IMG/VR virus record: IMGVR_UViG_3300014682_000009
Source of the DNA: a virus
Lineage: Duplodnaviria; Heunggongvirae; Uroviricota; Caudoviricetes
Direction: 5' to 3' (one strand)
Length of the DNA: 7,154 nucleotides
The notes beneath the pieces were generated by a model. The model was given only the letters and a program-made list of their open reading frames with translations. It had not been told where the DNA came from and ran no database searches. Shown here one piece after another: positions 1 to 7,154 of this stretch. Numbering within the stretch: position 1 is the stretch's first letter; each line of letters begins with the position of its first letter. The position numbers were made by a program, and so were the translations under genes.

Positions 1-62
1 GTGGACTTCAGGTTGTCCTTCGCTTCGCGCGGGGTATGCCCCTTACTGCTGCCTTTACCCAT
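1..62 (-). CDS. J: Host-specificity / central tail fiber protein J, 5' end only (first 20 codons; gene runs off the window start)
   Basis: Minus-strand ATG at 62..60 followed by MGKGSSKGHTPREAKDNLKS, which matches the N-terminus of lambda gpJ as I recall it. GGAG lies 9 nt upstream of the ATG. The 60-nt gap after the I stop matches lambda I-J spacing from memory. Confidence 0.85.
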   Translation of the reverse strand, partial: MGKGSSKGHTPREAKDNLKS

Positions 63-84
63 TCCTCACGCTCCATAAACGACA

Positions 85-104
85 AAACCGCCCGCAGGCG
101 GTTT
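85..104 (-). terminator. Terminator-like hairpin with U-tract in the I-J intergenic region
   Basis: Minus-strand RNA AAACCGCC-UGCG-GGCGGUUU (stem up to 8 bp with a 5-bp GC core, 4-nt loop) followed by UUUUGUCGUUU; sits between the I stop (125..123) and the J start (62..60). Confidence 0.45.
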
Positions 105-122
105 CACATAAAACATTTTGCA

Positions 123-770
123 TCAGCGACCAATCACCACAACCTGACCACCGTCCCCTTCGTCTGCCGTGCTGATCTCCTGAGAAACCACGCGTGACCC
201 CACGCGCATTTCCCCGTACAGAACAGGCAGAACATTGCCCTGGGCAACCATGTTATCCAGTGAGGAGAAATAGGTGTTCTGCTTACCGTTATCCGTTGTC
301 TGTGTACGGGGAGTTCTGGCTTTCGGTGCCAGCATCTGCGCCACACCACCGAGCACCATACTGGCCCCCGCACCATACATTCCTGTAATTGCGGCAGCCC
401 CCAACCAACCTGCGGGGTTCCACCATGCCACCGCAATCAGCGCCGCCCCCAGCACAGCCTGAAAAAGACCGCCACTTTTGGCTCCCGCCAGACGCGGCAC
501 AATGTGGATCACGGCACCATTTGCCAGCGATTCATTAAGACGGGCTGATAATTCGTTTTCGCCTGCATCACGCCCGGCAATGCGCACCTGATACCAGCCA
601 TCGCTCAGTTTCTGACGAAACGACGGAAGCTGCGTGGCCAGCGCCCGGATGGCTTCAGCCCCCGTTTTCACACGAAGGTCGATGCGGCGACCAAATCGTT
701 GCAAATCCCCGTAAAGACAGATGCGTGCCATTCCCGGTGACGCCAGAGGGAGTGTGTGCGTCGCTGCCAT
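123..770 (-). CDS. I: Tail tip assembly protein I (lambda gpI family)
   Basis: 215-aa ORF; N-terminus MAATHTLPLASPGMARICLYGDLQRFGRRIDLRVKTGAEAIRALATQLP and C-terminus ...VSQEISTADEGDGGQVVVIGR match lambda gpI from memory. AGAGGT SD about 11 nt upstream of the ATG. Overlaps the 3' end of K by 103 nt in another frame, as in lambda. Confidence 0.92.
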   Translation of the reverse strand: MAATHTLPLASPGMARICLYGDLQRFGRRIDLRVKTGAEAIRALATQLPSFRQKLSDGWYQVRIAGRDAGENELSARLNESLANGAVIHIVPRLAGAKSGGLFQAVLGAALIAVAWWNPAGWLGAAAITGMYGAGASMVLGGVAQMLAPKARTPRTQTTDNGKQNTYFSSLDNMVAQGNVLPVLYGEMRVGSRVVSQEISTADEGDGGQVVVIGR

Positions 771-1411
771 TTGTCGGTATACCTCTCTCGTTTACTCAGT
801 TGTTCAGGAATATGGTGCAGCAGCTCGCCGTCGCCGCAGTAAATGGCGGCATGATTCGGTACCGATGAACCAAAGCAGCACAGCAGCACGTCGCCAGGCT
901 GCGCCTCTGTCAGTGCAACACGGTAAAACCCCGTCGCCTCCATATTGTCAAGATAGAGATTCTGACCGTTACGCCACCAGTCATCCCCGCGATGAAAATC
1001 CGGCATCTCAATCCCCGCCAGATGGTAAGCATCCCGGAACAGTGTGTAACAGTCCGTCACCCCGTGCTCAAAGCGCCGCCCGGTAAGATGCGGCACACAG
1101 CGGAACTTGTGAATCGCCCCCCGGCAGACCAGCCACCACGGCAAATCACTCTGCACCTGCAGCCGCCGGTCAGCCTCACTCAGCCAGGGCAGACCACCGG
1201 GGTGGCTGTGGACCAGCGCCACAATCTCACCCTGCATCTCTGCCCGCAGCCAGTCCTCCGGAGCCATCCGGAAATACGCCTCCGGCTCACCGGAGATATT
1301 CACGCAGGGAAAATATCTTTCTCCCTCCGGCGTTCTCACCACGAAGCCGCACGACTCCGCTGGCGCACATCGCCGGGCGTGCGCCAGAATCGCTGATTCT
1401 GTCTCTGTCAT
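668..1411 (-). CDS. K: Tail tip assembly protein K (lambda gpK family) with MPN/JAMM-like and NlpC/P60-like motifs
   Basis: 247-aa ORF. JAMM-type motif H-S-H-x7-S-x2-D in ...VALVHSHPGGLPWLSEADRR; NlpC/P60-type Cys/His signature in ...VTDCYTLFRDAY...NHAAIYCGDGELLHH. The ATG at 1411 lies 5 nt after the L stop with no obvious SD, so translational coupling is likely; an internal Met49 start (199 aa) is the alternative. Confidence 0.88.
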   Translation of the reverse strand: MTETESAILAHARRCAPAESCGFVVRTPEGERYFPCVNISGEPEAYFRMAPEDWLRAEMQGEIVALVHSHPGGLPWLSEADRRLQVQSDLPWWLVCRGAIHKFRCVPHLTGRRFEHGVTDCYTLFRDAYHLAGIEMPDFHRGDDWWRNGQNLYLDNMEATGFYRVALTEAQPGDVLLCCFGSSVPNHAAIYCGDGELLHHIPEQLSKRERYTDKWQRRTHSLWRHREWHASVFTGICNDLVAASTFV

Positions 1412-1416
1412 GGGAT

Positions 1417-2115
1417 TTACTGCGAAAGTTTGTTTATGGAAAGGAAGCCGCCAAAGTTGCCGACGTTATTGCGGAACTTACAACCGCTCAGGCATTTGCT
1501 GCATTTATCCTTCGTGATATCGGACGTTGGCTGGTCATATTCATCCGCGACCGCAGGACCGTGATAACCGCACTCATCGCCGCGATAGGTCCAGGTGCAG
1601 GTGTTGGCCAGCATGATACGTCCCGGAAAAACAGCGCCGTCCGTTTCCGTCGGCGTGGACAGTACAAAAGAGGCACTCACCGCGCTCAGTTCGCTGCACT
1701 GCTCAATGCGCCAGCGGCTGATCACCTCCTGCTCTGGATCGGCGTCACTGTTTCCGTTGACGAAGTTCACCGCATCCAGAAAACGGGCGTAAACCTTACG
1801 CCGGACCACCGTTCCGCCGACCAGACTCTGCAGATCTTCCGCCATCCCGGTGACCATACCGTACAGGTTAGAGACTTTCAGCGTTGGCCTTGCACTGGCT
1901 CCTTTGCCGTTCATCTCAAATCCGCTTCCCTGAATGGGATAGGCCTGATACTGCCGCCCCTGCCAGGTGACTGGTTCACCTTTTTCGTTCTGCTCATTAC
2001 AGAAGAAATAACGATCTCCGCCGACCTCTGTCAGATCAATTTCCCAGAGCACGACCAGCGCGGATTGCTCCGTTTTAGTGCACTCATTGAGTGTTTCCTG
2101 CTGTATATCCTGCAT
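1417..2115 (-). CDS. L: Tail tip protein L (lambda gpL family) with C-terminal Cys4 cluster
   Basis: 232-aa ORF, MQDIQQETLNEC...FGGFLSINKLSQ, near-identical to lambda gpL as I recall it and the same length. Four C-terminal cysteines (CTWTY, ECGY, CSKC, LSGC). Start ATG overlaps the M stop (ATGA). AGAGGT SD upstream. Confidence 0.94.
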   Translation of the reverse strand: MQDIQQETLNECTKTEQSALVVLWEIDLTEVGGDRYFFCNEQNEKGEPVTWQGRQYQAYPIQGSGFEMNGKGASARPTLKVSNLYGMVTGMAEDLQSLVGGTVVRRKVYARFLDAVNFVNGNSDADPEQEVISRWRIEQCSELSAVSASFVLSTPTETDGAVFPGRIMLANTCTWTYRGDECGYHGPAVADEYDQPTSDITKDKCSKCLSGCKFRNNVGNFGGFLSINKLSQ

Positions 2116-2456
2116 CAGTGAGTGACCTCTTCAAAGGTACAGTTAAAATCGGTATACATGGCATTATCCGAAATGCTCCACTCCCTGCAGACAACCCGGA
2201 CAGTCCTGTTGTGTTTTGGCGGACGCCACAAAAAAGCACGAATCCCGGCATGACGGGATAAAAAACTGTCCAGCGCGGCACGGGAATATTCATCTGTGAC
2301 ACGAAATACCGGTTTAAACGTTTTCAGATCCGCATTCAGACCACCAGCCCGTCGCTGTTCATATCCGTCACCAAACTTTACCGTAATAACTGATGGCTTT
2401 CGTGTCGTCTCCATCCCCTCACGGGGGATCCAGTTAAAAACTTCAGGCTCAGGCAC
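2115..2456 (-). CDS. M: Minor tail protein M (lambda gpM family); start uncertain between GTG 2456, ATG 2471 and ATG 2414
   Basis: Translation ...VKFGDGYEQRRAGGLNADLKT...FLWRPP... aligns with lambda gpM (VRFGDGYSQRAPAGLNANLKT...FLWTPP). GTG at 2456 has a strong GGAGGA SD 7 nt upstream (2469..2464) and overlaps the tape-measure stop by 8 nt. The ATG at 2471 sits inside that SD and has no SD of its own. The TTG at 2501 used by the ORF track is unlikely. Confidence 0.85.
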   Translation of the reverse strand: MPEPEVFNWIPREGMETTRKPSVITVKFGDGYEQRRAGGLNADLKTFKPVFRVTDEYSRAALDSFLSRHAGIRAFLWRPPKHNRTVRVVCREWSISDNAMYTDFNCTFEEVTH

Positions 2457-5400
2457 TGTACAATCCTCCATCCCGACGCGATGACTGCATAATTGACACA
2501 ACCCTGCTGTCGATCAGATCCACCAGTCCCCTGGCTGAGCGCGCATCTATCTCGCCATTGCTCCCTTGATTCTGAATGCTGATGTGATACACGGGAGAAT
2601 AAACAAATCCACCGCCACCATTCACATTTCCAATGGCCCTGACCCCAAGAGAGCCGTCCGCTGCCCGTGTCAGTGGCATGATTGCTTCAGGCCCGGCCTC
2701 GCCCATCAACCCGGCACCTTTCGCAAAAGCAAAATACGTCGGTGTATCCACAATAGTGTTACTGTAAGCACTCAGATTTGCCGATGTGTAAACACCACCT
2801 TTTGCGTTTGCCACTGCCCCCGAAATCCATCCGCCGACCGTACCAAGCCACCCTCCGGCACCGGAGAGTGATTTCAGTCCGTTAACAATGGCTGCATTCA
2901 TCAGAATTTTTGAAACTTCCCGGAGAACTGAACTCCCCCAGTTCCTCCAGTCCACAACATTCCCGGCCAGTGCATCGGAAATATTTGATACCAGCCCGTC
3001 CATCGTGGAAACGACAGCATCTGCCGCCTGTGAAGCATAATCGGTGGCACTGTCTGCCCAGTTGGTCAGTCCCTCCTGGAGTCCGGCATTCCAGTTATTA
3101 CGTAAAGCATCGGCCTTTGCATAATAATCCTGCTGATCGCTGAGACGCTCTTCCAGATATTTTTTATTCAGTTCTTTCTCCTGTTTCCACAGGGCTTCTT
3201 CAATTTCTCCGGCCTGATACTGTCTCAGCAGCTCGTTATTTTTCTGCTCAAACGCCTGCCGGATACTCCACATTTCCTGGAGTCGTTCACGCATCCGTGA
3301 GCCTTCACCATATCCCAGCAACTGCGCGTCGTCAGATGCCCGGGCACTGGCATTACTGTCCGCCAGGCTGCTCTCATACGCAGCAAGCTGCTCACGAATC
3401 TTTTTCTGGTCGATGAGTGCTGCATTCTGCAAAAGCGTTTTTTTCTGCGCTTCTGACAGGGTTGATAATTCGCCCTGACTGACCTGATATTTCATCTTAG
3501 CCAGTTCAGTATTCTGCCCTGCCAGTGCTATTTGTTCTTTTTGCTGTTTAATCAGCCGTTTATAAATATCTTCTGTTTTTTCAGCTTCGGTCTTTTTATG
3601 CGCTTTTGGTTTATTTGCCTGGTTATTTCGCCAGGCATCCAGTGAGTTATTGATATAATTCTGTCTGGCTGTCTGATACGCCTCTCCCACAAAGCCGAGA
3701 TCATCCGCAGCATAACCCAGGCGGGCACGCTCACGGGCTTCCCCCTTCAGGCGGGACAGAGCCAGTTCGCGCTCGCTGTTATTCAGTGCTGTCTGCTGTT
3801 TATCATCCAGGGTTGCCTGTGGTAGCCGTAACGGTACATTCACCATCCCCTGTCGCTGCTGAAGTAATTCATTACCGAGCCCGAGAAGGCGATTAAACTC
3901 GGTATGCTGCCCATTCATGATCAACAGGGACTGATACGCTTTGTTTTGTTCCGCTGCCTGTTGACGGATCAACGCCACCCGTCGCTCCTCCAGCCCGGCA
4001 AGCACATCCTGAATGGATTCCGCTTTGCCCTGCATTTGTGTGAGACGGGACTGTTCAACTGCCAGTTGATTTGTTGCTTCTGCAAGCCCTTCTGTGACAG
4101 TTTTTACCGACGTCATGTGGTTAATCATAAAACCGTTATCGGTTGTCCAGCCCGGGTTTGCCAGCACATACTGATAGCCAGCAATTTTTTCCTGTAAGGA
4201 TTTAATCTTACTTTTCTGCTCGTCAATTAACCTGTTTTGCTCATCAAGTGCCTGCCGCGTCTTTTCCTCATTATCTGACGCTTCAGGAAGCGACATTGCC
4301 GACGTTTTCTGGCGAATTTCGTCGATTGTTGCGGCATACTGGCGTGCAGATTCTCTGGCCTGCTCCTGATTCTGATACATCGTGTACCAGGCCGTCGCCC
4401 CCAGCATGACGAGTCCCGGCACACCACCAACCAACCCCAGCGCACCACTTAACAGACGACTCCCCACTGACGTGACAGTATTCAGCGTTGTCTGTGCCGC
4501 TGTTCTGGCCGCAATATTACGGGTAAGTGACGCCTGGGCAGCAGCCAGTTTCGCTTCTGCGGCTGCCTGCCTTTCGGTACCGCGAGCAGCAACAACCGCC
4601 TGTTGCGCACGATAAACCGCCGCACGCGCCCTGGCTGTTGCTATCTGTGTCCCCCGGAGCTGCGCTTCCGCAAGAGCCACTTCGTTTCTGGCTGCAGTAA
4701 TTAATCCGGCAGTTGCAGATCCAGCAGAAGACGCCATATTGCCAAAATATCGGGCTACCCCGACGGCAACCAGAGCACCAGCAGCGGTTGCCACAGTGTC
4801 AATATTGCCTGCAATACCATTCAGCACACCGGAGAGCGTCTTCGTCACTCCGCTTGCCTCGTTCGCACCACCAACCCAGGCCATAAAGGCGTTTTCAACT
4901 TTGGTTGCAGAGGATGAAACCGTATCAGGCATTGCCGCATATTCATCACGTAATGCCCCAAGCTGACTAATCAGTGCAGGAACAACCTTATCGGCGGTCA
5001 GTTTTCCGTTATCCGCCATGGCCTTCAGATCCTTACGGGCAACCCCCATTCCCGCAGCCAGCGCACGAATAACACGATCGCCGTTCTCATTCACCGAGTT
5101 AAACTCTTCACCGCGCAGCACTCCCTGCGCCAGTGCCTGACTGAACTGCGTGATCACCGAACTGGCTTCTGCTGTACTGGCACCGGATAATTTCAGGCCC
5201 GTGGAGATCGCCTCGGTGACTTTCAGTACCTCCTCAGAACTGTAACCATACTCCCGCATGGAAGCTGCAGAACGGGCAAAAAGGCTGGCGTTATCAGAAA
5301 ACGCCGTCCCCGTTCTCTGGCTGATCGCCATTAATTCACGTTGTGATACCTGAAAATCATCACTGGACTGTGAGGCCTGCTTCAGACGGGCATTTACTGA

Positions 5401-5682
5401 ATTCCACTCATCGGCGAGAGAAATAAGATGACCGGTAGCAAAAGCCCCGGCAAATGCCCCCGTCATATTCAGTGCCGAAGATTTAGCTGTATTTATCTGA
5501 TCCGTCACTTCTGCCAGTGCACGCCGCATTTCACGGGATGCAGCAGCGGACTGCCGGCCTCCGTTCTGCATGGTACGGTAGTAATCCTGCCCCATACGCG
5601 AAGCCCGGGAGATCTCTGACTGGAATGACCGGGAATTTGCCGAGATTTTAATAATCAGTTCACGTAATGTCGCCACACTCAT
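2449..5682 (-). CDS. Tail tape measure protein (tail length determinant; lambda gpH functional equivalent, divergent sequence)
   Basis: 1077-aa ORF placed between the G/G-T chaperone genes and M. Long Ala/Gln/Glu/Lys-rich predicted helical stretches, two hydrophobic segments (around ...TVATAAGALVAVGVARYF... and ...LLSGALGLVGGVPGLVMLGATAWY...), and a Gly-rich C-terminal region ending ...RDGGLYSA that resembles the lambda gpH C-terminus (...RDGGLFS...). ATG at 5682 with GGAG immediately upstream (short spacer). Confidence 0.93.
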   Translation of the reverse strand: MSVATLRELIIKISANSRSFQSEISRASRMGQDYYRTMQNGGRQSAAASREMRRALAEVTDQINTAKSSALNMTGAFAGAFATGHLISLADEWNSVNARLKQASQSSDDFQVSQRELMAISQRTGTAFSDNASLFARSAASMREYGYSSEEVLKVTEAISTGLKLSGASTAEASSVITQFSQALAQGVLRGEEFNSVNENGDRVIRALAAGMGVARKDLKAMADNGKLTADKVVPALISQLGALRDEYAAMPDTVSSSATKVENAFMAWVGGANEASGVTKTLSGVLNGIAGNIDTVATAAGALVAVGVARYFGNMASSAGSATAGLITAARNEVALAEAQLRGTQIATARARAAVYRAQQAVVAARGTERQAAAEAKLAAAQASLTRNIAARTAAQTTLNTVTSVGSRLLSGALGLVGGVPGLVMLGATAWYTMYQNQEQARESARQYAATIDEIRQKTSAMSLPEASDNEEKTRQALDEQNRLIDEQKSKIKSLQEKIAGYQYVLANPGWTTDNGFMINHMTSVKTVTEGLAEATNQLAVEQSRLTQMQGKAESIQDVLAGLEERRVALIRQQAAEQNKAYQSLLIMNGQHTEFNRLLGLGNELLQQRQGMVNVPLRLPQATLDDKQQTALNNSERELALSRLKGEARERARLGYAADDLGFVGEAYQTARQNYINNSLDAWRNNQANKPKAHKKTEAEKTEDIYKRLIKQQKEQIALAGQNTELAKMKYQVSQGELSTLSEAQKKTLLQNAALIDQKKIREQLAAYESSLADSNASARASDDAQLLGYGEGSRMRERLQEMWSIRQAFEQKNNELLRQYQAGEIEEALWKQEKELNKKYLEERLSDQQDYYAKADALRNNWNAGLQEGLTNWADSATDYASQAADAVVSTMDGLVSNISDALAGNVVDWRNWGSSVLREVSKILMNAAIVNGLKSLSGAGGWLGTVGGWISGAVANAKGGVYTSANLSAYSNTIVDTPTYFAFAKGAGLMGEAGPEAIMPLTRAADGSLGVRAIGNVNGGGGFVYSPVYHISIQNQGSNGEIDARSARGLVDLIDSRVVSIMQSSRRDGGLYSA

Positions 5683-5692
5683 TCTCCGGACG

Positions 5693-5714
5693 AAAAAAAA
5701 CCGCCGAAGCGGTT
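5693..5714 (-). terminator. Terminator-like hairpin (UUCG tetraloop) with U8 tract in the T-H intergenic region
   Basis: Minus-strand RNA AACCGC-UUCG-GCGGUU followed by a run of eight U in total; lies between the T stop (5725..5723) and the tape-measure ATG (5682). Confidence 0.45.
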
Positions 5715-5722
5715 ATGTTGAC

Positions 5723-6411
5723 TCACTGAGACACTATTAAAAGCGCGTTTTCCAGTCCGGCAAATGGATCTGATACGCCTTCTGTCTGCTCCTTCTCCCA
5801 CTGAAGAAGCGCATCATTCAGTGGCACTTTGACCCCCTGCGCACCGTAAACAGCTGAAACAATCTGGGCAGCCCGGATATCAGCCCGTTCGTCCCCCAGC
5901 GGGCTGAACCTGTCAAATTCTGCCCACATCATGATTTCTGATGCGGACATTTCCCGGCGTAACTCTGACAATGTGCGCCCCATCCTGAGCGCCAGCATCA
6001 TCAGAAAACGCATCCCCGGAAGCTCTACTTTTTTTTAACCTCGCCGGCATCACTGATCAGTTCCAGAGACTGCCGAAGAAGCCGCGCATGCACCGGGCCA
6101 TACACGGCAATCACCTGTTCACGATCATCCTCTGAAAATACAGGTTGCAGTCCGGTATCACACAGAACATCAATGAACAGTTCAACATCTGCCTCCAGAT
6201 TTCGGCGGGCGCGCTCCGCAACGGATAACGGTGTCTCATCATCTTTTGCTTTAACGATCTCCTGCCAGCGCAACCAGGCTTCTGCAGAAGGTTCCCGTAA
6301 TACAACCGTTGCCCCTTCCCATTCAGGCACATCAACAGTTTTATGGCGAAACCCCGACATCGTTGCCAGTGCCAGATTGCGGATATTTTTAGTCATCACA
6401 TCTATCCTCAT
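5723..6411 (-). CDS. GT: G-T fusion chaperone produced by programmed -1 ribosomal frameshift (T segment 5723-6034 in the -1 frame)
   Basis: The 96-aa T ORF (5723..6013) is in the -1 frame relative to G. The -1 frame is closed by TAA at 6037..6035 and open from 6034, so the shift must occur in the heptamer at 6034..6028. Predicted junction ...GEVKKK|VELPGMRFLMMLAL... Confidence 0.85.
6025..6411 (-). CDS. G: Tail assembly chaperone G (lambda gpG functional equivalent)
   Basis: 128-aa acidic ORF immediately downstream of V (TAATG stop/start overlap at 6413..6409), ending ...GEVKKK-TAG with the slippery A_AAA_AAG at its last two codons; position and frameshift architecture are diagnostic of G. 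Confidence 0.88.
   Translation of the reverse strand: MRIDVMTKNIRNLALATMSGFRHKTVDVPEWEGATVVLREPSAEAWLRWQEIVKAKDDETPLSVAERARRNLEADVELFIDVLCDTGLQPVFSEDDREQVIAVYGPVHARLLRQSLELISDAGEVKKK
6028..6034 (-). other. Slippery heptamer A_AAA_AAG (X_XXY_YYZ) for the G-T -1 frameshift, abutting the G stop codon
   Basis: Minus-strand reading GAG GTT AAA AAA AAG TAG, part of an 8-A run (plus 6029-6036 is T8); the zero-frame stop TAG is at 6027..6025, directly 3' of the heptamer. Confidence 0.8.
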
Positions 6412-7115
6412 TAACTGACGGTAACAGTGCAGGAAGTGGAGGTCACCTTGTTAACAGGGCTTGCTGAATCAGAAATCTCGCAGGTATACGCACCGGCATC
6501 ACCTGATGCTGCTGATGCCTTACTGAATGTTGCCGCCGTCTGTCCGGAAACAGGAGAACTACCTTTCTTCCAGACATAAGAATAAGGCGGCACACCACCG
6601 GCAGCCTCAACCACCATTTCGAGTTTCGCTCCGGCAGAAACCTGCAGCGTGCTGTTTAAATCGACCTTCACTTTCAGCGGCTCTGTCGTCAGCACAGGTT
6701 TACCTTTCAGGCGCAGGGAAAACGTTGCAGCCACAACACCATTAGTTCCTGCAGACCAGGTATGCTGACGCACCTCTGCCATAAAGGTAAATCCGTTGCC
6801 TGACGGAAAAATAACTTTAAAGCCATACGTGGTGTCATTGTCATAGGCACTGCGCAACGCGTTCTGGGCAGCATTGAGGTAAAAGTTGCCTGACATGGAA
6901 ATCTCTGACGCGGCACCAAGGCCGTTAATATTTTCCTGCTCAACAGAACACAGCGTGGTGACATCAATATCCTGCTTTTGTCCTGCGGTAAACTGCACCT
7001 CTTTGATTGTACAGCTCAGGCCAAGATAGCTGGCAGAATCCAGGGTTTCTGCTGTTACCGGTGCAGACGAAATCATAATTTTCGTCAGTTGCGAACGCTC
7101 AAAATTAGAGGACAT
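6411..7115 (-). CDS. V: Major tail (tube) protein V with C-terminal Ig-like domain
   Basis: 234-aa ORF with a strong AGGAGA SD 5 nt upstream of the ATG at 7115, sitting immediately upstream of G/G-T. The C-terminal ~90 aa (…KVDLNSTLQVSAGAKLEMVVEAAGGVPPYSYVWKKGSSPVSGQTAATFSKASAASGDAGAYTCEISD…TVTVS) has the look of a bacterial Ig-like domain, as at the C-terminus of lambda gpV. The N-terminal domain is not lambda-like in sequence. Confidence 0.9.
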   Translation of the reverse strand: MSSNFERSQLTKIMISSAPVTAETLDSASYLGLSCTIKEVQFTAGQKQDIDVTTLCSVEQENINGLGAASEISMSGNFYLNAAQNALRSAYDNDTTYGFKVIFPSGNGFTFMAEVRQHTWSAGTNGVVAATFSLRLKGKPVLTTEPLKVKVDLNSTLQVSAGAKLEMVVEAAGGVPPYSYVWKKGSSPVSGQTAATFSKASAASGDAGAYTCEISDSASPVNKVTSTSCTVTVS

Positions 7116-7130
7116 ACTCGTCTCCTGAAA

Positions 7131-7154
7131 ATAAAAAACCCGCCAGCGGCGGGG
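7131..7154 (-). terminator. Intrinsic-terminator-like hairpin with U-tract upstream of V (3' of the preceding gene, presumably U)
   Basis: Minus-strand RNA CCCGCC-GCU-GGCGGG (6-bp all-GC stem) followed by UUUUUUAU, then the V SD and ATG. The structure abuts the window edge, so the 5' flank is unseen. Confidence 0.5.

Follow-up and report, generated by a model that had tools for sequence, protein, structure and literature searches.

A lambda-type tail tip joined to an HK97/BP-4795-type tail shaft at the M/L gene boundary of a lambdoid Escherichia coli phage or prophage

The window, by which we mean the whole stretch of 7,154 nucleotides analysed here, holds the tail genes of a temperate E. coli phage or prophage of the lambdoid group whose head is HK97-type; HK97-type head genes lie upstream of the module both in its relatives and in the closest contig. 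All genes are found on the minus strand, in the order V-G-T-H-M-L-K-I-J′, and are listed here in that direction:

7139..7153, minus strand: terminator-like GC hairpin with T-run upstream of V (consensus scan)
6411..7115, minus strand: V, major tail tube protein, 234 aa, HK97-type (71% amino acid identity to HK97 gp12)
6025..6411, minus strand: G, tail assembly chaperone, 128 aa (Pfam Phage_TAC_1, E = 2.8e-58)
6028..6034, minus strand: slippery heptamer A AAA AAG for a predicted -1 G/T frameshift (read from the sequence)
5723..6028, minus strand (ORF listed from ATG 6013): T part of the G-T frameshift product (Pfam Phage_tail_T, E = 3.5e-19)
5699..5714, minus strand: terminator-like hairpin between T and H (consensus scan)
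2449..5682, minus strand: H, tape measure protein, 1077 aa, HK97/BP-4795-type (Pfam Phage_HK97_TLTM, E = 4.9e-94; TMP_3; Tape_meas_lam_C)
2115..2471, minus strand: M, distal tail protein (Pfam Phage_min_tail, E = 1.2e-31)
2114..2136, no strand: junction zone at the M stop/L start overlap, TGATG (blastn end at 2135; maximum-chi-square break)
1417..2115, minus strand: L, tail tip hub protein, 232 aa, lambda-type (Pfam Phage_tail_L, E = 2.3e-100)
668..1411, minus strand: K, 247 aa, JAB/MPN and NlpC/P60 domains, lambda-type (Pfam Prok-JAB, NLPC_P60)
123..770, minus strand: I, 215 aa, lambda-type with a divergent middle (Pfam Lambda_tail_I)
351..600, minus strand: divergent patch in I, about residues 57–140 (62–70% DNA identity to lambda)
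63..122, minus strand: I-J spacer, 60 nt, with a conserved hairpin at about 103–84 (59/60 identical to lambda)
1..62, minus strand: start of J, the central tail fibre, first 20 codons, MGKGSSKGHTPREAKDNLKS (20/20 identical to lambda J)

Scanning both strands against Rfam at gathering thresholds returned no RNA family, and a scan for promoter-like sites gave fewer than in shuffled sequence, none of which we take as meaningful.

A sequence-only reading of this DNA had proposed that V, G, T and the tape measure share the gene order of lambda with clearly different sequences, and alignment confirms this. H is 22–28% identical to its lambda counterpart, with the 27.6% match spanning the C-terminal 455 residues only, V aligns with lambda V in part and at 22.7% identity (E = 6e-4), and the G and T proteins have no significant match to lambda G or T. 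M was likewise correctly described as only moderately similar to lambda (39–40% amino acid identity); it is 65% identical to M of BP-4795 and 30–40% identical to that of HK97, and its start is either ATG 2471 or GTG 2456, the ORF list giving an earlier TTG at 2501. What that reading termed a non-lambda shaft set is specifically HK97/BP-4795-type, M included. V carries a C-terminal Ig-like domain (Pfam Ig_2/Ig_3, residues 154–233) and also matches tail-tube families weakly. In G, the stop codon TAG (6027–6025) follows directly after the heptamer, and T lies in the -1 frame, which is open from 6028. This is the signature of the -1 frameshift in the G/G-T chaperone genes, and we predict that frameshifting takes place here, an arrangement shared with HK97. 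Blockwise comparison of H with HK97 gives identities from 18% to 96% per 50 residues, and over residues 300–700 the HK97 protein is, save for one block, only 18–46% identical to that of the window; judged by these values, H is itself a mosaic. As tail length is known to be proportional to the length of the tape measure, 1077 residues in H against 853 in lambda would fit a tail about 25% longer than that of lambda.

The same reading considered L, K, I and the beginning of J to be near-identical to lambda, a wording that is somewhat overstated: L is 94.4% identical over 232 of 232 residues, K 93.0% over the 199 residues annotated in lambda, the start of J at 20 of 20 residues, and I 82.1% with a length difference of eight residues and a divergent middle. 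L and K are about 93–98% identical to lambda at the DNA level. Each of the eight cysteines of L is at its lambda position (12, 39, 140, 173, 182, 205, 208 and 212), L thereby carrying the conserved cysteines of the iron-sulfur domain; an iron-sulfur cluster in gpL has been described (PMC10721106). K is an intact frame of 247 residues here; in the lambda reference one base is deleted and 199 residues are annotated. I starts inside K with an overlap of 103 nt, equal to that in lambda (14773–14875), and the I-J spacer has the lambda length, as had been claimed; in the phage 434 record a terminator is annotated at the position of this spacer. Gene order, I/K overlap and short pre-J spacer are thus all those of a lambda-type L-K-I-J set.

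Window positions 1–350 are 96–100% identical to lambda, and the divergent patch of I shows about 86–96% identity to cdtI and PhiR40_1 over 401–600 and about 70% to every reference over 351–400; as a protein, I is 92% identical to that of cdtI. Finer mosaic patches are found in I, K and H. For J, the closest contig reaches as far as residue 584, with 97.9% identity to lambda up to there; in OkiPb01676, a close relative, identity to lambda over the last ~130 residues is no more than 34–44%. The window holds only 62 bases of J, so receptor specificity is not to be read from it. Separate histories lie behind the shaft, the tip hub, the middle part of I and the receptor-binding end of J, and tail typing or a guess at the receptor from a single part of the tail module is not valid.

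The module is widespread. Of 5,426 complete E. coli genomes, 887 contain the whole window at 95–99% identity, and 888 do when the shaft alone is considered, which means that roughly every sixth genome has the same joint. It goes back to the ancestor of a very common prophage lineage of E. coli and is not private to this sequence. At the DNA level the whole module, M/L joint included, is 96–98% identical in the isolated coliphages vB_EcoS-689R5, vB_EcoS-640R1, PhiR49_2, Evi and phi467 and in prophages, for example the one adjoining potB in E. coli OkiPb01676, with isolated phages at 96–97%; in isolated phages and prophages with this module, the differences from the window are concentrated in I and K. 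A JGI metagenome contig (99.1% identity) was the nearest sequence found, although the window is not an exact substring of it; the 63 differing positions all lie within 192–1331, and 35 of them fall in the divergent patch of I. An exact-sequence look-up of the 215-residue I protein gave no match, probably as gene callers use a later start, while the same look-up with H did match.

The sequence-only reading placed a recombination junction around M or the M/L boundary, at about 2100–2500. In a sensitive blastn search against lambda 8500–19500, identity along the window is not uniform: a single long match joins window 1–2135 to lambda 13409–15566 at 89.5% identity, which together with the protein identities makes L, K and I lambda-like on real alignment, and the only further match is a 58-base scrap inside M. 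A maximum-chi-square scan of the M and L alignment puts the break at 2119 (range 2114–2136, chi2 = 293), where identity to lambda steps from 45% (M side) to 92.5% (L side), so that the predicted interval holds at its lower edge. Aligning five phages across the junction shows the window to be BP-4795-like upstream of the L start and lambda-like downstream, and the tip-segment matches of many other lambda-tip phages stop at 2117–2119. A conserved island lies at the joint, with 15 identical bases between the window and lambda and 25 between lambda and BP-4795. As identity to lambda already drops to 72% at 2051–2100, the joint could be slightly blurred or layered, and we locate it as a zone and not as an exact crossover base.

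Similarity thus changes abruptly where M and L meet, and the relationships to the two sides conflict, as in the modular mosaicism of lambdoid phages. Per-gene identity matrices place V, G, T and H of the window with HK97 and BP-4795, its M with BP-4795 only, and its L, K and I with lambda and cdtI. The other shaft type is common to lambda and VT1-Sakai and the other tip subtype to BP-4795 and VT1-Sakai, so that each of the four possible pairings of two shaft types with two tip subtypes is represented among lambda, VT1-Sakai, BP-4795 and the window; in cdtI, a third shaft type is joined to the same tip as in the window. VT1-Sakai had been considered as the representative Stx-phage relative of the shaft and was rejected since its own shaft is lambda-like, and BP-4795 was used instead. 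We hold it highly probable that the window is a historical recombinant, in which an HK97/BP-4795-type lineage supplied V, G/G-T, H and M, the genes for tube and assembly, and the lambda lineage supplied L, K and I together with the start of J. The modular exchange that had been proposed is borne out by the stepwise identity, the reciprocal pattern with HK97, the four combinations and the third-codon-position identity in L. A paper on co-transfer in lambdoid phages does not address tip versus shaft in particular.

A step in identity could also arise with no recombination at all, if purifying selection were stronger on L, K and I within a single, vertically inherited module. L and K are indeed better conserved than G, T and H across all compared phages, and BP-4795 against the window gives 78% for L and 86–87% for K but 66% for G and 60% for T. 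Selection of this kind would not, however, make relationships conflict across the joint: HK97 is the closest or near-closest relative for V, G and T, yet the most distant one for L, K and I, and the four combinations together with the third shaft of cdtI rule out mere differential conservation. The change furthermore occurs within about 20 bases, and at the mostly synonymous third codon positions L is 84% identical to lambda versus 51% to BP-4795, which implies that its closeness to lambda reflects recent shared ancestry and not protein constraint alone. We therefore regard an explanation by conservation as very improbable. More improbable still is that two prophages were merged by an assembler at the conserved M/L island. 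Such an error could be suspected where the nearest sequence is a metagenome contig and the joint has an island of 15–25 bases, but a repeat of this length is far too short to mislead modern assemblers, and the arrangement is continuous at 95–99% in the 887 complete chromosomes and carried by several independently sequenced phage isolates.

How the joint was made is less clear-cut than that it is real. It may have been a random, illegitimate join, retained because its position at a gene boundary gave a working tail, with no mechanistic part for the island. The M side of the window is at background identity to lambda (45%), cdtI has a different, non-overlapping M-L spacing for the same tip, and function suffices to explain the island, which holds the start of L with its Shine-Dalgarno sequence and encodes the conserved C-terminus of M. 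Pointing the other way, though not decisively, the homology breaks of many unrelated phages coincide at 2117–2119, lambda and BP-4795 share 25 identical bases at the island, and efficient recombination of diverged sequences by lambda Red has been reported (PMC2327257). We judge an illegitimate origin of the joint to be rather unlikely, while keeping it as a serious alternative. As function alone (ribosome-binding site, start codon and conserved M C-terminus) also explains the island, its presence is not proof of a homologous crossover.

For the historical recombinant that we prefer, we suggest that recombination between co-resident or co-infecting lambdoid genomes produced the exchange, with a joint within about 20 bases of the M stop and L start. 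The crossover would probably have taken place in the short conserved island, which contains the stop codon of M and the start codon and ribosome-binding site of L, and later, smaller exchanges may have reshuffled parts of I, K and H. Transfer may have run in either direction, and it may just as well be lambda that carries the derived combination. The hybrid presumably builds a working tail, and the fact that induced or isolated phages carry the same module suggests that it is functional. In lambda, electrostatic contacts mediate the stacking of the M ring on the L/J ring. The structure of the lambda tail shows M as the ring that separates the tube from the L/J ring, and has an I trimer supporting the C-terminal helices of H (PMC10721106). 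In an alignment of H C-termini, the end of H in the window keeps the ...RDGGLxS tail common to lambda-tip phages.

One could speculate further that the M/L boundary is a preferred and reused exchange point, with the island as linker, M as a general adaptor ring and a tape-measure C-terminus that tracks the tip and not the shaft. We put this forward tentatively and think it less probable than otherwise. If true, a lambda-family tip could be plugged onto at least three unrelated shafts (lambda-type, cdtI-type and HK97/BP-4795-type). An M ring 40% identical to that of lambda here adjoins a nearly lambda-identical L/J hub, which may help in the engineering of chimeric tails. The value of the window is chiefly in annotation, as a clean and well-bounded case of the module shuffling that defines lambdoid phages.

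Lambda (NC_001416, 13429–18903) has the same L, K, I, J order and Pfam families, but its DNA is unrelated to the window everywhere upstream of L, and cdtI joins the same tip to its own shaft with a different M-L spacing. HK97 (NC_002167) shows DNA homology only at 2611–7153, at about 70%, with amino acid identities of 71% for V (gp12, of the same length), 62–64% for G (gp13), 64% for T (gp14 part) and 55–57% for H (gp16), and the HK97-specific Pfam tape-measure domain is present in H of the window. A putative terminator is annotated in HK97 at the place equivalent to 7139..7153, whereas the moron gp15, which with a terminator separates T and H in HK97, and the moron after I are both absent here. 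The similarity to HK97 extends over V, G, T and H but not to the genes after the tape measure, as the HK97 tip is unlike that of the window (M 30–40%, L, K and I about 33–36%). BP-4795 (an Stx phage, Marienburgvirus) and related O157 prophage modules are homologous and collinear over the whole window, with amino acid identities of 59–71% for V, 66% for G, 60–64% for T, 77% for H, 78% for L, 86–87% for K and 62% for I. BP-4795 thus shares with the window the combination of an HK97-like shaft and a lambda-family tip, but its DNA is only about 71–80% identical, and its L, K and I are of the Stx-phage subtype (95–97% identical to VT1-Sakai) and not of the lambda subtype. A lambda-type tip on an HK97/BP-4795-type shaft is textbook lambdoid-phage mosaicism, already known and ordinary.

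We find that the window joins an HK97/BP-4795-type tail shaft (V, G/G-T, the tape measure gene H, and M) to a lambda-type tip (L, K, I, J) where the M stop codon meets the L start. The sensible long reading frames are all minus-strand and run V-G-T-H-M-L-K-I-J, the arrangement classical for lambdoid tails, so that V, G, T and the tape measure follow lambdoid order, as the sequence-only reading held:

7115-6411, minus: V (Pfam: weak tail-tube matches and a C-terminal Ig_2/Ig_3 domain)
6411-6025, minus: G (Pfam Phage_TAC_1)
6013-5723, minus: T frame (Pfam Phage_tail_T)
5682-2449, minus: H (Pfam TMP_3, Phage_HK97_TLTM, Tape_meas_lam_C)
about 2471-2115, minus: M (Pfam Phage_min_tail)
2115-1417, minus: L (Pfam Phage_tail_L)
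1411-668, minus: K (Pfam Prok-JAB and NLPC_P60)
770-123, minus: I (Pfam Lambda_tail_I)
between I and J: spacer of 60 bases
62-1, minus: J, first 20 codons

The immunoglobulin-like domain at the end of the tail tube protein occupies V residues 154-233 (window 6411-6650). The start of M is ambiguous (TTG 2501 in the ORF list, ATG 2471 in RefSeq, the equivalent of GTG 2456 in one relative's annotation), and every candidate (2449-2501) overlaps the end of H. G ends in ...GTT AAA AAA AAG TAG, with a slippery A AAA AAG at 6034-6028 (minus) directly 5′ of the stop codon, and from there the -1 frame, that of T, stays open; judged by its sequence, the window therefore has the usual G/G-T -1 frameshift arrangement, with a predicted fusion ...GEVKKK/VELPGMRF... 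(6025-6034 region, minus). Within the late operon, the minus strand carries two strong hairpins with T-runs that resemble terminators, one at 5699-5714 in the T/H gap and one at 7139-7153 upstream of V. In HK97, putative terminators are annotated at the equivalent places, and a moron, gp15, which the window lacks, lies between T and H. The I-J spacer contains a conserved hairpin, AAACCGCC-TGCG-GGCGGTTTT (84-103, minus), where the phage 434 record annotates a terminator.

Sensitive blastn against lambda 8500-19500 aligned window 1-2135 with lambda 13409-15566 in one long match (89.5% identity) and gave no further lambda DNA match outside 1-2135 except a 58-base scrap inside M. Identity to lambda is thus not uniform: 100-base windows from 601 to 2100 are 81-100% identical, and beyond 2135 no lambda DNA is alignable. 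Among the proteins, L is 94.4% identical to lambda, K 93.0% (across lambda's annotated 199 residues) and I 82.1%; the J start matches at 20/20 residues, 8/8 L cysteines stand at lambda positions, and the I-J spacer, 60 bases in both as first read, is identical at 59/60. The earlier description of these genes as near-identical to lambda stands for L, K and the J start and is slightly generous overall, for I especially. V (22.7%, a weak and partial match) and H (27.6%, C-terminal part only) differ clearly from lambda, G and T gave no significant match to lambda proteins, and M is moderately similar (40.4%), all as proposed.

In a global M+L alignment of the window with lambda, the maximum-chi-square break falls at 2119, with near-maximal values at 2114-2136, at the TGATG overlap of M stop and L start at 2115. 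This places the junction inside the range anticipated for it, around M or the M/L boundary at about 2100-2500. Identity is 92.5% on the L side and 45% on the M side, the latter being the background level for a forced alignment. In megablast, many other phages with the same tip but a different shaft also end their match at 2117-2119.

Such a step might arise without exchange, if the tip were merely better conserved than the shaft, but differential conservation alone cannot produce the patterns found here. Every pairing of two shaft types with two tip subtypes occurs among four phages, the Stx subtype being the L/K/I type of BP-4795 and VT1-Sakai:

Table. Shaft and tip types of four phages
lambda: shaft lambda; tip lambda
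VT1-Sakai: shaft lambda (V 78%, H 52%, M 80% to lambda); tip Stx (L 97%, K 96%, I 95% to BP-4795)
BP-4795: shaft HK97-like; tip Stx
window: shaft HK97-like; tip lambda

In the nucleotide alignment over the joint, the window groups with BP-4795, and lambda with VT1-Sakai, upstream of the L ATG; downstream of it, the window groups with lambda, and BP-4795 with VT1-Sakai. Phages cdtI and PhiR40_1 have a third shaft type: cdtI H is 23-27% identical to all other phages compared and its V 55% to lambda, with cdtI L, K and I matching the window at 91-94%. Third-codon identity in L is 84% to lambda versus 51% to BP-4795, so the closeness to lambda reflects recent common descent and not protein constraint alone. 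The similarity step, its position and the conflicting relationships across the joint are direct observations.

Among 5,426 complete E. coli genomes, 887 match the whole window at ≥80% coverage, in most cases with 95-99% identity, and the same module occurs at 96-97% identity in the isolated phages vB_EcoS-689R5, vB_EcoS-640R1, PhiR49_2, Evi and phi467. The joint is therefore neither an assembly artefact nor an event private to the window, but is ancestral to a widespread prophage lineage. A search with the shaft part by itself gives 888 of these genomes, so the shaft is essentially always linked to this tip in that collection; the tip segment alone matches thousands more, at 90-95% identity. 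Of the sequences retrieved, a JGI metagenome contig (Ga0121517_100372, 99.12% identity) comes nearest. Public records of phages and genomes already contain the module under standard annotation.

The joint was probably formed by exchange between lambdoid genomes in one cell. At the joint is a short conserved island, in which a Shine-Dalgarno-like AGGTGGTGA is found together with the stop of M and the start of L. Lambda and BP-4795 are identical for 25 bases of it, yet elsewhere their M genes cannot be aligned; the window matches the last 15 bases. A homologous or relaxed-homology crossover could have started in such an island, and lambda Red is reported to recombine diverged sequences efficiently (PMC2327257). 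An illegitimate join kept by selection is a live alternative, since the island can also be explained by function alone.

It is plausible from the lambda tail structure that the hybrid tail works. The beta-sandwich of the lambda M hexamer binds the tube and its E-loops stack electrostatically on the L/J ring, while the C-terminal part of lambda I forms a trimeric plug supporting the H C-terminal helices (PMC10721106). The window I is lambda-identical across this C-terminal part, and the end of the window H (last ~40 residues, window 2452-2560) keeps a G-x-NG-x-I...RDGG-L-x-S tail. As this pattern is common to lambda, cdtI, BP-4795 and VT1-Sakai, all with lambda-family tips, and is absent from HK97, the H end may track tip type rather than shaft type.

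Finer mosaicism is seen within the tip. Positions 1-350 (J start, spacer, last ~75 I codons) are 96-100% identical to lambda, 351-400 about 70% identical to every reference, and 401-600 about 86-96% to cdtI and PhiR40_1 versus 62-70% to lambda. Further short patches of divergence are found at 901-950, 1851-1950 and 2051-2100. All 63 differences from the JGI contig fall within 192-1331 (genes I and K), 23 of them in 345-412, and the remaining 5.8 kb are identical, which points to recent replacement of a small patch in these two genes. One G in K (GGAGGC[G]TATTTCC; window 1260-1290, minus; reference sequence L001 5757-5775) is missing from the lambda reference and lambda strain OR474059, and is present in the window, cdtI, PhiR40_1, HK629, the E. 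coli OkiPb01676 prophage, the JGI contig and, in the alignment, VT1-Sakai. Because of the deletion, lambda K is out of frame over its first ~45 codons, hence its short 199-residue annotation; the window K is intact at 247 residues, with JAB and NlpC/P60 domains. HK629 K has the G yet carries the short-K annotation.

Lambdoid genomes are characterised by abrupt changes of similarity where genes meet and by head, tail and tip segments that reassort freely, a picture for which Juhala et al. (2000), on HK97 and HK022, is one source. With its sharp M/L break and conflicting shaft and tip groupings, the window is consistent with modular exchange in lambdoid phages, as first read. The modular theory is summarised in PMC9836094. 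Of J the window holds 62 bases only; in the JGI contig its first 584 residues are 97.9% identical to lambda. The J of the closely related OkiPb01676 prophage (L005 11667-15062) matches lambda at 96-100% as far as residue 700, at 81-99% as far as residue 1000 and at only 34-44% over the last ~130 residues. Receptor binding by J resides in its C-terminal end. This J has a further internal mosaic boundary at the receptor-binding end, and a lambda-type tip need not mean lambda's receptor.

HK97 is the mirror image of lambda, with DNA homology limited to 2611-7153 at roughly 65-75% identity. Its V is 71% identical to that of the window at equal length (234 residues), G 62-64%, T 64% and H 55-57%, with M at 30-40% and L, K and I at 33-36%. 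HK97-type head genes (including HNH endonuclease, P27-type small terminase, portal, S78 protease and HK97-fold capsid) lie just upstream of the tail block in close relatives and in the nearest contig. The Stx phage BP-4795 is collinear with the entire window (V 59-71%, G 66%, T 60-64%, H 77%, M 65%, L 78%, K 86-87%, I 62%), and in M and the last part of H the window is nearer to it than to lambda or HK97. Against HK97, H is 74-96% identical over residues 1-300, 18-46% over most of 300-700 and 62-80% over 700-850, so the tape measure gene is a mosaic too when set against HK97; against BP-4795, H (window 2449-5682) is 66-92% identical except at residues 801-900 (42-50%) and over the final 27 (56%).

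What the first reader, a model, noticed from the sequence alone, without database searches (positions are those of the whole stretch)
668..1411. K ORF is 247 aa and carries both JAMM-like and NlpC/P60-like motifs; the short classical start would truncate the JAMM domain
The full ORF starting 5 nt after the L stop has an N-terminal region followed by an HxH-x7-S-xxD JAMM-like motif and then a Cys/His NlpC/P60-like signature. The classical lambda K annotation is 199 aa as I recall, which corresponds to starting at Met49 here and would cut off the N-terminal part of the MPN fold. The gene arrangement argues that the long form is real. Whether both peptidase-like activities function during tail tip assembly or infection is not obvious from sequence.
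Basis: partly seen in the sequence, partly recalled or inferred. Interest (0 to 1): 0.4.

Follow-up and report, generated by a model that had tools for sequence, protein, structure and literature searches.

The report
Full-length lambda-type tail protease K
This is the ordinary tail-tip assembly gene K of a lambda-like E. coli prophage, a 247-residue protein with two protease domains that has been described since 2006; the shorter 199-residue version in the classical lambda record comes from one base missing in the 1982 reference sequence.

Summary
Window 668..1411 on the minus strand is a 247-aa ORF. It starts 5 nt after the stop of L. It has a complete JAMM motif (E19, H68-x-H70-x7-S78-xx-D81) and an NlpC/P60 triad (C121, H187, H199). 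Pfam finds both domains above threshold. An AlphaFold model (pLDDT 96.8) matches JAMM deubiquitinase-like folds and NlpC/P60 folds.

The 199-aa lambda annotation aligns to Met49 and removes a helix, two strands and the catalytic Glu.

In J02459/NC_001416 the upstream ATG is out of frame, because one G is missing after position 14266. Every independent lambda sequence I checked has that G:
- 29 fetched loci carry it.
- 1,793 E. coli genome records match the version with G exactly; none matches the version without it.
- A published lambda gt10 variant table lists the same insertion.

Position 49 is Ile in most relatives, so the internal start is not conserved.

The architecture was published in 2006 (TAPK = JAB + NlpC/P60, next to the ubiquitin-like protein I). 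RefSeq already annotates 247-aa versions in prophages. A 2025 conference report says gpK cuts the ubiquitin-like domain off gpI. The role of the NlpC/P60 domain remains open. The finding is already known and of low to moderate interest.

The parts
668..1411 (-). Gene K, complete CDS: 247 aa, 28.4 kDa. [quoted passage not shown]
   Evidence: ORF list. 94% aa identity over all 247 residues to corrected lambda K. phrog_30 'minor tail protein', E 6.7e-163. RefSeq annotates the 98%-identical prophage copy as a 744-nt 'C40 family peptidase'.
1118..1402 (-). JAB/MPN+ (JAMM) metalloprotease domain, residues 4-98.
   Evidence: Pfam PF14464, 53.1 bits. Foldseek matches P. furiosus JAMM1 5ld9/5lda (target-normalised TM 0.66-0.68, rmsd about 2.5), AMSH, CSN5 and Rpn11. 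phmmer hit to 2kks, E 3.7e-5.
1355..1357 (-). Codon of Glu19, the catalytic Glu of the JAMM motif. It lies upstream of Met49.
   Evidence: E in 86 of 87 homologues. It is lost if translation starts at Met49.
1169..1210 (-). JAMM zinc-binding motif, H68-x-H70-x7-S78-x2-D81.
   Evidence: Regex match at residues 68-81. H68, H70 and D81 are present in 87 of 87 homologues; S78 in 83 of 87, with Thr in the rest.
1265..1267 (-). Met49 codon, which corresponds to the start of the classical 199-aa lambda K annotation.
   Evidence: The position is Ile in 56 of 87 homologues and Met in 12. It is ATC in E. albertii and ATT/ATC/ATA in more distant prophages.
1279..1283 (-). GGAGG, 11 nt upstream of Met49. 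It resembles a Shine-Dalgarno site but encodes part of P43-E44-A45. Probably fortuitous.
   Evidence: Some lambda-hybrid records annotate it as an RBS. It is absent in the Citrobacter relatives and most of the more distant ones; one has a partial GGAG.
1277..1277 (-). The G (minus strand) that is missing from the lambda reference record between positions 14266 and 14267. It keeps the first 48 codons in frame.
   Evidence: Alignment A1. Counts of the two versions. Published '14266 C>CG'.
740..1081 (-). NlpC/P60 (C40, papain-like) cysteine peptidase domain, residues 111-224. Triad codons: C121 at 1049-1051, H187 at 851-853, H199 at 815-817.
   Evidence: Pfam PF00877, 47.9 bits. Foldseek matches MepS/Spr, LytE and Acd33800 (target-normalised TM 0.6-0.69). 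C121, H187 and H199 are each present in 86 of 87 homologues.
668..770 (-). 103-nt overlap between the 3' end of K and the 5' end of I, in different frames.
   Evidence: Lambda has the same overlap. In this DNA the I frame (codons 14-34) has pN/pS 0.18 and the K frame 0.92.
123..770 (-). Gene I, 215 aa. Ubiquitin-like beta-grasp domain at residues 14-97 (nt 480-731), Gly100-Gly101 (nt 468-473), then the hydrophobic and plug C-terminal part. Probable substrate of the K JAB domain.
   Evidence: Pfam Lambda_tail_I, 85.1 bits. GG position. Iyer et al. 2006. gpI is resolved only from residue 101 in tails. Conference report of cleavage.
1417..2115 (-). Gene L, 232 aa, directly upstream. Its stop lies 5 nt before the K ATG, and no Shine-Dalgarno motif lies between them.
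   Evidence: Pfam Phage_tail_L, 334.5 bits. Upstream sequence 'TTCGCAGTAAATCCC ATG'.

Best explanation
Window 668..1411 (minus strand) is the complete gene K of a lambda-like E. coli prophage. It encodes a 247-residue, non-structural tail-tip assembly protease.

Translation most likely starts at the ATG 5 nt after the L stop. No Shine-Dalgarno motif precedes it, so ribosomes finishing L probably re-initiate there (inferred).

The N-terminal 100 residues form a zinc-dependent JAB/MPN+ isopeptidase-type domain. The C-terminal part forms an NlpC/P60 papain-like cysteine peptidase domain.

The JAB domain most likely cuts the N-terminal ubiquitin-like domain off the neighbouring protein I, after its Gly-Gly at residues 100-101, once I has docked into the J/L tip complex. 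This leaves the C-terminal plug part of I in the tail, and K is released. That step rests on a 2006 prediction, a 2025 conference report and structural data showing only I residues 101 onward. It is not shown here.

The NlpC/P60 domain keeps an intact Cys-His-His triad and is probably also active, but its substrate is unknown.

The 199-residue K of the classical lambda record is an artefact. One G is missing after position 14266 of J02459/NC_001416. That puts the true start out of frame and forced annotators to use the internal Met49.
For: The ORF and the 5-nt spacing are confirmed.

Domains and fold:
- Both Pfam domains score above their gathering cut-offs.
- An AlphaFold2 model built with 87 homologues has pLDDT 96.8 and pTM 0.91. 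Residues 1-48 form helix 3-15 and strands 21-27 and 30-36.
- Foldseek hits split into JAMM DUB-like folds (5ld9, and 5lda in complex with the ubiquitin-like SAMP2; AMSH, CSN5, Rpn11) and NlpC/P60 folds (MepS/Spr, LytE).
- Catalytic residues are conserved in 87 homologues of 33-58% identity: E19 86/87; H68, H70 and D81 87/87; C121, H187 and H199 86/87.

Start codon:
- In these homologues 10-34 residues (median 20) precede the Glu column, so their N-termini match the long form.
- Position 49 is Met in only 12 of 87. It is the non-initiator ATC even in E. albertii, which is 87% identical.
- pN/pS for codons 1-48 is 0.30, and 22 of 40 variable sites are third positions.
- The 199-aa forms score 23.1-23.3 bits on Prok-JAB, below the cut-off of 25. 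Corrected lambda K scores 52.3 bits.

Lambda reference error:
- The reference ATG at 14133 lies 143 nt, not 144, upstream of the annotated start.
- Alignment A1 shows a single missing G, and only in NC_001416 and OR974322.
- The G is present in 29 lambda-type loci. These include DE3, imm21, LC730321 (48,503 bp), PV340536 and about 24 low-coverage lambda contigs in unrelated assemblies.
- The 71-nt context with G is exact in 1,793 complete E. coli genome records. The version without G is exact in none.
- The MutaMouse lambda gt10 transgene lists '14266 C>CG' (PMC6760142).

Function:
- Iyer, Burroughs and Aravind 2006 describe TAPK as JAB + NlpC/P60 next to the ubiquitin-like TAPI. They predicted cleavage at the C-terminal Gly (PMC1779556).
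- A. [quoted passage not shown]
- gpK is absent from virions by mass spectrometry (PMC10721106).
- gpI is seen only from residue 101 (PMC11101478).
Against: - No protein-level evidence for the N-terminus of K was available to me.
- A GGAGG lies 11 nt upstream of Met49 in lambda-like alleles. Minor internal initiation therefore cannot be excluded there.
- The cleavage of I by K rests on a meeting summary, not on a paper with data.
- Nothing here shows that either domain is catalytically active, or what the NlpC/P60 domain acts on.
- I could not prove that the strain sequenced in 1982 carried the G. The marker check on LC730321 was uninformative.
- The 87 homologues were picked from hits whose match already began near the N-terminus. 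That slightly favours the long form, although all listed full-length hits of 35-50% identity behaved this way.
Confidence: 0.88

Rival explanations
1. Two isoforms are made from one gene: the 247-aa protein, plus a 199-aa protein started internally at Met49 from the GGAGG 11 nt upstream. This would resemble the nested in-frame products C/Nu3 and S107/S105 of lambda. The short form would act as an NlpC/P60-only protein.
For: GGAGG followed by 11 nt and then ATG is present in the window and in lambda-type alleles. Some curated lambda-hybrid records annotate it as the RBS of K. Nested starts are known elsewhere in lambda's late operon (general knowledge).
Against: The codon at position 49 is ATC in E. 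albertii and ATT/ATC/ATA/CTG in more distant prophages. The Citrobacter copies keep ATG but lack any Shine-Dalgarno-like motif. Met occurs in only 12 of 87 homologues. A product starting at residue 49 begins in the middle of the MPN fold, between strand 30-36 and helix 51-60. It would carry a half-domain lacking Glu19. An 11-nt spacing is longer than optimal.
Confidence: 0.07
2. The reference sequence is right for laboratory lambda. That strain would carry a real frameshift and make only a 199-aa K without a working JAB domain, so the JAB domain would be dispensable.
For: Four database records lack the G: J02459, NC_001416, OR474059 and OR974322.
Against: NC_001416 is the RefSeq copy of J02459. 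OR974322 carries the same coordinates and annotation and looks reference-derived. All other lambda derivatives have the G, including DE3, imm21 and imm434 hybrids, lambda gt10, K-12 lysogen isolates and spike-in contaminant contigs. None of the E. coli genome records holds the version without G. JAMM residues are invariant across the family. The reported gpK cleavage of gpI needs the deubiquitinase-like domain.
Confidence: 0.03
3. K is mainly a cell-wall hydrolase. Its NlpC/P60 domain would cut peptidoglycan during DNA injection, and the JAB-like part would be a non-catalytic scaffold.
For: NlpC/P60 enzymes are typically peptidoglycan endopeptidases, and the closest folds are MepS/Spr and LytE. 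There is a weak NCBIfam hit to 'putative phage cell wall peptidase' (21.5 bits, cut-off 81.9). The lambda enzyme that breaches peptidoglycan has not been identified (PMC11101478).
Against: gpK is not detected in virions by mass spectrometry and is not resolved in any tail structure, so it is not delivered to the cell wall. The JAMM motif is fully intact and conserved, unlike MPN- scaffolds. K has no signal peptide or periplasmic targeting that I noted.
Confidence: 0.05

Closest known systems
Bacteriophage lambda gpK (tail tip assembly protein K; RefSeq NP_040598, 199 aa as annotated)
   Same: It is the ortholog. Identity is 94% over all 247 residues once lambda's missing base is restored. The gene order V-G-T-H-M-L-K-I is the same, as are the 5-nt L-K spacing and the 103-nt K/I overlap.
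   Different: There are 16 amino-acid substitutions. The reference lambda entry is 48 residues shorter because of the 1-base omission. The surrounding prophage differs from lambda: H is 1077 aa against 853, and the G-T slip site is different.
[quoted passage not shown]
   Same: It has exactly the described architecture: JAB followed by NlpC/P60, encoded next to the ubiquitin-like TAPI and to TAPJ.
   Different: Nothing material. This is a typical member.
Archaeal and bacterial JAMM/MPN+ enzymes that cleave ubiquitin-like proteins (P. furiosus JAMM1 with SAMP2, PDB 5ld9/5lda; halophile desampylase)
   Same: The minimal MPN+ fold and the E...HxH...S..D zinc site are the same. There is a weak NCBIfam desampylase hit over residues 3-114. 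The presumed substrate is a beta-grasp domain ending in Gly-Gly.
   Different: Sequence identity is only 21-24%. Here the domain is fused to a second peptidase. The presumed substrate is a linear fusion (the ubiquitin-like domain followed by the rest of gpI), not an isopeptide conjugate. No E1-like partner is encoded nearby.
NlpC/P60 peptidoglycan endopeptidases (E. coli MepS/Spr, B. subtilis LytE)
   Same: The papain-like fold and the Cys-His-His triad are the same.
   Different: K is cytoplasmic and non-structural, with no export signal noted. Its substrate is probably a protein rather than murein. Sequence identity is 15-20%.

Membership tests
JAB/MPN+ (JAMM) metalloproteases (Pfam PF14464 Prok-JAB) | Profile match above the curated threshold | tested here: met
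   53.1 bits against a cut-off of 25, residues 4-98 on profile positions 4-103 of 114. The form starting at Met49 fails, with 23.1 bits.
JAB/MPN+ (JAMM) metalloproteases (Pfam PF14464 Prok-JAB) | JAMM motif E-x(n)-H-x-H-x7-S-x2-D | tested here: met
   E19, H68, H70, S78 and D81. They are conserved in 83-87 of 87 homologues.
JAB/MPN+ (JAMM) metalloproteases (Pfam PF14464 Prok-JAB) | MPN fold | tested here: met
   AlphaFold2 model with pLDDT 96.8. Foldseek matches 5ld9/5lda at target-normalised TM 0.66-0.68, and also AMSH, CSN5 and Rpn11.
JAB/MPN+ (JAMM) metalloproteases (Pfam PF14464 Prok-JAB) | Zinc binding and (iso)peptidase activity | not testable with these tools
NlpC/P60 (MEROPS C40) cysteine peptidases (Pfam PF00877) | Profile match above the curated threshold | tested here: met
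   47.9 bits against a cut-off of 23, residues 111-224 covering profile positions 1-105 of 105.
NlpC/P60 (MEROPS C40) cysteine peptidases (Pfam PF00877) | Catalytic Cys-His-polar triad in the papain-like fold | tested here: met
   C121, H187 and H199 are each present in 86 of 87 homologues. The fold matches MepS/Spr, LytE and Acd33800.
NlpC/P60 (MEROPS C40) cysteine peptidases (Pfam PF00877) | Peptidase activity and substrate | not testable with these tools
   I found no experimental data.
Lambda gpK / TAPK tail-tip assembly proteins | Orthology to lambda K | tested here: met
   94% aa identity over 247 residues to corrected lambda K. phrog_30, E 6.7e-163.
Lambda gpK / TAPK tail-tip assembly proteins | Position between L and the ubiquitin-like I in a siphophage tail cluster | tested here: met
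   V, G, T, H, M, L, K and I lie in order on the minus strand. Pfam hits for M, L and I. J follows in the 98%-identical prophage.
Lambda gpK / TAPK tail-tip assembly proteins | Needed for tail assembly but absent from the virion | not testable with these tools
   From the literature on lambda only: PMC10721106 and PMC12617516.

The most novel reading that the evidence does not exclude
Both peptidase domains are active and have different substrates. [quoted passage not shown] K would then be a dual-specificity maturation protease that times two steps of tail assembly. The evidence here does not exclude this: both catalytic sites are conserved in at least 86 of 87 homologues, and K is non-structural. 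Nothing here supports the specific second substrate.
Probability: 0.1. Interest if true: 0.55.

Novelty: already known. Interest (0 to 1): 0.2.

Why it matters
For this window it matters little. It is a correctly sized, typical K gene that RefSeq pipelines already annotate as 247 aa.

The useful by-product concerns the model phage. The lambda reference record (J02459/NC_001416, and entries derived from it) lacks one G after position 14266. As a result it presents K as a 199-aa 'C40 family peptidase' without its deubiquitinase-like domain and catalytic Glu.

Three kinds of work are affected:
- Constructs, CRISPR guides or mutants designed from the reference would treat codons 1-48 as an intergenic gap.
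- Structure predictions or proteomics databases built from it would miss the JAB domain.
- Variant callers report a spurious constitutional insertion, as already seen in a published table.

Correcting the record would agree with the emerging biochemical picture that K processes the ubiquitin-like domain of I.

Tried and rejected
- **Single-sequence AlphaFold2 model.** pLDDT was 34, which is unusable. I replaced it with the alignment-based model.
- **Programmed -1 frameshift fusing K to I.** The 103-nt overlap, phrog_28576 (a 399-position profile that both K and I match, apparently a K-I fusion family) and scattered K-I fusion proteins in the database suggested this. No X XXY YYZ heptamer exists in the K frame. 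The fusion entries are mostly single-member clusters of varied length, so I regard them as indel artefacts or pseudogenes.
- **Identifying the strain behind LC730321.** I compared 8 kb across the cI and S genes with the reference. The two are identical, so this says nothing about whether it is cI857 Sam7.
- **Explicit published statement that lambda K is really 247 aa.** Four text searches found none. Only the variant table entry '14266 C>CG' turned up. The Casjens and Hendrix 2015 review is not held, so such a statement may exist.
- **Internal start at Met49.** Considered because of the GGAGG upstream. Rejected as a conserved feature.
- **Triad and zinc-site geometry.** Model coordinates are not exposed to scripts.
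- **Sequence search of PDB chains.** Only weak single-domain hits came back (2kks, 8idc). No solved structure of a K homologue exists in that copy.
Full report
**What is in the window**

All large ORFs lie on the minus strand. They form a lambda-type tail gene cluster:

| Gene | Coordinates | Length |
|---|---|---|
| V | 6411-7115 | 234 aa |
| G | 6025-6411 | 128 aa |
| T | 5723-6013 | 96 aa |
| H | 2449-5682 | 1077 aa |
| M | 2115-2501 | 128 aa |
| L | 1417-2115 | 232 aa |
| K | 668-1411 | 247 aa |
| I | 123-770 | 215 aa |

The whole window is 98.3% identical to prophages in complete E. coli genomes, and 4,413 of 5,426 such genomes hold a match. In the best-matching genome RefSeq annotates K as a 744-nt 'C40 family peptidase'.

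**Checking the observation**

The finding's coordinates are right, but the gene is on the minus strand.
- The K ATG (1411-1409) follows the L stop (1419-1417) after 5 nt. No Shine-Dalgarno motif lies between them.
- The protein has Glu19 in 'AESCGF'.
- The JAMM motif is H68-S-H70-PGGLPWL-S78-EA-D81.
- The NlpC/P60 signature is C121 ('TDCYTL'), H187 ('PNHAAIY') and H199/H200.
- The second Met is residue 49.

Pfam finds Prok-JAB at residues 4-98 (53.1 bits, cut-off 25) and NLPC_P60 at 111-224 (47.9 bits, cut-off 23). The JAMM regular expression occurs in only 0.19% of shuffles of this protein.

**Structure**

A single-sequence AlphaFold2 model was useless, with pLDDT 34. With an alignment of 87 homologues the model reached pLDDT 96.8 and pTM 0.91.

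Residues 1-48 form helix 3-15 and strands 21-27 and 30-36. These are core elements of the MPN fold.

Foldseek hits against the PDB fall into two sets:
- JAMM/MPN+ enzymes: P. furiosus JAMM1 alone and bound to the ubiquitin-like SAMP2 (target-normalised TM 0.66-0.68, rmsd about 2.5), plus AMSH, CSN5 and Rpn11.
- NlpC/P60 enzymes: MepS/Spr, LytE and Acd33800 (target-normalised TM 0.6-0.69).

No solved structure combines both domains.

**Is the long form real?**

A full-library HMMER search found 2,794 relatives. The full-length relatives of 35-50% identity are 230-260 aa long and align from query residues 2-15 onward.

In an alignment of 87 of them:

| Residue | Conservation |
|---|---|
| G22, N38, H68, H70, D81, D120 | 87/87 |
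| E19 | 86/87 |
| C121, H187, H199 | 86/87 |
| S78 | 83/87 (Thr in the rest) |

- Between 10 and 34 residues (median 20) precede the Glu column.
- Position 49 is Ile in 56, Met in 12 and Leu in 10.

At the DNA level, the codon at position 49 is ATC in E. albertii (87% aa identity) and ATT/ATC/ATA/CTG in more distant prophages. The Citrobacter copies keep ATG but have no Shine-Dalgarno-like motif.

Among 14 distinct alleles, codons 1-48 have pN/pS 0.30. Of 40 variable sites, 22 are at third positions.

Starting at Met49 leaves only profile positions 63-103 of Prok-JAB and 23.1 bits, below Pfam's threshold. The RefSeq lambda K behaves the same way, with 23.3 bits. This explains why it is labelled only 'C40 family peptidase'.

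**Why lambda's K is 199 aa**

RefSeq lambda K is 14276..14875 and L ends at 14127. Lambda also has an ATG 5 nt after the L stop. It lies 143 nt, not 144, upstream of the annotated start, so it is out of frame.

The alignment shows one difference. NC_001416 reads GAGGC-TATTTCC, where the window and every other sequence except OR974322 have a base at the gapped position: GAGGCGTATTTCC in all but PhiR55_1, which reads GAGGATTATTTCC.

Of 218 phage records matching this region, only four lack the base: J02459, its RefSeq copy, OR474059 and OR974322. All other lambda-type records span 242 nt for the 241-nt query. These include DE3, lambda imm21 and imm434, KT232076, LC730321 (48,503 bp, one more than the reference) and PV340536.

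Further counts:
- The exact lambda context with the G occurs in 29 fetched loci. About 24 of them are low-coverage lambda contigs in unrelated genome assemblies. It is absent from only 2 loci.
- In complete E. coli genomes the 71-nt context with G is exact in 1,793 records. The 70-nt version without G is exact in none; the best match is 98.6%, which is one gap.
- The MutaMouse study lists '14266 C>CG' as a constitutional difference of the lambda gt10 transgene from the reference (PMC6760142).

With the G restored, lambda K is 247 aa and 94% identical to the window protein over its full length. PV340536 annotates it that way.

The most economical reading is a one-base omission in the 1982 record. 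I could not confirm the genotype of the strain originally sequenced. I found no paper that states the consequence for K.

**How it most likely works**

Iyer, Burroughs and Aravind (2006) described TAPK as JAB plus NlpC/P60, flanked by TAPI. TAPI has a ThiS/MoaD-like ubiquitin fold ending in a conserved Gly. They predicted that the JAB domain releases the ubiquitin-like domain by cutting at that Gly, possibly helped by the NlpC/P60 domain (PMC1779556).

In this window I carries Pfam Lambda_tail_I at residues 14-97 and Gly-Gly at 100-101.

Other published data fit this picture:
- Cryo-EM of lambda tails resolves gpI only from residue 101 (PMC11101478).
- gpK is not found in virions by mass spectrometry or in maps (PMC10721106, PMC12617516).
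- A summary of A. [quoted passage not shown] It adds that this happens only after gpI has joined the tip complex, which enforces the order of assembly (PMC12908700).

These steps come from the literature or are inferred. None is shown by my computations. What my data add is that both catalytic sites are conserved across the family, so both domains are probably active. The substrate of the NlpC/P60 domain is open.

**Rivals**

- Internal initiation at Met49 is conceivable in lambda-like alleles, because GGAGG lies 11 nt upstream. It is not conserved, and the product would begin in the middle of the fold.
- A truly frameshifted laboratory lambda is contradicted by all independent sequences.
- A cell-wall hydrolase role at infection conflicts with the absence of K from virions.

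**Comparison and verdict**

This is an ordinary member of the lambda gpK/TAPK family and meets every sequence-testable criterion. The two-domain architecture and its link to the ubiquitin-like protein I have been in the literature since 2003 and 2006. The 247-aa length is the standard automated annotation in prophages.

The only added value is the explanation of the 199-aa lambda entry, which is a database correction rather than new biology. Interest is low to moderate and the novelty class is already known.

Noticed in passing
window 668-770 (K/I overlap) and 123-770 (gene I), minus strand: Gene I has the opposite annotation problem. RefSeq PGAP and some phage records start I at a GTG (Val34) overlapping the K stop, giving 182-190 aa. 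That removes the first strands of the ubiquitin-like domain, which Pfam places at residues 14-97 of the long form. In the overlap DNA the I frame (codons 14-34) has pN/pS 0.18 and the K frame 0.92. A GAGAGG lies about 11 nt upstream of the long-form ATG. The long form with the 103-nt overlap is therefore probably the real one.
   Followed up: partly
window 668-728 (K residues 229-247), minus strand: The C-terminal tail of K, encoded inside gene I, is not conserved in distant homologues (mean column conservation 0.10 against 0.41-0.53 elsewhere). AlphaFold still models it as a helix at residues 230-243. It looks like an overprinted extension whose sequence is dictated by the I frame.
   Followed up: partly
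window 6028-6034, minus strand (3' end of G): Gene G ends ...GTT AAA AAA AAG TAG. The heptamer A AAA AAG sits in the G frame, and a -1 slip there reads into the T ORF (V-E-L-P-G-M-R-F-L-M-M...). Lambda's own G GGA AAG slip site is absent from the window. So the G-T frameshift is probably kept, but with a different slippery sequence.
   Followed up: partly
window 2449-5682, minus strand (gene H): The tape measure protein is 1077 aa, against 853 aa in lambda (the lambda length is from PMC12617516). By the usual length-ruler rule this predicts a tail roughly a quarter longer than lambda's.
   Followed up: no
loci L015-L027, L032-L036, L040, L042, L045, L064 (genome-contig hits): Many genome assemblies of unrelated bacteria hold low-coverage contigs with exact lambda sequence, some about 48.4-48.5 kb long. 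The species include Pseudomonas, Shewanella, Neobacillus, Bradyrhizobium and Streptomyces. These are most likely lambda DNA spike-in or reagent contamination left in public assemblies.
   Followed up: no
proteins P0017, P0031, P0059, P0087, P0100, P0106, P0116; phrog_28576: The databases contain K-I and L-K fusion proteins of many different lengths, mostly single-member clusters, and one PHROG whose 399-position profile both K and I match, apparently a K-I fusion family. K has no slippery heptamer, so these are probably frameshift errors or decaying prophages rather than programmed fusions.
   Followed up: partly
PMC6760142 Table 5 (lambda coordinates): The same variant table lists other constitutional differences from the lambda reference, for example 137 AG>A and 24583 TA>T. 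Some of these could be further errors in the 1982 record rather than lambda gt10 mutations.
   Followed up: no

Follow-up and report, generated by a model that had tools for sequence, protein, structure and literature searches.

Morons are accessory genes that carry a promoter and a terminator of their own, and the first of them was located at the junction of the tail chaperone genes with the tape-measure gene (PMC3594210). The summary given in that article credits the definition to Juhala et al. (2000). In P22, the ant moron is thought to affect the late transcription that reaches the tailspike gene (PMC2629481). In the records of phages HK97 (NC_002167) and HK544 (JQ086374), a terminator is annotated after the gp15 moron and 12 nt ahead of the tape-measure gene, at 8398-8422 and 8350-8372, respectively. 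In lambda, tR' and other terminators are overridden by Q, and polymerase that has been modified by Q ignores intrinsic terminators.

Here, we describe a hairpin followed by a U-tract at the equivalent junction of a stretch of viral DNA of 7,154 nt, referred to below as the window. A lambdoid, HK97-type tail gene cluster fills the window, and its genes are read on the minus strand (Table 1). Prophages in 904 of 5426 complete Escherichia coli genomes match the region at 97-99.8% identity, as do 11 induced or isolated phages (e.g., vB_EcoS-689R5, PhiR49_2, Evi, and phi467). The element is of a known kind: HK97 and HK544 have one annotated in the equivalent place, and a terminator is part of the definition of a moron. 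What is mildly new is that the terminator tracks the leader of the tape-measure gene H rather than the cargo, and that it persists when the slot is empty.

The T-H junction in its operon

Table 1. Coordinates of the T-H element and its neighbours in the window, and of related features in PhiR49_2 and in cargo-bearing loci.
Feature	Position	Strand	Basis or remark
Hairpin before V, CCCGCC-GCT-GGCGGG then TTTTTTATTTT	7139..7153	-	about 20 nt upstream of V
V (major tail)	7115-6411	-	ATG 7115
G (Phage_TAC_1)	6396-6025	-	Pfam; stop TAG 6027-6025
Slippery heptamer A AAA AAG (candidate)	6028..6034	-	directly 5' of the G stop TAG
T reading frame (Phage_tail_T)	5723..6034	-	ORF list; Pfam PF06223, E = 3.5e-19; stop TGA 5725-5723
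Empty accessory-gene (moron) slot, 8 nt GTCAACAT	5715..5722	-	alignment, gap survey; from T stop to hairpin
T-H hairpin, 6-bp stem AACCGC/GCGGUU (4 G-C, 2 A-U), C(UUCG)G tetraloop	5699..5714	-	sequence, consensus scan, folding
U-tract, 8 consecutive T	5693..5700	-	first two T pair with the AA of the stem; six T past the stem
Shine-Dalgarno GGAG of H	5684..5687	-	7 nt upstream of GTG 5676; leader YCYGGAGAA kept in relatives
H (tape measure)	2449..5676	-	with GTG 5676-5674 as start
M, L, K, I	beyond H	-	tail cluster
Antitermination protein Q	PhiR49_2 (L281) 14530-14910		followed by lysis, head and tail genes
tR'-like terminator hairpin after Q	PhiR49_2 (L281) 14979-14999		
Canonical terminator hairpin after major capsid gene	PhiR49_2 (L281) 24431-24450		
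Cargo-bearing T-H gaps	L001 1880-2325; L018, L075, L078, L079, L084, L096, L098, L100-L103		

On the minus strand, AACCGC-UUCG-GCGGUU and the U8 run stand in the spacer between T and H, as the first-pass annotation of this DNA had read them. The 5' base of the hairpin lies 8 nt past the T stop and the U-tract ends 16 nt before the H start, while the loop is closed by the pair C5709-G5704, which makes it a C(UUCG)G tetraloop. A consensus scan calls the hairpin terminator-like (6 pairs, 4 of them G-C, with a loop of 4 nt). Folded as an isolated 22-mer, it reaches -8.1 kcal/mol (z = -3.35), and only 2 of 200 shuffles fold equally well; when 66 nt of context are folded, the result is no better than shuffles (z = -0.31). 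The 12-mer CCGCTTCGGCGG occurs once in the window.

Chance expectation depends on how strictly the motif is defined. When at least 5 pairs, at least 3 G-C pairs, and at least 6 T in 8 are required, the expectation is 0.36 sites for a 7154-nt strand and about 0.002 for the T-H spacer. Three such sites are found on the coding strand of the window: the T-H hairpin and 7153-7139, which are both intergenic, and 6599-6586, which is inside V and has a weak tail. In the window, a loose consensus scan picks up 16 terminator-like sites where 7.0 would be expected, weak matches being common. None of the Rfam 15 covariance models matches the window at E <= 1. With its G-C-rich, short-loop stem, its uninterrupted U-tract, and its sense orientation in non-coding DNA after a stop codon, the T-H element looks like the textbook form of a Rho-independent (intrinsic) terminator. 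A weak promoter-like site inside H (5673-5645) was disregarded; the window as a whole has fewer such sites than shuffles.

The start codon of H is very probably GTG 5676 and not ATG 5682. In the E. coli locus L002, ACG occupies the position of the ATG 5682 of the window and ATG that of GTG 5676, and ATG is also found at the latter position in L064 and L070. Both the PGAP annotation and the record of PhiR49_2 open H at the GTG (in the record, T ends at 27391 and H starts at 27438), and the H homologues begin with M-A-T-L-R-E-L. The strength of the H start codon therefore differs between copies, with ATG in L064 and L070 versus GTG. With the start at GTG 5676, the T-H spacer measures 46 nt and the spacing from GGAG to the start is a normal 7 nt. 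The hairpin does lie within this spacer, as had been claimed, but the length of 40 nt given for it does not hold; similarly, GGAGA does abut an ATG in the sequence, but this ATG is very probably not the start.

Upstream, the 3' end of G reads GAG GTT AAA AAA AAG TAG, in which a run of eight A holds the slippery heptamer (6025-6036). From the conserved G/GT arrangement, A AAA AAG would be the expected site of a -1 frameshift, through which T would be translated as the C-terminal extension of G-T. The records of HK97 and HK544 carry a 'programmed frameshift' annotation at G/GT.

The wider operon can be read in PhiR49_2, which is 98.8% identical to the window over the query region. Besides cI, cro, and replication genes, this lambdoid prophage has Q, lysis genes, an HK97-type head, and the same tail. 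Its late operon appears to be of the Q-antiterminated type; Q lies outside the window itself. In the late region of PhiR49_2, five sense-strand sites that combine a hairpin and a T-run score best: three follow Q, the tRNA genes, and the major capsid gene, one precedes V, and one is at T-H. The other sense-strand matches have poorer T-tails. The hairpins after the capsid gene and after Q suggest that particular intergenic junctions of the late operon are furnished with terminators, few in number. The sister hairpin before V, which sits at the edge of the window between the tail-completion gene and V, belongs to this set of sites. Relatives of V with as little as about 49% identity keep a hairpin in this position, for which the HK97 and HK544 records list a terminator, and no cargo slot adjoins it.

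Conservation of the element and turnover of the cargo

Relatives of the junction were collected with the N-terminus of H as the query. In the resulting 160 loci (80 from IMG/VR and 80 from GTDB), T and H were located and the leader was extracted. Among 36 distinct gammaproteobacterial leaders, from Escherichia to Pseudomonas (H N-terminus 59-99% identical), 35 have a hairpin and a T-run that ends 11-23 nt before the H start; in the sole exception, L092, the hairpin is kept and the T-run has decayed. The element is absent from all 13 leaders of distant alphaproteobacterial relatives (25-31% identity). Between them, 20 lineages have 19 distinct stems and 17 loops, yet the stems remain paired save for two mismatches at outer positions, one of which is in L092. 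Pairs were counted outward from the loop by a script, as a MAFFT alignment of 23 leaders had shifted the stems with 4 G-C pairs by one column.

The number of different loops suggests that the identity of the UUCG tetraloop is incidental. The first-pass annotation had stressed the unusual stability of such loops; the C(UUCG)G loop is indeed present, but the T-H hairpin is the least stable among the compared lineages (about -7 to -8 kcal/mol, in a range of -7 to -19 for the relatives). A role at the level of transcription, which had also been proposed, is credible given the terminator form, the coding strand, the location in the T-H spacer, and the conserved position.

A second group of tape-measure proteins (TMP; 38-44% identity) has the element in 13 of 15 Enterobacterales loci. 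In eight loci of this group, the stem CCTCGC/GCGGGG (with a T-G wobble) and the leader TTTTTTATTGCCYGGAGAAAA are held in common, the cargo ORFs upstream differ, and inspection shows that the sequences cease to resemble each other at the hairpin's 5' base. Taken together, these features suggest that the hairpin belongs with the H leader and that the cargo is exchanged upstream of it. L018 is a counter-example, in that its H N-terminus is 99% identical and its hairpin and Shine-Dalgarno sequence are different, a pattern that points to a recombination boundary at the H start. In addition, the 3' end of T differs between the empty form of the junction and the form with a zinc-ribbon gene, which suggests an exchange boundary inside T.

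At shorter distances, the 16-nt hairpin is identical in 115 of 115 empty junctions from IMG/VR (L166-L280), although these copies, which come from a degenerate pattern scan with fixed flanks, are only 1-3% diverged and say little on selection. The T-run varies among them, probably through homopolymer slippage: 32 copies have 7 T, 78 have 8 T, and 5 have 9 T.

In the surveyed relatives, the T-H gap is either 28-47 nt (empty) or 277-1688 nt (cargo), and a terminator-like element is present with either type. Four lineages combine the empty slot and the element: the window type, L092, L097, and L099. In the window, the slot amounts to 8 nt with no ORF, and thus to no extra gene; no promoter-like site was found on the coding strand in or near the spacer upstream of the hairpin. 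Of the components of a moron cassette, the window appears to have the downstream factor-independent terminator, in the form of the T-H element.

Two E. coli matches are split by about 400 bp, and in these (L001 and L002) a 342-nt gene for a zinc ribbon domain-containing protein, whose product matches Pfam Zn_ribbon_3, lies between T and H. The hairpin, the T-run, and the H leader follow its stop codon and are identical to those of the window. The same hairpin and leader are found after the zinc-ribbon gene in Leclercia and Enterobacter too (L090, L093, and L094). Compared with this cassette (e.g., NZ_CP178694, WP_000394908), the window thus has the same hairpin, T-run, H leader, and flanking T and H, but it lacks the 342-nt gene and its upstream region, and its A-tract upstream of the hairpin is shorter (AA versus AAAAA in the zinc-ribbon relatives). 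In L001, the hairpin (2285-2306) is flanked by A5 and T8 and scores as a terminator on both strands; the window copy is unidirectional because most of the A-tract has been lost. A sigma-70 consensus scan upstream of the zinc-ribbon gene in L001 returned no promoter, a -35 hexamer TTGACT being visible by eye only. The scan thus lends no support to expression of this cargo on its own. Of the complete E. coli genomes, 843 have the empty junction and 46 the one with the zinc-ribbon gene, which makes the empty form about 18 times commoner.

The cargo is of several kinds: a Zn-ribbon membrane protein, YebO/gp15-like proteins, several lipoprotein families with no Pfam match, and VasI-like, TPR, and HNH proteins. 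It is A+T-rich in enterobacterial loci (GC 0.30-0.46, against 0.51-0.52 for the tail genes of the window); in Pseudomonas, the GC content of the cargo is 0.48-0.52. In every cargo locus, the ORF nearest the hairpin is on the strand of the tail genes. L095 additionally has a large reverse-strand ORF in the slot. By analogy with gp15 of HK97, superinfection exclusion is conceivable for the YebO/gp15-like cargo, and for this kind only.

Explanations for the element

We consider it probable that the T-H element is a resident intrinsic terminator that forms the downstream edge of the moron slot and stops polymerase not modified by Q before it enters H-J, the slot being empty here. The first-pass annotation had missed this context, which explains the element best: the T-H junction is a classic HK97-like moron slot. 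Both the termination and the read-through under Q are what we infer from the motif and from lambda biology. RNA polymerase without the Q modification would transcribe the G-C stem and the U-tract and would release its transcript before H-M-L-K-I-J. In a lysogen, such polymerase would have started either at the promoter of a cargo gene inside the slot or at some stray site in V-G-T. During late lytic growth, Q-modified polymerase from pR' would pass the T-H terminator and the other internal ones. In the window, where the slot is empty, only 8 nt separate the T stop from the putative terminator, which has no cargo to accompany it.

There is a counterpoint to this explanation: with neither cargo nor promoter in the 8-nt slot, the window prophage has no obvious transcript for the hairpin to stop. 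Moreover, the hairpin is kept in an empty slot in 843 E. coli genomes, and a role independent of cargo thus fits at least as well. It may be, and we advance this only tentatively, that the terminator and the leader form one unit (the hairpin, the U-tract, and the Shine-Dalgarno sequence in YCYGGAGAA or GGGTGAAA), which would be a selected, cargo-independent fixture of H that predates the morons. Such a unit would insulate H-J and make the T-H junction a safe harbour in which accessory genes build up and turn over, and, along with the hairpin before V, it may tune the dosage of H or the stability of its message.

It has also to be considered, along the lines of the first-pass annotation, that the element works during the lytic phase, as an attenuator or an mRNA-stability element through which the V-G-T message outlasts or outnumbers that of H-J and which helps to set the low dose of H. 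In one variant, part of late transcription would stop at the hairpin; in another, the hairpin would block 3'-to-5' exonucleases after processing. We regard this as rather unlikely. The position does suit the stoichiometry, since many copies of V and G and few of H are needed, and the hairpin has been kept without cargo in four independent empty slots and in the 843 E. coli genomes. The stem is also invariant in all of the 115 copies, though these are too alike to show selection, and the ant moron of P22 offers a precedent (PMC2629481). However, the same kind of tail is built without a T-H hairpin in lambda, where T and H overlap by 8 nt, in HK022, where the gap is 19 nt, and in L112 and L113, none of which has a hairpin at this junction. 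Furthermore, an equally conserved hairpin immediately precedes V, whose product is the most abundant protein of the tail and where attenuation would oppose the need, and the operon lies downstream of the Q antiterminator gene. The same facts weaken the argument, made in the first-pass annotation, that the hairpin is well placed because the product of H is needed in only a few copies per tail.

The hairpin could instead be a vestigial scar, that is, the remnant of a zinc-ribbon moron cassette that has lost its gene and its promoter, and be functionless in the window prophage. This appears improbable. That this hairpin and leader also accompany the zinc-ribbon gene, in E. coli, Leclercia, and Enterobacter, agrees with such an origin, as do the shortened A-tract of the window and its hairpin, the weakest in the set; L092 shows that decay of the T-run in an empty slot is possible. 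Yet a scar is hard to reconcile with an empty form that is so much commoner than the cargo form, with the lack of any stem mutation in 115 copies, or with an intact terminator in three of the four independent empty slots. The hairpin of the second TMP group goes with the H leader and not with the cargo, and the T protein of the window is full-length and colinear, with no sign of a deletion fusion.

Translational control of H, in which the hairpin or the U-tract would modulate ribosome loading, or the loop and 3' arm (CUUCGG) would, once polymerase has read through, re-pair with CCGGAG and mask the Shine-Dalgarno sequence, is very improbable. In its favour, the U-tract ends just 5 nt before the Shine-Dalgarno sequence, and in the minimum free energy (MFE) fold of the window context (-60..+15; 5662-5736) CUUCGGCGG pairs with UCG/CCGGAG, which masks both the Shine-Dalgarno sequence and the start. 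However, this is the context fold that does no better than shuffles, and the terminator hairpin is retained in the MFE fold of 22 of 23 representative lineages, including L001, which has the same hairpin and leader. (L001, whose A-tract is longer, keeps the hairpin in its MFE fold.) Complementarity to the Shine-Dalgarno sequence is absent in lineages with other loops, and between the end of the stem and GTG 5676 there are 23 nt, which puts the stem outside the typical ribosome footprint. Masking of the Shine-Dalgarno sequence as a conserved mechanism was accordingly rejected, as it is confined to the window-type context, is absent from the 22 other lineages, and is no better than shuffles. The suggestion that the hairpin may influence initiation is likewise not supported, and its premise of an abutting Shine-Dalgarno sequence is an artefact of the wrong start codon.

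Finally, a chance inverted repeat beside a T-run, devoid of biological meaning, might be suspected from the short stem and from the frequent weak matches of the loose scan, but it is a negligible prospect and effectively refuted by the comparative data, given the rarity of the strict motif in a spacer of this size and a position kept across dozens of lineages with differing sequences.

The practical value lies mostly in annotation. If the element is the resident terminator that we favour, the T-H junction can be annotated as a moron slot that is empty but has kept its terminator, in a prophage family present in roughly a sixth of complete E. coli genomes. The start codon of the tape-measure gene can be corrected to GTG 5676. 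Unrelated cargo turns over upstream of a terminator that remains attached to the H leader, and this holds for both TMP groups. The pattern suggests that resident terminators help to decide where phages tolerate accessory genes. Should the element also affect the dosage of H, it would add a transcriptional layer to the control of tail stoichiometry.

Comparison with P22, lambda, and HK97

Among described systems, the ant moron of P22 is like the T-H slot in being a variable accessory region that closely precedes a tail gene and belongs to a late operon under Q. The two differ in phage type and in the gene concerned, and the P22 region comprises repressors, an antisense RNA, and several genes; there is no homology between them. 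The tR' terminator of lambda is an intrinsic terminator in a lambdoid late unit that only antiterminated polymerase passes, as the T-H element is proposed to be. However, tR' is a regulatory switch at the very start of the unit, whereas any regulatory role of the T-H element, about 12 kb further on, is hypothetical.

The closest likeness is with HK97 and HK544, in which the terminator occupies the same slot as in the window, from the G-T tail chaperone genes to the tape-measure gene, and is on the same strand. The architecture matches as well: a G-C hairpin is followed by T7-8, a Shine-Dalgarno sequence, and the H start 12-16 nt on. The H N-terminus of HK544 is 92% identical to that of the window. 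The sequences themselves differ, the hairpin being GACCCGCT-ATCA-AGCGGGTT in HK97 and AACCGC-TTCG-GCGGTT in the window, and the leader being of the type GGGTGAAAAT in HK97 versus CCGGAGAATGAGT in the window. Lastly, HK97 has the gp15 gene upstream of its terminator, whereas the window has the terminator without it.

What the first reader, a model, noticed from the sequence alone, without database searches (positions are those of the whole stretch)
6011..6040. G-T programmed -1 frameshift uses A_AAA_AAG placed directly against the G stop codon
The sequence shows an 8-A run at the end of G (…GTT AAA AAA AAG TAG). The T ORF is in the -1 frame, and that frame is closed by TAA at 6037..6035, so the ribosome must slip within A_AAA_AAG (6034..6028). 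A conserved G-T frameshift is established for lambda-like tails, but lambda uses G_GGA_AAG as I recall; here the heptamer is the dnaX-type A_AAA_AAG, and the adjacent TAG could act as a pause-type stimulator. I found no convincing downstream stem-loop by eye.
Basis: partly seen in the sequence, partly recalled or inferred. Interest (0 to 1): 0.45.

Follow-up and report, generated by a model that had tools for sequence, protein, structure and literature searches.

The report
Phage tail chaperone G-T frameshift site
This is the usual "slippery" spot where a small share of ribosomes slip back one base at the end of a prophage tail-chaperone gene to make a longer fusion protein; it is real, but this type of site had already been described and measured in close relatives.

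Summary
On the minus strand, gene G (Pfam Phage_TAC_1) ends GTT AAA AAA AAG TAG. The -1 frame is closed by TAA at 6037..6035 and then stays open for 101 codons that carry the Phage_tail_T domain. The frame change therefore has to happen within a 10-nt box that holds A_AAA_AAG.

The interpretation, a programmed -1 G-T frameshift, is well supported but not unusual.
- The module is an HK97-type tail cluster of an E. coli prophage found in 901 of 5,426 complete genomes.
- Across 81 G/T loci of this family, A_AAA_AAG is the commonest slip site (48 loci), and a stop codon directly after the slip codon is the commonest layout (51 loci).
- An A_AAA_AAG_TAG cassette from a homologue whose G is 67-68% identical gave 7% frameshifting in an E. 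coli reporter (Antonov 2013). Sharma 2014 lists the ECs1801 tail-chaperone A_AAA_AAG cluster as a proven case.
- No downstream RNA structure was found, either in this sequence or conserved across relatives.
- The ATG at 6013 is not conserved.

Two questions stay open: whether the adjacent TAG stimulates, attenuates or merely accompanies slippage, and whether RNA polymerase slippage on the 8-A run contributes. Interest is low.

The parts
6025..6396 (-). Gene G, the tail assembly chaperone: 123 aa plus the TAG stop. An alternative upstream ATG at 6411 would give 128 aa.
   Evidence: PF06222 Phage_TAC_1, E 2.8e-58. RefSeq annotates this start. GAGGA lies 8 nt upstream of the ATG at 6396.
6028..6034 (-). 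Slippery heptamer A_AAA_AAG, in phase with G.
   Evidence: The same heptamer sits at the homologous position in 48 of 81 family loci.
6029..6036 (-). Run of 8 A that contains the heptamer. It is a possible site of RNA polymerase slippage and a hotspot for indels.
   Evidence: The A8 run is kept in 68 of 80 loci retrieved from viral contigs; 3 have A9 and 3 have A7.
6025..6027 (-). G stop codon TAG, directly 3' of the slip codon.
   Evidence: A stop is adjacent in 51 of 81 family loci: TAA 29, TAG 22, TGA 0.
6035..6037 (-). TAA in the -1 frame. It closes the T frame upstream and so defines the 5' edge of the 10-nt frameshift box.
5723..6028 (-). T-frame extension (-1 frame): 101 codons, VELPGMRF...IVSQ, plus the TGA stop. 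The G-T product is complement(join(5723..6028,6028..6396)) and is 224 aa.
   Evidence: PF06223 Phage_tail_T, E 4.4e-19. Translation. Codon-position entropy in homologues is 0.75/0.90/1.42.
6011..6013 (-). ATG in the T frame that gene callers could take as the T start. It is not conserved.
   Evidence: It is replaced by ATT, ATA or GTG in close relatives and by ACN, ATT, CTN or GTN in more distant ones.
6001..6003 (-). Back-up TGA in the G frame, embedded in T's conserved Leu-Met codons (CTG ATG), 24 nt after the slip codon.
   Evidence: A second 0-frame stop lies at +24 in 39 of 50 loci with an adjacent stop. It is the actual G stop in the Serratia-type clade.
6038..6042 (-). Shine-Dalgarno-like GAGGT, 3-4 nt 5' of the heptamer. 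It is probably incidental (codons Glu-Val).
   Evidence: It is absent in the 90%-identical clade, which has GAAGTTATT. It is closer than the 6-17 nt range used for -1 stimulators (PMC4066793).
5691..5714 (-). Terminator-like hairpin plus T-run between T and the tape-measure gene H. This is context, not part of the frameshift signal.
   Evidence: Comparable annotated terminators exist in the HK446 and HK542 records.

Best explanation
A small share of ribosomes translating G, probably a few per cent, slip back one nucleotide on A_AAA_AAG (6034..6028). tRNA-Lys re-pairs from AAG to AAA, and translation continues with GUA (Val) in the -1 frame. The result is a 224-aa G-T fusion with junction ...GEVKKK|VELPGMRF... 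All other ribosomes terminate at the adjacent TAG and make free G (123 aa). As in lambda and HK97, G coats the tape-measure protein H, and the rarer G-T recruits the major tail protein through its T domain. The fixed slip frequency sets the G:GT ratio.

Shown here:
- the gene identities;
- the 10-nt slip box;
- conservation of a Lys-AAG slip site at this junction;
- translation of the post-stop segment in the -1 frame;
- the lack of a downstream RNA stimulator.

Shown by others: 7% frameshifting on the same heptamer+TAG cassette from a homologue.

Inferred: the frequency at this particular locus, the roles of G and G-T, and whether slippage happens as a two-tRNA event on the heptamer or as a P-site tRNA-Lys event while TAG waits in the A site.
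For: - Gene identities: Pfam assigns G to PF06222 and the -1 frame to PF06223, flanked by a tail tube protein and an HK97-type tape measure, then M, L, K and I.
- Slip box: the -1 frame is closed by TAA immediately 5' of the heptamer and G stops immediately 3' of it.
- Slip site in 81 family loci: A_AAA_AAG 48, G_GGA_AAG/C 9, G_GAA_AAG 8, and A_AAG tetramers next to a stop 14.
- Slip codon: AAG in 76 of 80 loci, while Lys codons elsewhere in the same G genes are AAA 309 to AAG 162.
- Translation after the stop: in loci with an adjacent stop, T-frame codons 2-10 after the slip show third-position variability (entropy 0.75/0.90/1.42) and a conserved Pro. They lie upstream of the first conserved Met, and many have no possible start codon.
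- The ATG at 6013 is replaced in relatives.
- Experiment: Antonov 2013 Suppl. [quoted passage not shown] That cassette is identical to Stx2 phage 1717 (L004), whose G is 67-68% identical to this one. The G_GGA_AAG_CCG_TAA cassette gave 6%.
- Sharma 2014 lists cluster A_AAA_AAG_25, ECs1801 tail assembly chaperone, as a true case.
- A-runs of only 3-4 nt in 31 of 81 loci with the same architecture show that ribosomal slippage is enough for the family.
Against: - There is no direct measurement for this locus.
- The bare heptamer gave only 0.29% in a reporter without stimulators (Sharma 2014 supplement). Something in the natural context may raise it, and I could not identify what.
- No downstream structure was found (z-scores -0.12, -1.10 and +0.78; RNAalifold predicted 0 pairs in 25 sequences). 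The SD-like GAGGT is too close to the heptamer and is not conserved.
- The 8-A run allows a transcriptional route to the same protein.
- Public annotation treats G and T as separate genes, and the exact fusion protein is absent from the 15-billion-sequence protein collection.
Confidence: 0.85

Rival explanations
1. The main route is RNA polymerase slippage, not ribosomal slippage. RNA polymerase adds one untemplated A on the 8-A run. Ordinary translation of the resulting A9 mRNA reads GTT AAA AAA AAA GTA GAG..., which gives exactly the same G-T protein.
For: - The run is 8 A.
- Antonov 2013 classes A runs longer than 7 as prone to transcriptional realignment, and found that efficiency rose with run length (A7 10%, A9 40%, A11 63%) in another gene family.
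- Baranov 2005 reports productive slippage on 8 A in some IS elements, and about 10% slippage on 8 A in human apoB.
- Some relatives have A9 (L084, L086, L161, Halomonas phage L010).
Against: - Run length is not conserved in the family: 3 (21 loci), 4 (10), 6 (5), 7 (32), 8 (10), 9 (3).
- What is conserved is the phased Lys-AAG slip codon.
- Cassettes with A6 and with G_GGA_AAG gave 7% and 6%, so a long run is not needed.
- In many bacterial genomes, selection against A/T runs becomes evident only at 9 nt.
Confidence: 0.1
2. Slippage is ribosomal but mainly of the 'shifty stop' kind. With AAG in the P site and TAG waiting for RF1 in the A site, peptidyl-tRNA-Lys alone slips to AAA. The adjacent stop is then a selected part of the signal, and the G:GT ratio depends on RF1 activity.
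For: - A stop directly follows the slip codon in 51 of 81 loci. This holds down to about 36% G identity, with at least 15 changes of heptamer type but only about 7 changes of adjacency on a neighbour-joining tree.
- A second 0-frame stop already exists 24 nt downstream in 39 of 50 such loci, so the early stop is not needed for termination.
- All 14 loci with only an A_AAG tetramer have the stop adjacent. After removing duplicates this is 10/0 against 25/16 for heptamers, Fisher p = 0.02.
- U, which from my own recollection of E. coli termination-context studies is the strongest fourth base, never follows the adjacent stop in 42 unique contexts.
- Natural cassettes gave 6-7%, against 0.29% for the bare heptamer.
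Against: - In a bacterial system, replacing the codon after a slippery heptamer with a stop lowered -1 frameshifting, and RF2 overproduction abolished it. In RSV the natural adjacent stop had no effect (PMC4373837).
- 30 of 81 loci work without adjacency.
- The G_GGA_AAG_CCG_TAA cassette, with the stop one codon away, gave nearly the same 6%.
- The lineages are not independent, and the two reporter systems are not comparable.
- Adjacency could instead be selected to give G a clean C-terminus.
Confidence: 0.3
3. There is no recoding. T is made on its own by initiation or termination-reinitiation at the ATG at 6013 or 6001, as public annotation implies.
For: - RefSeq annotates T as a separate gene starting at the ATG at 6001.
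- A Met at that position (the FLM motif) is conserved in most homologues.
- The G stop is only 12-24 nt upstream, which would suit reinitiation.
Against: - The ATG at 6013 is not conserved.
- No conserved SD precedes either ATG.
- The 9 codons between the slip site and the conserved Met evolve as coding sequence in the -1 frame, with a conserved Pro and no start codon available in many lineages.
- A fusion product was seen for the homologous cassette.
- From my own knowledge, free T is not made in lambda (Levin, Hendrix and Casjens 1993).
Confidence: 0.04

Closest known systems
HK97-type tail assembly chaperone G/GT frameshift in E. coli O157 prophages and Stx phages (ECs1801 type; the Phage_TAC cluster of Antonov 2013 and cluster A_AAA_AAG_25 of Sharma 2014)
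   Same: - Same Pfam families for G and T.
- Same gene order.
- Same heptamer A_AAA_AAG, followed directly by TAG.
- Same back-up TGA 24 nt downstream.
- Same Val codon after the slip.
   Different: - G is only 67-68% identical.
- The A run is 8 rather than 6, because the preceding codon is AAA rather than AGA.
- The flanking sequences differ.
- This locus itself has not been tested.
Phage lambda G-T frameshift (Levin, Hendrix and Casjens 1993; Xu, Hendrix and Duda 2004, 2013, 2014)
   Same: - A -1 shift near the end of G into T, between the tail tube gene and the tape-measure gene.
- T belongs to PF06223 in both.
- The slip codon is Lys AAG.
- No downstream structure is known to be needed.
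- The product ratio sets the tail assembly stoichiometry.
   Different: - Lambda G is a different Pfam family (PF06894).
- The heptamer is G_GGA_AAG.
- The G stop lies 15 nt after the heptamer rather than adjacent to it.
E. coli dnaX -1 frameshift
   Same: Identical heptamer A_AAA_AAG, read by the single E. coli tRNA-Lys.
   Different: - dnaX has an SD-like element 10 nt upstream and a strong downstream stem-loop, and shifts at about 50%.
- Here neither stimulator is present.
- The expected level here is a few per cent.
- The shifted product here is longer, not shorter.
Transcriptional slippage sites (Thermus dnaX A9, IS elements with A9 or A8)
   Same: A homopolymeric A run at the junction of two overlapping frames. 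One added A gives the fusion.
   Different: The run is 8 here and varies from 3 to 9 in homologues. The conserved element is a phased slippery codon, not run length.

Membership tests
Tailed-phage G/GT tail assembly chaperone with programmed -1 frameshift (Xu, Hendrix and Duda 2004) | Two overlapping ORFs lie between the major tail protein gene and the tape-measure gene, with the second in the -1 frame. | tested here: met
   V (tail tube plus Ig domain), G, T and H (tape measure) are in that order on the minus strand, and T is in the -1 frame relative to G.
Tailed-phage G/GT tail assembly chaperone with programmed -1 frameshift (Xu, Hendrix and Duda 2004) | A slippery sequence in the overlap, in phase with G and conserved among homologues. 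| tested here: met
   A_AAA_AAG sits in a 10-nt box. A phased Lys slip site occurs at the same junction in 80 of 80 analysable loci.
Tailed-phage G/GT tail assembly chaperone with programmed -1 frameshift (Xu, Hendrix and Duda 2004) | The downstream ORF lacks its own conserved start, and the segment before its first Met is translated. | tested here: met
   The ATG at 6013 is not conserved. Entropy by codon position is 0.75/0.90/1.42 in the 9 codons after the slip. A Met further in (6001) is conserved, so separate initiation is not formally excluded.
Tailed-phage G/GT tail assembly chaperone with programmed -1 frameshift (Xu, Hendrix and Duda 2004) | A G-T fusion is made at a few per cent of G and is needed for tail assembly. 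| not testable with these tools
   Only a homologous cassette has been measured, at 7% (PMC3711429 Suppl. Table S2).
HK97-type chaperone family (Pfam PF06222 Phage_TAC_1 plus PF06223 Phage_tail_T) | Sequence membership above the Pfam gathering thresholds. | tested here: met
   G scores 195.7 bits against a cut-off of 25. T scores 69.1 bits against a cut-off of 25.9.
Lambda G family (Pfam PF06894 Phage_TAC_2) | G matches PF06894. | tested here: not met
   The window's G matches only PF06222. Lambda G matches PF06894.
dnaX-type -1 frameshift signal | A_AAA_AAG heptamer. | tested here: met
dnaX-type -1 frameshift signal | An SD-like element about 10 nt upstream of the heptamer. | tested here: not met
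   The only SD-like motif, GAGG, ends 4 nt before the heptamer and is lost in the 90%-identical clade.
dnaX-type -1 frameshift signal | A stable stem-loop a few nucleotides downstream. | tested here: not met
   Fold z-scores are -0.12, -1.10 and +0.78. RNAalifold predicts 0 pairs in 25 homologues.
Programmed transcriptional slippage | A homopolymer run of 9 or more (8 in some organisms), with its length conserved among homologues. | tested here: inconclusive
   The run is 8 A here and is kept in 68 of 80 loci retrieved from viral contigs. Across the family it ranges from 3 to 9. RNA-level data are needed.
'Shifty stop' recoding sites | A stop codon immediately 3' of the shift codon. | tested here: met
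   TAG at 6027..6025 follows AAG at 6030..6028. A stop is adjacent in 51 of 81 family loci.
'Shifty stop' recoding sites | Shift efficiency depends on the stop codon and on release-factor level. | not testable with these tools
   Contrary published bacterial data are in PMC4373837.

The most novel reading that the evidence does not exclude
In the PF06222 chaperone family, the stop codon placed directly after the Lys slip codon may be a selected, functional part of the recoding signal. On this reading it provides a release-factor-dependent pause that lets P-site tRNA-Lys slip. It would explain three things:
- why bare A_AAG tetramers suffice in some lineages;
- why natural cassettes shift about 20-fold better than the isolated heptamer;
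- why the early stop is kept although a back-up stop lies 24 nt downstream.

The G:GT ratio, and hence tail assembly, would then respond to RF1 activity in the host.
Probability: 0.3. Interest if true: 0.35.

Novelty: already known. Interest (0 to 1): 0.15.

Why it matters
It matters mainly for annotation. In 901 complete E. coli genomes, and in the related phage records, G and T are listed as separate genes. One phage record even splits the region into three fragments. The real second product, a 224-aa G-T fusion, is absent from the protein databases. Recognising the site lets annotators write the join correctly.

Biologically it adds no new principle. The one open point of some interest is whether the stop codon next to the slip site tunes the G:GT ratio. 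A one-nucleotide mutant could test this cheaply.

Tried and rejected
- Downstream stimulatory RNA: I folded 30, 60 and 100 nt 3' of the site, plus a 93-nt span across it. None was more stable than shuffles. RNAalifold on 25 homologues found no consensus pair. Rejected.
- dnaX-like upstream SD: SD-like 4-mers are enriched 4-9 nt upstream in about half of the unique family sequences, against 17% background. However, they coincide with Glu/Asp/Gly codons. The window's GAGG is only 4 nt away and is lost in a 90%-identical clade. Not accepted as a stimulator.
- Heptamer frequency as evidence: 2 observed against 1.1 expected, so it is not informative on its own.
- Independent T start at 6013: rejected because the ATG is not conserved.
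- Exact G-T fusion protein in the 15-billion-sequence collection: not found. No annotated precedent exists for this exact protein.
- Xu et al. 2004 could not be read because it is not held. Statements about it come from papers that cite it and from my own knowledge.
- The first genome-contig query, with a 10-sequence alignment, failed for lack of conserved columns. A 7-sequence alignment worked.
- The absence of TGA among adjacent stops: the non-adjacent TGAs turned out to be the built-in TGA inside T's CTG-ATG codons. That explains the non-adjacent TGA stops, but not why TGA is absent among adjacent stops.

Full report
**1. What is in the sequence**

The minus strand reads ...GAT GCC GGC GAG GTT AAA AAA AAG TAG AGC TTC CGG GGA TGC GTT TTC TGA TGA TGC....
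- The upstream ORF ends with AAG at 6030..6028 and TAG at 6027..6025.
- The run of 8 A is 6036..6029.
- The in-phase heptamer A_AAA_AAG is 6034..6028.
- The -1 frame reads ...CRRG*KKVELPGMRFLMM.... It is closed by TAA at 6037..6035 and then open for 101 sense codons after the slip, down to the TGA at 5725..5723.
- Any passage from the upstream frame into the downstream one must therefore occur in a 10-nt box.

**2. What the genes are**

- Pfam assigns the upstream ORF to PF06222 Phage_TAC_1 (E 2.8e-58) and the -1 frame to PF06223 Phage_tail_T (E 4.4e-19).
- The neighbours on the same strand are a tail tube protein with a C-terminal Ig domain, a 1,077-aa tape measure with the HK97 TLTM domain, and homologues of lambda M, L, K and I.
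- The region is 98-99.7% identical to a prophage present in 901 of 5,426 complete E. coli genomes and to 11 phage records, including phi467, Evi and PhiR49_2.
- RefSeq annotates G (123 aa, from the ATG at 6396) and T (92 aa, from the ATG at 6001) as separate genes. One phage record cuts the region into three CDSs.
- The exact 224-aa fusion is absent from a 15-billion-sequence protein collection. G and the 92-aa T are each recorded on at least 1,000 contigs, and the 96-aa form of T on 778.

**3. Comparative survey**

I collected 81 G/T loci of this family. They comprise the window, ten phage records, two divergent viral contigs and 69 loci from one-genome-per-species contigs, with G identity down to about 27%.

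| Feature | Result |
|---|---|
| T frame | -1 in all 81 surveyed loci; two further decayed copies (L116, L145) were excluded |
| A_AAA_AAG | 48 loci |
| G_GGA_AAG or G_GGA_AAC | 9 loci |
| G_GAA_AAG | 8 loci |
| Bare A_AAG tetramers | 14 loci |
| Slip codon | AAG in 76 of 80 |
| Lys codons elsewhere in the same G genes | AAA 309, AAG 162 |
| Stop directly after the slip codon | 51 of 81 (TAA 29, TAG 22) |

Lambda itself, checked directly, has G_GGA_AAG with the stop 15 nt later. Its G belongs to a different Pfam family, PF06894.

**4. Is the -1 segment really translated through the junction?**

- In close relatives the ATG at 6013 is replaced by ATT, ATA or GTG. In distant ones it is replaced by Thr, Ile, Leu or Val codons.
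- The nine T-frame codons between the slip site and the first conserved Met still show a coding pattern. Mean entropy at codon positions 1, 2 and 3 is 0.75, 0.90 and 1.42. A Pro at position 4 is nearly invariant.
- Many lineages have no start codon in that segment, so it can only be reached from G.

**5. Published experiments**

- Antonov et al. 2013 (PMC3711429) cloned two cassettes from their 'phage tail assembly chaperone' cluster, which is similar to HK97, into a GST-MBP reporter in E. coli.
- The first cassette is identical to Stx2 phage 1717 (L004), whose G is 67-68% identical to the window's.
- Sharma et al. 2014 (PMC4066793) list prophage cluster A_AAA_AAG_25, 'ECs1801, tail assembly chaperone', as a true frameshift case.
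- The same paper gives the bare heptamer 0.29% without stimulators, 4.3% with the IS911 stimulators and 39% with the IS3 pseudoknot.

**6. Stimulators**

- Downstream RNA is no more stable than shuffled sequence (z -0.12, -1.10, +0.78).
- An alignment of 25 homologues has no consensus pair.
- The SD-like GAGGT ends 3-4 nt before the heptamer. This is inside the range where such elements are not expected to help a -1 shift. It is also lost in a 90%-identical clade.

**7. The adjacent stop**

Several observations suggest it is more than an accident.
- Adjacency changes about 7 times on a neighbour-joining tree of 80 G-T proteins, while the heptamer type changes at least 15 times.
- A second G-frame stop, the TGA inside T's CTG-ATG (6003..6001 here), lies 24 nt downstream in 39 of 50 adjacent-stop loci. 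The early stop is therefore not needed to end G.
- All 14 tetramer-only sites have the stop adjacent. After removing duplicates this is 10/0 against 25/16 for heptamers, p = 0.02.
- U never follows the adjacent stop in 42 unique contexts.

Against a simple stimulatory role:
- A stop placed after a slippery heptamer lowered -1 frameshifting in a bacterial system and made it sensitive to release factor. The natural adjacent stop in RSV had no effect (PMC4373837).
- 30 of 81 loci do without adjacency.
- The cassette with the stop one codon away performed about equally.
- Selection for a clean G C-terminus is an alternative explanation.

I leave this open at about 0.3.

**8. Transcriptional slippage**

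One untemplated A in the 8-A run would give the same protein.
- Runs longer than 7 A are counted as prone to this.
- Productive slippage on 8 A is reported in some systems.
- The family, however, keeps the architecture with A runs of 3-4 nt in 31 loci.
- Cassettes with A6 or G_GGA_AAG reach 6-7%.

It may add to G-T synthesis here but is unlikely to be the main route (about 0.1). The run is also an indel hotspot or a sequencing-error site. Three of the 80 viral-contig loci carry A7, which extends G to 160 aa in the wrong frame.

**9. Verdict**

It is a standard instance of a published class: the HK97-type G-T -1 frameshift on A_AAA_AAG next to the stop. Its practical value is in correcting annotation. 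The only mildly new angle is the comparative hint that the adjacent stop is functional.

Noticed in passing
window 6001-6003 (-): A back-up TGA in the G frame is built into T's conserved Leu-Met codons (CTG ATG), 24 nt after the slip codon. It is the real G stop in the Serratia-type clade. A second 0-frame stop lies at this +24 position in 39 of 50 adjacent-stop loci.
   Followed up: yes
L052, L057 and one sibling contig (viral contigs), at the position homologous to window 6029-6036: Three of the 80 viral-contig loci have A7 instead of A8. G then reads on for 160 aa in the +1 frame and T is out of reach. These are either homopolymer sequencing errors or inactivating indels at the run.
   Followed up: partly
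L084, L086 (viral contigs, G 76-78% identical): A variant site, GTT AAA AAA AAA TAG: an A9 run with heptamer A_AAA_AAA rather than ...AAG. This is the only family member whose slip codon is AAA.
   Followed up: partly
window 5691-5714 (-): A terminator-like hairpin, AACCGCTTCGGCGGTT followed by T6, lies between T and the tape-measure gene. It resembles terminators annotated in the tail-gene regions of HK446 and HK542.
   Followed up: no
family loci L093-L163 and phage records: Adjacent stops are TAA or TAG, never TGA. The fourth base is A (23), C (17) or G (2) and never U, in 42 unique contexts. This could reflect weak termination contexts, or constraints from T codon 2.
   Followed up: partly
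family loci, 4-9 nt 5' of the slip site; window 6038-6042: SD-like 4-mers occur in 31 of 64 unique upstream sequences, against 17% of other 15-nt windows in G genes. They are confounded with Glu/Asp/Gly codons.
   Followed up: partly
window 6414-7115 (-): The major tail protein carries a C-terminal Ig-like domain (Pfam Ig_2/Ig_3, residues about 154-233). Its match to the tail tube families is only weak.
   Followed up: no
L116 (Serratia sp. L9) and L145 (Ca. Symbiopectobacterium): In L116 the T-like sequence lies in the +1 frame. In L145 G is truncated at 45 codons. Both are probably decayed prophage copies and were excluded from the counts.
   Followed up: no
window 2230-2236 (+): This is the only other AAAAAAG in the window. 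It is on the strand opposite the tail genes and is consistent with chance.
   Followed up: no
window 6409-6413 (-): The V stop TAA overlaps an upstream in-frame ATG of G (TAATG). The RefSeq start is the ATG at 6396, which has a better SD. The choice of start changes the G-T length from 224 to 229 aa.
   Followed up: partly

Follow-up and report, generated by a model that had tools for sequence, protein, structure and literature searches.

Organization of the tail gene module

The window, i.e. the whole stretch of 7,154 nucleotides that was analysed, carries a phage tail gene module whose genes all lie on the minus strand. Its genes, designated by lambda names, and the features of the three spacers on which this analysis is centred are listed below along the gene strand.

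7139..7153, minus strand: U-V stem-loop CCCGCC-GCU-GGCGGG, six G-C pairs (7153-7148 with 7144-7139) and a 3-nt loop (GCT)
7128..7138, minus strand: U-V U tract, U6-A-U4, abutting the stem and reaching the V ribosome-binding site
7113..7126, minus strand: V ribosome-binding site AGGAG (7126-7122) and start codon ATG (7115-7113), the start called by PGAP
6411..7115, minus strand: V, major tail tube gene, homologue of HK97 gp12, with a C-terminal Ig-like domain
6025-6411, minus strand: G, tail assembly chaperone gene
5723-6013, minus strand: T, tail assembly chaperone gene, joined to G by a -1 frameshift at A AAA AAG
5699..5714, minus strand: T-H stem-loop AACCGC-UUCG-GCGGUU, 6 bp
5693..5700, minus strand: T-H run of 8 U, two of them within the stem, followed by CGUCC and the Shine-Dalgarno (SD) motif GGAG of H
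2449..5682, minus strand: H, tape measure gene, whose true start is probably the GTG at 5676 (PGAP call)
between H and L, minus strand: M
1417-2115, minus strand: L
668-1411, minus strand: K
123-770, minus strand: I
85..104, minus strand: I-J stem-loop AAACCGCC-UGCG-GGCGGUUU, 8-9 bp, with an optional G105.U84 pair
75..84, minus strand: I-J interrupted U tract UGUCGUUUAU, a weaker tail than that of U-V or T-H
62, minus strand: start of J

The DNA of the window is 96.5-99% identical to that of E. coli phages and prophages, including vB_EcoM-606R7, Evi, and phi467, and the U-V junction together with the 5' part of V is present in 899 of 5426 complete E. coli genomes, i.e. about one in six. Positions 1-2135 (L, K, I, and the start of J) show 89.5% identity to phage lambda and positions 2600-7153 (V, G, T, and H) 67-76% identity to HK97, the head genes next door in the matching records being of the HK97 type as well. 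Judged from these identities, the module is a mosaic in which an HK97-like V-G-T-H part is joined to a lambda-like L-K-I-J part. Since V-G-T-H is of the HK97 type, the lambda names of these four genes designate functional equivalents only.

Spacers of more than 15 nt occur at three places in the module only, namely U-V, T-H, and I-J. These had been presented in an earlier note on this DNA as the only non-overlapping gene junctions, which holds for spacers above 15 nt but not in the strict sense: L and K are separated by 5 nt, and V and G, whose junction otherwise reads TAATG, by 14 nt if the G start called by PGAP is used. The M/L junction, given in that note as ATGA, actually reads TGATG, and G-T is a frameshift junction. 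A search of the whole window against Rfam 15 (E <= 1) matched no structured RNA family.

Hairpins and U tracts in the three long spacers

At the U-V junction the minus strand reads 5'-CCCCGCCGCTGGCGGGTTTTTTATTTTCAGGAGACGAGTATG, and the transcribed strand can be broken down as CCCCGCCGCTGGCGGG TTTTTTATTTT C AGGAG ACGAGT ATG. The hairpin and U tract that had been reported upstream of V are thus present as described, with an all-GC stem of 6 bp and six U followed by AU4, the tract ending 12 nt before the V start codon. Barely contained within the end of the window, this hairpin takes the first rank in the window in a consensus terminator scan, and its 6-bp stem reaches -10.3 kcal/mol in a separate hairpin scan; most relatives have A instead of C at 7154, which provides a seventh pair (A-U) and brings the value to -12.0 kcal/mol. 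When 120 nt of context are folded, the hairpin is found in both the MFE and the centroid structures, with the U tract and the SD left open. In the matching records, the distance from the stop codon of the upstream tail-terminator gene (gp17, or 'U') to the V ATG is 59 nt.

Several other readings of this junction were considered and rejected. The V open reading frame is annotated as extending through the hairpin in ON470580, BP-4795, and phi644-2, but the relatives do not retain the in-frame ATG that lies upstream, the gene starts at the ATG located after the SD in both the PGAP call and HK97, and that ATG opens the N-terminus MS(A/S)x(F/Y)E shared by the relatives. A bidirectional terminator does not fit the plus strand, which is devoid of a T tract after the hairpin. 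A promoter placed between the terminator and V would have 10-15 nt of room only, and no promoter-like match was detected there. Finally, the view of the junction as a moron scar is contradicted by the lack of cargo at this place in any relative examined and by the covariation of the stems.

The T-H spacer (40-46 nt) contains neither an ORF nor a promoter-like site, and its 6-bp hairpin has a folding free energy of -8.0 kcal/mol. Among close relatives, the site varies only in the length of its T run (T7, T8, or T9). In the window, T-H is therefore an empty site holding a terminator only, and not a moron. The same composition, with a terminator and no ORF or promoter-like site, is found in the 60-nt I-J spacer, where the hairpin is written as DNA AAACCGCC-TGCG-GGCGGTTT, then TGTCGTTTAT, and is valued at -13 to -14.4 kcal/mol. 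The consensus scan missed this element because its U tract is interrupted, the greedy extension of the stem by the G.U pair leaving a poor tail; at the position of the tract, the Superficieibacter prophage (L006), ECP1, and HK97 have U6-7. The earlier proposal that T-H and I-J also carry a GC hairpin followed by a U tract is hence borne out by the sequence and by the hairpin scan, with the qualification that the I-J tract is interrupted. As for the ranking of U-V as the strongest of the three, it is justified in that U-V offers the best combination of stem and U run, but the most stable stem is that of I-J and the longest U run that of T-H.

The three spacer elements are not due to chance. An element as good as the real one was obtained in 4, 5, and 1 of 2000 shuffles of the U-V, T-H, and I-J spacers, respectively. 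Besides, block-shuffled versions of the whole window yielded a mean of 0.33 matches at -9 kcal/mol or better, to be compared with eight overlapping registers at the same cut-off in the real window, of which seven fall in the U-V or I-J spacer and the eighth lies within H (4771-4753).

All three elements display the GC-rich stem of about 5-14 bp, the loop of 3-8 nt, and the stable hairpin by which intrinsic terminators are recognized, and all three are oriented on the gene (minus) strand. A U run starting 0-2 nt after the stem is found at U-V and T-H, and in part at I-J, where the U residues of the stem have to be counted (UUUUGUCGUUU). The signature of an intrinsic terminator proposed earlier is therefore retrieved in terms of stem, loop, U run, and orientation, and the folding free energies given above, now computed, are those of stable hairpins. 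In view of these features, the identification of the element as a canonical Rho-independent (intrinsic) terminator on the late-gene strand seems secure.

Conservation of the element upstream of the tail tube gene

All 16 diverged relatives that were read have a hairpin followed by a T tract ahead of the major tail gene. They comprise 14 U-V spacers subjected to shuffling, each of which was equalled in no more than 2 of 500 shuffles, and two further Burkholderia phages read by eye. Among the phages read were HK97, the Stx-type BP-4795, Klebsiella phi12.2, Salmonella SP-016, Morganella IME1369_02, ECP1, Cronobacter ENT39118, the Burkholderia phages phiE125, KS9, and PhiBP82.1, and a Halomonas phage, and among the prophages those of Phytobacter, Symbiopectobacterium, Superficieibacter, and one unclassified bacterium (L005). 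In this sample, the identity of the V protein drops to 33-39% (Burkholderia phages). In every relative, 52-66 nt separate the tail-terminator gene from the major tail gene, and the layout is shared: the stop codon is followed by a variable stretch of 17-30 nt, then by a GC-rich hairpin with a perfect stem, a T run, and, 10-15 nt further on, the SD and the ATG. The T run directly follows the stem in every U-V relative read, while the stems themselves differ (CCCGCC/GGCGGG, GACCGC/GCGGTC, AAGCTGC/GCAGCTT, GGCCCGC/GCGGGCC, and CCCGGC/GCCGGG).

In the MAFFT alignment of 14 junctions, HK97, L003, and L004 fell out of register, their loop lengths being different, and were read by eye; pairs were counted on 13 sequences aligned in register by MAFFT. 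In this 13-sequence alignment, 92% of the cells are paired, against 30-51% in controls in which the 3' arm was slid. Changes on both sides were recorded for four of the seven stem pairs, with a covariation score that none of 500 shuffles reached. In the Burkholderia phage PhiBP82.1, the helix is maintained through G.U pairs only, and it is therefore on the sense RNA that the structure has to be placed. A scan of genome contigs with V supplied four useful relatives only, and a scan of viral contigs returned only copies 97-100% identical, which are unfit for covariation and were used to study polymorphism.

This polymorphism is informative for the I-J element, whose spacer could be read in 47 of 80 near-identical IMG/VR relatives. 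In these 47 close relatives, the pairing of the stem is never lost, the sole change in the stem being the replacement of the outer A-U pair by G.U, and in the same set the loop (TGCG, TCCG, TCAG, or CCCG) and the flanks are polymorphic. Taken together, the compensatory changes in the U-V stem across genera and the invariance of the I-J stem show that purifying selection acts on the elements as RNA hairpins with an adjoining U run.

Antiterminator gene, probable read-through and prophage cargo genes

A prophage whose U-V junction is 100% identical to that of the window (NZ_CP032265.1) carries a gene for a Q antiterminator (PF06323, E 3.5e-90), and its genes follow each other on one strand in the order Q, four tRNA genes, holin/lysozyme/spanin, terminase, and the structural genes through J. 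The single antiterminated late operon assumed in the earlier note thus finds support in the location of Q upstream of these genes. Q proteins are known to form a nozzle on the RNA exit channel of the polymerase, which precludes the formation of terminator hairpins (PMC9388147; 10.1101/651190). In phiE125, annotation and Pfam searches on five candidate ORFs recognized no Q-type antiterminator.

In all U-V relatives, the distance from the stem to the SD is 10-15 nt and is U-rich throughout. No promoter therefore fits in this interval and, V being essential, it follows from this spacing that V must be transcribed by read-through of the putative terminator.

The three elements are not the only hairpins of this operon. 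In the matching prophage, every spacer of more than 15 nt from the small terminase gene to J contains a GC hairpin, and a fourth one, AGGGGGCGCA-GAAG-TGCGCCCCCT, is located after the major capsid gene and has no U run. A post-capsid hairpin, also mostly devoid of a U run, is encountered in HK97, in the Klebsiella and Morganella phages, in ECP1, in phiE125, in the Halomonas phage, and in KS9.

Morons are units expressed from the prophage, with their own promoter and terminator, which are active when the prophage is repressed (PMC3594210). In the relatives, T-H and I-J are hot spots for their insertion, and the cargo found at T-H is varied:

HK97: gp15 moron (YebO-like)
Superficieibacter (L006): 296-aa TPR protein
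Symbiopectobacterium (L004): antisense ORF6N protein and a 134-aa ORF
Klebsiella: 94-aa ORF
SP-016: 111-aa zinc-ribbon ORF
Halomonas: 112-aa ORF

In every one of these T-H cases, a terminator stands directly before the ribosome-binding site of the tape measure gene. The SP-016 moron is followed by AAAACCGC-TTCG-GCGGTTTT, the same hairpin as the one that stands alone at T-H in the window. At I-J, a terminator immediately ahead of J likewise closes the morons of HK97 (gp22/23) and the extra DNA of BP-4795. None of the relatives examined shows a moron or a promoter upstream of the U-V site.

Possible roles of the elements

The reading that is tentatively preferred, with a probability of roughly 0.45, is that the three elements are genuine intrinsic terminators, which would stop unmodified RNA polymerase in the lysogen and would be ignored by Q-loaded polymerase. 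In the lysogen, unmodified polymerase would arrive from moron promoters, from spurious internal promoters, or by leak-through. The GC stem would then fold in the RNA exit channel and the weak rU:dA hybrid of the U tract would free the transcript, in such a way that the tube gene, the tape-measure/tip genes, and J would stay silent and that prophage-expressed cassettes would be insulated from them. After induction, Q would be loaded at the late promoter, the extended exit channel would bar the terminator hairpins, and all three sites would be read through, the hairpins that persist in the polycistronic mRNA possibly acting as barriers to 3'-exonucleases in addition. This reading is favoured because the proximal U run is strictly kept, termination needing a U run whereas a stability hairpin does not, and because the capsid hairpin is U-less, morons are found at two of the three sites, and Q is present. 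Its weak point is the U-V site, for which no upstream promoter or cargo is known.

That the U-V element is conserved out to phages of Burkholderia and Halomonas speaks for strong selection, for which a function in the lytic cycle would be the easier explanation. Such a function is at the heart of a second explanation, in which the elements would work at the level of the mRNA, either as 3'-exonuclease barriers delimiting the segments neck, V-G-T, H-I, and J, or as S1-friendly translation-initiation cassettes uncoupling V, H, and J from weakly translated upstream genes, or both. The operon does use intercistronic hairpins, a conserved and mostly U-less GC hairpin being located at the classical stabilizer position after the capsid gene, and the T-H hairpin would shield the 3' end of the V-G-T segment. 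In terms of translation, the U-rich tract running to the SD would fit a role in initiation: the U-rich distance from stem to SD is constant (10-15 nt), the U tract and SD are open in the 120-nt fold, and the gene that follows each of the three sites cannot be coupled in translation to its upstream neighbour. A precedent is reportedly provided by the leader of E. coli rnd, in which Zhang and Deutscher are said to have found that a terminator-like hairpin followed by U8 is needed for translation and not for termination. However, neither mRNA-level role needs the U run abutting a GC stem that all relatives retain, an AU-rich leader or a bare hairpin being enough. Moreover, H and J are low-copy and have no need of enhanced initiation, the segment that the U-V hairpin would protect encodes low-copy neck proteins only, and in lambda, V is expressed at a high level although its U-V spacer measures 7 nt and lacks a hairpin. 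An action at the mRNA level is thus conceivable for these elements, but on balance rather unlikely.

A third explanation, already put forward in the earlier note, is that leaky terminators set the dosage of the proteins in the lytic cycle. At each site, Q-modified polymerase would lose a fraction of its molecules, and the mRNA would fall stepwise from head to tube, to tape measure/tip, and to J. The stoichiometry of lambda-like virions would agree with a gradient that falls monotonically in the order head > tube > tip. The elements have the full terminator signature and are arranged in series along one operon, the T-H site divides the abundant V and G from the rare H, and where no antiterminator is recognizable, as in phiE125, the terminator would have to leak for V to be made. 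Nevertheless, an attenuator at U-V would stand before the most abundant tail protein and after neck proteins needed at 6-12 copies, which is contrary to the required stoichiometry, and at I-J it would have no obvious dosage role, J and the preceding genes being all low-copy. In addition, lambda reaches the same stoichiometry in the absence of a U-V or T-H element, and Q-type nozzles are described as precluding the formation of terminator hairpins (PMC9388147). The dosage model suits T-H only, and a control of dosage by partial termination is considered improbable.

Finally, it is very improbable that the elements are functionless leftovers, i.e. scars of past moron insertions or linkers at recombination joints, a view suggested by the varied cargo of the T-H and I-J hot spots in relatives, by the identity of the T-H hairpin of the window with the one following the SP-016 moron gene, and by the mosaic nature of the window itself, but largely refuted already by the covariation and polymorphism patterns. 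Neutral scars would decay, whereas stems are kept perfect through compensatory changes across genera at the moron-free U-V junction, and in 47 close relatives the I-J stem does not vary although its loop and flanks do.

Implications

If the elements are terminators of the kind preferred above, a 20-kb late operon may be studded with real terminators and yet be expressed, processive antitermination hiding them in the lytic cycle while they stay active in the lysogen. Their frequency (about one in six complete E. coli genomes) and their presence in Stx-converting phages would make them relevant to the insulation of prophage structural and cargo genes. At a practical level, the records in which the major tail ORF extends through the hairpin are mis-annotated, and the conserved terminator helps to correct them, while the terminator-bearing T-H and I-J spacers are good places to search for prophage cargo genes.

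A more speculative view, held at low odds, is that the U-V hairpin and its U run form an ancient, obligatory read-through gate of HK97-type tail modules. This gate, whose main task would be other than ordinary termination, might be an insulator and translation-initiation cassette lifting the translation of the tube gene far above that of the neck genes, or a safeguard keeping the tube protein undetectable in lysogens, for instance to tail-tube-sensing host defences. Were this view true, phages in which no Q is recognizable would need some other way past the U-V element.

Nothing specific was found in the literature on 3'-end mapping or functional tests of terminators within lambdoid late operons; the text of the EHEC Sakai Term-seq study describes the Stx late-promoter region only (PMC7547250). 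The Term-seq, dRNA-seq, and RNA-seq data of this strain are in GEO (GSE143631), and O157 lambdoid prophages possess homologous gp11-gp12 junctions. The covarying U-V element would offer a clean model with which to ask whether internal terminators act in lytic growth, and is better regarded as a tidy experimental system than as a surprise.

Comparison with known systems

The closest counterpart is HK97, whose record (NC_002167/AF069529) gives a "putative terminator" at 6692-6719, between gp11 and gp12, which is the equivalent of U-V, as well as at 8398-8422, before the tape measure gene, and at 15107-15129, before J; further putative terminators are placed after the portal gene, the capsid gene, V, and the K-I moron. 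By blastn, positions 7153-5797 of the window align with HK97 6694-8071 at 66.6% identity, an alignment that starts within the 6692-6719 feature, and the V protein of the window is 72% identical to HK97 gp12. The junctions, the orientation, and the layout (stop codon, about 20 nt, GC hairpin, T run, SD, and ATG) are the same, and the CCCGCC/GGCGGG core is identical. The two phages differ in the U-V loop (AGAT in HK97, GCT in the window), in the hairpin after V, which is present in HK97 and absent from the window, and in that the T-H and I-J terminators of HK97 follow moron genes (gp15 and gp22/23, respectively). In both, the terminators are annotated by prediction, and no experimental test was found.

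In lambda, the I-J spacer (within 15445-15504) matches that of the window almost base for base, including the AAACCGCC/GGCGGTTT stem, the TGCG loop, and the J ribosome-binding site, although this hairpin is not annotated in the lambda RefSeq record. In contrast, the U-V spacer of lambda is 7 nt long, its T and H genes overlap, and there is no hairpin at either place; the element is therefore no general requirement of such tails.

The resemblance extends to three other kinds of elements. Terminators of morons, such as that of the HK97 gene 15 moron, occupy the same T-H junction, directly upstream of the tape-measure ribosome-binding site, whereas the spacers of the window (40-60 nt) hold the terminator part only and thus do not constitute morons. 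The lambdoid tR' terminators are also intrinsic terminators that late transcription meets on its way and that Q-loaded polymerase reads through; however, tR' follows closely on the late promoter and serves as the regulatory switch, whereas the elements of the window are located more than 10 kb downstream, between structural genes, and are not known to have a regulatory role. Finally, intercistronic hairpins that stabilize mRNA are exemplified by the REP elements in malEFG, the Rhodobacter puf operon, and the hairpins after phage major capsid genes. These too are stable GC hairpins in the spacers of polycistronic mRNAs, but they need no adjacent U run, while the three elements of the window keep one.

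The terminators are thus already known, as annotated predictions in HK97 and, for I-J, as part of the lambda sequence, and their novelty is therefore low. To these records, the present comparison may add the conservation and covariation, across genera, of the element preceding the tail tube gene, as well as the inferred dependence of this gene on read-through.

A spacer that accommodates cargo genes

By sequence comparison, the tail module of the window is a mosaic of lambda-like and HK97-like parts: positions 1-2135, which hold L, K, I and the start of J, are 89.5% identical to lambda, positions 2600-7153, with V, G, T and H, share 67-76% identity with HK97, and the joint between the two parts lies close to the M/L boundary. 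Several relatives carry additional DNA between T, a tail assembly chaperone gene, and H, the tape measure gene, at the following loci:

L006 (Superficieibacter prophage), 11162-12090: T-H insert
L004 (Symbiopectobacterium prophage), 11437-13054: T-H insert
L107 (relative), 11003-11347: T-H insert
L108 (relative), 10682-11144: T-H insert
L113 (relative), 10921-11314: T-H insert
L025 (relative), 8203-8422: T-H insert

The inserts include a TPR protein, a zinc-ribbon protein and a YebO-like protein corresponding to HK97 gp15, and another one holds an antisense ORF6N antirepressor-like protein together with a 134-aa ORF; the remaining inserts are small ORFs for which a Pfam search returned no match. 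With these unrelated inserts, the spacer upstream of the tape measure gene is a hot spot for morons, i.e. cargo cassettes inserted between conserved phage genes. Besides, a terminator is predicted at the end of every insert.

In the window, the minimum free energy (MFE) structure of the isolated T-H spacer (feature at 5683-5709) differs from the terminator hairpin, being an alternative helix of -10.4 kcal/mol in which CUUCGGCGG is paired with UCG-UCCGGAG, versus -8.0 kcal/mol for the terminator hairpin, and the z-score of the spacer fold is only -1.5. With this alternative helix formed, the SD of H would be occluded in the folding model. The terminator's T run (5693-5700) counts 7, 8 or 9 T across otherwise near-identical prophages, a variation typical of homopolymer slippage.

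Hairpins at other positions

Three further hairpins were recorded in the window and in L002, a late-operon stretch outside the window that includes the capsid and protease genes:

L002 10916-10966: fourth intercistronic GC hairpin, AGGGGGCGCA-GAAG-TGCGCCCCCT, in the spacer separating the major capsid gene from the ORF that follows
Window 4753-4771, coding strand: GGTTGCC-GTCGG-GGTAGCC, inside H, -9.9 kcal/mol
L002 12503-12524, coding strand: AGGCCGGTT-CGTT-AACCGGCCT, inside the protease gene, -14.8 kcal/mol

The capsid-gene hairpin has no U tract, and a hairpin 3' of the capsid gene is also found in HK97 and in Klebsiella, Morganella, ECP1, phiE125, Halomonas and KS9 phages. The spacer after the capsid gene is the classical place for an mRNA 3' stabiliser. 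Both intragenic hairpins are stable; the one in H has a poor T tail, and the one in the protease gene has a weak T-rich tail, TTCTATTG, that lacks an uninterrupted U run.

Gene starts, tRNA genes and frameshifting

In some records the major tail ORF is begun farther upstream, through the terminator hairpin or even into the previous gene:

Window 7116-7154 and beyond: upstream-started major tail ORFs, ON470580 6251-7006, AJ556162 ORF64 and NC_009235 gp12

These longer ORFs look like annotation artefacts, since both PGAP and HK97 start V at the ATG at 7115, with conservation of the N-terminus beginning at that codon.

Outside the tail module, tRNA genes were located in the matching prophage, L114:

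L114 21470-21779 (NZ_CP032265.1 4149469-4149778): four tRNA genes (Ile, Lys, Thr, Gly) between the gene of the late antiterminator Q and the holin gene

In Stx phages, this Q-holin position is where tRNAs and toxin genes are found.

Finally, a slippery run is present at the end of G:

Window 6025-6045, minus strand: A AAA AAG, in GTT AAA AAA AAG TAG

At this run a -1 frameshift yields the G-T fusion, in line with the annotation of HK97 gp13/gp14. PGAP enters G and T as separate genes at this junction.
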